NCBI GenBank assembly: GCA_964521195.1
Contig: CAZFRE010000001.1
Span: 200,239 to 264,238, forward strand
Source: an uncultured Eubacteriales bacterium
GTDB lineage: Bacteria; Actinomycetota; Coriobacteriia; Anaerosomatales; JAAXUF01
DNA length: 64,000 bases
Direction of reading: 5' to 3'
Part shown: positions 1-64,000 of the stretch, piece after piece
Position numbering within the stretch: position 1 is the stretch's first letter
How the letters are laid out: the number at the start of each line of letters is the position of its first letter
The notes under the pieces: generated by a model
Told to the model about the DNA's origin: nothing
Databases searched by the model: none
The model's input: the letters and a program-made list of their open reading frames with translations, nothing else
Translations under genes and position numbers: made by a program

Positions 1-2853
1 TCGGCTCAGAAGGACTTCGATGGGCTCGTTGGGCTCGTCAAGGATAAGAAGGTCAAGATCGAGGGTGCCATCCTCGTCTCGAAGGACGCAGACGGGAAGG
101 TCACCATCGCCGACACCGGCAACCACCTCGGCCGCAAGGGCGCGGGCTGGGGAGGCGGTGTCGGCGTTATCGTCGGCCTGTTCGCACCCGCGCTGCTGCC
201 AGCGGTCGCGGTGGGCGCTGCAGCGGGTGCGATCGCGGGCACGTTTGCAGATCACAAGCTCAAGGCAGGGATTCAAGGCAAGATTGGTGAGAATCTCCCG
301 GAGGGTTCGGCGGCGATCATCGTCATGGCCTCAGACGATCAGCGCTTCGCTGTCGAGCAGACGCTGGTGGGTTCAATCGCAAAATCGGTCGCTCAATCCG
401 ACGAGGGTGGCATTCGGCAGCTGAAGTCCTCACTCGCCGAGGCGATGGGCAAGTTCGCTCAAGACCGCACCGTGCTCCCGATCCCGGACCGCACGTTCGG
501 GGGGTCTATCGGTCACACCATGGACGAGTCCGTCGGCGATTGGTCGATGATTCCTGGTCCGAAGGCGCCCGATGACGCGCCCAACGTGCTGATCGTCCTT
601 GTGGACGATGCCGGCTTCGGCGGTCCTGAGACATTCGGCGGCGAGATCCGAACGCCTGCCCTGAGCCGCGTTCAAGAGATGGGCCTGACCTACAACCGAT
701 TCCACGTTACGGCAGTGTGCTCACCGACCCGCGCAGCGCTGCTCACCGGGCGCAACCATCACCGCGTGGGTATGGGCGGAATCGCCGAGTTCCCCGGACC
801 GTTCCCCGGATACACCGGGACGCGCCCGCGCAGCTGCACAGCCCTGCCGCGGATTCTGAGGGAGAACGGCTACATCACGGGCGGCTTCGGCAAGTGGCAC
901 ATGACGCCTGGCCGCGAGATGGGACCCGCCGGGTCGTTTGATCACTGGCCGCAGGCGTGGGGTTTCGACCACTGGTGGGGCTTCCTGACGGGGGCCGCCG
1001 GCCAGTACGACCCGATCATCACGCAGGACAACTCGGTGCTCGGCGTGCCCGAGGGCGAAGGCGGGAAGCTCTACTACTTCCCCGACGACATCACGGACAA
1101 GTCGATCGAGTGGCTCCACGCCGTGCGGGCCCACGATGCGCACAAGCCGTGGTTTGTCTACTACTCGACCGGCGCCACGCACGCGCCGCACCACGTAGCC
1201 AAGGAGTGGGCTGACAGGTACAAAGGCCAATTTGACGACGGCTGGGACAAGTACCGTGAGCGCACTCTCGAGCGCCAGAAGAGACTGGGCATCGTCCCCG
1301 AGGACACAGAACTCGCTCCGCGACCCGATCCGTACCCGGCCTGGGACGGCCTGAGCGACGCTGAGAAGAGACTGTATGCTCGCCAGATGGAGGTGTTCGC
1401 CGGCTTCTCGGAGAACACGGACTGGAACATCGGGCGCCTCATCGACGCCGTCGATGAGATGGGCGAGCTCGACAATACGCTGATCATCTACATCTGGGGG
1501 GACAACGGCGCGTCGATGGAGGGCACGACTACTGGGTCCTTCAACGAGACGACGTTCTTCAATGGCCTGGTCCTCAACGCCGAGGAGCAGCTGGCCCTCA
1601 TCGAGAAGTTCGGAGGCCTCGAAGGTCTCGGCGGCGAGCGTAGCGCTCCGCACTTCGCCGCCGCTTGGGCACACGCCCAGAACACGCCATTCCAGTGGGG
1701 CAAGCAGATGGCCAGTCACCTGGGTGGCGATCGCGACCCGATGGTCATGGCGTGGCCGAACCGCATCAAGAGCGGCGGTGTGCGTTCTCAGTTCACGCAC
1801 TGCATCGACGTTGCGCCCACGATCCTCGACTTGATCGGCATACCGGAGCCGAAGGTCGTTGACGGAATCGAGCAAGAGCCGATGGACGGCACGCCGTTCT
1901 CGTACACGCTCGACGACCCGGATGCAGCGGAGCAGCACACGGTCCAGTACTTCGAGATGTACGGCAGCCGGGCAATCTACAAGGACGGCTGGTGGGCATG
2001 CGCTCGCCTGGACAAGCTGCCGTGGGACTTCTCGCCGGCCACCCTCGCCAAGTTCAAGCCGGGCAGCGGGTACGACCCGGACCAAGACAAGTGGGAGCTC
2101 TACTACCTGCCGGACGACTTCTCGCAGGCCCGTGATCTGGCAGCCGAGCAGCCGGAGAAGCTGGCCGAGCTGCGCGAGCTCTTCTGGCAGGAGGCCGCAC
2201 GCAATAAGGCCCTGCCACTGCTCGGCGGCATGGCCGTCTTCTTCGGGATTCTGCCTCCCATGCCCACGAACACTCGCTTCGAGTTCGCGGGCGACGTTCA
2301 GAACGTCTCAACCACGGTGATTCCGCGGATCTACGGGCGTTCCTATGCCATCGAGGCTGACATCAACGTTCCCGAAGCCGGTGCCGAGGGCGTCCTGTGC
2401 GCTTTCGCCGACTTCATCGGCGGCTTCGCACTTTGGGTGGACGACAAGGGGCACCTGGTGCACACGTACCAGTTCCTTGGCGTAGACACGTACAAACAGG
2501 TCTCAACCGAGCCCATCCCAACCGGCGATGTGGGCGTCAAGATGCTGTTCGAGATCGACGAGCCGAGGCCGGGCGCCGGAGGGAAGGTGAGCCTGTGGGC
2601 CAATGACCGGCAGATCGGCGAGGGTCGTCTCGACCATACGTGCTCGATGCTGTTCACAACGTACGCGGGCATGGACATGGGTCGGGACAACGGTGGTGTC
2701 GTGGATGAGGCCTACGTGGACAAAGCGCCGTACGCCTTCACCGGCACGTTGAGGAAGGTCACGTTCGACCTCAAGCCGGAGTCCATCGAGACCGAGCGAG
2801 CACTGCATGAACACTCGTCGGCGCAGTCGGTAGGCGGCGGTGCCGCGGGCTAG
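1..2853 (+). CDS. Cys-type (type I) arylsulfatase fused to an N-terminal DUF1269-like glycine-zipper membrane module; 5' end lies outside the window
   Basis: Frame 1 has no stop from nt 1 to 2853; the track ORF merely starts at an internal M (nt 211). nt 1-440 encode FDGLVGLVKDKKVKIEGAILVSKDADGKVTIADTG..GAGWGGGVGVIVGLFAP..AAAGAIAGTF..PEGSAAIIVMASDD. Downstream come APNVLIVLVDDAGFG, VCSPTRAALLTGRNHH (C-x-P-x-R formylglycine motif), FGKWHM and IIYIWGDNG. Confidence 0.85.
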   Translation, partial: SAQKDFDGLVGLVKDKKVKIEGAILVSKDADGKVTIADTGNHLGRKGAGWGGGVGVIVGLFAPALLPAVAVGAAAGAIAGTFADHKLKAGIQGKIGENLPEGSAAIIVMASDDQRFAVEQTLVGSIAKSVAQSDEGGIRQLKSSLAEAMGKFAQDRTVLPIPDRTFGGSIGHTMDESVGDWSMIPGPKAPDDAPNVLIVLVDDAGFGGPETFGGEIRTPALSRVQEMGLTYNRFHVTAVCSPTRAALLTGRNHHRVGMGGIAEFPGPFPGYTGTRPRSCTALPRILRENGYITGGFGKWHMTPGREMGPAGSFDHWPQAWGFDHWWGFLTGAAGQYDPIITQDNSVLGVPEGEGGKLYYFPDDITDKSIEWLHAVRAHDAHKPWFVYYSTGATHAPHHVAKEWADRYKGQFDDGWDKYRERTLERQKRLGIVPEDTELAPRPDPYPAWDGLSDAEKRLYARQMEVFAGFSENTDWNIGRLIDAVDEMGELDNTLIIYIWGDNGASMEGTTTGSFNETTFFNGLVLNAEEQLALIEKFGGLEGLGGERSAPHFAAAWAHAQNTPFQWGKQMASHLGGDRDPMVMAWPNRIKSGGVRSQFTHCIDVAPTILDLIGIPEPKVVDGIEQEPMDGTPFSYTLDDPDAAEQHTVQYFEMYGSRAIYKDGWWACARLDKLPWDFSPATLAKFKPGSGYDPDQDKWELYYLPDDFSQARDLAAEQPEKLAELRELFWQEAARNKALPLLGGMAVFFGILPPMPTNTRFEFAGDVQNVSTTVIPRIYGRSYAIEADINVPEAGAEGVLCAFADFIGGFALWVDDKGHLVHTYQFLGVDTYKQVSTEPIPTGDVGVKMLFEIDEPRPGAGGKVSLWANDRQIGEGRLDHTCSMLFTTYAGMDMGRDNGGVVDEAYVDKAPYAFTGTLRKVTFDLKPESIETERALHEHSSAQSVGGGAAG

Positions 2854-3047
2854 GCGACTTGGTGCACGGTCTCGAGTGAGGCGCTGCTGCGCGCTGGCAT
2901 GCCGTGCGGAAGCAGCTGGTCATCTTGGGCGATCTGGTGGTCGCCGTACTGGGGGCGGTCATGCGCTTGGTAGAGTGGGGCATGGCCAAAGGCAAGCGTT
3001 CCGCAGCGGGTTGACTGCGCCTCCCGCCGAGTACTGTGGGTAGCGAC

Positions 3048-3078
3048 AGAAGGGCCGCCCAGATCGGGCGGCCCTTCT
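3048..3078. terminator. GC-rich hairpin, probable terminator of the small minus-strand gene at 3123-3284
   Basis: Perfect 13-bp stem AGAAGGGCCGCCC / GGGCGGCCCTTCT with loop AGATC. It lies 45 nt downstream (minus sense) of the small ORF stop. There is no clear U-tract. Confidence 0.55.
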
Positions 3079-3122
3079 TGCTGCAGCGACACGGGCCTCT
3101 CAGAGCCCAGGCGCGACGCGCC

Positions 3123-3284
3123 CTACATCAGGTTCGACATCAGCCTCGAGACCGAGTTACGCAGCTTGAACGCGGCCGGCCAGTTGGCCACCGTCTCGAG
3201 CGTGACCTGCGAACACTTGGTCATGTCGTCCTCGAAGATGGCATCGTGCTCGGTGGTGAGGTCCTTGTTGAAGTACCAAGTCAT
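3123..3284 (-). CDS. Small hypothetical protein (53 aa), absent from the ORF track because it is under 60 aa
   Basis: ATG at 3284 is preceded by AAGGAGG with a 2-nt spacer; stop is TAG at 3125-3123. Translation: MTWYFNKDLTTEHDAIFEDDMTKCSQVTLETVANWPAAFKLRNSVSRLMSNLM. Only 4 of 52 codons end in A/T, like the bona fide genes here. The hairpin at 3048-3078 lies downstream. Confidence 0.7.
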   Translation of the reverse strand: MTWYFNKDLTTEHDAIFEDDMTKCSQVTLETVANWPAAFKLRNSVSRLMSNLM

Positions 3285-3488
3285 GACCTCCTTGTGCAGG
3301 GATAGCTGTCCCTCTCATCTTAGCCGATGGTCACACGCCGCCACACTCTGATCGCCACCTTGTCTGGCGTAGGTCAACCAGGATTGCCTCGCACCACCCG
3401 GCACCGATGCTCGGCGGGGTATAGACACCCTCAGTGGGCTCGGTGCGAGCCCGCCAGATTCTGCTGCGGCGGGAGCCAGGGGGTGCGC

Positions 3489-4973
3489 ATGCCTTACGGA
3501 AGACCCAACATCCTTGTGCTTTGGGGAGACGACATCGGCTACTGGAACATCAGCGCCAACAACAAGGGGATGATGGGCTACTCGACTCCCAACATCGACC
3601 GCATCGCGAACGAGGGCATCGGCTTCACGGACTTCTATGGCCAGCAGAGCTGCACGGCCGGCCGCTCGGCGTTCATCACCGGGCAGAACCCGCTTCGCAC
3701 CGGGCTCACGAAGGTCGGCTTCCCCGGAGCCAAGGAGGGCCTGTGCGCCGAGGACCCGACGATCGCGGAGCTCCTCAAGCCGTTCGGGTACGCCACAGCG
3801 CAGTTCGGCAAGAACCACCTCGGAGACCGCGACGAGCACCTGCCAACGAACCACGGCTTCGACGAGTTCTTCGGCAACCTGTACCACCTCAACGCCGAGG
3901 AAGAGCCCGAGCATGCGGACTACCCGAAGGATCCTGCGTTTCGCGAGCGCTTCGGCCCGCGTGGCGTGATTCACAGCTGGGCGCAGCCCGACGGAAGCCA
4001 GGAGATCGAGGACACCGGACCTCTCACGAAGAAGCGCATGGAGACCATCGACGATGAGGTCACGGCGCGCATGCTCGAGTATCTCGAAGAGATGGCCGGC
4101 GGCGACAAGCCCCTCTTCGTCTGGTGGAACGCGACCCGCATGCACTTCCGGACACACATCAAGGACGAGACACGCGGGCTGAGCGGCCAGGGCGAGTACA
4201 ACGACGCCATGGTGGAGCACGACAACCATGTAGGCATGATCCTCGACAAGCTCGACGAGCTCGGGATCGCCGAGGACACGATCGTCATGTACTCCACAGA
4301 CAACGGCCCCCATTACAACACGTGGCCCGACGGCGCCATCACTCCCTTCGCCTCAGAGAAGAACAGCAACTGGGAAGGCGCGTACCGAGTCCCGTGCTTC
4401 GTGCGCTGGCCGGGCACGTGGCAGGCGGGCGTGACGCTCAACGGCATGGTGGCGCACCAGGACATGCTGCCCACGTTCCTCGCGGCGGCAGGGGAGCCCG
4501 ACATCGTCGCGAAGTGCCGGGCCGGTCATGAGGCGGCCGGCAAGTCCTTCAAAGTCGCACTCGACGGCAAGGACATGAGCGACTACTTCGCCGGCCGTGC
4601 GGATGCGAGCCCGCGCGAGGAGTTCTTCTACGTGAACGACGACGCCGAACTCGTGGCGCTGCGCGTTGGGGACTGGAAGTACGTCTTCAAGGAGCAGCGC
4701 GCCAAGACGCTGGCGCTGTGGGCAGAGCCCTTCGTCGACCTGCGCATCCCGCGCATCTTCAACCTTCGGCGTGACCCGTTCGAGCGGGCGCTCGAGAACT
4801 CCAACACCTACTGGGACTGGATGATCGACCACGCGTACATGGTGGTGCCCGCACAGGTGGTGGTGGCGCGCGCGGTCCAGGACATCATGGAGTTCCCGCC
4901 GCGCCAGAAGCCGGCGAGCTTCAACCTGGACAAGGTGCTCGAGCAGCTACACTCCGCGGGTGGATCTGCCTGA
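3489..4973 (+). CDS. Sulfatase family protein with a C-x-A-x-R active-site variant and no signal peptide
   Basis: ATG at 3489 is preceded by GGAGCCAGGGGG. The protein begins MPYGRPNILVLWGDDIGYWN. Motif QQSCTAGRSAFITGQNPLRTG carries C-T-A-G-R instead of C-x-P-x-R. Also FGKNHLGD and IVMYSTDNGPH. The track ORF start at 3327 gives an implausible Arg/Cys-rich leader. Confidence 0.85.
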   Translation: MPYGRPNILVLWGDDIGYWNISANNKGMMGYSTPNIDRIANEGIGFTDFYGQQSCTAGRSAFITGQNPLRTGLTKVGFPGAKEGLCAEDPTIAELLKPFGYATAQFGKNHLGDRDEHLPTNHGFDEFFGNLYHLNAEEEPEHADYPKDPAFRERFGPRGVIHSWAQPDGSQEIEDTGPLTKKRMETIDDEVTARMLEYLEEMAGGDKPLFVWWNATRMHFRTHIKDETRGLSGQGEYNDAMVEHDNHVGMILDKLDELGIAEDTIVMYSTDNGPHYNTWPDGAITPFASEKNSNWEGAYRVPCFVRWPGTWQAGVTLNGMVAHQDMLPTFLAAAGEPDIVAKCRAGHEAAGKSFKVALDGKDMSDYFAGRADASPREEFFYVNDDAELVALRVGDWKYVFKEQRAKTLALWAEPFVDLRIPRIFNLRRDPFERALENSNTYWDWMIDHAYMVVPAQVVVARAVQDIMEFPPRQKPASFNLDKVLEQLHSAGGSA

Positions 4974-4996
4974 CGCCAGAACGCGGCCGACCGGGC

Positions 4997-6664
4997 TCAC
5001 CGGTCGCGCAGCCACGCCTCTCCCAGTTCCACCGCTGCGGCGGTGGACTGGAACACGACGTCGGTCATCGGCAGCGCATTCTCCGCGCCGATCTCCTCGA
5101 GTACCCCGGTGCTGGTCAGCTGGGCCATGAGCCGATCACGCACGCCGGCAAGGATCAGCCGTCCGCCGGCTGCGTGAATCTGCTCGTGGTAGCGGCGGAT
5201 CATCAGGATGAACGTGCTTCCGACCTCGGCGTGGCTGCGCAGACGGACGACCAACACCGGCCGCTGCGCTGTTCCAACCGATGGCAGGAGCTTATCGACG
5301 AGCTCAACGCCGGCGTAGAACACGCTGCCGTAGATATCGACGACGGTGACCGCATCGCTCGGAAGCATCTCGGGCGGGGCCTGCTCGGACCACTGGCCAT
5401 CGGGCAACCGGTGCAGCTGCACTACGCGCACATCTTTGGATGAGCTGTAGACGTACTGCACGGCTGAGAGTGCCGCGCCGAGAAGCACGGCGTACTGCAC
5501 CGGCATCAGAAGCATCGAGCCAAGCGTGATCAGCATGACCACCGCTGACTCCTTGCTGGCGTTCCACACATCGCGCATGCCGTTGATGTCGATCGCCGAC
5601 ACGCCGACCACGATGAGGATCCCGGCGAGTACGGTGAGCGGGACGAGCTCGACAAGAGGGCCTAGCAGCAGGAGCACGACGGCGACCACCACGCCGATCA
5701 CGACGTTTGACCAGCGCGTGCGGGCGCCTCCGGAGACGGCCATGGCGGTGCTCGACACCGACGCGCCGATCGGCATGCCGCCGAACGCGCCAGATGCGAG
5801 GTTGCCGACGCCTTGGCCGATCATGTCGCGCGAGGAGTCCGGGTAGGTCCCGTCGGCGTTCGGGAATGCCTTGCTGATGCCGCCGCCTTGCACAAGGCCG
5901 ATGAGCGCGACCGAGAGCGCCGGTATCACCAGCCCGGGCACAAGCGCCAGTTCAGGCATACGTGGCATCGGCAGGCCGTTGGGAATCTCGGAGACGCTCC
6001 TCACGAGGGGGATATCGATCTTCAGGAAGTAGACGCCCGCCGTTGCGGCCACCAGCGCGATGAGCATCGCGAAGTCCTTGAGCCGCGTGCGCATGAGCGC
6101 AACGATGATCACGATCGTCAGGAGGCCCACCGCCAGCGTGACGGGATTCCACGCTCGCACGTTCAGTGCGGTTTCGATTGCCTTGCCGAACTTCGTTGAT
6201 CTGGATGCGCCGAAGCCCGTGATGTTCGAGAGCTGCCCAACGATGACGAGGAGGGCCACGCCGTTGAGGAAGCCCTTCATCACCGCATTCGAGACAAAGC
6301 GCAGAAGCCGGCCGCCGCGCAGCAGGCCGAACAGCGCCATGAACACGCCGACCAGCGCGGCGAGTGTGGCAACGGCGGCATCGCGCTGGACAGCGGGGAC
6401 GGCTGCAAGGCCGCTTCCAACGATCACCGCCATAGCCGAGGTGACCGCGACCGTCATGAACTGCGAACTCGTTGTCAGCGCTGCTGCCGGCGTGCCGGCG
6501 AGTAGCGCATAGAGCCCGGCGATCGGGCTCACTCCGGCAAGCAGCGCGTTGGCCATTGCGTCCGGAATGTTCGCAACGCCGTTCGTGACGCCGACGATGA
6601 TGTCCGCGCGCGGCCCGTCCCGCTTCTCAGGGGCGTCGGGGCTCGGTGTAGGGCTTGCAGTCAC
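4997..6664 (-). CDS. SulP family anion (sulfate) permease with C-terminal STAS domain
   Basis: Polytopic membrane sequence (GVSPIAGLYALLAGTPAAALTTSSQFMTVAVTSA..). The C-terminus VTVVDIYGSVFYAGVELVDKL..VLVVRLRSHAEVGSTFILMI..LILAGV is STAS-like. Start chosen at GTG 6664 because it overlaps the upstream gene's TGA (GTGA). The track start at 6754 would overlap that gene by 94 nt. Confidence 0.8.
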   Translation of the reverse strand: MTASPTPSPDAPEKRDGPRADIIVGVTNGVANIPDAMANALLAGVSPIAGLYALLAGTPAAALTTSSQFMTVAVTSAMAVIVGSGLAAVPAVQRDAAVATLAALVGVFMALFGLLRGGRLLRFVSNAVMKGFLNGVALLVIVGQLSNITGFGASRSTKFGKAIETALNVRAWNPVTLAVGLLTIVIIVALMRTRLKDFAMLIALVAATAGVYFLKIDIPLVRSVSEIPNGLPMPRMPELALVPGLVIPALSVALIGLVQGGGISKAFPNADGTYPDSSRDMIGQGVGNLASGAFGGMPIGASVSSTAMAVSGGARTRWSNVVIGVVVAVVLLLLGPLVELVPLTVLAGILIVVGVSAIDINGMRDVWNASKESAVVMLITLGSMLLMPVQYAVLLGAALSAVQYVYSSSKDVRVVQLHRLPDGQWSEQAPPEMLPSDAVTVVDIYGSVFYAGVELVDKLLPSVGTAQRPVLVVRLRSHAEVGSTFILMIRRYHEQIHAAGGRLILAGVRDRLMAQLTSTGVLEEIGAENALPMTDVVFQSTAAAVELGEAWLRDR

Positions 6665-7437
6665 TCGACGACTCCAGTCTCCCCATCGGGCACGGCAGCC
6701 GGGTCGCCAAGAGGCGGCGACACCAGGATGAAGATGCTCAAGAGCGCTACCCACAACGGGAACAGCGTCATGATCAGCTGGAACTCCCGAATGCTCAGCA
6801 GCAGCGCCAGCGCGATGGCGTAGCCGACGAATCCGACCCAGCGCGGAATCGTCTTGGTGCGGATGGCGATCGTAGAGGTGACGATCATGAACACGCCGGC
6901 AGCTCGGGCGGCGTACACGTACAGAAACGTGTACGTGAGCGCCTGGCTGAACTGCATCACTGCCGGGTCGACGTCAGCCCGCTCAGCGAGCATGTCGAGC
7001 CGGAGCGCCATAGCGCTTGCGGTCGCCGCGGCCGCGAACAGCATCGCCACGAACAACAGGCCGCTGCCGAGGAACACCGTCGCGAACAGCTGGTCTTCTC
7101 GGCGGCCGATACGGGCGCGAACAGCCCCGATGAACCACAGGAATGCGACGCCGGCGAGAGGGATCGCGTACAGGCCCATGAGGACGATCCGGGTGCGCGC
7201 TGCACCGCTCGCGTACCACGCGGAGAGCGTCTCTCCAGATACGGCGGCAGGCGCCCGGACCAGCAACAGCACGCCGATGAACAGGATCGCGAAGAGTAGC
7301 CCGGCTACTCCCGCGGCTCGCGGAGCGCGCAGGTCCCTGCCCACTTCCTCAATCGCCCCGGTGCCTCTTAGCTCGCTCACCGTAGAGCCCATGACTCTCC
7401 TCTTGGCACGCCGCTGGGAGCGCGAGAACCGCCACAT
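6661..7437 (-). CDS. Integral membrane protein of unknown function (about 6 TM segments)
   Basis: Hydrophobic segments include GVAGLLFAILFIGVLLLV, IVLMGLYAIPLAGVAFLWFIGAV, GLLFVAMLFAAAATA and GFVGYAIALALLLSI. ATG 7437 is preceded by AGGAGAAG with a 6-nt spacer. The alternative in-frame ATG 7392 is preceded by AAGAGGAGAG. The stop overlaps the SulP start. Confidence 0.65.
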   Translation of the reverse strand: MWRFSRSQRRAKRRVMGSTVSELRGTGAIEEVGRDLRAPRAAGVAGLLFAILFIGVLLLVRAPAAVSGETLSAWYASGAARTRIVLMGLYAIPLAGVAFLWFIGAVRARIGRREDQLFATVFLGSGLLFVAMLFAAAATASAMALRLDMLAERADVDPAVMQFSQALTYTFLYVYAARAAGVFMIVTSTIAIRTKTIPRWVGFVGYAIALALLLSIREFQLIMTLFPLWVALLSIFILVSPPLGDPAAVPDGETGVVE

Positions 7438-7534
7438 AGCGCTTCTCCTGTTGGCACCCAGTCTAGTACAGTCTGACCAGGTGGTAAGCATGTTCAGAGA
7501 ATGTGGTTCTGCGTCGTTGGGGGAGTGGTCGAAG

Positions 7535-9256
7535 ATGGCGAGGCGCGAGGCGATCGTGCGCGGGTCGAATACGTTGGGGCGCCTGCTTCCTATCGTCCAG
7601 TGGTTGCCGCGCTACCAGATGTCGTGGCTTCGCTCGGATACCGTCGCCGGCGCCTCGGTGTGGGCGCTCGTGATCCCGCAGGCGATCGCCTACGCGGCAA
7701 TCGTTGGCGTCGCGCCGCAGTACGGCCTGTACACGGTGCTGGGCGCATCCGTCATGTATGCGCTGTTCGCCTCCGCCGACCAGGTCGTCACCGGACCCAG
7801 CGCGACCGTGGCCGCTGTCACCGCGTCGGTCGCCGCTCTGGTTGTCGCCACGGCTGCACCGGAGTACCTCACCGTCGTGGTCGGTCTGGCTCTCGCCGTC
7901 GGCGTCATCTACGTGCTTCTCGGTCTCGCACGGATGGGGTGGGTCGCCAACTTCTTGTCGAAGTCCGTGCTCGAGGGCTTCGTCTTCGCGTTCGGATTCG
8001 GCCTCATCGTCGATCAGATGTACAAGGTTCTTGGCGTTGAGAAGGTCGAAGGCTCGTACTGGCAGGTGCTCGTCGGTGTCGTGAAGGAGATTCCTCAGAC
8101 GAGCTTGCCGACGTTTGCGATAGGTGCGGCAGCGATCGTGATGCTGCTTGTGCTCCGCTACACCCTTCCGAGCGTCCCTCGTTCGTTGCTCGCGGTCGTG
8201 CTTGGGATCGTCGTGGTACCGGTTCTCGGCCTCGCCGACAAGGGCGTGGCACTCGTCGGCGACCTGCCGTCGGGGCTGCCACACCTTATGGTGCCAACAG
8301 GGCTGCCTCCCTCGGCATGGGGCACCTTGATCGCCGGTTCGTTGGCGGTCATTCTCGTGGGCTTCAGCGAGTCTCTGGCTGCAGCGAAGAACGTCGGTGC
8401 AAAGCACGGGCTCGACGTATCAGCCGATCAAGAGCTCGTAGCGCAGGGAGCTGCAGTGATCGGGTCGTCGCTTCTGGGCGGCTTCCCGGTTGGGGGCAGC
8501 CTCAGCAAGACGAGCGTCGCCGACGAGGCCGGGCAGAGGACCCAACTCGCGGGACTCATCGTCGCCGGGCTGACGGTGGTGACGTTGCTCTTCCTCACGG
8601 AGGCATTCGCGACGCTTCCCAAGGCCGTGCTTGGTGCGGTCGTCATTGACGCCGCTGTCGGCCTGATCCACTTCGACGTGTTCGTGCGGTTCTACAAGAC
8701 GAGCCGCCGTGGCTTCATCGCATTCGCTGCAACGTCCATCGGGCTGTTCTTCATCGGTGTCGTCGCAGGCGTTGTCATCGGCGTGGTCATCTCACTTCTC
8801 CTGCTCGTTTCGACCGCCTCGAAGTCATCGGTCCGGCGCATGGGCTACGACACCGACAACCAGGTGTATGTGGATGCCGACATCCACGAGAACGCCGAGA
8901 CGATCCCCGGTGTTCTCGTGGTCGAGCTTGGCGGCCCTCTGTTCTTTGCAGACGCCGACCACTTCCGCTCGTCGCTGCTTGCGATGATCGCCGAACAGAA
9001 GCCGCATACGGTGGTCGTCGATCTTGGGCCCGCTGCTGACATCGACTTGGACGGCGCCGACACTCTCTCCAAGCTGGCCGGCGAGCTTAAGGCGAGGCAG
9101 ACCGCGCTTCTGCTCGCTCGTGTTGATGAGCATCGCGTCGGCTTGCTCGAACGAGCCGGGACGCTCGATGCCATCGGCGCAGGCAACGTGTACCCGTCCG
9201 TGCGCGCAGCGGTCGCTGCAGCGCGCACTGAGGCGCGACCGGCGGTCCGAGCCTGA
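7535..9256 (+). CDS. SulP family anion permease with C-terminal STAS domain (second copy, divergent)
   Basis: MARREAIVRGSNTLGRLLPIVQWLPRYQMSWLRSDTVAGASVWALVIPQAIAYAAIVGVAPQYGLY is the typical SulP N-terminus. The STAS tail reads GVLVVELGGPLFFADADHFRSSLL..VVVDLGPAADIDLDGADTLSKLAGEL. GGGGGAG lies 9 nt before ATG 7535 (ATG 7490 is also possible). The track ORF start at 6854 is an antisense read-through of the neighbouring gene. Confidence 0.85.
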   Translation: MARREAIVRGSNTLGRLLPIVQWLPRYQMSWLRSDTVAGASVWALVIPQAIAYAAIVGVAPQYGLYTVLGASVMYALFASADQVVTGPSATVAAVTASVAALVVATAAPEYLTVVVGLALAVGVIYVLLGLARMGWVANFLSKSVLEGFVFAFGFGLIVDQMYKVLGVEKVEGSYWQVLVGVVKEIPQTSLPTFAIGAAAIVMLLVLRYTLPSVPRSLLAVVLGIVVVPVLGLADKGVALVGDLPSGLPHLMVPTGLPPSAWGTLIAGSLAVILVGFSESLAAAKNVGAKHGLDVSADQELVAQGAAVIGSSLLGGFPVGGSLSKTSVADEAGQRTQLAGLIVAGLTVVTLLFLTEAFATLPKAVLGAVVIDAAVGLIHFDVFVRFYKTSRRGFIAFAATSIGLFFIGVVAGVVIGVVISLLLLVSTASKSSVRRMGYDTDNQVYVDADIHENAETIPGVLVVELGGPLFFADADHFRSSLLAMIAEQKPHTVVVDLGPAADIDLDGADTLSKLAGELKARQTALLLARVDEHRVGLLERAGTLDAIGAGNVYPSVRAAVAAARTEARPAVRA

Positions 9257-9309
9257 CCATATGGTAGTTTGAGGGGCGACTGAGCGCGGTGCGGGCCGAG
9301 GGGAGACCG

Positions 9310-11526
9310 ATGCACTCCGACATCAACAGCCTGCGACTCCACGCTCACTTCGACGAGGGCGATGGGCCGGCGATCGTGATGCTCCACGGCATCAACTCCG
9401 ACGGCGGCGACTGGCGCACGGTCATCGACACGATCGGACCCGGGTATCGCTTCATCGCGTTCGATCTGCTCGGCTTCGGGGCGAGCCCCAAACCGCTCGA
9501 CATCGAGTACACCGCGGATGAGCACGCCCTCGTCATCGAGAACACGCTGCAGGACCTCGGCGTCGACGATCCGTTCTTGCTCGCGGGCTATTCGCTTGGC
9601 GGAGACATCGCGCTGCGCTACGCCTCGACCTATCCCGAGCGCTTGCGCCGGCTCTTCCTCCTCGACGCGCCGTTCTACCTTCCGCCCGAGTTGGTCGAGA
9701 CGAAGGGTTACAGCCTCAAGATGCTCTACGAGGCCGGCTCCAAGTGGGTCTGGGAGCGCCTCGCGACCTCCAAGCAGAAGGATAGCTTGCTGTACAAGGT
9801 GGCGACCGGTGTGGGGGAGGGCGCGCTCAAGGAGGCGTTCCACGCCGAGGACATCCCCACGCACTGGGAGATCATGAGCAAGAACCTCACGAACACGATC
9901 AACAGGGCGACGTGGGTCGACGACCTCCCCAAGCTCACCATGCCGGTGGTGCACGCCATCGGCGAGCACGACGCCATCGTCAAGATCTCACAGGCGCCTG
10001 CGCTCAAGCGGCTCAAGCCCGACATGGAGATCCGCCGCATCCGCGGGCTCGCCGCCGATCACATGACACTGTGGAACATGCCCGAGCGGATCGCACACGA
10101 GATCATGCGCGACGAAGTCCGCGAGCTCAACGTGGTGTGGCGCGGCGGGAGCGGTGCGCCGCTCGTGCTGCTGCACGGCCTCAACAACCCCGCGACCGCG
10201 TGGGTTCCCGCAGCCGAGGTGCTCGCACGTACCCATGACGTCGCCGTGCTCGACCTGCTCGGCTTCGGGGACTCGCCGGCGCCGCTCAGCCTGCACTACA
10301 CCCTGGCCGATCACGTCGCTGCGGTGCTCGGCACCGTGAGCGCGTTGTGGGGACCGACCCGCGAGCGCGTGACGTTCGCGGGCGAGGGCCTCGGCGCCAC
10401 CGTGGCGCTCGGGTGCGCCGCGACGGTGCCCGACCAGAGTGCGGGCGTGGTGGCCATCTCGGCGGGGTTCCTCGAGCCGGGTGTCTCGCTCGACGAACTC
10501 GCACGCGACGAGCGCGCTGCTCGGATGATCGCGGTGCGGGACGTAGCGAAGCGCCTCGCGGCCGGTGAGAAGGTGAGCGGGGCGGGTCTCGATCAGGCCG
10601 AGGCGCGGCTCGTGCCGATCCTGCGCTCCGTGGAGAGCGTGATGCTTGGGACGGACGCGGCGGAGCTGCTGCGCCAGGTCCCGGCACCCGCGCGGTTCGT
10701 CAATCCTGCGAGCGACTCGCTGACCCCGTCGGCGTACCTCGAGCGAGTCTGTACGGAGCGCGAGGGGTTCGAGTGCGTTCAGGTGGAAGGCGAGCGGGGG
10801 CTACCCTACACCGCACCCGCCGAGGCGGTCCGCGCGATCGACCCGGCCGACGCGGAGGGCATCGGGCTCGCGGAGCATGCGAGGCCTGCGCCGGCCGCAG
10901 CCGCGGTCAGCCCGGTCTTCCGGGCGACCGGTGGCGTCGAGAATGCGCTGCTACGCGCTGGCCTGCTGAATCTGGCGGCGGCGGTCGCGATCGCGCTCGT
11001 TCGGCCCGACCCCATGCGGCTCACCCTCGGATTCGCCCTGTGGATCGCAGCTGCCTCACTGAGCGCGATCGTCGGGGCGATAGGCATGAAGCGCCAGACT
11101 GCCGGCACCAGGTTCACGTTCACGACGACCGCTCTGCCGACACTGCTCGCCGGCGTCGCCGGCTTGGCGGTCGCGTCGTTCCTGTTCGCCGACCCGCAGG
11201 ACGGGCAACGGTTCTTCGGGGTCATGGTCGCGGTGTATGCGATGGTGCGGGGCGCGGCCGACATCTTCACGGCTCTGCGGGTTGGCAGGACGGCCAAGCC
11301 GCGCTGGCTTCTGTACGCGGGAGGCGCGCTGGGCATCGGGACGGCACTCGCGATCTTCGTCGGCCCCAACCATGGGCGCGGTATCGTGCGGTTGTCGCTC
11401 GCCGCATACCTGGCGCTGACCGGCGTCTCGCTCTTGGCGTACGTGACGGCGAGCCGGCGCGCAGCGCAGCGCCGCATCCGTGAGCTGCTGGGTGGTGCCG
11501 CGTCGGAAGAAGGTAGCAGAAGCTAG
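9310..11526 (+). CDS. Tandem alpha/beta-hydrolase protein (second copy lacks the nucleophile) with a C-terminal DUF308/HdeD-like membrane domain
   Basis: GAGGGGAG precedes ATG 9310. Domain 1: IVMLHGINSDGGDW..LLAGYSLGGDIALRYA (G-x-S-x-G). Domain 2: LVLLHGLNNPATAW..TFAGEGLGATVALGCA (Ser replaced by Gly). The C-terminal ~190 aa form 5-6 hydrophobic helices (LLNLAAAVAIALV, LWIAAASLSAIVGAIG, LLAGVAGLAVASFLF, FFGVMVAVYAMVRGAADIF..). Confidence 0.75.
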   Translation: MHSDINSLRLHAHFDEGDGPAIVMLHGINSDGGDWRTVIDTIGPGYRFIAFDLLGFGASPKPLDIEYTADEHALVIENTLQDLGVDDPFLLAGYSLGGDIALRYASTYPERLRRLFLLDAPFYLPPELVETKGYSLKMLYEAGSKWVWERLATSKQKDSLLYKVATGVGEGALKEAFHAEDIPTHWEIMSKNLTNTINRATWVDDLPKLTMPVVHAIGEHDAIVKISQAPALKRLKPDMEIRRIRGLAADHMTLWNMPERIAHEIMRDEVRELNVVWRGGSGAPLVLLHGLNNPATAWVPAAEVLARTHDVAVLDLLGFGDSPAPLSLHYTLADHVAAVLGTVSALWGPTRERVTFAGEGLGATVALGCAATVPDQSAGVVAISAGFLEPGVSLDELARDERAARMIAVRDVAKRLAAGEKVSGAGLDQAEARLVPILRSVESVMLGTDAAELLRQVPAPARFVNPASDSLTPSAYLERVCTEREGFECVQVEGERGLPYTAPAEAVRAIDPADAEGIGLAEHARPAPAAAAVSPVFRATGGVENALLRAGLLNLAAAVAIALVRPDPMRLTLGFALWIAAASLSAIVGAIGMKRQTAGTRFTFTTTALPTLLAGVAGLAVASFLFADPQDGQRFFGVMVAVYAMVRGAADIFTALRVGRTAKPRWLLYAGGALGIGTALAIFVGPNHGRGIVRLSLAAYLALTGVSLLAYVTASRRAAQRRIRELLGGAASEEGSRS

Positions 11527-11532
11527 CGGGCC

Positions 11533-12366
11533 TCAGGACGCGGCTGTGGCCCCGTCGGGCGCGAGCAAGAACTCGCAGACGGTGTCGCCGACCTCGCGGT
11601 CGAACAGGATCGCGAGGTGGCCGAGGTTCTCGACCTCATGCAGCGTCACCTGCTGCCCGGCGAGCATCGACGTCTCGCGCGGGTGCACGAGGTTGTCGTG
11701 TGCCGAGAAGATCGACATCACCGGCCCACCAGTGATCTCGCGGGGGCGGCTGCGGGCGTACTCCGACGTTGACCGAAGCTGGGAGCCGGACGGTCCCACG
11801 ACCGGGCCGCGCCAGGTCACGCCGCGCCAGGGGATCGCGATGACTGCGACGCGGCGCACCCACTCGGGCTTCTCGGCGAGCAGGTCGAGTGCGAGCAGGC
11901 CTCCCGACGAGTGCGTGAGCAGGTCGACCTGCTCGGCACCGGTTCGCGTGCGGACCATCTCCACGAACTTGCGGACGCTGACCGCGGAGCGCTCGAACCG
12001 CTGCGGCCAGAAGAAGTTGCACGCGTAGATCGGCCCGCTCCCCGCAGCGATGAGCCGCGCCGAGAGGTAGAGGAAGTCGACACGGTTCTGGAAGTAGCCG
12101 TGTACGAGCACCACCGGTGTCCCGCGGTGCGCGAGACTCTGCCGCCGCCCGAAGAACTGGAAGAAGGGCATCAGCGGCTGCGTCCAGAGGGTGCACCAGC
12201 ATTCGCGCAACACCGACGCGACCGTCTGACGGGCCGAACGCTTCGGGATGTGGGGGGCGGCTTCGATGTAGGTCACGGCGATGTAGACCGCGCACGACGC
12301 CCATACCAAGGTGAGCCACCCCGCAAGGACGAGCAGCGCGATGCGTACCGCGGATTCCAGCATCAC
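11533..12366 (-). CDS. Membrane-anchored alpha/beta hydrolase (lipase/esterase-like)
   Basis: N-terminal TM helix IALLVLAGWLTLVWASCAVYIAV, then PVVLVHGYFQN and the nucleophile elbow LLTHSSGGLLAL. Confidence 0.7.
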   Translation of the reverse strand: MMLESAVRIALLVLAGWLTLVWASCAVYIAVTYIEAAPHIPKRSARQTVASVLRECWCTLWTQPLMPFFQFFGRRQSLAHRGTPVVLVHGYFQNRVDFLYLSARLIAAGSGPIYACNFFWPQRFERSAVSVRKFVEMVRTRTGAEQVDLLTHSSGGLLALDLLAEKPEWVRRVAVIAIPWRGVTWRGPVVGPSGSQLRSTSEYARSRPREITGGPVMSIFSAHDNLVHPRETSMLAGQQVTLHEVENLGHLAILFDREVGDTVCEFLLAPDGATAAS

Positions 12367-12382
12367 AGCTCCCGGCAGCCCG

Positions 12383-13537
12383 CTATTCTCCGGTCGCCGC
12401 CGGGGTGGGCGCCTCGTCGAAATCGAGCGTCTCGTCCCAGTTCACCGCCGAGAGCCGCTTGCCCGCCGAGATCAGCAGTGCCGCCACCGGAGCTGCGAGC
12501 GCCGCGCCGAGCAGGCCCGCAAACGTGCCGCCCAGCATGGTCACCACGAGTACGACGAGCGGGCTGAGGTTGAGCGAGTCTCCCATGACTCGTGCATTGA
12601 TAACGGTCTGCAGGAGGTTCTGGGCCAGGAGCACGACGACCAGGATAGTGATCGCCTGCGTGAGCCCGCCGGTACCCAGCGCGACGAAGAACGCGAATGC
12701 ACCCGAGATGATCGCGCCGAAGAACGGGATGTAGCAGGTCAGGAACGTGACGATCGCGACGGCACCGGCCAGCGGAATCCCCATCACCATCATCGCGATG
12801 CCGATGACGAGGGAGACGACGAGACCGGTGATCGTGGTCGCCCGGAAGTACCCGCGCATGGCGCGCACCGCGTCATCGACGATGCCCGTGCCGATCTCGA
12901 CCGGCAATCCACCCATGTGCCCGCCGATCCAGCGCGCGATGTTCGGGAAGTCCGTGAGCACGTAGAACAGCAGCACGGCGCCGATGAAGAGCCCAAAGAA
13001 CAGCGAGAAGATGCCGGAGATCCCGCTCGCCAACGCCGAGCCGATCGACGAGGCGATTCCGCCGCTCGCGCCCGCCGCCGCATCCTTGGCACCGTTGAAG
13101 GCGTTCTTGATGGCGTCGCCGTTGAAGCCGGCGGCTTGCAGGAGCTCACCGGCCTCTGCCAGCCCCTGCTCTACCTGCGCTTGGATGTTCGGCCACTGCG
13201 AGACGACGCCGGTCACCGTGACCCACGTAGCGACGACGACCACGACGGTGAGGAAGATCAGGACGATGGTGGCTGCGGCGGCGACGGGGATGCGGCGGGC
13301 CACCATCTTCTCGACGAGCGGGTACGCGATCATCCCGATGACCATCGCGAGGATGAGTGGTATCGAGATACTTGCACTGAGCCCGATGAATGCCGCGAAG
13401 ATGAGCAACACGCCGACCGCGCCGATGATCGACCAGCTTGCGATGCCTACGTTGAGCACCCACCCGGGCATGAGCCCCGGCCCGGAGAGCGCGAACTGGT
13501 TGCCTGCATCACGGAGCTTGTCACTGAGCCGTGTCAT
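12383..13537 (-). CDS. AI-2E family transporter (PerM/UPF0118)
   Basis: Polytopic protein with the typical family end LSPLVVLVVTMLGGTFAGLLGAALAAPVAALL. GGGGAGGGAAA lies upstream of ATG 13537. Confidence 0.75.
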   Translation of the reverse strand: MTRLSDKLRDAGNQFALSGPGLMPGWVLNVGIASWSIIGAVGVLLIFAAFIGLSASISIPLILAMVIGMIAYPLVEKMVARRIPVAAAATIVLIFLTVVVVVATWVTVTGVVSQWPNIQAQVEQGLAEAGELLQAAGFNGDAIKNAFNGAKDAAAGASGGIASSIGSALASGISGIFSLFFGLFIGAVLLFYVLTDFPNIARWIGGHMGGLPVEIGTGIVDDAVRAMRGYFRATTITGLVVSLVIGIAMMVMGIPLAGAVAIVTFLTCYIPFFGAIISGAFAFFVALGTGGLTQAITILVVVLLAQNLLQTVINARVMGDSLNLSPLVVLVVTMLGGTFAGLLGAALAAPVAALLISAGKRLSAVNWDETLDFDEAPTPAATGE

Positions 13538-13617
13538 GTTCCGTTTCCCTCCCCAAGGTGTCGCGCCCGTGCGCGCACGTGCCTAGCGTAGAAGAGTGCC
13601 GGCCGCCCGTCGAGGCA

Positions 13618-13641
13618 CTGCCGGCTCCCCGGTGCCGGCAG
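13618..13641 (-). terminator. Hairpin immediately downstream of the antiporter stop
   Basis: CTGCCGGC-N8-GCCGGCAG, an 8-bp perfect stem, 3 nt after the stop at 13644. No U-tract. Confidence 0.35.
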
Positions 13642-13643
13642 CA

Positions 13644-14942
13644 TCATCCGCGCCGCGCCAACCGCGCGCGGTTCTCGTGGACGCTGCGGGTCTCGGCCTG
13701 CGGCTTCTCGGCTAAAGAGCCGTACCATCGCGAGTAAGCCGTAGTCAGGCCGGGCGCCGAGAGGCCGTGAGCGAGAACGCTCAGAAGCACGGTCGCGAAG
13801 ATCACCGCGAGCACGGTCTGGCCGTGCGGCAGCCCCAACTCGATGAGTCCGAGCCCGAACACGATCGACGCGAGACCCCTGGGTCCGAACCAGCCGATGA
13901 ATGAGACAGTGGGCCAGCGGGCGCCCGTTCCCCACAGCGCGAGCGCGACGGGCGCCATGCGGATCACCGTCAAGCTCACGATCGCGTAGACGATCACCGG
14001 CATGCCGAGCGTGCGCAGGGTGAACGGTACCGCCGCAAGCCCGAAGATGGTGAACGTGAGCGCGGACAGGACGGCTCCGGCCTGTTCGGAGAAGTGGGCG
14101 AGATCGAGGCTGGACTCCCTGCTCACAGCGGCGAACACGATGCCGCCGGTGAAGGTCGCGATGAAGACGCTGCCTCCGAGCGCCAGGCCGATACCGTAGG
14201 CAAGGCCGGCTGCGGCGAACATGACGATCTGCCGCCACGAGTTCTCGAGCTGCTCTTCTCGGCCTGCGTGCCTGATGACCGCGCCACCTACCACCCCGCC
14301 GATGATGCCGGCGATGATGCCGAACCCGATCTGCTCGGCGGCGATGCCGAGGAACAGCGAAAGCGGCCGCCCTTCGACCTCGGCCTTGGCGATCTCGATG
14401 GCGAGAAGGTAGAAGGGCACCGCGATGCCGTCGTTGAGCCCGCTTTCGACGTTGAGCCCCTGGCGTACGGGAGCGGGCACGGCAGGGTCGGTCACGACGC
14501 GCTGGCCGAGCGCGGCGTCGGTCGGGGCCAGGATGATCGCGATGAGTGCGGCCTCGACGAGCAGCAGGTCGGGGAAGACGAAGGCGGCCGCTCCCAGGCC
14601 GGCGGCGATCGTGAGCGGGAGCCCGATGCCGAGCAGTCGCACCGGCAGGCCGAGCTGCTCGCGAAGCGCCTTGAGATCGATGCGTGCCGCATCGGTGAAC
14701 AGCGCGATAGACAGGGTCACCTCAGCGAGCAGTTTCACGGCCTCGGTGTCGATGTCCACATGTACGGCATCTAAGACGAGCGGGCCGAGCACCACCCCGG
14801 CGGCGGTGAAGAGGATGGCAGGCGAGAGCGGGGAGACGGACAGGCGCTCCGAGAAGGCCGCATACCCCAGAAGGAGCAGCGCGAAGATCGCAAACGCCCA
14901 GGACTCGTGCACGGACACCTCGCTGCCGGTCGGTGCAAACAC
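13644..14942 (-). CDS. Cation:proton antiporter (Na+/H+ exchanger family, CPA1-like)
   Basis: About 12 TM segments. Motifs include LLLGYAAFSERL, LFTDAARIDLKALR, APTDAALGQRVV and LNVESGLNDGIAVPF. Confidence 0.8.
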   Translation of the reverse strand: MFAPTGSEVSVHESWAFAIFALLLLGYAAFSERLSVSPLSPAILFTAAGVVLGPLVLDAVHVDIDTEAVKLLAEVTLSIALFTDAARIDLKALREQLGLPVRLLGIGLPLTIAAGLGAAAFVFPDLLLVEAALIAIILAPTDAALGQRVVTDPAVPAPVRQGLNVESGLNDGIAVPFYLLAIEIAKAEVEGRPLSLFLGIAAEQIGFGIIAGIIGGVVGGAVIRHAGREEQLENSWRQIVMFAAAGLAYGIGLALGGSVFIATFTGGIVFAAVSRESSLDLAHFSEQAGAVLSALTFTIFGLAAVPFTLRTLGMPVIVYAIVSLTVIRMAPVALALWGTGARWPTVSFIGWFGPRGLASIVFGLGLIELGLPHGQTVLAVIFATVLLSVLAHGLSAPGLTTAYSRWYGSLAEKPQAETRSVHENRARLARRG

Positions 14943-15030
14943 GGTGGCGCCCTGCTGCGCGGCGCCTACTGCCGATGGTACCCGTTACGCGAGTGGACAC
15001 GCGCTCTGCGGCATCGTCGGGCTCGAAACG

Positions 15031-15061
15031 CGAACGGCCGCCGGAGTCGCCGGCGGCCGTT
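15031..15061 (-). terminator. Intrinsic terminator-like hairpin downstream of the SHOCT gene
   Basis: 13-bp perfect stem GAACGGCCGCCGG / CCGGCGGCCGTTC with a 5-nt loop. On the minus strand it is followed by GCGTTTCG. Confidence 0.55.
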
Positions 15062-15084
15062 CGTCAGGTGCGATCGTCGGTGGT

Positions 15085-15411
15085 CTAGCCGGCGAGGATC
15101 TTCGCCTTCTGCGCGGCGAACTCCTCCTCCGTCAGGATTCCCTGAGCCTTGAGCGTGCCGAGACGCTCGAGCTGCGCGAGCATGTCGTCTTCGGGTGCGG
15201 CGGCCGGCGGCACCATGACGCCGGGAGCCGGGCCTGCGGCGACGGCCATCGCCGGCGGCTGCTGGGCGGTCTCCTGGTAGTACTGCTGCTGCGCGTTCCC
15301 GTACGCTTCGACGTTCTTCTCGGCCATACGGCGGTTCACCGCGTTGGAGGCGGCGGTCGCCGTGCCGGCGATGACGGCGGTGCGGGCCATTCCTCTGATG
15401 AGTCCGGGCAT
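15085..15411 (-). CDS. SHOCT domain-containing protein
   Basis: The C-terminus DDMLAQLERLGTLKAQGILTEEEFAAQKAKILAG matches the short C-terminal SHOCT pattern (L..L..L...G.LT.EEF...K.K.L). Confidence 0.8.
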   Translation of the reverse strand: MPGLIRGMARTAVIAGTATAASNAVNRRMAEKNVEAYGNAQQQYYQETAQQPPAMAVAAGPAPGVMVPPAAAPEDDMLAQLERLGTLKAQGILTEEEFAAQKAKILAG

Positions 15412-15420
15412 GTCGACCTC

Positions 15421-15885
15421 CTAGGCTTCCTGCGCGCCGACGCGAGTCAGCGCATCGTCAACGAGCGGGGCGGGGACTCGCGTGTGGATGGCGATCTCCG
15501 CGCCCGCGCTCTCGAAGGCGTTGAGGAGCCCGACGGCCCACGTGTTCTCGATCGCGAGCGCGACAACGGCGGAACCTGGGACCATGCCCTCGATGAGCGC
15601 TGCTGAGTCTTCCGCGTCGAACAGGCCACGCGTCTTGGTGTCGATGAAGCCGAGCCGTGCCTTGTCGGCATCGGGCAGGTCCTCGATGTCGAGGCCGTAC
15701 GCCTTGCCGTCGGCATCCATCACGAGCACCATCGCATCCAGGACGCGGATGGTGCCGGCGTCCGCGAGCTTCTCCAGCTCGGCAAGGATGGTACCGTCGA
15801 ACTTGGGCTCGCCGGTGGCGAGCGCGACGACGTCTACAGGTCCGTACCTCACGGTGACTCCTTTCGTTCCCCCAAACGACTGCAT
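15421..15885 (-). CDS. DUF6325-like protein (soluble relative of the DUF1269 module)
   Basis: RYGPVDVVALATGEPKFDGTILAELEKLADAGTIRVLDAMVLVMDADGKAYGLDIEDL..MVPGSAVVALAIENTWAVGLL. It lies 9 nt upstream of the SHOCT gene on the same strand. Confidence 0.65.
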   Translation of the reverse strand: MQSFGGTKGVTVRYGPVDVVALATGEPKFDGTILAELEKLADAGTIRVLDAMVLVMDADGKAYGLDIEDLPDADKARLGFIDTKTRGLFDAEDSAALIEGMVPGSAVVALAIENTWAVGLLNAFESAGAEIAIHTRVPAPLVDDALTRVGAQEA

Positions 15886-15955
15886 GCGACTTGATGGTAC
15901 CCGTTGGAGCAGGATGGTATCGTCTGCTCGCGCTCAATTTACCATTCGGTAGGGA

Positions 15956-16756
15956 ATGCGCCATGGGTGGCCGGCCGGTCTCGCGGGAAGGAGCGCCGTG
16001 TCAGTCGTGCAGGACCAAGGAGCCGCACACAGCTGGCCGGTTGAGGGGCTGCCGGCGTTCACCGTGCGGCGGAGCACGCGTGCGAGCAGGGCGCGCATCA
16101 ACGTGACCCCGCACGATGGCGTGGTCGTCGTGGTCCCGGATGCCTGGGAGGAGTTCGACGCCGCTGCAGCGGTCCGCGACCGGCTCGACTGGATCACGGC
16201 CGCCCAGGCTGAGTTCGCGCCGCGCAGGGCGGCGCTCCTCGCGGACGCCGCGGACGTGCTGCCGGTCGCGGTGCAGTTCGCCGCCACGGGCGAGTCTTGG
16301 CCGGTTGTCCGCATCCCGACCTCAGCGTCGAGCGTGCGAGCCGCGACGACGGCCGGGCGCATCGAGCTGCGCGGCGCCGTCGACGACGCCGAGGGGGGAT
16401 TAGCCGCGCTGCGGCGCTGGCTGCATGCCCGCGCTGTCGAACGGCTCGTGCCGGCACTTTCTCAACTCGCCGAGCAGACCGGCGCTCGCCCCGTGGGAGT
16501 CGGGGTCCGCGGCCAACGCGCCCGCTGGGGCGGGTGCTCCGAGCGCGGGTACATCACCCTGAACCGGGCGCTGCTGTTCCTGCCGCCGGATCTCGTGCGC
16601 GCGGTGATGCTCCACGAGCTCGCCCACCTGGCTCACCCCAACCACTCTCGAGCCTTCTGGGACCATCTCGCGGCGATCGACCCGGACGTGACGTCGCACC
16701 GCCTCAGAATCGCGTCGTCTTGGGATCACGTGCCCCCGTGGGCCGATCGCCGGTGA
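15956..16756 (+). CDS. YgjP/DUF45-type (M48-like) zinc metallopeptidase
   Basis: RWGGCSERGYITLNRALLFLPPDLVRAVMLHELAHLAHPNHSRAFWDHL carries the H-E-x-x-H core in DUF45 context. The exact start is uncertain. Confidence 0.75.
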   Translation: MRHGWPAGLAGRSAVSVVQDQGAAHSWPVEGLPAFTVRRSTRASRARINVTPHDGVVVVVPDAWEEFDAAAAVRDRLDWITAAQAEFAPRRAALLADAADVLPVAVQFAATGESWPVVRIPTSASSVRAATTAGRIELRGAVDDAEGGLAALRRWLHARAVERLVPALSQLAEQTGARPVGVGVRGQRARWGGCSERGYITLNRALLFLPPDLVRAVMLHELAHLAHPNHSRAFWDHLAAIDPDVTSHRLRIASSWDHVPPWADRR

Positions 16757-16835
16757 CGCTGCGGCCGCCCGCCCTCTGTGCGCGAAGGCCGGTGGGCTAT
16801 ACCATCACAGGAGACCGTCCGCGCGAAGTGGGGGC

Positions 16836-17546
16836 ATGATGGCAGTGGACACCGCGGTTCAGGACGCGCGCGAGGAGCGGCAGGTACGTGACGCGTACGG
16901 CGCTACGCTCTTGTTCGTGCTGGCGACGGCGCTCGTACTGATCGCCGCCGGGGCGCCGCTCCCTTCAGGCATCGTCGCTGTGGGTGCGCTGCTTCAGGTT
17001 GGAGCGCTGCTTCTCACCCTGCGCGTGTCGGGCTTCTCTCCTCGCACGCGCACGATCGGGTCCGCAGTCTTCGTGGGTCTGTTCGTGATTGCGGTGGCCG
17101 CCGTGTTCTTGGGCGGCGGGGCCGGCAGGTTGACCGGAATCCTACTGTGGATCGGGCTGACGCTCGTCACGATCATCGCGGTTGTCCGGCGGCTCGCCAC
17201 GTACGAGCGCGTGACCCTGCAACTCGTGATGGGGCTTCTGGTGGTGTACGTGCTGGTCGGCGTCGCATTCGGCCTGACGTACGTCTTCGTGGAGTACCTG
17301 CGTCCCGATGCGTTCACGCAGGGTACGCAGGGTATCTCGGGCGCGGTGTACTTCAGCTTCGTCACGCTGGCGACGCTGGGGTACGGGGACGTGACGCCGG
17401 GCATCGACATCATGCGCGCACTCGCCATCGCCGAGGCCGTCATCGGGCAGCTCTACCTCGTGAGCGTGGTGTCGGTCGCAGCCAGCCGGCTCGGCTCGTT
17501 CCGTGAGCGTGCGAAAGATGTGAGCGTGCCGGCGAAGCAGGACTAG
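16836..17546 (+). CDS. Two-pore-helix potassium channel family protein
   Basis: Selectivity filter FVTLATLGYGDVTP (T-x-G-Y-G-D), flanked by TM helices. Confidence 0.85.
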   Translation: MMAVDTAVQDAREERQVRDAYGATLLFVLATALVLIAAGAPLPSGIVAVGALLQVGALLLTLRVSGFSPRTRTIGSAVFVGLFVIAVAAVFLGGGAGRLTGILLWIGLTLVTIIAVVRRLATYERVTLQLVMGLLVVYVLVGVAFGLTYVFVEYLRPDAFTQGTQGISGAVYFSFVTLATLGYGDVTPGIDIMRALAIAEAVIGQLYLVSVVSVAASRLGSFRERAKDVSVPAKQD

Positions 17547-17574
17547 GCGCGACCTGCCGGCGCGTCGTGTCCGG

Positions 17575-18252
17575 TCACGATCCCGAGCAGCACGAGTGTA
17601 CGGTGTCTCCCTCATCGGCCCCGGAGATCACGGTGGCTGCGAGCGACTTCAGCGCACACGGGATGCGGAAGTAGGTGACCTGCATGCCCTCGGGGTGGAT
17701 CGGTCTGATCCGCGGCGTCAGCATGAGTGCGCCCTTGATGCCCGCGCGGTGGAGCGCATCGAGCGCCTCGTCGATATGCGATGGATCACACGCAACCACG
17801 GCGGTGAGGTTGTCGGCTTCGAATCTCGCGGAAGCGAGCTCGGACAGCGGCCTGACGACGATATCGCCCACGACCTGGCCCGCATCCCCCTCGCATTCCG
17901 AGAAGTACGCGATCGGCACCATCCCGAAGTCCGAAGCGGGGAAGAGCGCAGGCAAAGCCTGAAGCATGGGCAGGCTGCCGACGACGACGAACGGGCTTCG
18001 TTCCGACAGCCCGAGGAACGCGCCAAGTGCCGCATGCAGGTCGCGCGCGACATACCCGGCGCCGGGCCGACCCTTGATGTCCACCCGGCTCAAGTCGGCG
18101 CGAACGCTCTCTTCGCTCAAGCCGAGCTGGGCGGCGATCTCGCGTGAGGTGATGTTCTGCCAGCCGTCAGAGTGCTGAAGCTCCTCGAGAAGGCAGTGGT
18201 AGCGGGCGAGTCTGAGCAACGACAACTGCGACACGGTGGGCTGCTGGGACAC
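17575..18252 (-). CDS. Rex-like transcriptional repressor with a degenerate dinucleotide-binding loop
   Basis: The winged-helix part LLRLARYHCLLEEL..ITSREIAAQLGLSEESVRADLSRV..GAGYVARDL resembles Rex. Where Rex has G-x-G-x-x-G this protein has FVVVGSLPMLQAL. AVVACDP..LHRAGIKGALMLTP is Rex-like. There is an extra Cys-rich tail, HSCCSGS. GAGGAAGGGAG lies upstream of GTG 18252. Confidence 0.7.
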   Translation of the reverse strand: MSQQPTVSQLSLLRLARYHCLLEELQHSDGWQNITSREIAAQLGLSEESVRADLSRVDIKGRPGAGYVARDLHAALGAFLGLSERSPFVVVGSLPMLQALPALFPASDFGMVPIAYFSECEGDAGQVVGDIVVRPLSELASARFEADNLTAVVACDPSHIDEALDALHRAGIKGALMLTPRIRPIHPEGMQVTYFRIPCALKSLAATVISGADEGDTVHSCCSGS

Positions 18253-18790
18253 GCGTACTCCCTTCCTCGGTGCGGCTCCGTTCCGTCCGACGACTACTCT
18301 ACACCTGGCACGTTCGACGCCGGCAGCCGTCCGAGTGAGGAGAGTTCGTTACAAGCTCAACGAACGGGTGTACTATCAGTTCAGAGTTAGAATGCGCGGC
18401 GAGCAAGCGGTGGCCGTGGGACGCGAGGGGCACTGACGCCCGTTCGTGAAGTCGCGGCGGACGACCGGCATGGCAGTGAAGGTCTTCCTGCGCAACACCG
18501 TACCGCGCGTTCTCGGCAAAGCGCCCGGCGCCGTCCCCGCGCTGGGCGGTTTGCTGTCTGCGACACCTCGCTCGCAGGCGCCGGCACGTCGGTTGCGGAC
18601 TTCGACCCGGGTGAAGTACCCGTCCGCCCAGCGCGCGTGGGTGTCGGAGCTCACACATCCTCCACAATCGGAACATTCGACCTTCACCGCGCAGCCACCA
18701 CTGCTTCATCGAAACGCGGGATTATCGTCTTGCGCAAGCGGGTGGGCAGACCCGCGAACCGCGTTGAACAACCTCCTTCACGAGTCACAG

Positions 18791-18820
18791 AGAGACCCGC
18801 CAGCGAGCGGGTCTTTCTGT
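18791..18820 (+). terminator. Plus-strand intrinsic terminator/attenuator hairpin, 64 nt upstream of the PASTA gene
   Basis: AGACCCGC-CAGCGA-GCGGGTCT (8 bp, extendable to 10 with A-U and G-U pairs) followed by TTCTGT. On the minus strand no T-tract follows the hairpin, so the orientation is plus. Confidence 0.5.
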
Positions 18821-18883
18821 GCTCTGGACGCGTCGGGTACGCTGGATACGCACGTGGAACGAGCGTAAGGAAGGTCGCGCAGG

Positions 18884-20449
18884 ATGCCCGACGAGCACAC
18901 GCCCGAACAGGATGCCCAGCCGCTCGAGCGGCAGGCCGACGACGCACGGTCCACGGAGGCGTCCGAGGCGGTCGTCTCGGATGAGGTCGTGAGTGCGTCT
19001 GCGGACGTGCCCGTCGAACCCGCCTCGTCCGAGCAGCCTCAAGCGGTGCCAGCCGTCCCGACGCCCCTCGGGCCGGAGCCGGCGACCGTTCCCGCTGGCT
19101 CGCGGGTGACCCTGATCGTCTCCTCCGGCCCGTCGCCCGCGCCGCCCTCGATCCCCGTCGAGATGCCCGATGTCGTGGGCGAGCAGCAGGGCGCGGCACT
19201 GCTCCGGCTGCAGGCAGCCGGCTTCGGCTCGCGTGTGCTACACGACTACAACGACACGCTGCCCCGAGGCTACGTGACCGGGCAGTATCCGATGCCGGGC
19301 GCGAGTGTCATTCCGGGCTCCGACGCGGTACTCGTCGTGTCGGCGGGCCGAGCGCAGCTGCCGGCGCCCGACGTGATGCTCCCGAGCGCGACCGGGCTCG
19401 ACCAGACGCTCGCCGCCGAGAGACTCATCGCCGCCGGACTCGTTCCGCGCGTCGTCCAGGACTTCGACCCGGTCGCTCAGCCGGGACTCGTGATCGCGCA
19501 GATCCCCAGCGAGGAGGCGCTCTCGACGCCGCTGCATAAGCGGGGGAGCAAGGCATGGCTGGTTGCGGTGGCGGTCCTCGTCACCATCGCCCTGGTGGCC
19601 GGCGTGGTCTGGTACCTGAACCGGCCGACCACGGTCCCAAACCTGATCGGGCTGCCTCAGATGCAGGCCGAGAGCCTTGTGGAGCAGGCAGGGTTTCGTC
19701 TCGGCAGTGTGGCTACGAGTCAGACCACCGACGAGAAGCAGATCGGCAATGTCGTCGGGCAGGCACCCTCGCCCGGGGGCACGGCGGCGCATGGGAGCAC
19801 GCTGAACCTGGTGGTGGCCGGTGGCCAGCTGCTCGCTGCGGTGCCCAACGTGGTCGGCGCTGCGCAGGGTGCGGCCATCAAGAGCCTGCAGGACGCGGGA
19901 TTCGCGTTCGAAGTGAGCCAGTCCTACAGCTCCACCGTACCGTCGGGATCCACCATCGCGCAGGCGCCCACTGCGGGCGAACGTATCCCACCGGGGACCA
20001 CCGTGGGGCTCAACATATCGCTCGGCGCACACACCATCACCGTCCCGAACGTGGTCGGCCAGGTGAAGACCACCGCTGAGACCTCGCTCAAGGGGTCCGG
20101 CCTCGGCGTTGCCACGGCGAGCAACTACGACACCGCGACGCCTGCCGGTCAGGTCATGGCACAGCAACCCACGGTCGGCACCGGCGTCGTGCCCGGCACG
20201 ACGGTGGGACTCACCGTCTCGCTGGGCCCGCCGACCCTCGGCACCGCGACGACCGCGGTGCCCAATGTGGTCGGCAAGACGCAGTCGAAGGCGCAGTCCG
20301 CACTCAAGAAGCGCAATCTCAAGTACCTGGTCGCGCCGCGGCCTGGGTCGGGCAGAGCGAAGGGCGTCGTCGTCGCGCAGCTCCCCGATGTGGGCGCGGT
20401 GATCCCCCGCAATTCGGTTGTGATCATCTTCGTGTCGGACGGCAGCTAG
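18884..20449 (+). CDS. PASTA-repeat membrane protein without a kinase or PBP domain
   Basis: AAGGAAGG lies 9 nt before ATG 18884. The single TM helix is AWLVAVAVLVTIALVAGVVWYL. There are four PASTA units after it (VPNLIGLPQMQAESLVEQAGF.., VPNVVGAAQGAAIKSLQDAGF.., VPNVVGQVKTTAETSLKGSGL.., VPNVVGKTQSKAQSALKKRNL..). About two PASTA-like units precede it (MPDVVGEQQGAALLRLQAAGF..GYVTGQYPMPGASVIPGSDAVLVVSAG; LPSATGLDQTLAAERLIAAGL..). Confidence 0.85.
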   Translation: MPDEHTPEQDAQPLERQADDARSTEASEAVVSDEVVSASADVPVEPASSEQPQAVPAVPTPLGPEPATVPAGSRVTLIVSSGPSPAPPSIPVEMPDVVGEQQGAALLRLQAAGFGSRVLHDYNDTLPRGYVTGQYPMPGASVIPGSDAVLVVSAGRAQLPAPDVMLPSATGLDQTLAAERLIAAGLVPRVVQDFDPVAQPGLVIAQIPSEEALSTPLHKRGSKAWLVAVAVLVTIALVAGVVWYLNRPTTVPNLIGLPQMQAESLVEQAGFRLGSVATSQTTDEKQIGNVVGQAPSPGGTAAHGSTLNLVVAGGQLLAAVPNVVGAAQGAAIKSLQDAGFAFEVSQSYSSTVPSGSTIAQAPTAGERIPPGTTVGLNISLGAHTITVPNVVGQVKTTAETSLKGSGLGVATASNYDTATPAGQVMAQQPTVGTGVVPGTTVGLTVSLGPPTLGTATTAVPNVVGKTQSKAQSALKKRNLKYLVAPRPGSGRAKGVVVAQLPDVGAVIPRNSVVIIFVSDGS

Positions 20450-20477
20450 CTTCTCGCGCAGCGGACGAAGACCGGCG

Positions 20478-23366
20478 CTACTCGGCTCCGACGATGCTCT
20501 TGATCCTCGAGACCGCCGCCGGCGAGACGCCCGCGCTGGTCGCGGTCACGCGCGTGGTCACAGCGACCTCGTCGTTGGCCTCGTAGTACTCCTCGACCGC
20601 CGAGGCGAGCGACGGAGTGGTCACGAGCGTCAGCCCGCCGACTTCCGCCGATGCCGCAGGCAGGCCGAGAACGGCAGCCCAGCGCGTGCTGTTGGCGAGG
20701 TACACGCGCTCACCCGAGAAGCTCGCCGGCCGAGTGGTGAGAGCCCACGTCGCCAGTCCGGTCGCGATGCCGAGACCCGAGCCGGGTGCGCGCGTCGCGT
20801 GGGGCAGCTGCTCGGCGGCCGCCGCCGAGACCGAGGACGCGCTCCCGACAACGAGGGTGCTCGAGGCGCCGATCGCGGCGAGCGTCGAACGTGTGGCGCT
20901 CGGGACGGCCGACTTCTTGGTGTACAGCAGCGGCCAGCCTTCGCGTGCCGCGACGGAGCTGCCGGCCAGCGCGGCTGTGAAGCTGTCGCCCACGACCACG
21001 GCTCGGCCATCCGCGAGCACGCCGCCCGAGAGCTTCGCGATCTCACGGGCGACAGCGTTCGCCGTCGCGTAGCGGTCGCTTCCGGAGACGCGGGTCACGG
21101 CGTAGCGCCGTGCGAGCGAGCGCCGGAGCGACGTGGACACGTCAGACGAGTCACCGACGATCACGATGCGCGTCACGCCCAGTCGCGCGAGCTCGGTCTT
21201 CGTGGAGGCGGGCAGCGAGTTTCGCGCGCTCACGAGCACGGGCCCGCCCAGCAGGTGGGCGAGTGGCGCCGCCGAGAACGCGTCCACCCACGAGTCGTCT
21301 CCCACGAGCACCGCGACCGTGGCGGTCGCGAACGCCGAACGACTGATCGCGGCCGCATAGCCGTACCGGTCGCTGCCGGTCACCCGCGACACCGTGGGCG
21401 TCGGTCGTACGGTGAATGCCAGCGTCGCGGGCTCGCTTCGCGAACCGTCGCCGTCCAGGACCGTGAGCGATGCGATGTGTGAGCCGAGCGGCAGCGAGGC
21501 GGTACTCGTGGCGCCACCGCTGACCGCTTGTGGCGGCCCGCCGTCGATCGAGAGCAGATCGGTGTGGGCGCGATCCGCCTCGGTACCGCTCCATCGCAGC
21601 TGGCCGTGCGTGTGCGCAAGCGAGGTCACTTCCGGGATCGACACCGAGGGGTAGACGCTGACCGAATCGGAGGAGTTCACATCGGTCCAGTTGTGCGGGC
21701 TCTTCGCCGACACGGTGACCGTGTGACTTCCGGGCGTGGTGTCATAGGGGAGCGTGTAGGTGCGCACGGCCGTGTCGGAGACGACCGTCTTCCCATCGAC
21801 CTCCACATCGTAGGTCACGGCGTCCCCGACGACTCCGGCCCACTCGATGCGCACGTTGCGCGCGTTGTCTTCCGATACAACCGTGATCGCCGGCGCTCCG
21901 AGAAGGGGGTAGTCCTCGATGAGCTTCGCGTAGGCGGCGTCCATGTTGAGAGCACCGTAGCCGTACGCGTCGTCTCGGCCCGATGTTCCAAGATCGTCGG
22001 CGGTCGACCTCACGAGCGCGACGATCTGGGAGTTCGTCATCCACGGCGCGGCCCGCCACAGCCACGCGATCGCGCCGGCGACGACGGGGGATGCCATGCT
22101 GGTCCCATCCCACCAGCGGTATCCCGGCTCGGCGAGGTCGTCCAAGGGGTCCGTGTAGCCCGGCTTGGTCATGCCCCAGATAGAGGAGCCGGGAGCCGAG
22201 AGGTCCAGCGCCGAACCGTAATTGGAGTAGTACGCCCGCTTGCGGTTGCCGCTGGAGTTCAGCGCGAGCGCGCCGACAGCGACCACGTGGTTCATCGCCG
22301 CGGGGTTGGATACCTGCGAGTTCCCCTCGTTGCCGGAGGCGGCGACGATCACGCACCCCTTGTGCCAGGCGTAGTCGATTGCGCTCTGCAGAGCGTCGCT
22401 CGCTGGGCCGCCCGCGATGCTCAGGTTGATGACCTTGCAGCCGTCGTCGGCGGCTTTGTGGATCGCCGAGATGAGCACATCATCGGAGATGCCCGCACCG
22501 CTGTAGACCTTGTACGACGCAACGGTCGTGTCGTTGGCAAGGCCGAGCGAGCCGATGCCGTTGTTGGCGGTGGCGGCGATCTCGCCTGAGACGCAGGTGC
22601 CGTGCGATGTCTGGGCGACGGCATCCGAGTAGCTCTTGGCCCCGACGATGGCCGAGGGGTTCGGCGGCGTGACGTCCGCGCTTCCGGCGACCATATTGGC
22701 GCTGCGGTCCGGATGGTCGAGATACAGGCCCGAGTCGAGAACGGCGACCTTGAAGGCGCTCCCATCGGCGCGCAGCGGGTACTTACCGGTCGTGTCCGCG
22801 CCGGTGTAGCCGGTCTTCCATGCGTTCGGTCCTGCGGGCGAGACGGCCGCGATGCTGCGAAGCCACCACGACTCCGCGTGGGCATAGCGCTCGGCGACTA
22901 CGCCGCCGTACGTCACCGTGAGGGTGCCCGTGTGCCGGTACGCGGGGTCGTCGGGCTCCTCGTACGCCGGCGGCGTGTAGGCGGCAAGCTGCCGGACGTA
23001 GTTGGGCTCGGCGTACTCGATCTTGCCGGTGCGCTCGAGGTCCTCGGCGAACTGGGTCGTGGACTCGCCGGGGGGCACCTCCCACGTCAGGAGGTCGCCT
23101 CGCATCGGCGTCACCGCGCCGGCCGAGCTATCGGTCGCGCGGTAGACCTCGCTGAGCTTGTCGGCCGTGACCGCACCCTTCATCCGAACGATCACGGAGT
23201 CTTCGGCCGGCGTGCCGATGGAGTCAGCCTGCGCCGGGGTGGGAATCGCAAGGGGGTCAGCGGGCAGCACGCGAACGCGGCCGCGCCCGACAGCGGCGGC
23301 GGGCATGGCCGGCGTGAGGAGCGATGCGACGAGAGCGATCGCGAGGATGGGGCGGAGACGGTTCAT
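20478..23366 (-). CDS. Secreted S8 (subtilisin-like) serine protease with three C-terminal CWB2 cell-wall-binding repeats
   Basis: Signal peptide MNRLRPILAIALVASLLTPAMPAAA from ATG 23366. Catalytic triad contexts are VAVLDSGL (Asp), SHGTCVSGEIAA (His) and GTSMASPVVAGA (Ser). There are three GSDRY-type repeats (TGSDRYGYAAAISRSAF.., SGSDRYATANAVAREIA.., third degenerate). Confidence 0.85.
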   Translation of the reverse strand: MNRLRPILAIALVASLLTPAMPAAAVGRGRVRVLPADPLAIPTPAQADSIGTPAEDSVIVRMKGAVTADKLSEVYRATDSSAGAVTPMRGDLLTWEVPPGESTTQFAEDLERTGKIEYAEPNYVRQLAAYTPPAYEEPDDPAYRHTGTLTVTYGGVVAERYAHAESWWLRSIAAVSPAGPNAWKTGYTGADTTGKYPLRADGSAFKVAVLDSGLYLDHPDRSANMVAGSADVTPPNPSAIVGAKSYSDAVAQTSHGTCVSGEIAATANNGIGSLGLANDTTVASYKVYSGAGISDDVLISAIHKAADDGCKVINLSIAGGPASDALQSAIDYAWHKGCVIVAASGNEGNSQVSNPAAMNHVVAVGALALNSSGNRKRAYYSNYGSALDLSAPGSSIWGMTKPGYTDPLDDLAEPGYRWWDGTSMASPVVAGAIAWLWRAAPWMTNSQIVALVRSTADDLGTSGRDDAYGYGALNMDAAYAKLIEDYPLLGAPAITVVSEDNARNVRIEWAGVVGDAVTYDVEVDGKTVVSDTAVRTYTLPYDTTPGSHTVTVSAKSPHNWTDVNSSDSVSVYPSVSIPEVTSLAHTHGQLRWSGTEADRAHTDLLSIDGGPPQAVSGGATSTASLPLGSHIASLTVLDGDGSRSEPATLAFTVRPTPTVSRVTGSDRYGYAAAISRSAFATATVAVLVGDDSWVDAFSAAPLAHLLGGPVLVSARNSLPASTKTELARLGVTRIVIVGDSSDVSTSLRRSLARRYAVTRVSGSDRYATANAVAREIAKLSGGVLADGRAVVVGDSFTAALAGSSVAAREGWPLLYTKKSAVPSATRSTLAAIGASSTLVVGSASSVSAAAAEQLPHATRAPGSGLGIATGLATWALTTRPASFSGERVYLANSTRWAAVLGLPAASAEVGGLTLVTTPSLASAVEEYYEANDEVAVTTRVTATSAGVSPAAVSRIKSIVGAE

Positions 23367-23506
23367 GTGTTCGATGACCTCGGGGCTTGCGGCGGGTTTG
23401 TGTGTCCAGAGTAACGGTCTTGGTGGATGGCGGCATGCGACTGCAGGCGTATCTGCACGTGGTAAGCGCATTCTGTGCCGAACGCGGTCGAAGCGCCTCG
23501 CGCTCC

Positions 23507-23536
23507 TTGACCGCTCTGACGCGTGGCGGGTAGTAT
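23507..23536 (+). promoter_or_regulatory. Sigma-70-like promoter for tRNA-Phe
   Basis: TTGACC (23507-23512), an 18-nt spacer, then TAGTAT (23531-23536), 17 nt before the tRNA 5' end. Confidence 0.5.
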
Positions 23537-23552
23537 CTCTGAGCGCACGTGC

Positions 23553-23628
23553 GGCCAGGTAGCTCAGTTGGTAGAGCAGCGGATTGAAAATCCGCGTGTC
23601 GGCGGTTCAAGTCCGTCTCTGGCCACCA
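23553..23628 (+). tRNA. tRNA-Phe (anticodon GAA), CCA encoded
   Basis: Folds as a cloverleaf: acceptor GGCCAGG/TCTGGCC, D-arm GCTC-AGTTGGTA-GAGC, anticodon arm GCGGA-TTGAAAA-TCCGC, T-arm GGCGG-TTCAAGT-CCGTC, then ACCA. 76 nt. Confidence 0.95.
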
Positions 23629-23639
23629 CAGCCTTCTCG

Positions 23640-23669
23640 GAAAGCCTCGGTCGAATGGCCGGGGCTTTC
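23640..23669 (+). terminator. Hairpin downstream of tRNA-Phe
   Basis: GAAAGCCTCGG / CCGGGGCTTTC, an 11-bp stem with one G-U pair and an 8-nt loop. Confidence 0.45.
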
Positions 23670-23716
23670 GTGCGTGCTGAGTGCATGTACCAGGATCCGC
23701 CCCACGCCGCATGCGA

Positions 23717-23745
23717 CGAAGGCCCGGCATCGTGCCGGGCCTTCG
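23717..23745 (-). terminator. Hairpin downstream of the TSP3-repeat protein gene
   Basis: 13-bp perfect stem CGAAGGCCCGGCA / TGCCGGGCCTTCG with a 3-nt loop, 43 nt beyond the stop at 23788. Confidence 0.5.
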
Positions 23746-23787
23746 CATCTGTGGCGCTGCTGTGCCGTGCTCCTGGTGTCAGTAGTC

Positions 23788-24813
23788 TCAGTCGTCGCAG
23801 CCGGGATAGCCGTCTGCATCTGTGGCGCTGTAGTAAGCAGGAATGAGCACGATTCTGACCGCCAGCAGGTCGCCGTCGGGGGTGTACGTCACGTCGAGTT
23901 CGGTGATGGATGCGCCCTCGGTGAGGTCGTCCTTGTACGGCTCGTGGTCTGAGTACACGCCGGGCGCCCACTCGAACTCCGTCTTCCAGTTGACGAGCAC
24001 CTGGTAGTCGGTGTCGCCGTCGACGGGAACCAGGCCGAGCACGCCGTCGCAGTACCAGTCGACGGTGGCGATCGCAGCATCCGTGGCGGGTGCCGGCAGA
24101 AGCAGGATCTCGGTGGCCAGGACCGTGCCGTCGTCCAGCACCGTGCCGTTGACCTCGTTGACGATCGCGCCGGTGCGCAGGTCCTCGAAGGTCGGAGGCG
24201 TGTCGGAGTCCACGACGTCAGCCCACGCGAGCTCGGTGGTCTCGTCGACCTGGACCTCGTAGACTCGCTCGCTGTCGCAGAGCGCGACGATCGTGAGGAT
24301 GCCGGATTCGGCATCGAACGAGGTCACGAACCCAGCGACCTCCGCGCCGTCCCAGACGCCGTCGTCATCGGAGTCATCGTCCCACGGGTTGCAGCCCTGA
24401 ACGAACTCGGCGAGATTCTCCAAGCCGTCGCAGTCGGCGTCCTCAGCTCCGTCGGCGGTGCCGTCTCGATCGGTATCGGCCTTGCGCGGATGCGTCCTGC
24501 ATGCGCGCTCCTGCACGTTCGCGAGGCGGTCGGAATCGGGATCCTCCTGGCCGTCCTTGATGCCGTCCTTGTCGGTATCGGCCTTGCGCGGGTTGGTCTT
24601 GGCCTTGTACTCGTCGATGTTGCGCAGCCCGTCCTTGTCGGCATCGCCCTTCGCCTGGTTCTTCTTCAGGCTCAGGTGGTACTTCGCCTCCCACTTGTCG
24701 GGGATGCTGTTCTTGTTGCGGTCCTTGGACTTGGCGAATGCCGGCATCGTGCCGAGCAGCAGCATCATGATGATGGCGGTCGCCACCACCGCCAGCCGCG
24801 TACGGGTGTTCAT
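23788..24813 (-). CDS. Secreted protein with thrombospondin-type-3-like Ca-binding Asp repeats
   Basis: GGGGAGGA precedes ATG 24813. Signal peptide MNTRTRLAVVATAIIMMLLLGTMPAFA. Repeats include DADKDGLRNIDEY, NPRKADTDKDGIKDGQEDPDSD, HPRKADTDRDGTADGAEDADCDGLEN and DDDSDDDGVWDG. The C-terminal half is beta-rich. Confidence 0.75.
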   Translation of the reverse strand: MNTRTRLAVVATAIIMMLLLGTMPAFAKSKDRNKNSIPDKWEAKYHLSLKKNQAKGDADKDGLRNIDEYKAKTNPRKADTDKDGIKDGQEDPDSDRLANVQERACRTHPRKADTDRDGTADGAEDADCDGLENLAEFVQGCNPWDDDSDDDGVWDGAEVAGFVTSFDAESGILTIVALCDSERVYEVQVDETTELAWADVVDSDTPPTFEDLRTGAIVNEVNGTVLDDGTVLATEILLLPAPATDAAIATVDWYCDGVLGLVPVDGDTDYQVLVNWKTEFEWAPGVYSDHEPYKDDLTEGASITELDVTYTPDGDLLAVRIVLIPAYYSATDADGYPGCDD

Positions 24814-24980
24814 CGCGTCCTCCCCTGGAATCGATCGAGTCGAGCCCTGCACTCGTCAGGTCGGCGGGGGGATGCTGCGGCTTGAGGCGCCGGGGCGGAT
24901 GCGCGACGAGCGCACGTGACTTCCATCACGCGGGTTTGGTGCGCCCCGTCACGTTCGTGCGGGGCGGCGTACCTTCGCGG

Positions 24981-26675
24981 CTAGTGGAGGCCGACCACGC
25001 ACCCGTCCTCGTCGATGTCGATGCGGTTGCCTGCAGGCGCGCTGGGGAGCCCTGGCATCGTGCGAATGTCGGCGCACAACGGGTAGAGGAACCCGGCGCC
25101 CACGCTCGCGCGCACGTCTCGCACAGGAAGCTGCCACTTGCGCGGGCGCCCCTTGCGGCTCGGGTCGTGCGAAAGCGAGAACTGCGTCTTGGCGATGCAC
25201 ACCGGCATGCGGTCGTATCCGAGGCGGGTGTACGTCGCGATGGCCTCCTCCGCCTCCGAGGAGTACGTGACCCCGCCCGCTCCGTAGACGCCGAGGGCGA
25301 CCGCCTCGATCTTCTCCTTGATGCTCGCGTGGTCGGGGTACAGCAGTCGCACGTGCTTGGGGAGCTCGCATGCCTCGACGACCGCCTCCGCGAGCTCGAC
25401 ACCACCCATGCCGCCGCAGGCGTGCAGGTCGTGACTGACCGCGAAGTCCGCACCGGCGGCCAACGCGCGCTCGCGGATCAGCGTGTGCTCGGCAGGAGTG
25501 TCGGTCGCGAACGTATTGACCACGACGACCACCGGCACACCGAAGCGCTTCATGCTCTCGATGTGGGCCTCGAGGTTGGGCATGCCCTCGGCGAGCGCGT
25601 CGAGGTCCTCGCGCTGCATCGCCTCGGGCAGAGGGCGGCCGGGCTTGATCTCGTAGCGCTCCGAGTGCGACTTGAGGGCGCGCACCGTGGCGACAAGCAC
25701 GACGCAGTCCGGCGTGAGCCCGGACGCCCGGCACTTGATGTCCATGAACTTCTCGGCGCCCATGTCAGCGCCGAATCCGGCCTCAGTGACGACGTACTCG
25801 CCGAGGCGGAGCGCGATACGGTCGGCGATGATCGAGCTGTTGCCGTGCGCGATGTTGGCGAACGGGCCGGCGTGGACGAGTACCGGACCGCCTTCGAGGT
25901 TTTGCAGGAGGTTCGGCTTGATGGCGTCCTTCATCAGGACCGTCATCGCTCCCGCGCAACCCAGCTGCTCGGCGGTGACGGGCTCACCCCCACAGGTGAG
26001 CCCGATGACGATGCGCCCAAAGCGCTCGCGCATGTCGTGCAGATCGCTTGCGAGCGCGAGGATCGCCATGACTTCGCTGGCGGCCGAGATGTCGAAGCCG
26101 GTCTCGTGCGGGATGCCGTCCTTGTGACCTCCGAGCCCGGTGACCACGTTGCGCAGCGCACGGTCGTTGAGATCCACGACGCGGCGCCACGTGACGGTCT
26201 CGGGATCGATGCCGAGGGCATTGCCATGGAAGATGTGGTTGTCGATGTAGGCGGCGAGCAGGTTGTTCGCCGTGGTGACGGCGTGCGTGTCGCCGGTGAG
26301 GTGCAGGTTGAGGTCTTCCATCGGGACGACCTGCGAGTAGCCTCCGCCCGCCGCGCCGCCCTTGATGCCGAACACCGGTCCAAGCGACGGCTGCCGGATG
26401 CAGGTGACGGCGCGCTTGCCGATCTTCTTGAGCGCTTGGCCGAGCCCGACGGTCGTGACCGTCTTGCCTTCGCCGAGCGGGGTGGGTGTGATCGCCGTGA
26501 CGACGACATAGCGGCCGAGCGGCCGGTCCGCAAGGCCCTCGAGCAGCCCGAGGCCGAGCTTGGCCTTGAAGCGCCCGTACGGTTCGAAGCACTGCTCGGG
26601 AATCTCATACTTGTGCGCGATCTCGCGCACGGGGCGCATCGTGTGTGCGTGGGCGATCTCGAGGTCGGAAAGCAT
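24981..26675 (-). CDS. fhs: Formate--tetrahydrofolate ligase
   Basis: MLSDLEIAHAHTMRPVREIA..VVVTAITPTPLGEGKTVTTVGL..QPSLGPVFGIKGGAAGGGYSQVVPMEDLNLHLTGD is the unmistakable FTHFS sequence. GAGAGGGA lies upstream of ATG 26675. Confidence 0.95.
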   Translation of the reverse strand: MLSDLEIAHAHTMRPVREIAHKYEIPEQCFEPYGRFKAKLGLGLLEGLADRPLGRYVVVTAITPTPLGEGKTVTTVGLGQALKKIGKRAVTCIRQPSLGPVFGIKGGAAGGGYSQVVPMEDLNLHLTGDTHAVTTANNLLAAYIDNHIFHGNALGIDPETVTWRRVVDLNDRALRNVVTGLGGHKDGIPHETGFDISAASEVMAILALASDLHDMRERFGRIVIGLTCGGEPVTAEQLGCAGAMTVLMKDAIKPNLLQNLEGGPVLVHAGPFANIAHGNSSIIADRIALRLGEYVVTEAGFGADMGAEKFMDIKCRASGLTPDCVVLVATVRALKSHSERYEIKPGRPLPEAMQREDLDALAEGMPNLEAHIESMKRFGVPVVVVVNTFATDTPAEHTLIRERALAAGADFAVSHDLHACGGMGGVELAEAVVEACELPKHVRLLYPDHASIKEKIEAVALGVYGAGGVTYSSEAEEAIATYTRLGYDRMPVCIAKTQFSLSHDPSRKGRPRKWQLPVRDVRASVGAGFLYPLCADIRTMPGLPSAPAGNRIDIDEDGCVVGLH

Positions 26676-26721
26676 CGGGGTCCCTCTCGGTGGGTGAACC
26701 TGAGCCAGTGTAGCGCGACGG

Positions 26722-27579
26722 TCAGGTCTGCGGCATCGAGCTCCAGGGCACGGGATCGACGCCGGAGTCCGGATCGATCTGGAGTGACAGCGCACCGGTC
26801 GGGCACGCCGAGATGCACGCACCGCAGCCGAAGCAGCGTTCCGGGTCGATGCCGACAGGGCAGTCGTCGGCGTCGAGCGCGAGCGCCCCGAACGCGCACG
26901 CTGGCACGCACGCTCCGCACGCCGTGCACGCGCCCGCGTCGGCAACGACGCGGTAGCCCGAGCCCGCGAGCGGGCGGAATCCGGCGCGCTCGGCCTTCAA
27001 GCCGATGCAACAACACGAGCAGCAGTTGCAGATCGCGTACATGCGCCCGCCCGCGGCGTCCTTGAACCACAGCGTATGGATCGAGCCACGCGCGGCTGCG
27101 GCGTCGATGACCGCGACTGCCTCCTCGGCGGTGATGAGGCGGGCCGTCGACTGCTTCTCGACGACGAAGCTCGCGATCGTGTCGCCCACGTACAGGCACT
27201 GCTCGATTGGGCCGCAGTGGCCATCGCGGTCGCCCGCGGCCTCGGCAGCGCCTCGGCACGCACAGCGCGCGAGTGCTATCCGGGCGGGTGCCTCGAGCAC
27301 CACGTCGCGCGCGACCTGATAGGGAACGACTCGCTCGAGGTCGTGCAGCTCGATGGGCCGGTCGAGCGTGATGACGCGCCGCGCCTCCTCGGCGGGGACG
27401 ACCTTGGCATGGTGCGTCTCGGCGAGATGGTTGCCCGTGAGGCGCCGCACGGGACCCAGCCAGGGGCGGGCGAGCGCCCAGCGCACGACGGCCACGTACC
27501 GCTGTGTCCAGCGGTAGTAGACGTAGCCGTGGGCCGCGCGGTCGGGCCGATCGGGCTGGAGTCTGAGTAGTCGTCCCAT
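26722..27579 (-). CDS. Cys-rich 4Fe-4S dicluster (ferredoxin-like) protein of unknown function, co-oriented with fhs
   Basis: Two ferredoxin-type motifs, CTACGACVPAC and CFGCGACISACP. Unusual Cys clusters are ARCACRG..HCGPIEQC and YAICNCCSCCCIG. It lies 46 nt upstream of fhs. Confidence 0.7.
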   Translation of the reverse strand: MGRLLRLQPDRPDRAAHGYVYYRWTQRYVAVVRWALARPWLGPVRRLTGNHLAETHHAKVVPAEEARRVITLDRPIELHDLERVVPYQVARDVVLEAPARIALARCACRGAAEAAGDRDGHCGPIEQCLYVGDTIASFVVEKQSTARLITAEEAVAVIDAAAARGSIHTLWFKDAAGGRMYAICNCCSCCCIGLKAERAGFRPLAGSGYRVVADAGACTACGACVPACAFGALALDADDCPVGIDPERCFGCGACISACPTGALSLQIDPDSGVDPVPWSSMPQT

Positions 27580-27656
27580 GCCGCGACAGTCTAGGGGGTC
27601 GCACACGCCCGCGCCATGCGGTGGCGCGTATACTCTTGCAGCAGGGGGGATCGCGC

Positions 27657-28586
27657 ATGCCGCTGATATCGGTCGTCATCCCGAGCTACAACGAACAAGA
27701 GGCTGTGGGGCACCTTCACGGCGAGTTGTCGTCGGTGGCATCGTCCATGCCGGCCGTGGACTTCGAGTTCCTCTTCATCGACGACGGCTCGACCGACGAC
27801 ACCCTCGCCGAGGTACGAGCGTTGCGCGAGCGCGACCCGCGCGTCCGCTTCATCTCGTTCTCTCGCAACTTCGGCAAGGAGGCCGCGATCTTCGCCGGGC
27901 TCAAGCACGCGACCGGTGATTTCGTGGCGCTCATCGACGCCGACCTGCAGGATCCGCCGTCACTCATCCCCGAGATGTATCGGGCACTCACCGAGGAGGG
28001 CTACGACTGCGCGGCCGCGTGCCGTACCTCTCGGCAGGGAGAGAGCCGTCTTCGCTCGCTGCTCGCCGAGGCGTTCTACAAGTTGTTCAACATGATCTCC
28101 AAGACGCCGCTGCGCAGTGGCGCACGCGACTTCCGGCTGATGACTCGCCAGATGGTCGACGCCATACTCGAGCTCTCCGAGGTCAACCGCTTCTCGAAGG
28201 GGCTGCTGACCTGGGTGGGATTCAAGACGAAGTGGATCGAGTTCAGTCATGTGGACCGCGTTGCCGGCACGACGAAATGGTCCTTCCTCGGGCTCGTCCG
28301 CTACTCGATCGAGGGCATCGTCGACTTCTCGACCGCACCGCTCTCGCTGGCCTCGGCGCTCGGCTTCTTCTTCTGCATCATCGCCTTCGTGTGGGTGGTC
28401 GTTATCGTGGTGCGTACGGAGGTGATGGGCAACGAGGTCGCCGGCTGGTCGTCACTCGCGTGCATCGTGTTGTTCGCCAGCGGTCTGCAGTTCTTCACGA
28501 TCGGCATCATGGGCCAGTACATCGCCCGCACGTACCTCGAGACCAAGCATCGCCCGATCTACGTGGTCCGCGAGACCGAGCAGTAG
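27657..28586 (+). CDS. Family 2 glycosyltransferase (polyprenyl-phosphate sugar transferase, GtrB/DPM1-like) with 2 C-terminal TM helices
   Basis: MPLISVVIPSYNEQEAV..FLFIDDGSTDDT..ISFSRNFGKEAAIFAGL..ALIDADLQDPP, then TM helices at the C-terminus. GGGGGGA lies upstream of ATG 27657. Confidence 0.85.
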   Translation: MPLISVVIPSYNEQEAVGHLHGELSSVASSMPAVDFEFLFIDDGSTDDTLAEVRALRERDPRVRFISFSRNFGKEAAIFAGLKHATGDFVALIDADLQDPPSLIPEMYRALTEEGYDCAAACRTSRQGESRLRSLLAEAFYKLFNMISKTPLRSGARDFRLMTRQMVDAILELSEVNRFSKGLLTWVGFKTKWIEFSHVDRVAGTTKWSFLGLVRYSIEGIVDFSTAPLSLASALGFFFCIIAFVWVVVIVVRTEVMGNEVAGWSSLACIVLFASGLQFFTIGIMGQYIARTYLETKHRPIYVVRETEQ

Positions 28587-28788
28587 TCCACGCGCCCCGG
28601 TTCAGGACGGCGGCGGAAGCAGCCGATACATCCCGCATCTCGGCACGCTCCTTGTTGTTGTGTGTCCGGCGGGTGACGCGGGGCCCCAAGCGAGCGATCG
28701 TGCCGTCCACGAGGACGGCGCGTGGTATTGTTGAGAACAGGCCTGTTTTCGATTGGACGGGTCTGAGCAGCGGTTTCCCGGAGGTCGA

Positions 28789-29985
28789 GTGGTAGGCACG
28801 TTGGGACGGAAGCGGCTTGTGAGCGCGATGGCGTGTGCCGTCGCGCTCGTCGGCGCGTGCCTGGCCTTGCCTCCCGCGGCCGTGGCGGCGCCGTCCAAGG
28901 CCACGCTGGAGGCCAACAAGGCGCGCATCATGACCGAACTCGACCGCATGCGGGGCACGCTCCAGCAGCGCATCGACGACTACACCGCGATCGGGCGCGA
29001 CCTCGCCGAGACGCAGGCTGAGATCGACCAGGTGAGCGAGCAGCTCGCCGAGGTCGAGACCCAGCTCGCGAACTCCAAGAAGAACCTCGGCCTGCGCGCA
29101 GCGGCCCTCTACCGCGGCGAGCAGGTCGGCATGATCGACGCGCTCCTGAGCTCGAAGAACATCGAGGAGCTCGTGGTCACGACGCACTACCTCATCCTCG
29201 TCAGCGAGCGTGATGCGAATGCGCTCAGCGAAGCGCGGCTCTCGCAATCGGAGGCCATGTGGCTGCGCGAGAGTCTCAACCGGCGTCTGGATCGCCAGCG
29301 GGGTCTGCAGGCCAAGGCCGACACCGAGCGCCTCAAGATCCAGGCCGACATCACCAAAGCCGAGCAGCGCGCCGCCGCCATCGACGTCGACCTCGCCGCG
29401 CTGCTGCAGCAGAGTCAGACACAGAGCCCCACCGGCGGCGATCCGAGCGGCACGTTCGATCCCAACACGGTGCTCACGGATGCGAACTTCCGCTCCCAGG
29501 ACATGACGCAGACCGGCATCCAGAAGTTCCTCGATCGGCAGTCCGGCCCGCTCAAGAACTACTACGCCACCGACATCAACGGTGACCGCAAGCCCGCCGC
29601 GCAGATCATCGCCGAGGCCTCCAAGCACTGGAACGTGAGCCCCCGCGTGATCCTGGTGACGCTGCAGAAGGAGCAGTCACTCCTGAGCAAGCGCCCGAGC
29701 AAGCAGTCGACGTACGACTGGGCGATGGGCGTCGGCCGTCCCGACAGCGGAGCGCAGCTGCTCAAGTACAAGGGCTTCGGCAAGCAGATCTGGTACGGCG
29801 CCAAGTCGTTCAACACGCAGGCGACCGCGTGGCGCTCGGGCATGAAGCTCAAGATCGACTCGAGTACCGTGACGCCCACCAACGGGGCGACGTACGCGCA
29901 GTACCGCTACACTCCGCACCTCAGCGGCGTCAACAGCTTCTGGACGCTGTGGATCCGCTACTTCAACGACAACCCGGCGAAGTAG
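28789..29985 (+). CDS. Secreted coiled-coil protein with a conserved C-terminal domain (possibly cell-wall related); function unknown
   Basis: Signal peptide GTLGRKRLVSAMACAVALVGACLALPPAAVAAP, then a long heptad-like region (LEANKARIMTELDRMRGTLQQRIDDY..). C-terminal domain: SPRVILVTLQKEQSLLS..YDWAMGVG..GFGKQIWYGAKSF. The start (GTG 28789 after GGAGG) is uncertain. Confidence 0.6.
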   Translation: MVGTLGRKRLVSAMACAVALVGACLALPPAAVAAPSKATLEANKARIMTELDRMRGTLQQRIDDYTAIGRDLAETQAEIDQVSEQLAEVETQLANSKKNLGLRAAALYRGEQVGMIDALLSSKNIEELVVTTHYLILVSERDANALSEARLSQSEAMWLRESLNRRLDRQRGLQAKADTERLKIQADITKAEQRAAAIDVDLAALLQQSQTQSPTGGDPSGTFDPNTVLTDANFRSQDMTQTGIQKFLDRQSGPLKNYYATDINGDRKPAAQIIAEASKHWNVSPRVILVTLQKEQSLLSKRPSKQSTYDWAMGVGRPDSGAQLLKYKGFGKQIWYGAKSFNTQATAWRSGMKLKIDSSTVTPTNGATYAQYRYTPHLSGVNSFWTLWIRYFNDNPAK

Positions 29986-30016
29986 CCTCGCGCCCCATGC
30001 GATCGACCCCGCAGGC

Positions 30017-31507
30017 CTAGAGGTACTCCCAGACGTCGTCCACGCCGGCCTCGATGGCCGAGACGCACTCGCTGACCCAGTGCACCGGCTGCCCGGTGGT
30101 GGTGTCGACGAGTCGCAGGTCGAGCACCTCGGGTGTCTCCAGCCAGCGGCCGTTCGCGTCGATGAGTACCTTCACGCGCGGGTGGAGCAGGTCGTCGTTG
30201 TTGACGCGGAAGACGACCGCCGTCGAGCCGTCGTCCAGGACCACCACCGCACCCATCGGATAGATGCCGAGCATCGCCACGAGCGCCTTGGTGATGTTGG
30301 GTTCGTATGCCTTGCCCCGGCCCTGCATGAGCACGGCCAGCGCCTTGTCCGGGCGGATCTCTCGGCGGAACGGACGCGTCGTGGTCATCGCGTCGTACGC
30401 ATCGCACACTGCGACGATCTTGCTGTAGAGATGCTGCTCGGAGCCGCGGGACTCGGGGTAGCCGAGCAGGTCGTGGCGCTGGTGGTGCTCGAACGCGACG
30501 ATCATCGGCATCTTGTCCTCGAGCTGCAGCCGCTTGAGCAGGTCGGCGCCCTCCTCGCTGTGGCGTTTCACGAGCGACCATTCCTCGGCGGTCAGCGGAC
30601 CGGCCTTGGTGAGGATCTCCTCGGGGATGCGGACCTTGCCGATGTCGTAGAGCAGTGCAGCCAGCCCGAGCGAGCGGACGTCGTCCTTGGTCAGTCCCAG
30701 CGCCGAGCCGAGAGAGATGGCGAGGATGCACACGTTGATGCTGTGGTTGAGCGTGTAGTCGTCGTGGCCCTTGATGGCGGTGAGGCCGAGTACGGCGGCG
30801 GGGTCCTGCAGCAGGTTGTCGAGCATCGACTCGACGACGCGCTGCAGCGGACCGGTGTCGAGCGCGCGACCCAGTTTCGCCTGCATCTCGACGTCGCGCA
30901 TCGCCGTGATGCCTGCGTCGTAGCTCTCGCGCGCCCGGGCGCGGACCTCGCGGTTCTTCTGCTCGTCGCCGGTGTCCTCGAGCGTGGTCGTCTCGGCGAC
31001 GGTGATCGACGTGACGCCGCGGCCGTCGAGGTACATGCGGGCGGCATCGATGTCGACGATCTCCTCGGCGGCGACGAGCTCGACGAGAGCGGCGACCTCC
31101 TCGGCGGTGGTCATCGCCGTGAAGGTGACGGCGGAGATGCCGCGGGCGAGGAGCTCCTCCACAAGCTTGGAGTACGTGACGCTCTCCTCCGAGAAGATCT
31201 GGTTCTCGACGAAGACGGTGCCCTTGTAGATGTTGATGGTCACCTCGTCGAAGCCGGTGGCGGCGAGCGCGCGCAGCACGCCCACGAAGTCGGCGAGCGC
31301 CTGCACGACCGAAGGGTGCGACGTCGGGTACAGCGTGGCATTGGTGTAGGCCACTGCGAGCGTGCGGACGAGGTCGCGGGCGCGCTCGAGCTTCTCGGGG
31401 GTCGCGAACGGCGCCTCGACGGCGACGAACCGGCTCGCTTCGGACGCCAGTTCGGTCGGCGAAGCGAGCGGTCCCTCGTTCTCCGGGCGATACGGCATGT
31501 CGGTCAC
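30017..31507 (-). CDS. HD-GYP family protein with substituted metal-binding motifs (YD for HD, HHQ for HHE)
   Basis: HSINVCILAISLG..LAALLYDIGKVRIPEEILTKAGPLTAEEWSLVKRHSEEGADLL..AFEHHQRHDLLGYP. A ~230-aa N-terminal module contains LYPTSHPSV. Start is GTG 31507, overlapping the upstream stop (GTGA), or ATG 31498. Confidence 0.8.
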   Translation of the reverse strand: MTDMPYRPENEGPLASPTELASEASRFVAVEAPFATPEKLERARDLVRTLAVAYTNATLYPTSHPSVVQALADFVGVLRALAATGFDEVTINIYKGTVFVENQIFSEESVTYSKLVEELLARGISAVTFTAMTTAEEVAALVELVAAEEIVDIDAARMYLDGRGVTSITVAETTTLEDTGDEQKNREVRARARESYDAGITAMRDVEMQAKLGRALDTGPLQRVVESMLDNLLQDPAAVLGLTAIKGHDDYTLNHSINVCILAISLGSALGLTKDDVRSLGLAALLYDIGKVRIPEEILTKAGPLTAEEWSLVKRHSEEGADLLKRLQLEDKMPMIVAFEHHQRHDLLGYPESRGSEQHLYSKIVAVCDAYDAMTTTRPFRREIRPDKALAVLMQGRGKAYEPNITKALVAMLGIYPMGAVVVLDDGSTAVVFRVNNDDLLHPRVKVLIDANGRWLETPEVLDLRLVDTTTGQPVHWVSECVSAIEAGVDDVWEYL

Positions 31508-33408
31508 TGCGGGTCAGCTCCTTCTGCTGTCGCTGCGCGGTCGATGTCGGCGAGCGCCTTGCGCGCCATCAAACGCAGCTCTCTGCTCTTTCTGCCCATC
31601 ACGAGCTTCCGGTCCGCGGTTCGCCGCAGGGCCCTCGCGGCCTCCGGCGTGCCGATCAGACCGAGAGCGCGGATGATCTCCTTCTTGGTCTCGTGCGAGC
31701 GCATCACGTTGAGGTCCTCGAGCGCGCGCGTGAGCTGGTGGATCGCCGGCGCGGCCTTCACCCGCCCGATCTCTCGCACGGCGAACCGCTGCGTCTCGGG
31801 CTCGGGATGGTTGAGCGCCTTGATGAGCGCGGCGCCGGATTCCGGCGCGGTCGTATCGGCGAGTGCCGTGATGGCGGCGAAGCGCACCGACTCGTTGAGG
31901 TTGGTGAGTCCCTGCGACAGGATCGGCACCGCACGGCGGTCGCCGAGCGCGGCGAGCGTGCGCAGCACCGCGATCGCGGCGACGGGGTCGTCGGTGCGAA
32001 GCTTGGTGCGCGCCACGCCGATGACCGCGTCGCCCATCGCCCGCAGCGCAGGGCGCAGGAGCGAGCGCCGGCCCTCGTTGCCGCGGATGTAGGCGTTGAG
32101 CAGCGCCTCAGCTCCGGCAGGGCCGGCAGCCGAGAGGATCTCGCCGGCGATCGCCGCGTCCGCGTCGTCGACGACGCTCGTGCAGATGTCGGCCAGCACC
32201 GCCGGCTCCATGAGCGTGGCGCGCGCGGCCGAGACCGCGTCGGCCATCGAGTGCTGCTGGCCGAGCTCATCGAGCCGCCGCATCGCCTCGCGCACCTCCG
32301 GGAAGGCACCCGCACGCGCCGCCGGCGCCAGGCACTCGCCGATCGCGCGCGCGGCGTCGGGCTCGGGGTGCGTGCGCGAGACCGCGACGGCCGTCGTGAG
32401 CGCCCGGCCGGCCGACAGGCGCGGCGAGGCGATCTCGACCTGACGCTGCAGCTCGCTCGTGTCCTCGACGACCGCCATCTCGCGCGCCATGCTCTGGGCG
32501 CCCTCGGTCGAGCTCTCGCCGTCGTCGGGCGAGCGCGCCGGTGCGAGCATCTGCTCGATGAGCCGGGCCTTGTCGCTGGGCAGCGGCAAGGCCGCGGCGA
32601 CGCGCCGCGGGTCGGTCGGCGCCTGCGCGGCGACGAGCATCAGCAGGCGGGCGAGCGCCGCCGGCTTCATGTTGGCGATGATGCCGAGCATGCCCTCCAT
32701 GCGGGCGCCGTTGCCGTCGGCCTTGAGCGAGAACGCGAGCACCTTCATGCGCGACTTCTCGTCGAGCCGCATGAGCGCGTCGGCGACCCGCTTCACGGCG
32801 AGTTCGCGGGTAGCGGCCTCGAGCCGGCCGATCGCCTCGGCCATCTCGTCGTGGCCGGGGCCTTCTGTCTTCTGCCAGCGTTCGGCGGCGGCGACCACCT
32901 CGGCCGCGATGTCGTCGAGCGGCGCCGTCATCAGGTCCACGCCGAGAAGTCCGGTCTCCTCGGAGGCGCGCAGCGAGACCTCGATGACCGCGAGGTGCGA
33001 GACGCCGGCCCCCATGAGCGCGCTGCGCGGCCCGCCCGCGGCCCGGATCGCTGCCGGCTCGGCGTTGGCGACCGAGAGGAACGCGGCGGTCTCGGGCTCC
33101 AACACGCCCGGCGCGATGATCAGCTGGCCGACTTGCAGTGCGTGCAGGGCCTCGGCGAGTGCGCCTGTCTGCGTGTTGCCGACCGCGAGCGCGGTCTCGC
33201 CGATACGGAAGCCGTGGGGGTCGACGATGATGCGCAGCGGGCCGGTGGCGACGAGCTCGTTGGCGCGTGCGGTGAAGCGGGCGGCCGCCTCCGCAGGAAG
33301 CGGCGACGTCGGCGGATACAGGCGCGCGGCGCCGGCCGCTGAGGCCAGCAGCCGCAGCGCTTCCTCGGCGCGCGGGTATCCGTCAGACTCGGTGCTCACG
33401 CTGCACAT
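31504..33408 (-). CDS. HEAT-repeat protein with an N-terminal module shared with the downstream HD-GYP protein
   Basis: C-terminal HEAT/PBS-lyase-type repeats: DRRAVPILSQGLTNLNESVRFAAITALADT, SGAALIKALNHPEPETQRFAVREIGRV, AAPAIHQLTRALED. The N-terminus contains LYPPTSPLP. AAGGAGG abuts ATG 33408, so GTG 33399 may be the real start. Confidence 0.75.
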   Translation of the reverse strand: MCSVSTESDGYPRAEEALRLLASAAGAARLYPPTSPLPAEAAARFTARANELVATGPLRIIVDPHGFRIGETALAVGNTQTGALAEALHALQVGQLIIAPGVLEPETAAFLSVANAEPAAIRAAGGPRSALMGAGVSHLAVIEVSLRASEETGLLGVDLMTAPLDDIAAEVVAAAERWQKTEGPGHDEMAEAIGRLEAATRELAVKRVADALMRLDEKSRMKVLAFSLKADGNGARMEGMLGIIANMKPAALARLLMLVAAQAPTDPRRVAAALPLPSDKARLIEQMLAPARSPDDGESSTEGAQSMAREMAVVEDTSELQRQVEIASPRLSAGRALTTAVAVSRTHPEPDAARAIGECLAPAARAGAFPEVREAMRRLDELGQQHSMADAVSAARATLMEPAVLADICTSVVDDADAAIAGEILSAAGPAGAEALLNAYIRGNEGRRSLLRPALRAMGDAVIGVARTKLRTDDPVAAIAVLRTLAALGDRRAVPILSQGLTNLNESVRFAAITALADTTAPESGAALIKALNHPEPETQRFAVREIGRVKAAPAIHQLTRALEDLNVMRSHETKKEIIRALGLIGTPEAARALRRTADRKLVMGRKSRELRLMARKALADIDRAATAEGADPQ

Positions 33409-33605
33409 ACCTCCTTCTCCATGGCATCAGGGTATATCGGTCTTGGATTCTTTGCCCTGTACAGGCGTACGCTCTTTCTGAGCATGGCACACCGCGTGCA
33501 ATGTGAGCCCCGTCACACGACACGCGGAAATGGCGTGATGAACTGCCGGCACGCCGCCGATAAGGAGACACGTACAGCTGTCCCCTTAGGAGCGGAGGAC
33601 GAGAG

Positions 33606-34106
33606 GTGCTCGTGGGGCTGCGCACGCAGGCTTACTTCAGGAAGGTCGCCGAGGAGGCACTGGCAAGCGCCGGCGTCTTCGAACCGCCTGTGCCTGTGAG
33701 CAAGATCATCGAGTCCCTGGGAATCCCGATCATCCCCGTGAACCTCCCGCTCTTCTTCACCGCCGCCACCATCAACACCGACGGGCTTCCGGTGATGGTG
33801 GTCAACTACGCGCAGCCCGAGTCGACGCGGCTCGAGGCGCTCTCGCATATGCTCAGCCACATACTGCTCGTGCTCGATGACTCGAGCAACGTGTTCCCCA
33901 GAGGCACGGGCGACCACGGCGACGCCGAGATGCTCGCGCACGAACTGACGATGCCGGCCACGATGGTCATCGACCAGTCGCGTCTGTGGTTCAACGACTT
34001 CCGCTACCTCGCGCGCCTGTTCGGTGTCGGCGAGGCGGCGATGCTGGAGCGCATGAGGGAGCTGGGCATCGTCAACAATCAGCAGGGGATTCGCTGGGAC
34101 TACTGA
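33606..34106 (+). CDS. ImmA/IrrE-like (DUF955) protein with a degenerate H-E-x-x-H motif
   Basis: GGAGCGGAGGA lies upstream of GTG 33606. Where the family has HExxH this protein has RLEALSHMLSHILLV (H-M-L-S-H). The later EMLAHELTMP fits the family layout. Confidence 0.55.
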   Translation: MLVGLRTQAYFRKVAEEALASAGVFEPPVPVSKIIESLGIPIIPVNLPLFFTAATINTDGLPVMVVNYAQPESTRLEALSHMLSHILLVLDDSSNVFPRGTGDHGDAEMLAHELTMPATMVIDQSRLWFNDFRYLARLFGVGEAAMLERMRELGIVNNQQGIRWDY

Positions 34107-34211
34107 GTCCTCGCCCGACCCGTCTGCGTCACACCATGCTGCTATCATGCTCGTGAGATTCATCGGGCGCCTTGCGCACCCTGCAACGAAGATCACTCGG
34201 GGAGGAATCCC

Positions 34212-35186
34212 ATGCGCACTTCTTACGCGGTCGGCGTCGACGTCGGCGGTACCCGCATTGCCGCAGGCCTGGTGGAGCGCAAGGGCCGCATCGTCAAGGA
34301 CGCCAAACGGCTCACGCCCAAGACCGGCCCGTTCGCGGTCATCGACACCATCATCGACCTCGTCGAAGAGGTCCAGACGGGGACTCACGGCTCGGAGATC
34401 GCCGGTGTCGGCATCGGAATCCCGGGACAGATCGACTTCCTGCGCCAGTCGGTGGAGTTCTGCACAAACCTGCCGCTTGCCGGCGTGGACGTGCGTTCGC
34501 TCGTGATGTCCCGCGTACGTCAGGAGGTCACGGTCGACAACGACGGCCATCTCGCAGCACTGGGCGAGTCGCGCTACGGCGCGGCGAAGGGCGCGAGGGA
34601 CTTCCTCATGATCACGGTCGGCACCGGTGTCGGCGGCGGCATCTTCATAGACGGCGTGCCCTACCGCGGCAGCCGCGGACTCGGGGGAGAGCTCGGTCAC
34701 ACGGTCGTCGAGATGAATGGTCGGCCGTGCCCGTGTGGCGGTACCGGACACCTCGAGGCGTATCTCGGGCGCCCTGCGATCGCTGCGATGGGCCGCGAGG
34801 CCGCCGGTGCGTTCAGCGGGCGCGAGATCCTCAACGCGGCCGGGGGCAGCGTCGACGGCATCACTGCAGAGGCGGTGTTGTTCGCGGCGAAGGCGGGCGA
34901 TCCCGTGGCTCGCGAGATCCTGCTCGACTGCGGCGACGTGCTCGGCCGTTCACTGGTGAGCTTCGTCAACATCTTCAATCCCCGGCTGGTGTGCATCGGT
35001 GGCGGCATCGGTGAGGCGGCCGACTTCATGGTCGAGCGCGCGGCCCAGGTGATGCAGGGCGAGGCCCTCGCCGGCAGGCGTGACGTGCAAGTCGTCCAGG
35101 CCGTTCTCGGCAACGACGCCGGTATTCTCGGCGCGGCGGCCATGGCGTTCGACGAGCACGATTCCCGAGAGGGACTCAGCCGCTAG
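34212..35186 (+). CDS. ROK family sugar kinase (glucokinase-like)
   Basis: GGAGG lies upstream of ATG. VGVDVGGTRIAAGLV (ATP-binding), ITVGTGVGGGIFIDG, and the ROK zinc motif GHTVVEMNGRPCPCGGTGHLEAY. Confidence 0.9.
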   Translation: MRTSYAVGVDVGGTRIAAGLVERKGRIVKDAKRLTPKTGPFAVIDTIIDLVEEVQTGTHGSEIAGVGIGIPGQIDFLRQSVEFCTNLPLAGVDVRSLVMSRVRQEVTVDNDGHLAALGESRYGAAKGARDFLMITVGTGVGGGIFIDGVPYRGSRGLGGELGHTVVEMNGRPCPCGGTGHLEAYLGRPAIAAMGREAAGAFSGREILNAAGGSVDGITAEAVLFAAKAGDPVAREILLDCGDVLGRSLVSFVNIFNPRLVCIGGGIGEAADFMVERAAQVMQGEALAGRRDVQVVQAVLGNDAGILGAAAMAFDEHDSREGLSR

Positions 35187-35208
35187 CGCCGATCCGGGAG
35201 GGGGCGGC

Positions 35209-36264
35209 GTGGACGCCGTGGGTACGCTCGCGCAGGCGTGGAAGGTCACGCGGACATCGCGCGTGATGCGTTCTCTGGGACTGATCAGTACGGCTCAGTT
35301 GATCGCCTACACCATCCTCGTCGGCTCGGTCGTCTCGCTGATGGTTGCGATGCCGCAGTTCGCTCTGTTGCTGACCGGCGCGTCAGCGGGAGCCGAGGGC
35401 GAGGCCGCCGACCCGTTCGTCGACCGGCTCCTCCAGGGGATGCTCGAATCGTTGCCGGTGGCAGCCGCGGTGGTCGCCGTCGCGTTCGCTGCATGGCTCG
35501 TCTTCGGAGTGCTCGACATCGCCGCTCAGGCGGGGATGATCGTCGAGGCCGATGCCCGGATCGTCGCGGGGGGCCCGAGTGGCTCCGGCGACATCGGCTG
35601 CGCGCCCGCGCGACTCGGCGACCGTCTGAGGGGTGGATTCCGCGTGTGGTGGCGCGTCGCCGGGCTCTACGCGATCGTGGCGATGCCGGTCCTGCTCCTG
35701 TTGCTCGTGATGGCGCTCGGGCTGCTCTTCGGTGTCACGCTGCCGCTGATGCGCGGAGAACCGCCGCAGCCGCTGTGGTCGCTCGGCGCGCAGGCCGCGG
35801 TGGTGCCGTTGCGCGGTCTCGTCTCCGTCGCGACGATCGTGCTTGGCGTGATCGTGCAGCTTGCGCTGCGTGACGCGGTGCTCGGTGACGTGCCGTGGCG
35901 GGCGGCGCTGCGCCGCGGTGCCGCCATTGCTCGCACCGGTCTCGCCGAGGTCGCGGTGACATACGTGCTTGTGGCGCTCGTCGCCACCGGAGTGGGGCTG
36001 CTGCTGTTGGTCGCCACGGCTGTCGTGGGTGGCGGCTCGGCGGCGGCGCTGCTGCTCGCGCGCGAACTCGGCAGCGGGGCCGCAACGGTTCTCGCGCTGT
36101 GTTTCAGCGCGGTACTCGTGCTGCTCGCGTCGGTTCTCGGGTACTACGTATACGCGCTGCTCGTCGCGTGGACGTCAGCGGTTTGGACCATACTGTGGAG
36201 GGGACTCACATCGGCAGGCGCGAAGGGCGGGCCCCGTGCGGGAGACGCGCTTCAGTTGCCCTGA
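35209..36264 (+). CDS. Polytopic membrane protein, paralogue of the next gene
   Basis: GGGAGGGGG lies upstream of GTG 35209. Multiple TM helices. Shares with the next gene the motifs G-F-R-V/F-W-W, L-M/L-RGEPP and a terminal SAVWTILWRGLT (compare SAMWTVFFRRLT). Confidence 0.6.
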   Translation: MDAVGTLAQAWKVTRTSRVMRSLGLISTAQLIAYTILVGSVVSLMVAMPQFALLLTGASAGAEGEAADPFVDRLLQGMLESLPVAAAVVAVAFAAWLVFGVLDIAAQAGMIVEADARIVAGGPSGSGDIGCAPARLGDRLRGGFRVWWRVAGLYAIVAMPVLLLLLVMALGLLFGVTLPLMRGEPPQPLWSLGAQAAVVPLRGLVSVATIVLGVIVQLALRDAVLGDVPWRAALRRGAAIARTGLAEVAVTYVLVALVATGVGLLLLVATAVVGGGSAAALLLARELGSGAATVLALCFSAVLVLLASVLGYYVYALLVAWTSAVWTILWRGLTSAGAKGGPRAGDALQLP

Positions 36265-36279
36265 ACGAGAGGTAGCACC

Positions 36280-37506
36280 ATGCGGTTCGGTGAGATCATC
36301 AAGAAGGCCTGGCACATCACCTGGCACTACAAGTGGCTGTGGGTGCTCGGTATGTTCGCTGGCATCACCGGCGCTTCCGGCGGGGGCGGCGGGGGCGGCA
36401 ACTCGTCTTCGTACGGGCGCTCGTTCGGCTCAGGGAGCGGCACGGGCACCGGTGCCGCCGATGTGCCCGACTTCAGCGCTTTCGCCGACCAGCTGCAACA
36501 GTGGCTGCCGTTCATCCTCATCGCGCTGGTCTTGCTGGTCCTCGTGGGCATCGCGTTCGCCGTGCTCGCCATAGGTGCCCGCGGAGGACTTGTGTGGGCC
36601 GTCGATGAGATCGAGTCGGGACGGCGTCCACGGCTTGGGGAAGCGTGGAACGCAGGGTTCTCACGGTTCTGGAGCATCTTCGGCCTCGGGCTGCTGCTTC
36701 AGCTCCCGATCGTGCTCGCAGGCCTGACACTGGCCGCGGTGATCATGGTTCCCATCTTCGGCCCGCTGCTCCGCGGCGGCGAACCCGACCCGGCGACGGT
36801 GCTCGCACCGATGTGCGGTGTGCTCGCGATCGGCGTACCGCTACTGTTGGTGGCAAGCCTGATTCTCGGCGTCATGTACATCACGGGCGTGCGCTTCATC
36901 ATGCTCTTCGGCATGGGCGCGACACATGCCGCGGGCGAGTCGTGGCGAGCGCTGCGTGCCCGGCTCGGCGACCATGCGCTCATGTACGTCATCTCGCTCG
37001 GGCTGAGCATCGCGGCCAGCCTTGCGTTCGCGATCCCGGTGGTCATGGTCTCGCTGGCGACCATCGTGCCCGCGGTGGTGGGCGCGACCTCGCGCAGCTG
37101 GGGCGTCGTGATCGCCATGATCTCGGTGTTCATGGTGCTCATCGTCGCGTTGGGCTTCGCGTATTCGGCGGTATGGGGCACGTTCACGTCGGCGATGTGG
37201 ACCGTCTTCTTCCGACGGCTCACCGGCCGAGAGGTGCTCGCCCCGATTCCGCAGCCGGGTTTCCCGGCGCCGGCCCCGGCGCAGCCGTACCCGCAGCCGT
37301 CGGCCGCGCCGCCGCCCCAACCGGCCGTGCAGCAGCCGACGGTGCAACCGACAGCGCCGCCGCAATGGCAGCCTCAGCCGCCCGCACAACCGCCCATCGC
37401 TCCGGAGCCGCCGGTGGCACCGCCGATGTACGTCCCGCCCGCAGCGCCGGAGGGCCCGCCACCTGCGCAGCCTGCACCGCCCGCGCAGGATGGCCCCGAT
37501 GCCTGA
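36280..37506 (+). CDS. Polytopic membrane protein with a Gly/Ser run and a Pro/Gln-rich C-terminal tail
   Basis: MRFGEIIKKAWHITWHYKWLWVLGMFAGITGASGGGGGGGNSSS.., then 6-7 TM helices. The tail reads PIPQPGFPAPAPAQPYPQPSAAPPPQPAVQQPTVQPTAPPQWQPQPPAQPP... The 3' end overlaps rsmI by 17 nt. Confidence 0.65.
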   Translation: MRFGEIIKKAWHITWHYKWLWVLGMFAGITGASGGGGGGGNSSSYGRSFGSGSGTGTGAADVPDFSAFADQLQQWLPFILIALVLLVLVGIAFAVLAIGARGGLVWAVDEIESGRRPRLGEAWNAGFSRFWSIFGLGLLLQLPIVLAGLTLAAVIMVPIFGPLLRGGEPDPATVLAPMCGVLAIGVPLLLVASLILGVMYITGVRFIMLFGMGATHAAGESWRALRARLGDHALMYVISLGLSIAASLAFAIPVVMVSLATIVPAVVGATSRSWGVVIAMISVFMVLIVALGFAYSAVWGTFTSAMWTVFFRRLTGREVLAPIPQPGFPAPAPAQPYPQPSAAPPPQPAVQQPTVQPTAPPQWQPQPPAQPPIAPEPPVAPPMYVPPAAPEGPPPAQPAPPAQDGPDA

Positions 37507-38341
37507 CCCGGGTCGTCTCGTCGTCTGCGCTACGCCGATCGGCAATCTGGGCGATGTGACGCTGCGGGTGCTCGACGCGCTGCGCGACGCCGATACCATC
37601 GCGGCGGAGGACACGCGCGTCACGCGCAAGCTTCTCGCTCGCTACGAGATCGCGACTCGGCTCGAGCGCTGCGACGAGCACACGGTGGAGCGCCAGGCAC
37701 CCGCCCTCGTCGACCGCATGCGGTCCGGCGAGCGCATCGCGCTCGTCTCGGATGCCGGCACACCCGGCGTCAGTGATCCCGGCGCGCGGCTTGTCGATGC
37801 GTGCCTCGCTGCCGGGGTGCCGGTCGAGGTGCTGCCCGGCGCGAGCGCGATCCTTGCGGCCCTCGTTGGCAGCGGACTGCCCACGCACGCGTTCTACTTC
37901 GGCGGCTTCCTGCCCCGCAAGGCGGGAGAGCGGATGCGCGCACTGACGGCTGTGGCCGGGCTCGATGCGACGCTCGTGTTCTACGAGTCACCGCATCGCG
38001 CGGCGGCGACGCTCGCGGCGATCGCCGAGGCGCTGCCCGGGCGCCAGGCAGCGCTCGCGCGCGAACTCACCAAACTGCATGAGGAGATCATCCGCGGTCC
38101 GGTGGAACAGGTCGCCGCCGAGGTCGCGGGCCGAGAGGGCCTCAAGGGCGAGGTCGTCTTGCTGGTGGGCCCTCCGGTGAAGCAGTCACGCGAGGCGCCG
38201 GACGCAACAGCGGTGCTCGCCTGCGTCGAGGCTCATGTCGCCGAGGGCGCGAGCAGGAGCGAGGCGGTCAAACGCACCGCAAGAGAACTCGGCGTTCCCC
38301 GCAGCGAGGTGTACGGCATCGCTCACCGGCAACCCGAGTGA
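37490..38341 (+). CDS. rsmI: 16S rRNA (cytidine1402-2'-O)-methyltransferase
   Basis: GRLVVCATPIGNLGDVTLRVLDALRDADTIAAEDTRVTRKLL..LVSDAGTPGVSDPG..VFYESPHR. Confidence 0.9.
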   Translation: MAPMPDPGRLVVCATPIGNLGDVTLRVLDALRDADTIAAEDTRVTRKLLARYEIATRLERCDEHTVERQAPALVDRMRSGERIALVSDAGTPGVSDPGARLVDACLAAGVPVEVLPGASAILAALVGSGLPTHAFYFGGFLPRKAGERMRALTAVAGLDATLVFYESPHRAAATLAAIAEALPGRQAALARELTKLHEEIIRGPVEQVAAEVAGREGLKGEVVLLVGPPVKQSREAPDATAVLACVEAHVAEGASRSEAVKRTARELGVPRSEVYGIAHRQPE

Positions 38342-38404
38342 ATCGTCGCTTCTCGGCAGCTTGCGCGTGGGCGCAGCGGAACCGGCGCCAGAGGGCCGAT
38401 CGAC

Positions 38405-38653
38405 CTACTTCTTCTTGATGGCCGACACGCAGTCGACGCAGACCGGCCGGTTCTTCACCTGAGTGATCTCGGCGTCGGTCGCGCCGCAGATGGCACACGA
38501 GTCCTTGTGCTTGGTCAGGATGATGCGCTCGCCTTCGACGAAGATCGCCATCGGGTCCTTGACGTTGATTCCCAGGGTGCGGCGAAGCTCCATCGGGATG
38601 ACGATCCTGCCAAGATCGTCGACGCGTCGGACGATTCCGGTGTCGTGCATCAT
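38405..38653 (-). CDS. abrB: AbrB/SpoVT-type transition-state regulator with a C-terminal CxxC..CxxC tail
   Basis: GIVRRVDDLGRIVIPMELRRTLGINVKDPMAIFVEGERIILTK is near-canonical for the AbrB N-domain. The C-terminus reads CAICGATDAEITQVKNRPVCVDC. Confidence 0.85.
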   Translation of the reverse strand: MMHDTGIVRRVDDLGRIVIPMELRRTLGINVKDPMAIFVEGERIILTKHKDSCAICGATDAEITQVKNRPVCVDCVSAIKKK

Positions 38654-38780
38654 GCGTGCCTCTCTCTCGGGCCCGTTGCCGAAGCGCCGGCATCGGAACG
38701 GTTAGAATGCTTGGAGAGCCCCCGCTAGACACGGCTTCCCAGTCTTCCAGCAGTTTCCCACGGTCATGGAGTTCCTACAC

Positions 38781-40346
38781 ATGGAAAACGGAAAATCATT
38801 CTACCTGACGACTCCGATCTACTACGTGAATTCGGTGCCGCATCTGGGCACCGCGTACACGACCGTGGCCGCCGACACGCTCGCTCGTTACCGCCGGATG
38901 TGCGGCGATGACGTCTGGTTCCTGACCGGCCTCGACGAGCACGGGCAGAAGGTCGAGCAGGCCGCCACGGAGAACGGGGTCTCGCCCCAGGAGTGGGCGG
39001 ATCGGATGGCCGCGAAGTTCCACGAGGCCTGGGCGATGCTCAACATCTCCAACGACGACTTCATCCGCACCACCGAGCCTCGGCACGAGCGCGGCGTCCA
39101 GGCACTGCTGAAGACGCTGCACGAGCGTGGCGAGATCTACGCCGGCCATTACGAGGGCTGGTACTGCGTGCCGTGCGAGACGTACTACACCGAGGAGCAG
39201 TTGCACGAGGACCACACCTGCCCCACGTGCAGCCGGAAGGTCGAGTTCGTCCGAGAAGACAACTACTTCTTCAAGCTCTCGGCATATCAGGACCGGCTCC
39301 TCGAACTCTACGAGGCCAACCCGCACTTCATTCAGCCGGAGACGCGCCGCAACGAGGTGCTCTCGTTCGTCAGGGGCGGACTGCGCGACCTGTCCATCTC
39401 GCGCGCGAACGTGAAGTGGGGCATCCCGTTGCCGTTCGATGAGAGCCACACCATCTACGTCTGGTTCGACGCCCTCATCAACTACATCACCGCCATCGGC
39501 TACGGCTCCGACGAGCCCGGCGGAGCCGAGGAATTCGCGCGGCGCTGGCCGGCGCAGTTCCACTTCGTCGGCAAGGACATCATCCGGTTCCACTGCGTGA
39601 TCTGGCCGGCCATGCTGATGGCCGCCGGCCTGCCGGTGCCCGAGCGCGTCTTCGCTCACGGCTTCCTGCTCACCAAGGGCGAGAAGATGAGCAAGTCCAA
39701 GGGCAACGCGATGGCGCCCGCCGACCTCGTCGCCAAGTTCGGCGTGGACGCGTACCGCTACTACTTCCTGCGCGAGGTGCAGTTCGGCACCGACGGCTCG
39801 ATCTCGCTCGAGGCGATGGTGCAGCGCTACAACGGCGACCTCGCCAACGACTGGGGCAACCTGTGCTCTCGGCTGTTCAACATGGTCGGGAAGTACTGTG
39901 ACGGTGCGGTGCCGCAGCCATCCGGCGAGCGTACCGGTGACGATGCGGAACTCATCGCGATCGCCGACGCGCTGCCGGCGGCGTTCGCTGCGCGCATGGA
40001 GGTGCTCGACTACGCCGGCGCCATCGAGACGGCGTGGGAGATCATCAAGCGCACCAACCGCTACATCGAGGACGCTGCGCCCTGGAACCTCGCGAAGTCC
40101 GAGGAGACGGTCGGTCGCCTGCACACCGTGCTCTACAACGCGCTCGAGACGGTCCGCATCGCGGCCCTGTTCACTGCGCCGGTGATGCCCGCGACATCGG
40201 CCGAGGTCTGGTCGCGCCTCGGGCTCGGCGACCCGCTCACCGTCACCGACATCACCGCACAGGCCACCTGGGGCACGTTGCCGGTCGGGAATCCGGTGGT
40301 GAAGGGCGACGCGCTCTTCCAGCGCATCGTCGAAGACGCCGAGTAG
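38781..40346 (+). CDS. metG: Methionine--tRNA ligase
   Basis: FYLTTPIYYVNSVPHLGTAYTTVAADTLARY (HIGH region), the CPTC zinc knuckle, and GEKMSKSKGN (KMSKS). ATG 38781 has GGAG 9 nt upstream (ATG 38766 is also possible). Confidence 0.95.
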   Translation: MENGKSFYLTTPIYYVNSVPHLGTAYTTVAADTLARYRRMCGDDVWFLTGLDEHGQKVEQAATENGVSPQEWADRMAAKFHEAWAMLNISNDDFIRTTEPRHERGVQALLKTLHERGEIYAGHYEGWYCVPCETYYTEEQLHEDHTCPTCSRKVEFVREDNYFFKLSAYQDRLLELYEANPHFIQPETRRNEVLSFVRGGLRDLSISRANVKWGIPLPFDESHTIYVWFDALINYITAIGYGSDEPGGAEEFARRWPAQFHFVGKDIIRFHCVIWPAMLMAAGLPVPERVFAHGFLLTKGEKMSKSKGNAMAPADLVAKFGVDAYRYYFLREVQFGTDGSISLEAMVQRYNGDLANDWGNLCSRLFNMVGKYCDGAVPQPSGERTGDDAELIAIADALPAAFAARMEVLDYAGAIETAWEIIKRTNRYIEDAAPWNLAKSEETVGRLHTVLYNALETVRIAALFTAPVMPATSAEVWSRLGLGDPLTVTDITAQATWGTLPVGNPVVKGDALFQRIVEDAE

Positions 40347-40357
40347 AACGGTCGGCC

Positions 40358-41254
40358 GTGGCCTTCCAGAACGCTGCATACGTCGCCGGTGCGCCGCTCT
40401 TCGCCGATGCAAAGGGCCGGCCCGTGGCGGCCCCTGACTTCGGCGGTGAGCCCGTGGCGGATACGCATGCGCACCTCGACATGCTCGAGGACCCGGTGTC
40501 GGCGCTCGCGCACGCGGCACAAGCCCGCATCGGCTTCATCGCGACGGTGGCCGATCCGAGCGAGGACGCCAGCCGGACGTACGCCGAGTTGGAGAACTGG
40601 CTGGCTTGTGCGAACGAGCTGCTGGCCGGAACCACACTCCCTCGCGTGCGCATCATCCTCGGCGTGCATCCTCACAATGCGAAGGACTTCTCGCCTGAGG
40701 TGGAATCCCTTCTGCATGAGCTGGTAGCCGACACGCGCACGTGCGCCATCGGCGAGATCGGCCTCGACTATCACTACGACTACTCGCCGCGCGATGTGCA
40801 GCGGGCGGCGTTTCGGCGGCAGCTCGAGATCGCGCACGAGATGGACTTGCCCGCGGTCGTGCACCTGCGTGAGGCGCACGGCGACGGCGAGCGGATTCTG
40901 CGGGACGTCGGCCTGCCCGCTGCCGGCTGCATCCTTCACTGCTACAACCTCGGTACCGAACACATGCAGCCGTTCCTTGAGATGGGCTGCTACGTGAGCT
41001 TCGCCGGCCCCGTCACGTTCAAGAAGTCAGACGATGTGCGTGCCGCTGCCGCGCTGGTGCCCGCCGACCGCATTCTCACCGAGACCGACTGCCCGTTCAT
41101 GGCTCCGGAGCCGTTTCGCGGGCGCACCAACGAGCCGGCGTTCACCGCGTTCACCGCTGCGCGCATCGCCGAGGCGCGCAGCGAGGAGCGGACGGCCTTC
41201 GCGGCCGCGGCGTACGCGAACGCGCTGCGAGTTCTCGGCAGGGACCGATCGTGA
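40358..41254 (+). CDS. tatD: TatD family metal-dependent hydrolase
   Basis: VADTHAHLDML, AIGEIGLDYHYD, PAVVHLREAH and ILTETDCPFMAPEP. Start is GTG 40358, 12 nt after the metG stop. Confidence 0.85.
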   Translation: MAFQNAAYVAGAPLFADAKGRPVAAPDFGGEPVADTHAHLDMLEDPVSALAHAAQARIGFIATVADPSEDASRTYAELENWLACANELLAGTTLPRVRIILGVHPHNAKDFSPEVESLLHELVADTRTCAIGEIGLDYHYDYSPRDVQRAAFRRQLEIAHEMDLPAVVHLREAHGDGERILRDVGLPAAGCILHCYNLGTEHMQPFLEMGCYVSFAGPVTFKKSDDVRAAAALVPADRILTETDCPFMAPEPFRGRTNEPAFTAFTAARIAEARSEERTAFAAAAYANALRVLGRDRS

Positions 41255-41841
41255 CCGGCCCCACGGTGCTCTGCATCGCGGGGAGCCCGCGCCGGCACGG
41301 CAACAGCGACCAGCTGCTCGACGCGCTCGAGCGTGGCGTGGCCGCGGCAGGCGGCGAGGTGGTGCGCGTCGTGGCCGCCGATACAGGCGCGCATCCGTGC
41401 CGCGGATGCAACGCGTGTTCGCAGACGGGCGAGTGTGTCGTCCGGGACGGCATGGACGCCGTGTACGCCGCGCTCGACTCGGCCGACGCGATCGCGATCG
41501 CCACCCCGGTGTACTTCGCGACCGTGCCGGCCATCCTGAAGATCCTCTACGACCGGTGCCAGCCGTACTGGTCGCGCCGGTACGTGCTCGGCGAGCCGCC
41601 ACCCGAGCGCAAGCGCCCGGGGGCGCTTCTCGTGGTGGGCGGGGGAGGGGACCCCTTCGGCACGAGCTGTGCGGTCACCCCCAGCCGCAGCGTCACCAAC
41701 GTGCTCGGGGTCTCGCTCGACGAGGTCTTCGAGTGCGTCGGGCCGGACGCGGCGTCGGATATGGGGCACCGGCCCGAGTGCCTTGAGCGTGCCGAGGAGA
41801 TCGGGCGCGCGCTCGTCGCAGCCGCCTCGCAGCGCGCCTGA
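41251..41841 (+). CDS. Flavodoxin-like / iron-sulfur flavoprotein (NADPH-dependent FMN reductase family)
   Basis: VLCIAGSPRRHGNSDQLL..HPCRGCNACSQTGECVVRDGM..ADAIAIATPVYFATVPAILK. The start GTG overlaps the tatD stop (GTGA). Confidence 0.75.
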   Translation: MTGPTVLCIAGSPRRHGNSDQLLDALERGVAAAGGEVVRVVAADTGAHPCRGCNACSQTGECVVRDGMDAVYAALDSADAIAIATPVYFATVPAILKILYDRCQPYWSRRYVLGEPPPERKRPGALLVVGGGGDPFGTSCAVTPSRSVTNVLGVSLDEVFECVGPDAASDMGHRPECLERAEEIGRALVAAASQRA

Positions 41842-42069
41842 ACCATCCTCACAAACCCGTCACCGTATTGACACATTCGGGTCGTTGTGGGTTCGTCCGG
41901 CGGCCGATTTCCAGCGGACGCCCGGCCGCGTTGCCTTCGCGCGCGGGGCGCTCCTCGAGCTCCATTCGTGGCGACCTGCGCGTTTGCGCGGGGTTGTGTG
42001 TAGGGGTAGCATCGGCACTCCCGCTCCGTTACGGAACGGTTGAAATGTCCCCGAGTCAGAGAGGTCTGA

Positions 42070-43119
42070 ATGAGGTCAAAGCCGGTTCGCTCGGCGAGAT
42101 CCGTAAAGACCCAGCACCTAGTCGTAGCCGTTATTCCTCTACTAATCGTCACATTCGCCATCACGGGATTCGTGTGGGCACAGAAGCAGGTCACGATCGT
42201 CGTCGACGGTCGGTCTCTGCATACGAAGACGCAGGCCGCGGACGTGGCCGGACTGCTTCGGCAGGCCGACGTCCAGCTGGCCGCAGGTGACTTGGTCACT
42301 CCCGCAGCGGATAGCCCCGTTTCCGATGGCATGACCGTCGTCGTACGCCACGCCACTCCCGTCACGCTCAACCTCGGTGGCCGCCGTGTCTCGCTGTGCG
42401 TCGTCGGCAACTCGGTCGCCGACGCGCTCATCGCGGCAGGTATCGATCCGGACTCCAATCCCGCGATCACCCCTGCGCTCTCAACGAAGCTCAAGCGCAA
42501 CATGACCATCAGCGCGCCTCGGGTCTTCAAGCGCGTGAGTCGCGAGCAGGTGTCTGTGCCCTACGGCCGCCGCACCCGCCGCGACTCGTCTCTGCCCGCC
42601 GGCGTGCGTCGTGTGGTCAAGAAGGGGCGCGCCGGGACGAAGGTTCGGATCTACACCTCGTTCGTCGCGAGCGGGGTCGAGGGACCGCGTGCCCTCGCCG
42701 CCGAGCAGACCGTTGCCGCCCCGGTCGATGAGGTCGTCGCCGTGGGCACCGCGTCGCGCGCGACGGGCAACCGCGCCATCGTGGCGAGTGCACGTGCGAT
42801 CGCGCGTGTGAGCACGAAGGCCGCTCCCAAGCCCGGTGTCGGTCGCAAGATGCGCGTGCTCGCGACCGCCTACTCGCCCGGCGAGGGCGGGGCCGACCAT
42901 CGCTGCGCCACCGGAGCGCTTGCCACGCGCGGCGTGATCGCGGTCGACCCGCGCGTCATCCCGCTCGGCACGCACGTCTACGTGCCTGGGTACGGGTATG
43001 CGGTGGCCGCCGACACCGGCGGGATGATCAAGGGCCGCCACATCGACCTGTGCTACGACGCGTTCGCCGAGATGAACCGGTGGGGTAAGCGCACCGTGAC
43101 GATCACGATCCTCGACTGA
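42070..43119 (+). CDS. YabE-like cell-wall protein (DUF348 repeats + G5 + C-terminal 3D domain)
   Basis: N-terminal TM helix; QVTIVVDGRSLHTKTQAADVAGLL and VTLNLGGRRVSLCVVGNSVADAL (DUF348-like); G5-like VPYGRRTRRDSSLPAGVRRVVKKGRAGTKVRIY; 3D domain ATAYSPGEGG..RGVIAVDPRVIPLGTHVYVPGYGYAVAADTGGMIKGRHIDLCY. Confidence 0.8.
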   Translation: MRSKPVRSARSVKTQHLVVAVIPLLIVTFAITGFVWAQKQVTIVVDGRSLHTKTQAADVAGLLRQADVQLAAGDLVTPAADSPVSDGMTVVVRHATPVTLNLGGRRVSLCVVGNSVADALIAAGIDPDSNPAITPALSTKLKRNMTISAPRVFKRVSREQVSVPYGRRTRRDSSLPAGVRRVVKKGRAGTKVRIYTSFVASGVEGPRALAAEQTVAAPVDEVVAVGTASRATGNRAIVASARAIARVSTKAAPKPGVGRKMRVLATAYSPGEGGADHRCATGALATRGVIAVDPRVIPLGTHVYVPGYGYAVAADTGGMIKGRHIDLCYDAFAEMNRWGKRTVTITILD

Positions 43120-43121
43120 CG

Positions 43122-43991
43122 GTGGTCAACTCACCGCTCGCCACCCCATCGGCGACGCTCGCCGTTCTCAAGCGGCATGGTCTGGCGACCAAGAAGGCGC
43201 TCGGCCAGCACTTCCTGGTCGACGACAACGTCGTGGGCCGCATCATTGAACTCGCGGAGCTGAGCGGCGACGAGACGGTGCTGGAGATCGGCCCGGGGAT
43301 CGGTACCCTCTCGGTCGCGCTGTGCGCGCATGCCGGCGCCGTCGTGGCAGTGGAGCGCGACACGGACCTGCTGCCCGTCCTCGCCGAGACGACAGAGCAC
43401 TGCGATCGGTTCGCGGTCGTGCGCGCTGACGCGGTCGCAGTCTCGCCGAGCACGCTCGCCGAGCCGTTCGGTGCGCCGACGGCGCTCGTGGCCAACCTGC
43501 CCTACGCAGTCGCAGCGACGGTGGTCCTGCGGCTCTTCGAGGAGGTCCCGACGCTCTCGAGCGCAACCGTCATGGTGCAGTCCGAGGTAGCCGACCGCAT
43601 GGCGGCCGAACCCGGAAGCAAGGCGTACGGCGCCTATACCGTGAAGCTGCGGCTATACGCAGGACCCGCCGGCCGGTTCTCGGTCTCCCGTACGTGCTTC
43701 CTGCCGCCGCCCCGCGTGGACTCCGCCGTGCTCAGGCTGGAGCGGTGCGACCCGGTGGGCGACCCCGACCTGATCCGTGATGCGGCACGCACCGCCGAGG
43801 CGGCCTTCGCCCAGCGCCGCAAGACCATCCGCAACTCACTGCGTGCGACGCTCGCGGCCGATGCCGCGGCGATCGATCGCGCACTTGAGTCGGCGTCGAT
43901 CGACGGTAGCGTCCGGGCCGAGACACTCGGTTCGGAGCGCTTTCTCGACCTTGCGCGCGCCCTGCGCGACGGCGGTGTGGCCCTGGCCTGA
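43122..43991 (+). CDS. rsmA: 16S rRNA (adenine1518/1519-N6)-dimethyltransferase
   Basis: KKALGQHFLVDDNVVGRII..VLEIGPGIGTLS..ANLPYAVA..FLPPPRVDS. Confidence 0.92.
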   Translation: MVNSPLATPSATLAVLKRHGLATKKALGQHFLVDDNVVGRIIELAELSGDETVLEIGPGIGTLSVALCAHAGAVVAVERDTDLLPVLAETTEHCDRFAVVRADAVAVSPSTLAEPFGAPTALVANLPYAVAATVVLRLFEEVPTLSSATVMVQSEVADRMAAEPGSKAYGAYTVKLRLYAGPAGRFSVSRTCFLPPPRVDSAVLRLERCDPVGDPDLIRDAARTAEAAFAQRRKTIRNSLRATLAADAAAIDRALESASIDGSVRAETLGSERFLDLARALRDGGVALA

Positions 43992-44053
43992 GCGGCCGTG
44001 CCTCGACCATGCGCGGTGCTTGAATCTGACTGACCGGTCAGGCTCGTTCGTAC

Positions 44054-44082
44054 TGGCAATTTCGCACTCCATCGGCTATACT
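44054..44082 (+). promoter_or_regulatory. Sigma-70-like promoter upstream of veg
   Basis: TGGCAA (44054-44059), a 17-nt spacer, then TATACT (44077-44082), 30 nt before the veg ATG. Confidence 0.4.
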
Positions 44083-44111
44083 GCCTCGACGAACAGAGGG
44101 AGGCTTCCTGT

Positions 44112-44393
44112 ATGGATCTAGTCCGTCAGGCCGAGGTCGTCGGCCGTATTCGTACTGACCTTGAAAACATGACCGGCAGCCGCATTCGCGTGAGAGCGAA
44201 TATGGGCCGCTCGAAGATCGTAGAGCGAGAGGGCGTCCTCATGCAGACGCACCCGGCGCTCTTCGTCGTGGAGGTCATGGAGAAGCGAGATCGCACGGCA
44301 CGCGCGTCGTATCAGTACGTCGACGTGCTCACGGGGACCGTCGAGCTCACGCACGTCGAGAGCGGCGAGAACCTCCTGCCCTGGCTGAACTAG
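44112..44393 (+). CDS. veg: Veg family protein (DUF1021)
   Basis: IRTDLENMTGSRIRVRANMGRSKIVEREGVLMQTHPALFVVEV..ASYQYVDVLTGTVEL. GAGGGAGG lies upstream. Confidence 0.85.
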   Translation: MDLVRQAEVVGRIRTDLENMTGSRIRVRANMGRSKIVEREGVLMQTHPALFVVEVMEKRDRTARASYQYVDVLTGTVELTHVESGENLLPWLN

Positions 44394-44418
44394 CCGAGGC
44401 GACTGAGCGAGAACAGTG

Positions 44419-44447
44419 AAGCGCGGGGCTTTGGCCCCGCGCTTTTC
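44419..44447 (+). terminator. Intrinsic terminator after veg
   Basis: AAGCGCGGGGC-TTTG-GCCCCGCGCTT, an 11-bp perfect stem followed by TTCC. Confidence 0.7.
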
Positions 44448-44469
44448 CATGTGAGAGGGGAGGCACGGC

Positions 44470-45357
44470 GTGGAGGGTCTGATCATCACCTCGCCCGCGA
44501 AAGTGAACCTGTTCCTCGGGATCGGGGGAGTCCGTCCTGACGGCCACCACGACGTCGACTCCATCTTCCAGACGCTCGAACTGCACGACACCGTGCGACT
44601 CGATCCATCCGACGAGCTGACCCTCACGTGCAGCGAGGATCTCGGGATCGCGCCCGAGCACAATCTCGCGTTTCGCGCCGCCCGTGCGTTCTCGGCCGCC
44701 TACGACGTGGACGTGCTCGTGGATATCGCGATCGAGAAGCGGATTCCCGCCGGGGCGGGGCTGGCCGGCGGCTCGTCGAACGCCGCTGCCGTACTCGCCG
44801 GGCTCGCACACTGGGCGAGCTTCCCGCTCGACGACCACCGGCTCCAGGCGGTCGCGCGCTCCCTCGGCGCCGACGTGCCCTTCTTCTTGTACGGCGGTGC
44901 GGCGCTCATGCGCGGACGTGGTGACGAGCTGGTCGAGCGCCTGTCGTTCCTTCCGGCCGACATCGCGATCGTCAAGCCACCCGTCCCCGTGTCGACCGCT
45001 GCGGCCTATCGCGCCTTCGATGACGACCCGCAGCCGATCGGCGACGGGAACCGTGTCGTCTCGGCCTTGCACGCGGGCGACCTGCAGGGTCTGGGTGCAT
45101 CGCTCTCGAACAACATGACTGAGGCTTCGGTATCGCTGGTGCCTCAGGTGGGCGAGGTACTGCGGCGCATGGCCGCGGAAGCCGGCGTGACCGGTGCACT
45201 TGTGGCGGGTAGCGGCTCGGCGGTGTTCGCAGTGTGTGAGAGTGCGCAGGTCGCCGAGCGGATCGCGGCTGACGCCGCCCGCGACGGGCTCTGGTCGACC
45301 GCGACGACGACGCGTCGCACGGGAGTGCGCGTGACGAACGAAGAGAGGGCATCGTGA
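44470..45357 (+). CDS. ispE: 4-(cytidine 5'-diphospho)-2-C-methyl-D-erythritol kinase
   Basis: SPAKVNLFLGI, KRIPAGAGLAGGSSNAAAVL (GHMP kinase motif), GADVPFFL, and the C-terminal SGSGSAVF. Confidence 0.9.
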   Translation: MEGLIITSPAKVNLFLGIGGVRPDGHHDVDSIFQTLELHDTVRLDPSDELTLTCSEDLGIAPEHNLAFRAARAFSAAYDVDVLVDIAIEKRIPAGAGLAGGSSNAAAVLAGLAHWASFPLDDHRLQAVARSLGADVPFFLYGGAALMRGRGDELVERLSFLPADIAIVKPPVPVSTAAAYRAFDDDPQPIGDGNRVVSALHAGDLQGLGASLSNNMTEASVSLVPQVGEVLRRMAAEAGVTGALVAGSGSAVFAVCESAQVAERIAADAARDGLWSTATTTRRTGVRVTNEERAS

Positions 45358-46121
45358 AGGTCGACGCGATGGTGCTGGCAGGGGGTGAGGGCGCAGTCAT
45401 CGACCCCACCGTCTCCATCAAGGGACTCGTGCCGATCGCGGGGCGGCCGATGATCGAGTGGGTCGTCAACGCGCTGCGCTCCTCGGATTCGATCGGGGAG
45501 ATCGCGGTCGTCGTGCCCACAGCGGAGGGTCTGGGCGAGTGGGCCGAGGGCGTCGACCACCTGGTCATCTCCGATCGGAGCTTCATCGACAACGCGATCG
45601 CCGGGTTCAACATCTTCAAGAACGACCGGTTCGTTCTGGGCGCCACAGGCGATCTGCCGGCGCTCGACGCATCGGCGATCGATGACTTCGTTGCGCGATC
45701 CATCGCGACAGGCGCCGAGTTCACCTATCCGCTGATTCGTGCGGAGGACATGGAAGCGCAGTTCCCCGGCTCCCAGCGCACGTACGTCAAAGTGGCCGGC
45801 GGACCGGTGACCGGCGGCAACATGATGGTGCTCTCTCCGGAACTGATGGCACGCAACCGTTCGATCGGGCAGAGGCTCTTCGATACGCGCAAGTCACCGA
45901 TCGCGATGGCGCGAGTCATCGGCATCCCGTTCATCTTCAAGTACGTGACAGGCCGCCTGCGTGTCGACGACGTCGAGAACAAGATGGGGCAGCTGCTCGG
46001 CGCCAAGTGCGCCGCCGTCTATACGGATCACGCATCCATCGGCGCGGACGTCGACAAGCCTATCGATGTCGTTGTCGCGGAGAGGGTTCTCTACGAGCGG
46101 CTTAGGGGTACCATGAAGTAG
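45354..46121 (+). CDS. Nucleotidyltransferase family protein (MobA-like NTP transferase fold)
   Basis: AMVLAGGEGAVIDPTVSIKGLVPIAGRPMIEWVVNAL is the typical LAGG..R/K NTP-transferase N-terminus. The start overlaps the ispE stop by 4 nt. Confidence 0.65.
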   Translation: MKVDAMVLAGGEGAVIDPTVSIKGLVPIAGRPMIEWVVNALRSSDSIGEIAVVVPTAEGLGEWAEGVDHLVISDRSFIDNAIAGFNIFKNDRFVLGATGDLPALDASAIDDFVARSIATGAEFTYPLIRAEDMEAQFPGSQRTYVKVAGGPVTGGNMMVLSPELMARNRSIGQRLFDTRKSPIAMARVIGIPFIFKYVTGRLRVDDVENKMGQLLGAKCAAVYTDHASIGADVDKPIDVVVAERVLYERLRGTMK

Positions 46122-46183
46122 CAGCGGTTGACCGCTTGCAGGGGCGTTCGGGGGAGCGCCAGACCGACAAAAAGGGGGGGTCC

Positions 46184-46486
46184 GTGCAGATCACCAAGGT
46201 GACACTCCGTCCCGTGGCGATGAACAAGGTGTGCGCCATCGCCAGCATTGTTCTCGACGATAGTTTCGTGGTTCACGACCTGCGTGTGGTCAACGGTGAC
46301 AAAGGACTGTTCGTGGCGATGCCGTCTCGGAAACTCCCGAACGGGGATTTCCGCGATATCTGCCACCCCATCAACACGGGTGCACGCAACGAGATCCAGC
46401 GGGCAGTGCTCGAGCAGTTCAACGTCGAGGGAGGCGTCGACGCATTCGCCGAGGCGGCCCGCGGACTGCCGGTCGAGGAGCACTAG
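46184..46486 (+). CDS. spoVG: Septation/regulatory protein SpoVG
   Basis: AAAAGGGGGGG lies upstream of GTG 46184. VQITKVTLRPVAMNKVCAIASIVLDDSFVVHDLRVVNGDKGLFVAMPSRKLPNGDFRDICHPINTGARNEI. Confidence 0.9.
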   Translation: MQITKVTLRPVAMNKVCAIASIVLDDSFVVHDLRVVNGDKGLFVAMPSRKLPNGDFRDICHPINTGARNEIQRAVLEQFNVEGGVDAFAEAARGLPVEEH

Positions 46487-46553
46487 CCTCCGCCCATCGC
46501 TCGCCGTGCACGCACAGCGCAGTCGCGAGCGCCATCCGTCGGCGTATCGTTGG

Positions 46554-46583
46554 TTGACGCTGCTCGGAGCTGCTCCCTAAACT
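46554..46583 (+). promoter_or_regulatory. Possible promoter for tRNA-Gln/glmU
   Basis: TTGACG (46554-46559), an 18-nt spacer, then TAAACT (46578-46583). Confidence 0.35.
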
Positions 46584-46617
46584 GCGTTGCGGCCTAGGTG
46601 CCGCAGTTGTGCGCTGA

Positions 46618-46691
46618 TGGGGCATCGTCTAACGGCAGGACTCGGGATTTTGGTTCCCGCTATCCAGGTTCGAATCCTGGTGCCCCAGCCA
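46618..46691 (+). tRNA. tRNA-Gln (anticodon UUG), CCA encoded
   Basis: Acceptor TGGGGCA/TGCCCCA (U1-A72, G73 as in bacterial tRNA-Gln), anticodon arm CGGGA-TTTTGGT-TCCCG, T-arm CCAGG-TTCGAAT-CCTGG, then GCCA. 74 nt. Confidence 0.9.
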
Positions 46692-46749
46692 CGCGCCGGC
46701 AAGCCCACGGGACGCGTCCGTGGCCGCTTCTCGTCTAAGGAGCAACCTG

Positions 46750-48123
46750 ATGAGTTCGATCGCTCTGATCCTCGCGGCAGGCGAGGGCACGCGGATGAAG
46801 TCCGACACCCCCAAGGTCGCGCACGAGATCCTGGGCAAGCCGATGCTGAACTGGGTCGTCGATGCTGCTCGCGACGCGGGCTGCGAGCGCGTCATAGCGG
46901 TCACCGGCCACCGCGCCGAGCAGGTCGAGGCGCTGCTCGAGGGCATCACGAGCGTGCGTCAGGAGCGCCAGCTCGGGACCGGCCATGCGGTGATGTGCGC
47001 AGCCGATGAACTCGCCGGCTTCCAAGGGTCGCTGCTGGTGCTCTCGGGTGACACGCCGCTGCTGCGCGCCGAGACGATCGCCGGCCTCATCGCGATGCGC
47101 GAGGCGTCGGGCGCGGCATGCACGGTCCTGACCGCCGACCTCGCGAACCCGACCGGGTACGGCCGCATCGTGCGCATGAGCCACGACCTGTCGGTCGACC
47201 GCATCGTCGAGGAGAAGGACTGCTCGGCACAGGAGCGCCACATCACGGAGATCAACACGGGAGCGTACTGCTTCGACTCGGCGGTGCTGTTCGCCCACTT
47301 GGACCGACTGACCACCGACAACGCGCAAGGCGAGTACTATCTGACCGACATGATCCGCGTCTTCCGGGACGAGGGGATGACGGTCGGGGCGATGCTCGCC
47401 GACGACTGGATCGAGACGATCGGAGTCAACAGCCGCGTGCAGCTCGCCGAGGCGACCAAGCTCATGCAGCACCGCATCAACACCGCCCACATGCTCGCAG
47501 GCGTGACGATGACCGACCCCGATCTCGTGTGGGTCGGACCCGATGTCACGCTCGGCCGGGACGTGGAGCTGCTGCCGATGACGTTCCTGCACGGCACCAC
47601 GACGGTTGCCGATGGTGCGCGCATCGGGCCCAGCGCGCGGCTGACCGATGCGACGGTCGCCGAGGGCGCCGTCGTCGACGCGTCGGTCGTCGTCGGCGCT
47701 GTGATCGGCCCGGGTGCGAGCGTGGGGCCGGTATCGTACCTGCGCCAGGGCACGGTCCTCTCGGCGAACGCCAAGGCCGGAGCATGCGTGGAGATCAAGA
47801 ACTCGACGGTGGGCGAGCGCAGCAAGGTCCCGCACCTGTCCTACATCGGTGACGCGACCATCGGTACCGATGTGAACGTCGGGGCCGGGTCGATCACCTG
47901 CAACTACGACGGCGTGAGCAAGCACCCGACCACGATCGCCGACGGCGCGTTCATCGGCTCTGATACGATGCTTGTGGCGCCGGTCAACGTCGGCGCCGGC
48001 GCGGTCACCGCGGCAGGCAGCACCATCGCCCGCGACGTGCCTGAGGGAGCGCTTGCGGTCGAGCGCACCGATCAGGTCACGGTCGAGGGATGGGCGGCGC
48101 GCCGGGGCAAGCGCAAGGAGTAG
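46750..48123 (+). CDS. glmU: Bifunctional UDP-N-acetylglucosamine pyrophosphorylase / glucosamine-1-phosphate N-acetyltransferase
   Basis: AAGGAG lies upstream of ATG 46750. IALILAAGEGTRMKSDTPKVAHEILGKPML, LGTGHAV, and a C-terminal left-handed beta-helix of hexapeptide repeats. Confidence 0.93.
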   Translation: MSSIALILAAGEGTRMKSDTPKVAHEILGKPMLNWVVDAARDAGCERVIAVTGHRAEQVEALLEGITSVRQERQLGTGHAVMCAADELAGFQGSLLVLSGDTPLLRAETIAGLIAMREASGAACTVLTADLANPTGYGRIVRMSHDLSVDRIVEEKDCSAQERHITEINTGAYCFDSAVLFAHLDRLTTDNAQGEYYLTDMIRVFRDEGMTVGAMLADDWIETIGVNSRVQLAEATKLMQHRINTAHMLAGVTMTDPDLVWVGPDVTLGRDVELLPMTFLHGTTTVADGARIGPSARLTDATVAEGAVVDASVVVGAVIGPGASVGPVSYLRQGTVLSANAKAGACVEIKNSTVGERSKVPHLSYIGDATIGTDVNVGAGSITCNYDGVSKHPTTIADGAFIGSDTMLVAPVNVGAGAVTAAGSTIARDVPEGALAVERTDQVTVEGWAARRGKRKE

Positions 48124-48154
48124 CGGACACGCGGACAAGGGAGCGGATTCGACG

Positions 48155-49117
48155 ATGGGTGAGCACGGCAAGCGCATGCTGGTCTTCGCTGGTACGAGCA
48201 ATCCCGACCTGGCTGAAGGCGTCGCCAAGCACTTGGGCGTCGACCTCGGGAACGTCAAGATCCGCAAGTTCGCGAACGGCGAGATCTACGTCCGGTACCT
48301 GGAGAGTGTCCGAGGGGCGGACGTCTTCATCGTGCAGTCCATCTCGGCGCCGGTGAACGACACGCTCATGGAGTTGCTCATCATGATCGACGCCGCGAAG
48401 CGTGCGTCCGCCCGCTCGATCACCGCGGTCATCTCACACTACGGCTACGCGCGCCAGGACAAGAAGTCGGCGTCGCGCGAGCCGATCACGGCGAAGCTCG
48501 TGGCCGACGTGCTGACGGTGGCGGGCATCGATCGAGTCATCACCATGGACCTGCATCAGGGCCAGATCCAGGGTTACTTCAACCTGCCGGTCAACCACCT
48601 CACGGCGCTGCCGATCCTTGCGGACTACTTCGAGTCGCTTAACCTGGACAACCTGTGCGTGGTGAGCCCCGACGTGGGGCGTGCGAAGGCGTGCAAGAAG
48701 CTCGCCGACATGCTCGGTGCGAGCCTCGCGATCATGCACAAGGGCCGTCCGGATCACAACGTCGCGGAGATCACGCACGTCATAGGTGATGTCGAAGGCA
48801 AGAACTGCATCGTCGCCGACGATATGATCGATACGGCCGGTTCGGTCGTGGCGGGGGCGAAGGCGCTCAAGAACGCCGGGGCCGCCTCGGTGTACGTGAC
48901 CGCCACACACGGTATCCTCTCGTCTCCGGCGTACGACCGGCTCGAGTCCTCGGTGGTGACCGAGGTCATCGTGACGAACACCATCCCGGTCCCCGAGGAG
49001 TACACCAACAGCAAGATCCACGTCCTCTCGGTCGCGCCGCTGTTCGCGCGCGCCGTACAGAACGTGTTCAACGACGAGTCCGTCTCGGAGCTCTTCGACC
49101 CCGATTTCCAGCTCTAG
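48155..49117 (+). CDS. prs: Ribose-phosphate pyrophosphokinase
   Basis: AAGGGAG lies upstream of ATG 48155. MLVFAGTSNPDLAEGVAKHLG..KFANGEIYVRYLESVRGADVFIVQS..YGYARQDKK..DLHQGQIQGYF..IVADDMIDTAGS. Confidence 0.95.
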   Translation: MGEHGKRMLVFAGTSNPDLAEGVAKHLGVDLGNVKIRKFANGEIYVRYLESVRGADVFIVQSISAPVNDTLMELLIMIDAAKRASARSITAVISHYGYARQDKKSASREPITAKLVADVLTVAGIDRVITMDLHQGQIQGYFNLPVNHLTALPILADYFESLNLDNLCVVSPDVGRAKACKKLADMLGASLAIMHKGRPDHNVAEITHVIGDVEGKNCIVADDMIDTAGSVVAGAKALKNAGAASVYVTATHGILSSPAYDRLESSVVTEVIVTNTIPVPEEYTNSKIHVLSVAPLFARAVQNVFNDESVSELFDPDFQL

Positions 49118-49186
49118 ACCACCAGACAGGTCGCTTGGGTAGGTAGTACTCGACGACACCGCACGCACGAGAAGGAGCCGCTCACC

Positions 49187-49819
49187 ATGGCCGAATCCAC
49201 CGTACTCACCGTGTTCCCCCGCACTGTCGTCGGCAAGGCGAACCGTCGCCTGTCCGCCGAAGGTCAGATCCCGGCCGTCCTCTACGGCATGGGCCGCGAC
49301 GCGCTGCCGATCGCCATCGACCGTCACGACTTCGAGCTCTTCATGTCCCACCACGCTGCCGGCTCGACGCTGGTGGAGATTCAGATCGAGGGCGAGAAGA
49401 AGCCGGTCAACGCGATGATCCGCGAGATGCAGACCAGCCCGCTCAAGGGCAGCATCCTTCACGTGGACTTCCTGGCTGTCTCGCTCAACAAGCCGGTCCA
49501 CGCCGTGGTGTCGCTGCACCTCGTCAACGATCCCGCCGGCGTCAAGGCCGGTGGCGTGTTGACCGTCGATCGGCACGATCTCAACGTCGAGGCCAAGCCG
49601 GCCGAGCTGCCCGAGTTCATCGAGGTCGACGTCTCGGCACTCGAGGTCGGCGACTCGCTGCACGTCCGCGACATCGTCCCGCCGAAGGGTGTCACGCTGC
49701 TCGACGACGCCGACGGCATCGTCGCCTCCGTCACTCCGCCGACCGTCGCCGTTGAGGCCGAAGAGGGCGCCGAGCAGGCCGAGCCCGAGGTCATCGGCGC
49801 CAAGGCCGAGGAAGAGTAG
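49187..49819 (+). CDS. rplY: 50S ribosomal protein L25 / general stress protein Ctc
   Basis: GAAGGAG lies upstream. RTVVGKANRRLSAEGQIPAVLYG.., IREMQTSPLKGSILHVDF, and an acidic C-terminal extension. Confidence 0.9.
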   Translation: MAESTVLTVFPRTVVGKANRRLSAEGQIPAVLYGMGRDALPIAIDRHDFELFMSHHAAGSTLVEIQIEGEKKPVNAMIREMQTSPLKGSILHVDFLAVSLNKPVHAVVSLHLVNDPAGVKAGGVLTVDRHDLNVEAKPAELPEFIEVDVSALEVGDSLHVRDIVPPKGVTLLDDADGIVASVTPPTVAVEAEEGAEQAEPEVIGAKAEEE

Positions 49820-49827
49820 CTGCACGC

Positions 49828-50394
49828 ATGACACGGATGATCGTCGGGCTCGGCAATCCGGGCCCGGAGTACGAGCGAACCCGGCACAATGCCGGGTTCC
49901 TCACTATCGACCTCTTGGCCGAGAACCTGCGCGCGAACTACTGGAAGGACCAGTGCGGCGCGAAGGTGGCTGTCGTGCGCTTCGCCGATGAGGACCTCGT
50001 GCTCGCCAAGCCGCAGACGTTCATGAACGTCTCGGGCGGCTCGGTCAAGAAGCTCGTCGAGGAGTACGGCATCGATCTGCCTGAGATGATCGTCGTGCAC
50101 GACGACATCGACCTGGTTGCCGGCAGCGTGCGGGTGAAGCGCGACGGCGGCCATGGCGGCCACAACGGGCTGCGCTCGCTGCACGACAAGCTCGGAACGG
50201 ACGGGTACATGCGCGTTCGGGTGGGCGTGGGTCGTCCGCCCGGGCGCATGGACCCGGCCGACTGGGTGCTGCAGCCGCTCAAGGGCGAGGCGCTCGACGA
50301 CCTCGAAGCGATGGTGCCGACGGCCGCTCAGGCCTGCGTGAGCATCCTCGAGGAGGGCATTGAGATCGCGATGCGCGAGTACAACGGCGTCTAG
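49828..50394 (+). CDS. pth: Peptidyl-tRNA hydrolase
   Basis: MIVGLGNPGPEYERTRHNAGF..KPQTFMNVSG..VVHDDIDL..GGHGGHNGLRS. Confidence 0.95.
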   Translation: MTRMIVGLGNPGPEYERTRHNAGFLTIDLLAENLRANYWKDQCGAKVAVVRFADEDLVLAKPQTFMNVSGGSVKKLVEEYGIDLPEMIVVHDDIDLVAGSVRVKRDGGHGGHNGLRSLHDKLGTDGYMRVRVGVGRPPGRMDPADWVLQPLKGEALDDLEAMVPTAAQACVSILEEGIEIAMREYNGV

Positions 50395-51584
50395 TAGGAC
50401 TGAGGGTTCTTCGGCGCGCCGTTGACGCGGACCTCCCAGTGCAGGTGCGGTCCGGTTGAGTTGCCGGTGCTGCCTACGGTCCCGATCCGCTGCCCCTTGT
50501 CGACGTGCTGGCCATTTCCCACCTTGATCCCGCCCGAGCGCTGGTGCGCGTAGAGCGTGACCACGCCGTTGCCGTGATCGATCATGACGGTGTTGCCGTA
50601 GGAGCCGCGATAGCCGGCGTAGATCACGCGCCCCGAGCCGGCCGCCACGATCGACGAGCCCGACGGGGCGCCGATGTCGATGCCGGGGTGCAGCTCGCGC
50701 CCGTGGAAGGGGCAGATGCGCGGCCCGAACGGCGACGTGATGCGGTGTGACGCCGGCACCGGCCACGCCATCGACCCGTGATAGACGCCCGAGCCATTTC
50801 CAGAGAGCTCGCTTTGCAGTCGCGCCGCCTCGGCCTCCTCGGCCTCGGCTAGAGCGCGGAGCCGCTTCGCGTTCTTCTTCGTGTCCGCCATGAGTGCGTT
50901 CTTCTTGCCGAGAACGGCGTTCTGGCGGTCGGTCTTCGCCTGGCGGGCATCCTGCAGGTCGCGCAGCTTGGTCTCGGCGGCCAGCGCCTGCTTGCGCTTG
51001 GCGTTCGCGGTCTCGAGGTCGCGATCGAGCTCGGTCTGTGCGCGCTCGAGCGACTCACGCGTGGCCACGAGGTTGGCGGCGATGTCGTTGCTCGACTTGA
51101 TGGCACGCGAGATGAACTCGGTGCGCTTGACGAGTTCGCCGATGTCGGACGAGCTCAGCAGCATCTGGATATAGAAGAGGTCGCCCTGCTTGTAGCTCGC
51201 CTCGACGCGTCCCTCGAAGTAGCCCTGCTCTTCGTCGTAGCGCGCCTGCGTAGCATCGATCTCGCGCTGCTTCTTCTCGATCTGGTTCTTCAGACCGCGC
51301 ACTTCGGCACGCAGCCGCTCGGTTCGCTTGCTTGCCGCCGCGATCTGCGGGTCGAGCGCGTCGGCTTCCTCCTGCAGGCCGTCGACGATCTTGTCGAGGC
51401 GGTCTGTCTCCTTCAGGAGCTTGTCGGCGAGTTTCTGCGCCTCGGCGGCCTTCTTGCGCGCGGCGGCGGCCTTGTCTGCGTGGGCACGCGCATCGGCTGA
51501 GGTGACGGCGTGAGCGGGAGCAGCGCACGACAACGCAAGCGTGAGCGAGAGGAGGGTGACGATGTATGCGCGGCTGCGATGCAT
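50391..51584 (-). CDS. Secreted M23 family metallopeptidase with an N-terminal coiled coil (EnvC/PcsB-like architecture)
   Basis: Signal peptide, then a long coiled coil (KAAEAQKLADKLLKETDRLDKIVDGLQEEADAL..). M23 motifs are HPGIDIGAPSGSSIVAAGSGRV and GNSTGPHLHWEV. Confidence 0.88.
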   Translation of the reverse strand: MHRSRAYIVTLLSLTLALSCAAPAHAVTSADARAHADKAAAARKKAAEAQKLADKLLKETDRLDKIVDGLQEEADALDPQIAAASKRTERLRAEVRGLKNQIEKKQREIDATQARYDEEQGYFEGRVEASYKQGDLFYIQMLLSSSDIGELVKRTEFISRAIKSSNDIAANLVATRESLERAQTELDRDLETANAKRKQALAAETKLRDLQDARQAKTDRQNAVLGKKNALMADTKKNAKRLRALAEAEEAEAARLQSELSGNGSGVYHGSMAWPVPASHRITSPFGPRICPFHGRELHPGIDIGAPSGSSIVAAGSGRVIYAGYRGSYGNTVMIDHGNGVVTLYAHQRSGGIKVGNGQHVDKGQRIGTVGSTGNSTGPHLHWEVRVNGAPKNPQSY

Positions 51585-51797
51585 GTGTTCGAATCCTCCG
51601 GTGGGCTGGTGCGAAGGTGAGTATGTCGCCGCCCGGAAGGCGCAGGTACGTTCGTGGGAATGATACTACTCGCGCAGCGCGAGCGGCAAACCGACCGGCC
51701 GGTCCGAGATGTCGCGCCCAGGGTGCAGATATATACTATGCCGATGCCCGCAGGCCCCTGCGCGCATGCATCACGACGACGAGCCCCGTGGAGGCAT

Positions 51798-52637
51798 ATG
51801 TTCCGCATCGTTCACACCCGGCAGCTCTCCGACGCGGTCTTCGAGATGGGCGTGCACGCGCCCAAGATCGCGGCCAAGGCGCGTGCCGGCCAGTTCCTCA
51901 TGATCCGGATCGACGAGGCCGGCGAGCGCATCCCGCTCACCTTCTCGGACTGGTCCGCCGAGGAGGGGTGGATCCGCTTCATCTTCATGCGGGTGGGCAA
52001 GACCACCCACCAGCTCTCGCACCTGCGGGTCGGCGACGAGCTGGCGGACGTGGTCGGGCCGCTCGGCGTGCCGACTCACACGGACGGCGGTGGCCGCGTC
52101 GCCGTTGTAGGCGGCGGCGTGGGCGTCGCGGTCGCGTACCCGGTTGCGCGTGCGCTCGCCCAGGCCGGAGCGCAGGTCAGCGTCATCATCGGCGCGCGCA
52201 ACCGGGACCTGCTCATCCTCGAGGAGGAGCTGCGCGCCCTGCCGCTCGAGCGGTTCGTGATCGTGACGGACGATGGTTCCGCCGGCATCAAGGGTCTCGT
52301 CACGCACCCGCTCAAGGAGCTGTGCGAGGCCGGCGAGATCGACTCGGCGTTCGCGGTGGGCCCGGCGATCATGATGAAGTTCTGCGCGGCGACCACGCGC
52401 GAGTTCGAGGTGCCCACGACCGTCTCGCTCAACCCGATCATGGTCGACGGCACCGGCATGTGCGGTGCCTGCCGCGTCACCGTGGGAGGCGAGACGAAGT
52501 TCGGCTGCGTGGACGGCCCCGACTTCGACGCGCATGCGGTCGACTTCGAGGAGCTCATGAGCCGCCAGCGCGTCTACTCCGACCTCGAGCGCGAGGCCGA
52601 TGCCGACTACTCCCAGGGGTGCCAATGCCATCTGTAG
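51798..52637 (+). CDS. Sulfide/dihydroorotate dehydrogenase-like FAD/NAD-binding protein (NfnA-type ferredoxin-NADP+ reductase subunit)
   Basis: MFRIVHTRQLSDAVFEMGVHAPKIAAKARAGQFLMIRIDEAGERIPLT.., VAVVGGGVGVA, and the C-terminal GTGMCGACRV Fe-S motif. GGAGG lies upstream of ATG 51798. Confidence 0.85.
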   Translation: MFRIVHTRQLSDAVFEMGVHAPKIAAKARAGQFLMIRIDEAGERIPLTFSDWSAEEGWIRFIFMRVGKTTHQLSHLRVGDELADVVGPLGVPTHTDGGGRVAVVGGGVGVAVAYPVARALAQAGAQVSVIIGARNRDLLILEEELRALPLERFVIVTDDGSAGIKGLVTHPLKELCEAGEIDSAFAVGPAIMMKFCAATTREFEVPTTVSLNPIMVDGTGMCGACRVTVGGETKFGCVDGPDFDAHAVDFEELMSRQRVYSDLEREADADYSQGCQCHL

Positions 52638-54097
52638 ACGACACGAACGGCGCCGCAGCCGGCGAAACCGCATCCGTCCCCGCCGAGAAGCCCCGCCACA
52701 AGCCATCCCGCGGTCCCCGCGTGCCCATGCCCGAGCGTGAGGCCACGGAGCGTGCGAGCGTATTCGACGAGGTCGGCTACGGCTACACGCCCGAGATGGC
52801 GCTCGAAGAGGCGATGCGCTGCCTGCAGTGCAAGAACCCGACGTGCGAGGCCGGCTGCCCGGTCAACATCGAGATCCGCGACTTCATCGGCGCGATCATC
52901 GAGGGCGACACGAAGCGCGGCGTCGAGATCATCAAGCGCCGCAACGCGCTGCCCGCGGTCTGCGGCCGCGTGTGCCCGCAGGAGACACAGTGCGAGGCCG
53001 CGTGCGTGCTCGCGAAGAAGGGCGACCCGGTGGCCATCGGCCGCCTCGAGCGGTTCCTCGGCGATTCGGACCTGGCGTGCGAACTCGACGGCCGCTGCGT
53101 CCCCGAGAAGGCCGCGCCGAGCGGCTACCGCTGTGCCGTCGTCGGCTCCGGACCAGCAGGCCTGGCGTGCGCGGGCGAACTCGCGGTGCTCGGCCACGAG
53201 GTCACCATCCTCGAGTCGCTGCACGCGCCCGGCGGCGTGCTCTCCTACGGCATCCCCGAGTTCCGGCTCCCCGAGCAGGTACTCGCGGCCGAGATCGAGA
53301 CCCTCACTGCGCTCGGCGTGACCATCCAGACCGACACCGTCGTCGGTGCGCTCGTGAGCGTGGCAGAGCTCCTGGGCGACGAGGGCTACGGCGCCGTCTT
53401 CATCGGCAGTGGCGCCGGCCTGCCGGTGTTTCTCGGCGTGCCGGGGGAGAACCTCAACGGCGTCTACTCGGCCAACGAGTTCCTCACCCGTGTGAACCTG
53501 ATGCGCGCCTACGAGTTCCCGAAGGCCGACACACCCGTGTGGCGCGGGCGGAAAGTCGCGGTCGTGGGCGGGGGCAACGTCGCGATGGATGCGGCGCGCA
53601 CGGCCCTTCGTCTGGGCGCCGAGGAGGTCTTCCTCGTCTACCGGCGCACGGAAGACGAGATGCCGGCGCGCAAGGAAGAGGTTCACCACGCGAAGGAGGA
53701 GGGTGTCGAGTTCAAGATGCTCTGCTCGCCGCAGGAGATCGTCGGTCGCGACGGCTTCGTGACCGGCATCGTCGCGACGCGGATGGAACTCACCGAGCCG
53801 GATGCGAGCGGTCGCCGCGCGCCGGTGTGCGTGATGGGCAGCGAGTTCACGATCGAGTGCGACACGGTCATCTCGGCGGTGGGAACCCGCGCGAACCCGC
53901 TGCTGGCCAAGGCGGCGCCGGAACTCGAGCTGACGAAGCGCGGCTACATCGTGGCCGACTCGGAGGGTGCGACGAACCTGCCGGGCGTGTTCGCCGGCGG
54001 TGACATCGTGACGGGAGCGGCCACGGTCATCCTCGCGATGGGTGCCGGCAAGACCGCAGCGCAGGCGATGGACCGCTGGTTGCGCGAGACTCACTGA
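52625..54097 (+). CDS. NADPH-dependent glutamate synthase small-chain-like oxidoreductase (NfnB/GltD family)
   Basis: EEAMRCLQCKNPTCEAGCPVNIEI..LPAVCGRVCPQETQCEAAC (2x[4Fe-4S]); CAVVGSGPAGLACAGEL and VAVVGGGNVAMDAART (two Rossmann motifs). Overlaps the previous gene by 13 nt. Confidence 0.88.
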   Translation: MPSVDDTNGAAAGETASVPAEKPRHKPSRGPRVPMPEREATERASVFDEVGYGYTPEMALEEAMRCLQCKNPTCEAGCPVNIEIRDFIGAIIEGDTKRGVEIIKRRNALPAVCGRVCPQETQCEAACVLAKKGDPVAIGRLERFLGDSDLACELDGRCVPEKAAPSGYRCAVVGSGPAGLACAGELAVLGHEVTILESLHAPGGVLSYGIPEFRLPEQVLAAEIETLTALGVTIQTDTVVGALVSVAELLGDEGYGAVFIGSGAGLPVFLGVPGENLNGVYSANEFLTRVNLMRAYEFPKADTPVWRGRKVAVVGGGNVAMDAARTALRLGAEEVFLVYRRTEDEMPARKEEVHHAKEEGVEFKMLCSPQEIVGRDGFVTGIVATRMELTEPDASGRRAPVCVMGSEFTIECDTVISAVGTRANPLLAKAAPELELTKRGYIVADSEGATNLPGVFAGGDIVTGAATVILAMGAGKTAAQAMDRWLRETH

Positions 54098-54242
54098 GCT
54101 GCGTCGCCTGACGCGTCGAATGACGCGCCGCAGCGCGTTCGCGTCAGTGGGCTTGGGTAGAATCCTGCTTGGACGAACGGTGCATCACGCCGTCTGTCAG
54201 GTGGTATGGTGGGATTATTCGGCAGCAACATTGGAGTGAACG

Positions 54243-54986
54243 GTGTCAGACGAACCAGTCAATGTGCTTGTCATCGACGACGACGAGGCCATCGTCGACA
54301 TGGTCCGAATGGGCCTCGAAGCTGACGGGATGCAGGTATTCTCGGCCGCGGACGGCGGGGAAGGTGTCGACGTCCTCGGCAGTGAGCGCATCGACGTCAT
54401 CCTTCTCGACATCATGATGCCGCGCGTCGACGGCTGGATGACCCTGATGGAGATCCGCAACAACCCCTCGACCGCACACATCCCGGTGATCATGGTCACG
54501 GCCAAGACCCAGGAGCTCGCGAAGGTCCTGGCGTTCAAACAGGGCGTTCAGCAGTACGTGACCAAGCCGTTCAGCATCATGGAGCTCTCCGCGCGCGTCG
54601 AGAGCCTGACGCGCACCAACCGCGCGGGCCACGGTGAGCCCTCGGGCGAGTCCGACTTCCGAAAGCTCGCGGTCCGCAAGGGCGGACGGACGGTGCTGCT
54701 CACGATCGGCGACATCATCTTCCTGTCGGCGCGCAACAAGTCGACATACGCGCACACCTACGAGAACCAGTATCTCGTCGACATGACCCTCGGCGAGCTG
54801 GAAGGCAAGATGGCGCGCGAGGCGTTCTCGCGGGTGCACCGCAGTTACCTCGTGAATCTCAACAAGGTCAAAGAGATCCTGCGCGTGGACGGCTGCTACG
54901 TCGTCGTGGCATCCGATCGAGACGAGACGCACATTCCGGTGGCGCGGCGTCAGGTTCGCGCATTCAGAGAGGCGGTGGGCATCTGA
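54243..54986 (+). CDS. Response regulator with LytTR DNA-binding domain (LytR/AlgR/AgrA family); no adjacent histidine kinase
   Basis: Receiver: VLVIDDDEAIVDMV..DVILLDIMMPRVDGW..PVIMVTAK. LytTR: GRTVLLTIGDIIFLSARNKSTYAHT..FSRVHRSYLVNLNKVKEI..IPVARRQVRAF. Start is GTG 54243. Confidence 0.9.
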   Translation: MSDEPVNVLVIDDDEAIVDMVRMGLEADGMQVFSAADGGEGVDVLGSERIDVILLDIMMPRVDGWMTLMEIRNNPSTAHIPVIMVTAKTQELAKVLAFKQGVQQYVTKPFSIMELSARVESLTRTNRAGHGEPSGESDFRKLAVRKGGRTVLLTIGDIIFLSARNKSTYAHTYENQYLVDMTLGELEGKMAREAFSRVHRSYLVNLNKVKEILRVDGCYVVVASDRDETHIPVARRQVRAFREAVGI

Positions 54987-56026
54987 TGGTCCTGTGGCCC
55001 AGAGCGGTGAAGCGGTCCCTGTTCGTGCTGGCGTTGTCGTGTGCGCTCGCCGCATCACCTGCCATCGCGTTCGCCACGAGGACGATCGGACTGTCGTCCG
55101 GGACGTTCAGCTTCGAAGTACCGGAGTCCGGCGAGCTGACGGGATCGGTCGTCGTGAGCTCGGAGGGCGATGAGGCGATCAAGGTCATGGTCTACGCGGC
55201 GGACCAGAAGATCGATGACAAGGGGAATGTCAGCTACGTCGCCCCCACGCGCGCGGACATCAACTCGCTCGGTAACCCGTCGTCCTGGGTCAAGATCAAC
55301 ATGCCCGCGGACAGCAAGTCCATCGGCAACGTCCCGTATCTCGAGCTTGCGGCGGGCGAGAAGGTGCCCATCAAGTTCGCGCTTTCCGTGCCCAAAGACA
55401 CCACGCCGGGTGACCACAACGTCCTCATCTTCTTCGAGTCGTTCGATCTGCCCGAGGGCGGTGGCTCGCAGTCGGTGATCTCGGGGCGGCTCGGCGCACG
55501 CATCCAGCTCAAGGTGCCGGGCGAGCGCTTCAAGAAGATCGAAGTCCGCCCGTTCAACGTCCCTGCGTTCGTCATGAACGGCGAGGTGCCCTACGACTTC
55601 ACCACCATGAACCAGGGCAACACCGATGTCAGGGTGGGCGCGCGCATCCTGTTCCTCGACCGTAACGGCAACACCGTCGCCGAGCAGACGCCTATCAACG
55701 GGCGCACGCTGTTCGCCGGCAGCAACACGCTCTCGACGGGCACGGTGCTGGCCCAGGGCTTCGCCGTGGGTCCGCACAAGGTACGGCTCGACCTCACCGA
55801 GGTCGACGACGAAGGCAAGGCGGTCAACCAGGGGGCCGACACGATCACGCAGGAGAAGACCGTCTGGCTCATTCCGCTGTGGCTCATCATCGCCGCGGGG
55901 GCATTCGTGGTGATCGTGCTGGTGCGCGTGATCTGGTCCGCCGCTGCCCGCAGCACGCGACGCAAGGCCCAGCGTGAAGAGGAAGCGATGCGCGCCGAAG
56001 CGTTAAAGCAGGAGGGCGACGCGTAG
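54986..56026 (+). CDS. Membrane-anchored cell-surface protein with DUF916/DUF3324-like (CscA-like) architecture
   Basis: The start ATG overlaps the regulator's stop (TGATG). Signal peptide KRSLFVLALSCALAASPAIAFA. Two beta-rich modules (FSFEVPESGELTGSVVVSSEGDEAIKVMVYAADQKIDDKGNVSYV..PGDHNVLIFFESF; RLGARIQLKVPG..VRVGARILFLDRNGN..GPHKVRLDL). C-terminal TM helix LIPLWLIIAAGAFVVIVLV, then a charged tail. The family assignment is by architecture and motif resemblance only. Confidence 0.6.
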   Translation: MVLWPRAVKRSLFVLALSCALAASPAIAFATRTIGLSSGTFSFEVPESGELTGSVVVSSEGDEAIKVMVYAADQKIDDKGNVSYVAPTRADINSLGNPSSWVKINMPADSKSIGNVPYLELAAGEKVPIKFALSVPKDTTPGDHNVLIFFESFDLPEGGGSQSVISGRLGARIQLKVPGERFKKIEVRPFNVPAFVMNGEVPYDFTTMNQGNTDVRVGARILFLDRNGNTVAEQTPINGRTLFAGSNTLSTGTVLAQGFAVGPHKVRLDLTEVDDEGKAVNQGADTITQEKTVWLIPLWLIIAAGAFVVIVLVRVIWSAAARSTRRKAQREEEAMRAEALKQEGDA

Positions 56027-56073
56027 GAGGAGATACGTCCTGAGAGTGCTGTCCCCATCGTTGAACGGCAAAC

Positions 56074-56106
56074 AGAAAGCCCCGGGCGAATCGCCCGGGG
56101 CTTTCT
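56074..56106. terminator. Bidirectional intrinsic terminator between convergent genes
   Basis: Perfect 16+16-nt palindrome AGAAAGCCCCGGGCGA-A-TCGCCCGGGGCTTTCT between the stops at 56026 (+) and 56128 (-). Confidence 0.8.
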
Positions 56107-56127
56107 TGTGACCGTGTAGCGGCGGTA

Positions 56128-56571
56128 CTAGTTCTGCGTTGCGGTGTAGACGACCGTGGCGGTGTGGGCGCCCGGAGCGCAGTCCCACGGCACGTCCAGC
56201 GTGTAGTCGTCGGTGTAGTCGCGGGACGCGGTCTTCGTCTCGCCAGTGACGTCCGTGAAGCTCGTGGAAAGGCCGATCGGGGTTGCGTCGGTGATCGACT
56301 TGGTCAGGTCGTACGCCTTGTTCGACTTGACGTTGAGGCCGACCGACTTGCTGCCGTACGAGCTGCCCGGATCGACGGTACCGAAGTCGACGGTCTGGAC
56401 GCCGGGGTCGGTGGTCGTGATCGTCAGCGTCAGCTTGGAGTTGACGTTGGCGTTCACCGTGACGGTGCCGGGGTCACCGCTGGCATACGTGGCAACGTCG
56501 GCGCTCGCGACGGAGACGGCGCTGAGGAGCAGGGCGACTGCGAGGGCAGCCAAGATCATGGTCTTCTTCAC
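56128..56571 (-). CDS. Small secreted beta-rich protein homologous to the C-terminal domain of the 914-aa surface protein (WxL-like role, no W-x-L motif)
   Basis: GGAGGGA lies upstream of GTG 56571. Signal peptide MKKTMILAALAVALLLSAVSVASA. The mature part contains KLTLTITT..VDFGTVDPGSS and ends YTLDVPWDCAPGAHTATVVYTATQN. Confidence 0.75.
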   Translation of the reverse strand: MKKTMILAALAVALLLSAVSVASADVATYASGDPGTVTVNANVNSKLTLTITTTDPGVQTVDFGTVDPGSSYGSKSVGLNVKSNKAYDLTKSITDATPIGLSTSFTDVTGETKTASRDYTDDYTLDVPWDCAPGAHTATVVYTATQN

Positions 56572-56688
56572 TTCGATCCCTCCATAATTCCGGTTTGAAT
56601 GACCTTCGCCTTAAGTTGGGACCGATTGGCCCAGTTCCTCCGGCTATCCATTTCTCGGTACACGTGATGTGCGTCATGACGGCTTTGC

Positions 56689-56718
56689 GACGAACGGCAG
56701 ATATCGTCAGACGAACGG
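56689..56718 (-). promoter_or_regulatory. Tandem 9-bp direct repeat with a 12-bp spacer (LytTR-box-like)
   Basis: GACGAACGG (56689-56697), CAGATATCGTCA, GACGAACGG (56710-56718). On the minus strand each unit reads CCGTTCGTC. It lies in the 377-bp divergent intergenic region, 118 nt upstream of the small secreted protein's start. Confidence 0.55.
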
Positions 56719-56948
56719 GGATAGTTGCGGGGTCGATCCCCAGACCGCCCGGTTGGCGTGAGACTCTCGATCTGCTGCATCAGGCGCCTCGACTTGCATG
56801 AGTTGGAAGCGTTTGTGCTTTAGCACTCCACTCAAAGCCCGCAATAGCCGATGATAGAACCGAACGTGCACCTAACGGCGCGCGTACTTGCGTATAGGCG
56901 CAATCGGATAGAGCGCCCGATCGCAAACCGGGAAGGGACTGCGGGGCA

Positions 56949-59693
56949 GTGGGGCTGGCCGTGACAACGGGACGCGGGAGAGCTGTGCGCAGCGGCGCAT
57001 GGGCCATCGGGCTCATGGGCGCGCTGTGCGCCGTCGCGCTGCTGGTGGCGCCGGTTCCCGCTCGCGCGCTCGGGCCGAATGCGGTCCGCAACCCGACCGG
57101 GGCGATGGCGACCCAGGTCACGCCTGCCGACGACACGAGCAACCTTGTCGTCGATCTGCCGTTCGAGATGAACTGGAACGGGACCCCGTTCAGCCAGATC
57201 TACATCAACATGAACGGCAACTGCACATTCGGAAACACATTCACCGAGTGGGATCCGAACCCGACGCTCGCCTCTCGGAACCGCAACATCATGGCGCCCT
57301 TCTGGGCTGACGTCGACACGCGCAACGCCGCGTCAGGCAAGCTGTGGTACAGCGATGTCACGAATCCCCCATTGGTGGACGGGCATGAAGCGTTCATCGT
57401 CACGTGGAACGGCGTTGCTCGCTACAACAACACGGCCACACCGCTCGACTACTTCCAGCTCGTGCTGATCGATCGATCCGACATCGCCACCGGGGACTTC
57501 GATTTCGAGTTCAACTACGACCAGATGTTGTGGGATCGCGGAACGGCCGCGTCGACGGGGTATGCGAGGGCCGGCTGGGCGATCAACGGCGGCGCGTCCT
57601 ACGAGTTGCCGGGTGCCAACTCCAGCGGAGCACTTCTGGACAGCGGTGCCGCCTCGACCTCGCTCATCAAGAACTCGTTGAACTCCGGCGGGCAGCTCGG
57701 CCGGTACGTCTGGCAGGTGCGCAACGGTTCGCCGCCCGTGACCGCCCGTACGATCACCGTCACGGACCGGACGCTCGAGGGCAACACCAGGGGTGCGTAC
57801 GCCGTCTACACCGGGGTCGGCGACTACACGGCAGACACCGGTGTGCAGAGCATCACGACATCGCCGTCGCTTCCTGCAACGCTGCCGCTCGGCACGCACA
57901 CGATCGAGTGGACGGCCCTCTTCGCCGGGGGGATCACCGCAACTGCGACACAGGGCGTCGTCGTGACCGACACGACGCCGCCGTCCGCGCCGATCGTGAC
58001 GAGCTCCACACACACCGCGGGAACCTGGACGAACGTGCCGACTGTCACGGTGACCTCGGTCAACTCGACCGACCTGTGCTCGGGCATGCAGGATGCGCGC
58101 TACTCGTGGACGCTCGATGCGCCGGGCGCGGCGGATACCGCGGCATCGACTACCGTGGCGACGACGACGATCACGACCACGACGACGGTCGAGTCTCAGG
58201 ACTTCTCGGCGGGGACCTGGCCCGCTGACTGGGTCCGGAGCGGGGACACCGGGTTCGCCCGCTTGTCCGCGACACGGTTCCACCTCGAGGCCAACGGCGC
58301 CGAGGTGTACGACGACAACAACAACAACACCCGACGTACGGTGACTTTCGCGAAGACGTTCGACCTGAGCGCATACGACAGCGCCACCATCTCGTTCTGG
58401 GACAACCGGTCGGCCTTCTCCAGCGCCGCAGACTACAAGCGCGTCCGCTACTCCACGAACGGCGGCGGCTCGTGGACGAACATCTACAACGTGACCGGCG
58501 CACAGGCCACCGCGCAGGGCTGGCTACAACAGGGCTCCACGCTGCCGACGGCGGCGGCCGTGATCGTCCAGTTCACCGGCAGCGTGAACGCGGCCACCGA
58601 GTACGTGAACTGGGACGAGATCCTTATCCAGGGCGTGGAGTACGACACCGACCGGCATCTGCAGTCCACCGAGACCACCGAGCTGCCGGACGGGACGTGG
58701 TATTACAACCTCCAGACGCGAGACGTGGCCGGCAACTGGTCGACGGCAGGCACCTTCGGGCCCGTGCGCATCGATCGCTACCCGCCGCTGACGACCGACG
58801 ATGCACCGGGCACGTGGGCGACAGCTCCCGTCACCGTCTCGCTGACGGCGACCGATGCGGGCAGCGGCGTTGCGGGAACGCGCTACCGGGTCAACAGCAG
58901 TGCCGTCACCAGCTACACCGCGCCGTTCGTCATCTCGCTCGAGCAGACGAACACGCTGTACTACCAGTCAGTGGACAACCGGGGCAACTGGGAGGCCACC
59001 AAGTCGGTGAGCGTCCGAATCGACGCAGAACCGCCTACCGTGCCGACGTCGTTCACCGCGAGCGCTGCGACGACCACGAGCGTCGACATGTCATGGAACC
59101 CGTCGACCGATACCACCTCCGGCCTGTCGCACTATCGCATCTACCGTGACGGGTCGTTCGTGGCGACGTCGGGCGCCACCACCTACGTGCTGTCGGGACT
59201 GACCGCCAGCCAGACCTACACCTTCAACGTCGCCGCGGTGGATGTGGCCGGCAATATCTCGGCACTCTCGACCACCGAGACGGTGACCATGCCGCAGTCG
59301 CAACTCTGGATGACGATCGAGCCGACTTCCGTGAGCCTGGGCACCATGGATCCGGGTGACACCGCGACACTGACCCAGGCGACGACGATCACGGTGGGTG
59401 GCGTGGGCAGCTTCGACTACACGCTTTCGACGTACAGCGAGGACTTCACCGCAGTCACCTCAGCGGCGCCCGTTCCGACGATGACGGTGAGTGCGCTCTC
59501 GTACCAGATGTACGGCTCCGGCACACAGCCGTGGACCCCGTTCACGACGACAAGCCAAGATATCGCGACCGGCACAGGTATCAGCGACGTGTGGTCGCAC
59601 CCGTACTACTTCGACTTCAGGCTCGCGACGCCCTGGGACGCGTCACCCGGCACCTACACCTCGCGGGTGACCTACACGGTCGTCGCGAACTAG
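56949..59693 (+). CDS. Large secreted multidomain surface protein (NIDO-like, HYR-like, Ig/FN3 domains, C-terminal domain shared with the 147-aa protein)
   Basis: Signal peptide AWAIGLMGALCAVALLVAPVPARA. NIDO-like: FSQIYINMNGNCTFG..NIMAPFWADVDTR..AFIVTWNGVARYNN..YFQLVLIDRS..FEFNYDQMLWD..GRYVWQVRNG. HYR-like: LPLGTHTIEWTA..VVVTDTTPP. FN3: PTSFTASAATTTSVDMSWNPSTD..SHYRIYRDG..LTASQTYTFNVAAVDVAGN. It ends FRLATPWDASPGTYTSRVTYTVVAN. The start (GTG 56949) is uncertain. Confidence 0.8.
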   Translation: MGLAVTTGRGRAVRSGAWAIGLMGALCAVALLVAPVPARALGPNAVRNPTGAMATQVTPADDTSNLVVDLPFEMNWNGTPFSQIYINMNGNCTFGNTFTEWDPNPTLASRNRNIMAPFWADVDTRNAASGKLWYSDVTNPPLVDGHEAFIVTWNGVARYNNTATPLDYFQLVLIDRSDIATGDFDFEFNYDQMLWDRGTAASTGYARAGWAINGGASYELPGANSSGALLDSGAASTSLIKNSLNSGGQLGRYVWQVRNGSPPVTARTITVTDRTLEGNTRGAYAVYTGVGDYTADTGVQSITTSPSLPATLPLGTHTIEWTALFAGGITATATQGVVVTDTTPPSAPIVTSSTHTAGTWTNVPTVTVTSVNSTDLCSGMQDARYSWTLDAPGAADTAASTTVATTTITTTTTVESQDFSAGTWPADWVRSGDTGFARLSATRFHLEANGAEVYDDNNNNTRRTVTFAKTFDLSAYDSATISFWDNRSAFSSAADYKRVRYSTNGGGSWTNIYNVTGAQATAQGWLQQGSTLPTAAAVIVQFTGSVNAATEYVNWDEILIQGVEYDTDRHLQSTETTELPDGTWYYNLQTRDVAGNWSTAGTFGPVRIDRYPPLTTDDAPGTWATAPVTVSLTATDAGSGVAGTRYRVNSSAVTSYTAPFVISLEQTNTLYYQSVDNRGNWEATKSVSVRIDAEPPTVPTSFTASAATTTSVDMSWNPSTDTTSGLSHYRIYRDGSFVATSGATTYVLSGLTASQTYTFNVAAVDVAGNISALSTTETVTMPQSQLWMTIEPTSVSLGTMDPGDTATLTQATTITVGGVGSFDYTLSTYSEDFTAVTSAAPVPTMTVSALSYQMYGSGTQPWTPFTTTSQDIATGTGISDVWSHPYYFDFRLATPWDASPGTYTSRVTYTVVAN

Positions 59694-59721
59694 CGACGAC
59701 GCCCGACCGTCGGCGTCGTCG

Positions 59722-61086
59722 TCAGTTGCGCAGGCTCTGCAGCGGGGCAGGGAAGCGCCCGCCCCGGCGCGCGAAGACGGTACCCGCCCACTGGTTGACC
59801 GCCATGACCGGCGCCTCGCCGAGCAACCCGCCAAACCGCACGCGGTCGCCCACGCTCTTGCCCACCGCAGGGATGAGGCGCACGGCGGTCGTCTTGGAGT
59901 TGATGACGCCGATGGCGCACTCGTCGGCGATGATGCCGGCGATCGTCTCGGGCGTCGTGTCGCCGGGGATCGCGATCATGTCGAGGCCGACCGAGCACAC
60001 TGCGGTCATCGCCTCGAGCTTCTCGATGGACAGCGCGCCCGTCTCGGCGGCGCGGATCATGCCTTGGTCCTCGCTGACGGGGATGAAGGCGCCTGAGAGG
60101 CCGCCGATCGAGCTGGTGCCCATGGCCCCGCCCTTCTTGACCGCGTCGTTGAGCAGCGCGAGCGCGGCGGTCGTGCCGGGCCCGCCGCAGCGGCCCACAC
60201 CCATGGCCTCGATGATCTCGGCGACGGAATCGCCCTCGGCGGGCGTGGGGGCGAGCGAGAGGTCGACGATGCCCATCGCCACGCCAAGTCGCGCGGCGGC
60301 CTCGCGGGCGACGAGCTCGCCGACGCGCGTGATCTTGAACGAGGTGGCCTTGATCGCCTCGGCGATCGCGGTCATGTCGGCGTCCTTGGGCAGCGCGTCG
60401 ACGATGGCGCGCACGACGCCCGGGCCGGAGATGCCGACGTTGACGACGGCGGCGGGCTCACCATAGCCGTGGACGGCGCCGGCCATGAACGGGTTGTCCT
60501 CGACCATATTGGCGAAGGTGACGAGCTTCGCGCAGCCGATCGAGTCGCGGTCGGCCGTGAGACGGGCACATTCCTTCATCGTCTCGGCCATCGTCATGAC
60601 GGCGTCCATGTTGATGCCGGCACGCGTGGTGGCGACGTTGACGCTCGCGCAGACGCGTTCCGTGGTCGCGAGCGCTTCCGGGATCGACGCGATGAGGCGG
60701 CGCGCCCCGTCGCCGACACCCTTGTGTGTGAGCGCTGAAAAGCCGCCGAGGAAGTCGACGCCGACCTCGCAGGCCGCACGGTCGAGCGCGCGGGCGATGG
60801 GCGTGACGTCCTCGGTCGATGCCGCCGCGGCGAGGCTTGCGACCGGCGTGACCGAGATGCGCTTGTTGCAGATGGGGATGCCGTACTCGCGCTCGATCTG
60901 CTCGGTGACCGGGAGGAGGCGCTCGGCGCTACGCGTGACGTGCTCGTAGACACGGGCGGCCATGACCTCGACGTCGGAGTCGGCGCAGCCGGCAAGTGAC
61001 AGTCCGAGCGTGACCGTTCGGATGTCGAGGTTCTGCTGCGTGACCATCGTCAGTGTCTCGACGACCTCTTCGGGGGTGATTCGCAC
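59722..61086 (-). CDS. PFL-like UPF0210 family protein (DUF711)
   Basis: [57 protein letters not shown] is the typical UPF0210 sequence. Confidence 0.85.
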
Positions 61087-61145
61087 GAAACGTCCTCCTC
61101 GGCGGGGTGAGCGGGTGGGGTGGAGCGGGCGCTGCGGGACGGCGG

Positions 61146-61421
61146 CTAGATGCGGTGCATGAAGCGGAAGACGTCCTCGCGCTGGAGCGTGATCTGCATG
61201 CCGAGCTCCTCGCCGACCTCGGCCAGGCGGCGCTGGACCTCGTCGAAGGGCGTGCTGTCCTCGTCGACGGTCACGAGCATCGTCATCGAGAAGATGCCGC
61301 CCAGGATCGTCTGGCGGATATCCTCGATGTTGGCGTGTGACTCGGCCAGCACGTTGGACACCTTGGCGACGATACCGACCTGGTCCTCTCCGAGAACCGA
61401 CAGGATCGTGGGGGTGCGCAT
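61146..61421 (-). CDS. ACT domain-containing protein (UPF0237 family), usual partner of UPF0210
   Basis: GAGGAAGGA lies upstream of ATG 61421. [49 protein letters not shown]. Confidence 0.85.
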
Positions 61422-61572
61422 GGTGCGTCCTTCCTCGAAGACGGTGGCGAGCGGGGCGCGTCTCGCGCTCACAGCGCCCTCAGTGGCGGGCGTATACTCC
61501 GTTATACCGCAGGACACGCCGCGCGGGGTGTGATTCGACTCGGCGGCATCACGGCGAGAGGCGCAGCGCACG

Positions 61573-61782
61573 ATGGCGGTTCCGATAACCCCGGTCTCAC
61601 TCGGCGACGTCGTGCGCCTGAAGAAGGCTCACCCGTGCGGGACCAACGAGTGGGAGATCGTGCGCGTCGGCGCTGATATCGGGCTCAAGTGCCGGGGGTG
61701 CGACCGGCGGGTCATGCTCGTGCGCTCCGAGTTCGACCGCCGCTTCCGCGGGTTCATTGAGCGGCCGGGTGCTCCGGAGTAG
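61573..61782 (+). CDS. DUF951 family small protein
   Basis: LGDVVRLKKAHPCGTNEWEIVRVGADIGLKCRGCDRRVMLVRSEFDRRF is the DUF951 signature with CxxxxxW and CxxC. Confidence 0.85.
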   Translation: MAVPITPVSLGDVVRLKKAHPCGTNEWEIVRVGADIGLKCRGCDRRVMLVRSEFDRRFRGFIERPGAPE

Positions 61783-62929
61783 CGGTCTGGCCCGATGACG
61801 CGCCCCCATCGTCTGCGGCTTGCGGCGTGATCGCACCCTTGAGCCCCTTGTAGGTGGGGTCGGTCGCGTCGTTGACCTGGACGTGGACGTGGTTGCCGCC
61901 GCCCTTCGTGTAGCTCGCGAGCTGCACGTAGAACTTGTCCGAGATCTTGCGCAGCGCGGCGATGCGGGTCTCGCCGCCGCTGACCGAGTCGCCCGGGCGG
62001 CACGTGACCTTCTGGACGTGGATCATCACGACGTCGAGCTCGGGATGTCCGCTCGGCTGGATGTGGATCTCGTAGTCGTCCCACTTGCCGTACAGCTTGT
62101 ACTTCTTCACCTTGACCACGGTGCCGGTGACCGGCGCGTAGACCGCGGCACCGGGCTTCCCACCGACATCAGCCGCCGTGTCGGGCCGGCCGGGGCGAGG
62201 GCGCCACATGCGCAGCACCTTGCCGATGAGAACGGCCTCGGTACCGGTCGGCTGCTCCGAAGCGTCGCGGCCCGTGCCCTTGTGGTTGCCGGCTTTGCTG
62301 AGCTTGGCATCGGGGAGCGGCGTCTTCATGGGCAGCGCGTAGCTGTACGACGCCTGGTGGAAGCCGACTTCCGTGAGCGACTTCACGCGCAGCGGCAGAT
62401 GCAGCTTCACCTTCTTGTAGCTCGCGAAGATGGGCGTGGGGCCGGCGGTGGGCTGCGACGACGCGGGAGTCGCGCCGGAGCCTCCGTCGCCGGAGGCGGT
62501 CGCGATGCCCATGGCGCCGAGCGCGCCCTGCGTCGCCGCGACGGCCGCCGATGCACCGCCGCCGAGCGGCGCGGTCGCGGCGCGCCGGTCCGACGCTGTG
62601 CGCCAGCCGATCGCGACGAGCAACAGCCCGGCGATCGCGAGCGCGGCGATGAGGCCGGTCCGTTGAGCGGCCTTACGCTTGGCGCGCTGTTGGCGCGCGA
62701 TTCGGCCTTCGACAGCGATACCCGTGTCGCGCACGCCGGCGGTCAGCGGACCGGGGCCGTCGCCCTCGGCCGCGCAGGCTGCGCGGTAGCGCTCCTGCAG
62801 CTCGTCGGGGAGCGGCGGGAGCGTCGCGCCGGGGTAGCGGACCTCGTCGCTGCGGATGGTGCGGACCTGAGGTGGGTTGCGGTCGGCGCCGCGGCGCGAC
62901 ACCGGGCGCTCTCGGCGAAACGCGCTCAT
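61754..62929 (-). CDS. Membrane-anchored protein with a C-terminal LytM/M23-like beta domain lacking the first metal motif
   Basis: TM helix GLIAALAIAGLLLVAIGW, an Ala/Gly/Ser-rich linker, then GKPGAAVYAPVTGTVVKV..YEIHIQPSG..VVMIHVQ..GGGNHVHVQV (H-x-H retained, no H-x-x-x-D). ATG 62929 overlaps the CapA stop (ATGA). Confidence 0.6.
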   Translation of the reverse strand: MSAFRRERPVSRRGADRNPPQVRTIRSDEVRYPGATLPPLPDELQERYRAACAAEGDGPGPLTAGVRDTGIAVEGRIARQQRAKRKAAQRTGLIAALAIAGLLLVAIGWRTASDRRAATAPLGGGASAAVAATQGALGAMGIATASGDGGSGATPASSQPTAGPTPIFASYKKVKLHLPLRVKSLTEVGFHQASYSYALPMKTPLPDAKLSKAGNHKGTGRDASEQPTGTEAVLIGKVLRMWRPRPGRPDTAADVGGKPGAAVYAPVTGTVVKVKKYKLYGKWDDYEIHIQPSGHPELDVVMIHVQKVTCRPGDSVSGGETRIAALRKISDKFYVQLASYTKGGGNHVHVQVNDATDPTYKGLKGAITPQAADDGGASSGQTATPEHPAAQ

Positions 62930-64000
62930 CGGGTCACCGTCGCGGTGTCGCCGTCGATGACCACCTTGGTGCCGTGCGCCTTGGAGATGGTCTTGAGCCG
63001 CTTGAGGATCGCCTTCGCCTCGGCACCGCGGACCACAGCGGGGCGGCCGTACGTGTCGAGGTAGGTGGGGGTCACCTTGATGTCGGTCACCCCGGCAGGC
63101 CCCATCTTGGCGTTGAGGATGAACGACTCACCGGTCTTGCGGGAGTAGTGGTCGAAGACGAAGTCGCCGAGCGAGTAGGCGATGAGCTTCTTCCTGTAGA
63201 TCTCGACCCCTTGGATGACGTGCGGGTGGTGGGCGAGCACCATGTCGGCGCCGGCCTTCACGGCGCGGTGGGCGACCTTGATCTGCTCGGCGTTGGCGTC
63301 GTCCTTGTACTCCACGCCCCAGTGGAACGAGACGATCACGTAGTCGTGCGTCCGCTTCGCCTTCTTGATGGCGTCCTCGATCAGCCCGACGTCCCAGCGG
63401 CCCGAGGCGATGCCGGCGCGGTCGGACTGGGCGACGAATCCGGCGGGCACAACGAACGTGAACGCGAGGTAGGCCGTGGTGTCGTCGCCGGTCTCCACGA
63501 TGCCGGGCTTCCATGCCGCCTTCTGGTTCTTGCCGGCGCCGGCGTGTGCGATGCCCGCTTCGTCGAGCGCGCGGACGGTATCGGAGAGCGCCTTGGGCCC
63601 GTAGTCGAGCATGTGGTTGTTCGCGATGGACACGACATCGAAGCCTGCCGCCGAGAGACCCTCGATCGCGCGGGGGTCGCCTCGGAAGGTGACGTCCTTG
63701 TCGGCGTCCATGGTGCCGCGCTTCGAGAGCGGGCTCTCGAGGTTGCCGATCGTGATGTCGGCCTTACGCAGCCGCTTCGCCACGCGCGCGAGAGGCGCTT
63801 CGCCGCCACGCTCGCTGATGAGCGACTTCACGCGGCGGTCGAAGATCATGTCGCCCACGGCGGCTACGGTGATGGTCGCGGGCCCGGCGGCGGCCGCAGC
63901 ACTCGGCTCGGCCGAACCGGTCGCCGGCGTCGCGGACGCGGCGGGGCCGGTGGTGCCGGCGTCCGATGCGCTCGCGGTGCCGCTCGCAGAGGCGCCGCCG
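62926..64000 (-). CDS. CapA family (PGA-synthesis/metallophosphatase-like) protein; N-terminus outside the window
   Basis: VAAVGDMIFDR, VSIANNHMLDYG, VSFHWGVEY, MVLAHHPHVIQG and SLGDFVFDH. The frame stays open from 63858 to nt 64000 (Ala/Ser/Thr/Gly-rich linker), so the gene is 5'-truncated by the window edge. Confidence 0.85.
   Translation of the reverse strand, partial: GGASASGTASASDAGTTGPAASATPATGSAEPSAAAAAGPATITVAAVGDMIFDRRVKSLISERGGEAPLARVAKRLRKADITIGNLESPLSKRGTMDADKDVTFRGDPRAIEGLSAAGFDVVSIANNHMLDYGPKALSDTVRALDEAGIAHAGAGKNQKAAWKPGIVETGDDTTAYLAFTFVVPAGFVAQSDRAGIASGRWDVGLIEDAIKKAKRTHDYVIVSFHWGVEYKDDANAEQIKVAHRAVKAGADMVLAHHPHVIQGVEIYRKKLIAYSLGDFVFDHYSRKTGESFILNAKMGPAGVTDIKVTPTYLDTYGRPAVVRGAEAKAILKRLKTISKAHGTKVVIDGDTATVTR

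What the first reader, a model, noticed from the sequence alone, without database searches (positions are those of the whole stretch)
18884..20449. Stand-alone PASTA protein with PASTA units on both sides of its single TM helix
PASTA domains normally form the extracellular tail of PknB-type kinases or PBP2x-type transpeptidases. This protein has neither catalytic domain. It starts with an acidic, signal-less N-terminus. It carries a PASTA tail fragment (AGSRVTLIVSSGP) plus about two PASTA-like units before the TM helix, and four units after it. Positive charges (HKRGSK) precede the helix, which predicts that the N-terminal units are cytoplasmic. That would be unprecedented for PASTA. The alternative is a remnant of a kinase-gene rearrangement, but the upstream 630 bp show no kinase motifs.
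Basis: partly seen in the sequence, partly recalled or inferred. Interest (0 to 1): 0.6.

Follow-up and report, generated by a model that had tools for sequence, protein, structure and literature searches.

The report
Kinase-less PASTA protein spanning the membrane
This gene belongs to a conserved, undescribed family of membrane proteins that carry cell-wall-sensing PASTA domains on both sides of one membrane helix, and the inner pair seems to be a rearranged (circularly permuted) double domain in the cytoplasm, where PASTA domains are not known to occur.

Summary
Window 18884-20449 (+) encodes a 521-aa protein whose only Pfam family is PASTA. It has no kinase or transpeptidase domain, one hydrophobic helix (residues 224-245), a disordered acidic N-terminus and no signal peptide.

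It is not a rearrangement remnant. I collected about 127 homologues at 33-70% identity, all from metagenomes or MAGs, mostly Coriobacteriia. They share one architecture: variable tail, orphan "GSRVxLxVSxGP" hairpin, one full PASTA, one PASTA lacking its last 16-17 profile positions, a K/R cluster, the TM helix, then extracellular PASTA units (four in the window protein and in about half of the members counted). The N-terminal units are the most conserved.

New point: the orphan hairpin is exactly the piece the truncated unit lacks. Three in-silico tests agree that it completes that unit:
- Joined chimeras give gapless full-length PASTA matches.
- AlphaFold2 loses the hairpin strands when the truncated unit is removed.
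- Coupling energies favour cognate pairs as strongly as in the positive control.

The N-in topology is inferred from flank charges, the lack of a signal peptide, PknB homology and composition. It has not been tested experimentally.

Function is unknown. My best guess is a kinase-less transmembrane cell-wall adaptor or sensor. I rate it a new variant of a known kind, interest about 0.6.

The parts
18867..18874 (+). Shine-Dalgarno-like AAGGAAGG, 9 nt before the ATG. It overlaps the in-frame stop TAA (18866-18868) that closes the upstream reading frame.
   Evidence: Read from the sequence. In-frame upstream translation.
18884..20449 (+). Coding sequence of the 521-aa kinase-less PASTA protein (stop codon included).
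   Evidence: An identical protein, P0001, is in the NCBI-derived collection. There are about 127 homologues with the same architecture.
18884..19072 (+). Residues 1-63: acidic, Pro/Ala-rich, disordered N-terminal tail with no hydrophobic segment. It begins with the motif M-P-D-E-H-T-P, which is conserved in close relatives (MSDEHTP, MTDEFTP and similar).
   Evidence: AlphaFold2 pLDDT is below 50 for residues 1-54. Tail length ranges from 12 to 199 aa in the family, and no member has a hydrophobic stretch there. Tail composition is P 19%, A 17%, E 12%, D 8%.
19079..19132 (+). Residues 66-83: orphan beta3'-beta4 hairpin (PATVPAGSRVTLIVSSGP). It corresponds to the last 16-17 positions of the 64-position PASTA profile and is proposed to complete the truncated second unit.
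   Evidence: G72, S80 and G82 are invariant in 45 sequences. Strands E68-70 and E74-80 have pLDDT 94 in the full-length model. The strands are lost and pLDDT falls to 72-81 when the truncated unit is left out. Chimera and coupling tests. The segment aligns to the last strand of a PknB PASTA unit.
19154..19351 (+). Residues 91-156: N-terminal PASTA unit 1, complete.
   Evidence: Pfam PASTA 45.8 bits, profile 1-63 of 64. pLDDT 90-96. Mean identity across the family 51%.
19361..19513 (+). Residues 160-210: N-terminal PASTA unit 2, lacking the last hairpin (beta1-alpha-beta2-beta3 only).
   Evidence: Pfam PASTA 22 bits, profile 2-48 of 64. The truncation falls at the same profile position in 5 of 5 diverse members. 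pLDDT 90-97.
19535..19552 (+). Residues 218-223: the juxtamembrane positive cluster HKRGSK.
   Evidence: Read from the sequence. Family-wide flank charges: K+R 3.0 on the N side, 1.2 on the C side.
19553..19618 (+). Residues 224-245: the single transmembrane helix (AWLVAVAVLVTIALVAGVVWYL).
   Evidence: Kyte-Doolittle maximum 2.75, and it is the only segment above 1.9. Helix 224-245 in the model. The distance from hairpin to helix is 147-158 aa in all 83 members.
19625..19825 (+). Residues 248-314: extracellular PASTA unit E1.
   Evidence: Pfam 44.1 bits. Model and Foldseek matches to PknB and PrkC PASTA arrays.
19835..20026 (+). Residues 318-381: extracellular PASTA unit E2.
   Evidence: Pfam 51.6 bits..
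20036..20227 (+). Residues 385-448: extracellular PASTA unit E3.
   Evidence: Pfam 46.7 bits..
20249..20443 (+). Residues 456-520: extracellular PASTA unit E4.
   Evidence: Pfam 46.8 bits..

Best explanation
The gene encodes a member of a conserved, so far unnamed family of bitopic, kinase-less PASTA membrane proteins. The family is found in uncultured Coriobacteriia and other Actinomycetota-like lineages.

Shown by computation:
- The protein consists of a disordered acidic tail, an orphan beta-hairpin, one complete PASTA unit, one PASTA unit lacking exactly that hairpin, a K/R cluster, one TM helix and four PASTA units.
- This layout is conserved across about 127 homologues.

Inferred, with three concordant in-silico tests:
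- The N-terminal hairpin docks into the truncated unit. The N-terminal module is therefore a circularly permuted double PASTA, closed on itself, and it sits directly on the membrane anchor.

Inferred from topology rules and homology:
- The N-terminal module is cytoplasmic.
- The C-terminal array is outside, as in PknB-type kinases.

Inferred function (weakest step):
- The outer array binds peptidoglycan precursors or fragments, as PknB/PrkC PASTA arrays do. This localises or switches the protein.
- The inner permuted module and the tail, in place of a kinase domain, pass this on by binding a cytoplasmic partner or ligand.
- In short, it would be a non-enzymatic transmembrane cell-wall adaptor or sensor, possibly one that modulates a PASTA kinase.
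For: Architecture and reality of the gene.

Family conservation:
- Full-length homologues at 50-70% identity.
- Dozens of 50%-identity clusters have the N-module at their N-terminus.
- 83 and then 128 sequences passed the hairpin-plus-helix filter (one, P0221, a probable false positive). The hairpin-to-TM spacing is 147-158 aa, with no earlier hydrophobic segment and no kinase motif.
- 13 of the 22 invariant columns lie in the N-module.
- Between-protein identity per unit class: PASTA1 51%, permuted unit 52%, extracellular units 43-49%.

Permutation:
- The truncated unit ends at profile position 47-48 of 64 in 5 of 5 members. Appending the member's own hairpin gives a gapless match to profile 1-64 and raises the score to 38-48 bits.
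- AlphaFold2 full-length: the hairpin forms strands at pLDDT 94.
- AlphaFold2 without the truncated unit: no strands, pLDDT 72-81, while PASTA1 stays at about 95.
- Couplings were learned from 1535 canonical PASTA units. Cognate truncated-unit x hairpin pairs beat shuffled partners (permutation z 5.5), like the positive control (z 6.1). The negative controls gave z -3.7 and 1.8.

Topology:
- Flank K+R are 3.0 versus 1.2, and the N side is higher in 67 of 83 members.
- The TM helix plus C-terminal array match the TM-PASTA part of NF033483 PknB_PASTA_kin, and PknB/PrkC ectodomain structures.
- The two sets of units differ in composition as cytoplasmic and secreted domains usually do: R x2.15, H x5.8, L x1.5; T x0.46, K x0.44, N x0.57.

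The PknB PASTA array is reported to bind muropeptide and lipid II (PMC6428115).
Against:
- I could not inspect model coordinates or PAE. The docking partner of the hairpin is inferred indirectly, and intra- versus intermolecular docking is not resolved.
- The coupling test ignores phylogeny except through its controls.
- Gene neighbourhood gives no functional link. The gene is monocistronic. Only a convergent S8 peptidase with cell-wall-binding repeats is conserved, and only in close relatives.
- No PASTA kinase lies in the 64-kb window. Whether the genome has one is unknown.
- Ligand binding by any of the six units is untested.
Confidence: 0.6

Rival explanations
1. The hairpin completes the truncated unit in trans. 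The N-terminal hairpin of one protomer inserts into the incomplete PASTA of another, giving head-to-tail dimers or chains under the membrane. Oligomerisation, rather than a closed monomeric module, would then be the signalling principle.
For: The profile complementarity and the coupling signal fit docking in cis and in trans equally well. PASTA kinases are thought to signal through dimerisation (established knowledge). The linkers of 9-11 residues allow either arrangement.
Against: The monomer AlphaFold2 model places the hairpin in strands at pLDDT 94 without a second chain. No multimer prediction could be run.
Confidence: 0.2
2. The hairpin is only a vestige of a third, decayed PASTA unit, and the truncated unit is stable on its own. 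There is no permutation. The N-terminal part is simply a degenerate PASTA array.
For: The region before the hairpin is variable and disordered, as expected if an older unit decayed. The hairpin keeps moderate pLDDT (72-81) without the truncated unit.
Against: The hairpin is among the most conserved segments: G72, S80 and G82 are invariant. It loses all strand assignment when the truncated unit is removed. The cognate coupling signal equals the positive control. The truncation point and the hairpin start meet at the same profile position in all members tested.
Confidence: 0.1
3. The topology is the other way round or otherwise unusual. The N-terminal module would be exported and the C-terminal array would be inside, or the hydrophobic segment would not span the membrane.
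For: No experimental topology exists. In 2 of 83 members the C-side flank carries more K+R, and in 14 the flanks are equal.
Against: None of 83 members has a signal peptide or hydrophobic segment before the module. An N-terminal region of about 165-350 residues (about 220 in this protein), part of it folded, cannot normally be exported without one (established knowledge). The positive-inside bias is 3.0 versus 1.2. The TM helix plus C-array are homologous to the TM plus ectodomain of PknB kinases. Composition fits an N-in orientation. With a single span, PASTA units would still lie on both sides.
Confidence: 0.06
4. The gene is a remnant of a rearranged kinase or PBP gene, or a pseudogene, or an assembly artefact, with no function of its own.
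For: There is no catalytic domain. A 630-bp gene-poor stretch lies upstream. The closest genome-collection relative (L007) has frameshifts in its copy.
Against: The reading frame is intact and has a Shine-Dalgarno sequence. About 127 homologues share the same layout at 33-70% identity, from many samples and from contigs up to 2.5 Mb. The N-terminal units are the most conserved. No kinase fragment occurs anywhere in the window. L007 is an 'MFD' MAG with frameshifts at both ends of the gene, which looks like assembly indel error (my inference).
Confidence: 0.02

Closest known systems
PknB / PrkC / StkP / Stk1-type PASTA Ser/Thr kinases (NCBIfam NF033483)
   Same: Both are bitopic, with a K/R-rich juxtamembrane segment, one TM helix and an extracellular array of PASTA units. 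Residues 218-446 match profile positions 328-563 of NF033483. The best structural matches are the PrkC and PknB ectodomains: 3PY9, 5E12, 2KUI.
   Different: There is no kinase domain (201 bits against a cutoff of 450; no Pkinase hit; no kinase motif in about 127 relatives). A permuted double PASTA and a disordered tail occupy the cytoplasmic side in its place.
PASTA-bearing penicillin-binding proteins (PBP2x, SpoVD, S. aureus PBP1, M. tuberculosis PonA2)
   Same: They share the PASTA fold (Foldseek hits 7O4C, 2Z2L, 2MGV). In PBP2x the two PASTA units pack compactly rather than in a line (established knowledge), as a closed double module would.
   Different: There is no transpeptidase or transglycosylase domain (TIGR02214 16.5 bits against a cutoff of 688). 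In PBPs all PASTA units are extracytoplasmic and C-terminal.
Database entries named 'PASTA domain-containing protein' or 'beta-lactam-binding protein with PASTA domain' (uncharacterised stand-alone PASTA proteins)
   Same: Relatives of this protein already carry these automatic names. PASTA is their only recognised domain.
   Different: Most other stand-alone PASTA proteins seen here have an N-terminal signal or anchor followed by PASTA units on one side only (for example P0054, P0070, P0227). Only this family has units before the helix, together with the orphan hairpin and the truncated unit.
Circular permutation by duplication and end-trimming in tandem-repeat domains (general mechanism)
   Same: The layout [last hairpin of unit a]-[unit b]-[unit c without its last hairpin] is what results from cutting a three-unit tandem array inside units a and c. 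The two fragments can then form one domain.
   Different: No permuted PASTA was found in the literature searched. Here the permutation spans a whole intervening domain, so it closes a two-domain module rather than re-ordering a single domain.

Membership tests
PASTA domain (Pfam PF03793) | Match to the PASTA profile above the gathering score | tested here: met
   The whole protein scores 212.9 bits against a cutoff of 23.2. Five units score 44-52 bits each. The truncated unit alone scores 22 bits, and 39.5 bits once its hairpin is appended.
PASTA domain (Pfam PF03793) | beta1-alpha-beta2-beta3-beta4 fold as in PknB and PBP2x | tested here: met
   The AlphaFold2 secondary structure repeats this pattern in every unit at pLDDT above 90. 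Foldseek matches 3OUV (PknB PASTA3) with target TM-score 0.89 and rmsd 1.1 A, and PrkC at E 3.7e-16.
PASTA domain (Pfam PF03793) | Extracytoplasmic location (true of all characterised PASTA domains, from established knowledge) | not testable with these tools
   The prediction is 'met' for the four C-terminal units and 'not met' for the two N-terminal units. It rests on flank charges, the lack of a signal peptide, homology and composition. It needs reporter fusions.
PASTA domain (Pfam PF03793) | Binding of muropeptide, lipid II or beta-lactam | not testable with these tools
   No binding prediction was attempted. Even among known PASTA domains some do not bind, such as PonA2 (stated in PMC6273383).
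Stk1/PknB family PASTA kinase (NCBIfam NF033483) | N-terminal Hanks-type kinase domain | tested here: not met
   Only profile positions 328-563 match, and 201.2 bits falls below the cutoff of 450. There is no Pkinase hit. tblastn with 7 PASTA kinases finds no kinase segment in the 64-kb window.
Stk1/PknB family PASTA kinase (NCBIfam NF033483) | Single TM helix followed by an extracellular PASTA array | tested here: met
Class B PBP with PASTA (PBP2x / SpoVD, TIGR02214) | Transpeptidase domain with PASTA units at its C-terminus | tested here: not met
   TIGR02214 scores 16.5 bits against a cutoff of 688, over one PASTA unit only. Pfam finds no transpeptidase domain.
Proposed new family: hairpin-PASTA-truncated PASTA-TM-PASTA array | Orphan hairpin G-S-R-V-x-L-x-V-S-x-G-P 147-158 residues before a single TM helix, with no earlier hydrophobic segment | tested here: met
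   In the window protein the hairpin starts at residue 72 and the TM helix at 224, a distance of 152. The same holds in 83 and then about 127 relatives.
Proposed new family: hairpin-PASTA-truncated PASTA-TM-PASTA array | The hairpin structurally completes the truncated unit (circular permutation) | tested here: met
   This is in silico only: chimera profile match, AlphaFold2 with and without the truncated unit and coupling energies with controls. Coordinates could not be inspected, and no experiment exists.

The most novel reading that the evidence does not exclude
The protein reads the same class of ligand on both faces of the membrane. The outer PASTA array would bind flipped lipid II or muropeptides. 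The inner, permuted PASTA module would bind the stem peptide of cytoplasmic precursors (UDP-MurNAc-pentapeptide, lipid I, or lipid II before flipping). The protein could then compare or couple precursor supply inside with consumption outside, for example to tune flipping or a PASTA kinase, without any enzymatic domain of its own.
Probability: 0.1. Interest if true: 0.85.

Novelty: new variant of a known kind. Interest (0 to 1): 0.6.

Why it matters
PASTA domains are the textbook extracellular sensors of Gram-positive cell-wall growth, and until now they have always been tied to a kinase or a penicillin-binding protein.

A conserved family that keeps the sensor array but drops the enzyme raises two testable questions:
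- Can the PASTA fold work inside the cell, and on what ligand or partner?
- How can a wall signal cross the membrane without a kinase?

The apparent permutation, in which a terminal hairpin closes a two-domain module, is also a clean natural example of how tandem repeats can be re-cut into a new architecture.

The practical limit is that all carriers found so far are uncultured organisms.

Tried and rejected
- The look-up of encoding contigs found nothing on record for the window protein, for its exact copy P0001, or for the paralogue P0332. The source assembly was therefore not identified.
With a narrower one it found only two uncultured Coriobacteriia MAGs, so no cultured carrier was found.
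- Gene-neighbourhood comparison in six relatives showed no conserved operon partner.
- The Rfam scan of the window found only two tRNAs and nothing upstream of the gene.
- The promoter/terminator scan gave nothing usable.
- The afdb50 fold library was not available.
- Literature searches for cytoplasmic, stand-alone or permuted PASTA returned nothing relevant.
- I considered and rejected a recent internal duplication as the origin of the N-terminal units. Same-protein identity between unit classes equals cross-protein identity (29-39%).
- I considered a hidden kinase fragment upstream and rejected it.
Full report
**1. Checking the observation**

The ORF at 18884..20449 (+) exists and encodes 521 aa. 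An AAGGAAGG Shine-Dalgarno sequence lies 9 nt before the ATG. An in-frame TAA at 18866-18868 closes the frame upstream, so there is no longer exported form.

Pfam finds only PASTA (212.9 bits, six stretches). NCBIfam finds only the TM-plus-PASTA half of the PknB kinase model: profile positions 328-563, 201 bits against a cutoff of 450. It also gives a negligible SpoVD hit.

Scored piece by piece:

| Residues | Pfam PASTA result |
|---|---|
| 1-89 | no hit |
| ~93-155 | complete unit, 45.8 bits |
| ~165-211 | truncated unit, profile 2-48 of 64, 22 bits |
| four units after the helix | 44.1, 51.6, 46.7, 46.8 bits |

Only one hydrophobic helix exists (224-245), preceded by HKRGSK. Seven PASTA kinases used as tblastn queries hit nothing but the PASTA region in the whole 64-kb window.

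**2. A conserved family, not a remnant**

A search of 5.8 billion proteins returned an identical NCBI protein and many full-length homologues. These are 490-560 aa, 50-70% identical and PASTA-only. The few with source names are called 'PASTA domain-containing protein [Coriobacteriia bacterium]'.

An exhaustive HMMER search with residues 60-250 found dozens of 50%-identity clusters of 416-686 aa proteins (mostly about 460-520 aa). In each, the query module aligns end to end at the N-terminus of the target.

A simple filter asked for a hairpin motif followed 140-165 residues (140-160 in the later run) later by a hydrophobic helix. It collected 83 and then 128 sequences (one, P0221, a probable false positive). 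The hairpin-to-helix distance is 147-158 residues in all of the first 83. None has a hydrophobic segment before the hairpin, and none has a kinase motif.

All are from metagenomes or MAGs. The names seen are Coriobacteriia, Actinomycetia/Actinomycetes and Candidatus Limnocylindrales.

In a 45-sequence alignment, 13 of the 22 invariant columns lie in the N-terminal module. Each unit class is conserved between proteins: PASTA1 51%, second N-terminal unit 52%, extracellular units 43-49%. Identity between classes is 29-39%, whether compared within one protein or between proteins. The layout is therefore old, under purifying selection, and not the product of a recent internal duplication or rearrangement.

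**3. The new structural point: a circularly permuted double PASTA**

The fragment before the first unit (PATVPAGSRVTLIVSSGP, residues 66-83) matches the last 16-17 positions of the 64-position PASTA profile. It aligns with the last strand of a PknB PASTA unit. The second unit stops at profile position 47-48, exactly where the fragment begins. Three independent tests support that the fragment completes the truncated unit.

- **(a) Chimeras.** In five diverse members, appending the member's own hairpin to its truncated unit gives a gapless match to profile 1-64 at 38-48 bits. That is the range of native units.
- **(b) AlphaFold2 with and without the truncated unit.** With a 45-sequence alignment, the full-length model puts the hairpin in strands (E68-70, E74-80) at pLDDT 94, and the truncated unit at 90-97. 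A second run contained only the hairpin and unit 1 (residues 55-159). There the hairpin loses every strand assignment and drops to pLDDT 72-81, while unit 1 stays at about 95. The strand partner is therefore not unit 1.
- **(c) Couplings.** I built a mean-field coupling model from 1535 canonical PASTA units taken from the proteins fetched here, leaving out the family's N-terminal units. It recovers strong couplings between the domain core and the last hairpin. I then scored core x tail energies across 83 members:

| Pairing | Role | Permutation z |
|---|---|---|
| truncated unit x own hairpin | test | 5.5 |
| unit 1 core x own tail | positive control | 6.1 |
| unit 1 core x hairpin | negative control | -3.7 |
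| truncated unit x unit 1 tail | negative control | 1.8 |

The N-terminal module therefore reads as [beta3'-beta4 of unit 2]-[unit 1]-[beta1-alpha-beta2-beta3 of unit 2]. This is what results from cutting a three-unit tandem array inside its outer units.

Caveats: I could not see coordinates or PAE, and docking in trans between protomers fits tests (a) and (c) equally well.

**4. Topology**

The evidence for N-in/C-out is indirect but consistent.

- There is no signal peptide or hydrophobic stretch in tails of 12-199 residues.
- K+R in the 15-residue flanks average 3.0 on the N side and 1.2 on the C side. The N side is higher in 67 of 83 members and lower in 2.
- The helix and C-terminal array are homologous to the TM-ectodomain part of PknB kinases.
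- The two sets of units differ in composition in the direction usual for cytoplasmic versus secreted domains. The N-module has R x2.15, H x5.8 and L x1.5, and T x0.46, K x0.44 and N x0.57. The interpretation of that trend rests on general knowledge.

With one span, PASTA units lie on both sides whichever way the protein is oriented.

**5. Context**

The gene is monocistronic. In close relatives it is convergent with the same S8 peptidase carrying CWB2 cell-wall-binding repeats, and it lies near Rex and 2-oxoacid:ferredoxin oxidoreductase genes. In distant relatives the neighbours are unrelated. Nothing links it to a kinase, phosphatase, PBP or SEDS gene.

The source genome probably has a second, 33%-identical paralogue with the same layout. 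This is P0332, from a contig of the same length as the one carrying the exact copy of the window protein. It is not in the window.

**6. How it probably works**

Shown: the architecture, its conservation and the PASTA fold of all units.

Inferred: the closed permuted module, its cytoplasmic location, and that the outer array behaves like the homologous PknB/PrkC arrays, which bind muropeptide and lipid II (PMC6428115).

Speculative: where a kinase would normally sit, the inner module and the tail relay wall status by binding a partner or a ligand. The tail starts with a conserved MxDEHTP motif in the closer relatives. The protein may also act as a kinase-less competitor or co-receptor of a PASTA kinase.

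**7. Comparison and novelty**

The closest known systems are the PASTA kinases, which have the same outer half but a kinase inside, and the PASTA-bearing PBPs. The protein fails the defining catalytic-domain feature of both.

Automatic annotations already call its relatives 'PASTA domain-containing protein'. The literature I could search describes PASTA domains only as extracytoplasmic parts of PBPs and kinases (for example PMC6273383, PMC6428115). Nothing turned up on cytoplasmic or permuted PASTA, though the library covers open-access papers only.

I rate it a new variant of a known kind, with interest about 0.6. The cytoplasmic PASTA module and the permutation would surprise specialists, but topology and function are still predictions and all known carriers are uncultured.

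Noticed in passing
not in the window; protein P0332: A 515-aa paralogue, 33% identical and with the same hairpin-PASTA-truncated PASTA-TM-PASTA layout, comes from an NCBI contig of 663,358 bp. That is the contig length recorded for the exact copy of the window protein. The source genome therefore probably carries at least two members of the family.
   Followed up: partly
window 20478-23471 (-): A 997-aa S8 subtilase with a signal-like N-terminus and CWB2 cell-wall-binding repeats lies convergent with the PASTA gene, 28 bp away. The pairing is conserved in the closer relatives (L001, L003, L007) but not in distant ones.
   Followed up: partly
window 18788-18819 (+): A 13-bp perfect or G-U palindrome (CAGAGAGACCCGC-CAGCGA-GCGGGTCTTTCTG) lies about 65 bp upstream of the start codon. 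It is conserved with one stem change in the closest relative, L007. It could be an operator, or a terminator of upstream transcription.
   Followed up: partly
window 18376-18687 (-): A small ORF starts MKVECSDCGGCV. Its first ~12 codons are conserved at the DNA level in L007 (MDIECVGCGEDV), where the frame runs into a lipoprotein-like sequence. Pfam gives no hit for the window ORF. The rest of the 630-bp gap is not conserved.
   Followed up: partly
L007 5820-7512: The orthologue in the closest genome-collection MAG (MFD04716.bin.2.226) is split by frameshifts near the hairpin and near the C-terminus. These are probably assembly indel errors rather than a pseudogene.
   Followed up: no
window 17575-18252 (-), 16836-17546 (+), 15956-16756 (+): The upstream neighbours are a Rex-like repressor (Put_DNA-bind_N), a two-TM-type potassium-channel-like protein (Ion_trans_2) and a YgjP-like metallopeptidase. 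In relatives, cupredoxin and TPP-enzyme genes sit between Rex and the PASTA gene. They are missing here.
   Followed up: partly
window 23553-23625 (+) and 46618-46688 (+): Two tRNA genes are the only Rfam matches in the window.
   Followed up: no
window 23788-24852 (-): A 354-aa secreted-looking protein carries Asp-rich, calcium-binding-like repeats (DKDG..D.D.DG). Its only Pfam hit is DUF5666, below the cutoff.
   Followed up: no
proteins P0121-P0136 and others: The representative library holds giant proteins of 2000-3500 aa with 13-28 PASTA-matching stretches each. PASTA arrays therefore reach far beyond the 1-5 units of kinases and PBPs.
   Followed up: no

Follow-up and report, generated by a model that had tools for sequence, protein, structure and literature searches.

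The sites bound by LytTR proteins have been summarized in the consensus [TA][AC][CA]GTTN[AG][TG], and in sites of the AgrA type two units of this kind are repeated 12-13 bp apart (PMC5600425). In the LytTR regulatory systems (LRS), the repeats are mostly separated by 12 bp (11-13) and are found 4-11 bp upstream of the -35 element (PMC6193735). For AlgR of Pseudomonas aeruginosa, the core CCGTTCGTC is present in RB1 and RB2 of algD and in ABS1 of both algC and rhlA, and the sites CCGTTTGTC (RB3) and CCGTTCATC (rhlI) have been documented as well (PMC4064291). The locus described here lies in a 64-kb stretch of DNA from an uncultured member of the Coriobacteriia (the window in what follows), and it contains two CCGTTCGTC units, read from 56718 down to 56689, in the promoter region of a gene for a small secreted protein. 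Judging from the sequence, we consider that these units are quite probably the operator of the REC+LytTR response regulator encoded in the neighbourhood. A LytTR operator had been proposed at this place in an earlier note on the same DNA, and the proposal is supported by the motif, the spacing, the orientation, the linked regulator and, above all, the conservation of the predicted site in position.

In the forward strand, GACGAACGG occurs twice as an exact direct repeat, found both by direct reading and by a repeat search, with the copies separated by the 12-nt spacer CAGATATCGTCA such that the start-to-start period is 21 nt (Table 1). The exact 9-bp repeat, its 12-bp spacer and its 21-bp period were thus reproduced at the very positions given in the earlier note. 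In the minus strand each unit reads CCGTTCGTC; together with the 5' neighbour the units become gCCGTTCGT and cCCGTTCGT, and each agrees with 8 of the 9 positions of the consensus, the same count as claimed before; the consensus and the 12-13 bp spacing given in the note are those of the literature (PMC5600425). The proximal unit is 117-118 nt from the GTG of the small gene, within an intergenic gap of 377 nt, and the distance of 118 nt that had been counted from 56689 is correct. The proposed orientation toward the small gene is borne out by the orthologous loci, in which the repeat is found in the same strand and position. The 10-bp palindrome CGTCATGACG that had been described as flanking the repeat is indeed present at 56672-56681, but it is not kept in other loci, where only its TCATG/ATGAC part is conserved; for this reason we rejected it as a separate operator. 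The palindrome is incidental, and its conserved half occupies the place expected for a -35-like box.

Table 1. Coordinates of the features of the locus in the window.
Feature	Coordinates	Strand	Remarks
Third copy of the 9-mer, GACGAACGG (54172-54180), with CCGTCTGTC (54190-54198)	54172..54198	+	Candidate autoregulatory site or 5' hairpin
REC+LytTR response regulator, presumed binder	54243..54986	+	Pfam Response_reg 2.6e-27, LytTR 9.8e-23
Membrane-anchored surface protein, 346 aa	54986..56026	+	ATG overlaps the stop codon of the regulator by 1 nt
Small secreted protein, 147 aa, signal peptide, GTG at 56571	56128..56571	-	GGAGGG ribosome-binding site; presumed regulated gene
ACCGAGAA, invariant CCGA box, candidate sigma-28-type -10	56652..56659	-	Resembles GCCGATAA
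-35-like box ATGACG (56677 down to 56672), within palindrome CGTCATGACG	56672..56681	-	Candidate
Promoter-proximal LytTR-type unit CCGTTCGTC	56689..56697	-	Best conserved block; mean pairwise identity 0.83
Spacer, 12 nt	56698..56709	-	Mean pairwise identity 0.41 across 12 loci
Promoter-distal LytTR-type unit CCGTTCGTC	56710..56718	-	Exact repeat; mean pairwise identity 0.61 across 12 loci
NIDO + fn3 surface protein, 914 aa	56949..59693	+	Pfam; optional neighbour

The small protein has 16 relatives, all of them in assemblies of uncultured Coriobacteriia or Actinomycetota, and a profile of these proteins together with exact look-ups gathered 37 loci. Sufficient upstream sequence for a comparison of the repeat was present in the window and in 14 further loci, whose small proteins are ~35-75% identical, and a 9-(11/12)-9 direct repeat with the consensus (A)CCGTTYRTC was found in the strand of the small gene in all 15 of them. 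The search for the repeat in orthologous intergenic regions, which the earlier note had put forward as a check, was thereby run and found it in each of the 14 further loci. With the window included, all but two of the 15 loci have a spacer of 12 nt, the exceptions being L031 and L020 with 11 nt. The distance from the end of the proximal unit to the start codon is 114-127 nt except in L020, where it is 157 nt. Proximal units of the orthologues agree with the consensus at 7-9 of its nine positions, mostly at all 9, and the distal unit is degenerate in the group of L001, L005, L028 and L033, with 4-5 of 9 positions. Mean pairwise identity was calculated for 12 non-redundant loci anchored on the proximal unit; it is only 0.28 in the upstream flank and 0.24 in the stretch between the promoter-like boxes, to be compared with the values for the units and the spacer in Table 1. 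As the loci are related, part of this conservation could be inherited and not selected; however, inheritance alone is disfavoured because the flanks are near-random.

A leave-one-out test was also carried out, in which the matrix was built without the tested locus and the best pair was sought in the 250 nt upstream of the small gene. In the window the best pair turned out to be the repeat described above, with 24.2 bits; none of 1000 shuffles was as good, and the best score in the opposite strand was 8.7. P was <=0.005 in all 14 tested loci. When 247 kb of the loci were scanned, all pairs of at least 18.7 bits were in the strand of the small gene, and the best antisense pair reached 18.6 bits (L033). 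In L006, where small genes are arrayed in tandem, an additional, independent pair was located ahead of the first one, and a like pair also precedes a second type of secreted ORF (~100 aa, of a different family) in L016 and L021. A search of 53900-57100 against Rfam gave nothing credible.

The LytTR regulator that had been announced 1.7 kb away is a REC+LytTR gene identified with Pfam, which ends at that distance. Its product is 68-85% identical across the loci (tblastn), and of the 22 loci with a full membrane-protein gene, 21 have the regulator linked to the module. In eight orthologues the LytTR domain hardly varies, and D12, D13, D56 and K108, the phospho-acceptor among them, do not vary at all, which would fit a conserved DNA specificity and a control by phosphorylation. 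No named LytTR family of NCBIfam was reached: BtsR, the best full-length model, scored 89 bits where 246 are required. Among solved LytTR domains, 3d6w is the closest (E 7e-8), and AgrA aligns only weakly. None of the 50 called genes of the window codes for a histidine kinase, no protein with HisKA or HATPase being found, nor is there one within ~6 kb in the orthologous loci, in contrast to AgrCA and ComDE. A sigma factor was likewise absent from the 50 called genes and from the ~6 kb inspected in other loci.

From the tblastn comparison, the conserved module consists of the regulator, the membrane protein and one to three genes for small secreted proteins, in a conserved neighbourhood of housekeeping character with pth, an M23 peptidase, a gltD-like gene, DUF711 and an ACT-domain gene. 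The small protein matches no Pfam or NCBIfam family; its AF2 model is a beta-sandwich (pLDDT 78.6, with residues 1-31 being disordered or a signal peptide), for which the best Foldseek matches in the PDB are the chaperone-usher pilins FimA, CfaB and PapA, with a weak E of ~8e-3. The NIDO protein has a C-terminus similar to the last 39 residues of the small protein (E 9e-7). The membrane protein is mostly extracellular with one C-terminal anchor; weak, sub-threshold matches to WxLIP_PGBD (DUF916) were obtained for 8 of 9 orthologues, the best with an E of 5e-4, and a profile search of the PDB with this protein found nothing. The arrangement is analogous to that of the WxL loci of Firmicutes, composed of small and large WxL proteins with a DUF916 protein, and the small and the large protein share their C-terminus here. 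Membership in the WxL type of surface locus is nevertheless unsupported, with WxLIP_PGBD matched only below threshold and no match of a WxL domain (Pfam) in the small protein or its 16 relatives.

A third copy of GACGAACGG, missed in the earlier note, is located upstream of the regulator gene and antisense to it, and CCGTCTGTC comes 9 nt after this copy. The copy directly follows the TAGAAT -10 (54158-54163) of the regulator promoter, whose -10 is of the textbook form GGGTA(C/G)AAT, unlike that of the small-gene promoter. When the distinct regulator leaders were counted, which are 18 as L022 duplicates L021, GAYRARCGG was found after the -10 in 17, with L021 being the one without a match; in 14 loci the motif follows the -10 at a distance of 4-9 nt, and L002, L015 and L026 have longer gaps, of up to ~31 nt. 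The arms in the leader can pair, and two covarying pairs support a hairpin or an inverted repeat. There is no 9-12-9 pair in the promoter of the regulator itself, which carries a single or inverted unit instead. The leader copy may act in autoregulation from a repression-like position, form a 5' stem-loop, or do both.

In the whole window, the 9-mer GACGAACGG is found in 7 copies against 1.5 expected. Two of them make up the predicted operator, one is in the leader of the regulator, one is in a terminator hairpin and three are in coding sequence, where they represent the preferred codons CCG-TTC-GTC. The hairpin copy constitutes one half of the terminator structure, at 15040-15065. We rejected the enrichment of the 9-mer as evidence for a regulon, the copies being explained by the operator, the leader, the terminator hairpin and the codons.

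As for the core promoter of the small gene, it is relevant that promoters of sigma-28 (FliA/WhiG/SigD) have GCCGATAA as the -10 and TAAA or TCTAAAG as the -35, ~14-15 nt upstream, and that the -35 element of the sigma-28 promoter of P. aeruginosa fliC is TCTAAAG-N14 (PMC12784957). A scan of 54000-57100 for sigma-70 promoters found nothing, and no housekeeping -10 is recognisable in the core promoter of the small gene. The -35-like ATGACG begins 11 nt after the proximal unit in the window; in the same position, ATGACA is found in L029, ATGACG in L013, TTGACG in L018, and TCTAATG in L001, L005, L028, L033 and L034, and we take ATGACG as the putative -35. Further downstream, the CCGA box follows in every one of the 15 loci, with its start 29-31 nt from the proximal unit (30 in the window), and the 8-mers that include it, such as ACCGAGAA in the window, CCCGATAA in L034 and GCCGATTA in L031, match GCCGATAA at 5-7 of 8 positions across the loci. 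Compared with the sigma-28 consensus, the window has 6 of 8 positions at the -10 with ACCGAGAA and 3 of 7 at the -35 with CGTCATG, and L034, with TCTAATG-N15-CCCGATAA, has 6 of 7 at the -35 and 7 of 8 at the -10; the TCTAATG-N15 of the L001/L034 group resembles the TCTAAAG-N14 of fliC. Owing to these resemblances of the box and of the -35, and to the lack of a sigma-70-type promoter in the scan, the CCGA box may be the -10 of an alternative sigma factor of the sigma-28 kind, a tentative assignment that we hold with somewhat less than even confidence.

The quality of the -35 and that of the distal unit appear to be related: a good TCTAATG box goes together with a degenerate distal unit, and a poor box with two good units. 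The Spearman rho between distal-unit quality and -35 quality is -0.83 for loci that are not phylogenetically independent. This anticorrelation is suggestive, being the pattern expected of an activator that compensates for a weak -35.

From these elements we infer a mode of action in which the regulator would be phosphorylated at Asp56 by a kinase encoded elsewhere and would bind as a dimer, with one LytTR domain on each 9-bp unit and the units two helical turns apart. The bound regulator would then activate, and not repress, the weak core promoter directly downstream, with ATGACG at 11 nt and CCGA at 30 nt. If the CCGA box is a -10 of the sigma-28 type, the units would be centred near -49 and -70, and transcription would start such that the 5' UTR is of ~73 nt. 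The antisense third unit, located after the -10 of the regulator's own promoter, suggests that autoregulation may also take place.

Several other explanations of the repeat have to be considered. The earlier note had held an identical 9-mer at a fixed offset to be very unlikely by chance, which stands within the 377-nt intergenic region but not for the window as a whole, which has five perfect direct repeats of 9 nt or longer at a period of 21; four of these are in coding sequence, which favours periods that are multiples of three. With the periods 20-22 pooled, the 64-kb window has 6 repeats against ~1.5 in shuffles, and a motif-pair score (position-weight matrix) equal to that of this site also arises in mononucleotide shuffles of the whole 64 kb. 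The argument from chance was overstated, given the five exact 9-mers at period 21, and the case rests on conservation and not on the exactness of the repeat. The motif-pair scan of the window gave no second credible site. That the repeat is a functionless product of chance is contradicted by the 14 other loci, which are not near-identical, as the identities of their small proteins indicate, and in which position, phase, strand and motif are kept between diverged flanks; we find this explanation barely credible. It could also be argued that the repeat chiefly controls the divergent NIDO/fn3 gene, or both divergent genes equally, as it is placed in the gap shared by the two, 231 nt before the start of the NIDO gene, AlgR sites can act in either orientation and at a distance (PMC4064291), and a GCCGATGA box is present upstream of the NIDO gene (56847-56854) in the window and also in L029. 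However, a NIDO gene divergent to the small gene is found solely in the window, L029/L030 and L036, and it is absent from that position in L028, L031, L033, L034 and L035. In six loci without a divergent NIDO gene (L001, L028, L031, L033, L034 and L035), the repeat is found at the usual place and in the usual orientation relative to the small gene, and the upstream neighbour there is DUF711 in the same strand or another gene. As the repeat is kept where the divergent NIDO gene is missing, its target is expected to be the small gene, and the divergent promoter shared by two surface-protein genes, under which the earlier note had placed the site, gives way to the promoter of the small gene alone. 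Motif-pair scans of the window and the loci revealed no second 9-12-9 pair facing the NIDO gene. A single GCGTTTGTG (56808-56816), ending 30 nt before a CCGA box at 56848-56851, was considered as a unit facing the NIDO gene and rejected, having no partner unit and not being kept in L029 or L036. Control directed chiefly or equally at the NIDO gene is in our opinion very unlikely.

The identity of the bound protein and the sense of its action offer two more alternatives. The site could be a conserved operator of another DNA-binding protein encoded elsewhere, with the adjacent LytTR regulator acting on other targets: the regulator has no linked kinase, its own promoter is devoid of a 9-12-9 pair, and direct repeats are bound by further families, for example BldC (PMC5859096). 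On the other hand, the unit is identical to the AlgR core, which is a proven site of a LytTR protein; the site agrees with the LytTR consensus and with the 12-bp spacing, and also in its distance to the putative -35; regulator and site are found together across the loci; and a unit of the same motif is found in the leader of the regulator in 17 of 18 distinct loci. A different binder is, in view of these coincidences, unlikely. If the LytTR regulator is the binder, it might still work at this site as a repressor or roadblock and not as an activator, given that AlgR represses some promoters, rhlI among them (PMC4064291), and that the related unit in the leader is in a repression-like position just past the -10. 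The pair, however, is located upstream of the sole conserved promoter-like boxes and does not overlap them, its geometry is that of the activators AgrA, ComE and HdrR, and the quality of the distal unit drops as the -35 improves, with the limitation already noted that the loci are not phylogenetically independent. Repression through this pair seems to us highly improbable.

With the pair read as the predicted activating operator of the REC+LytTR regulator, a broader proposal can be formulated, which is improbable when all its parts are taken jointly. According to it, the regulator would form, together with its translationally coupled membrane protein and one or more pilin-like secreted proteins, a self-contained, kinase-less module for a surface fibre, conserved in a core-genome position of uncultured Coriobacteriia. 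The DUF916-like membrane protein, and not a kinase, would report the state of assembly or of the envelope to the regulator, as LRS partners do; the output would depend on two inputs, requiring both the AlgR-like operator and a sigma factor of the sigma-28 type; and the 9-mer in the leader would close a negative feedback loop.

The predicted assignment of a regulator, an operator and a target is testable in a lineage that is known from metagenomes alone, and it ties an orphan REC+LytTR regulator to a small family of secreted, pilin-like surface proteins. It extends the known family of LytTR operators and leaves the understanding of that family unchanged, although the presence of the AlgR core CCGTTCGTC in the classical 9-12-9 arrangement of a distant Gram-positive regulator could shed light on the reading of DNA by LytTR domains. 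The Gram-positive 9-12-9 site with an AlgR core, the sigma-28-like promoter, the kinase-less module and the pilin-like product are to be taken as leads, not as findings.

When compared with the described systems, the site has its architecture in common with the boxes of AgrA in agr P2/P3 of Staphylococcus aureus and with those of ComE and of the PlnC type, which likewise consist of two imperfect 9-bp direct repeats 12-13 bp apart, placed just upstream of a suboptimal promoter, a putative one in the present locus, and oriented to the activated gene. The core is different, since that of the AgrA type is of the ACAGTTAAG kind and the one found here is CCGTTCGTC. The Agr and Com systems are also devoted to quorum sensing by peptides, in which a kinase is encoded next to the regulator and the same boxes serve for autoinduction, whereas no kinase or peptide gene accompanies the present regulator; a quorum-sensing cassette of the Agr/Com type was rejected, there being no adjacent kinase and no 9-12-9 pair in the regulator leader. 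In HdrRM and BrsRM, the LRS of Streptococcus mutans, the repeats are spaced by 12 bp, as they are here, and are found near the -35, which is putative in this locus; the LytTR regulator and a membrane protein share a transcript in the absence of a kinase, which resembles the module of this locus. Nonetheless, LRS regulators lack a receiver domain and that of the window has a canonical one, and the LRS partner is a small polytopic membrane inhibitor, unlike the mostly extracellular protein of 346 aa found here. AlgR, in turn, is likewise a REC+LytTR response regulator and has a 9-bp core identical to the unit of the window; the orthologous loci share its natural variants CCGTTTGTC and CCGTTCATC, and AlgR too governs genes for surface appendages, the minor pilins of fimU-pilVWXY1E. 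The host of AlgR is a proteobacterium, whereas the host here is a monoderm actinobacterium, and AlgR has a linked kinase, AlgZ/FimS, which has no linked counterpart in this locus. AlgR sites are mostly single 9-mers at variable distance and orientation (PMC4064291), in contrast to the 9-12-9 pair of this locus, such that the predicted operator is an AlgR-type core set in an AgrA-type architecture.

The leader of the regulator gene carries a strong promoter -10 with an antisense copy of the operator 9-mer, GACGAACGG, downstream of it and, 9 nt beyond this copy, the sequence CCGTCTGTC. Of the 18 distinct regulator leaders compared, 17 have an equivalent, GAYRARCGG, downstream of the -10, and covariation is seen at two base pairs. 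The element is a candidate for an autoregulatory site or for a 5' hairpin. At the other end of the gene, the one-base overlap of the regulator stop with the membrane-protein ATG suggests that the two proteins are translationally coupled. The same two genes are also adjacent in orthologous loci; matches of the membrane protein to DUF916/WxLIP_PGBD were sub-threshold only. Housekeeping genes (metG, tatD, ksgA, ispE, spoVG, glmU, prs, L25 and pth) surround the module, a position kept in related loci, and neither a histidine kinase nor a sigma factor is present among the 50 genes called in the window (1-64000).

Coordinates of the features in the window
Feature	Position	Strand	Remarks
GC-rich hairpin GAACGGCCGCCGG/CCGGCGGCCGTTC, then short T run (TTT)	15040-15065	minus	
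Regulator promoter, strong -10 GGGTAGAAT + downstream units	54158-54198		
Antisense GACGAACGG copy	54172-54180		
TGATG	54984-54988		regulator stop TGA shares one base with membrane-protein ATG
CCGA box, ACCGAGAA	56652-56659	minus	invariant, 15/15 loci
GCCGATGA box upstream of NIDO gene	56847-56854	plus	present in window and related locus L029

A further exact copy of GACGAACGG was rejected as an operator, since it forms the 5' arm of the GC-rich hairpin followed by the T run, likely a terminator downstream of a SHOCT-domain gene. Elsewhere in the window, two long overlapping ORFs of 670 and 549 aa were called at 30080-33342, with an unusually high first-position GC (0.81-0.93), a GC3 below that of their neighbours and no Pfam match for either, and we regard these gene calls as doubtful.

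In the small-protein promoter region, the CCGA box, which is similar to the -10 sequence of sigma-28 promoters, GCCGATAA, lies 29-31 nt downstream of the proximal operator repeat in all 15 loci. A second family of secreted ORFs, of about 100 aa and with the motif SNVPWRL(S/T)L, occurs in related Coriobacteriia loci (L016, 837-1252; L021, 3113-3502, identical in L022), and upstream of these ORFs there is a 9-11-9 pair of their own with the operator motif; the regulon probably takes in small surface proteins of at least two types. Among the loci with a degenerate distal unit, L005 (139-169) and L033 (5820-5850) bear a second 9-12-9 pair in reverse orientation, CCGTTCGAC-N12-CCGTTCGGA on the opposite strand, immediately upstream of the proximal unit. 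Equivalent stretches are present in L001 and L028, and no divergent gene that the reverse pair could serve was found at any of L001, L005, L028 and L033.

The small secreted protein itself (56128-56571, minus strand) has two or three tandem paralogues in related loci, such as L006, and its C-terminal 39 residues are similar to the C-terminal end (59577-59693) of the 914-aa NIDO protein (E 9e-7). In the structure model it is a beta-sandwich, whose top PDB matches, weak at E ~8e-3, are the FimA, CfaB and PapA pilins.
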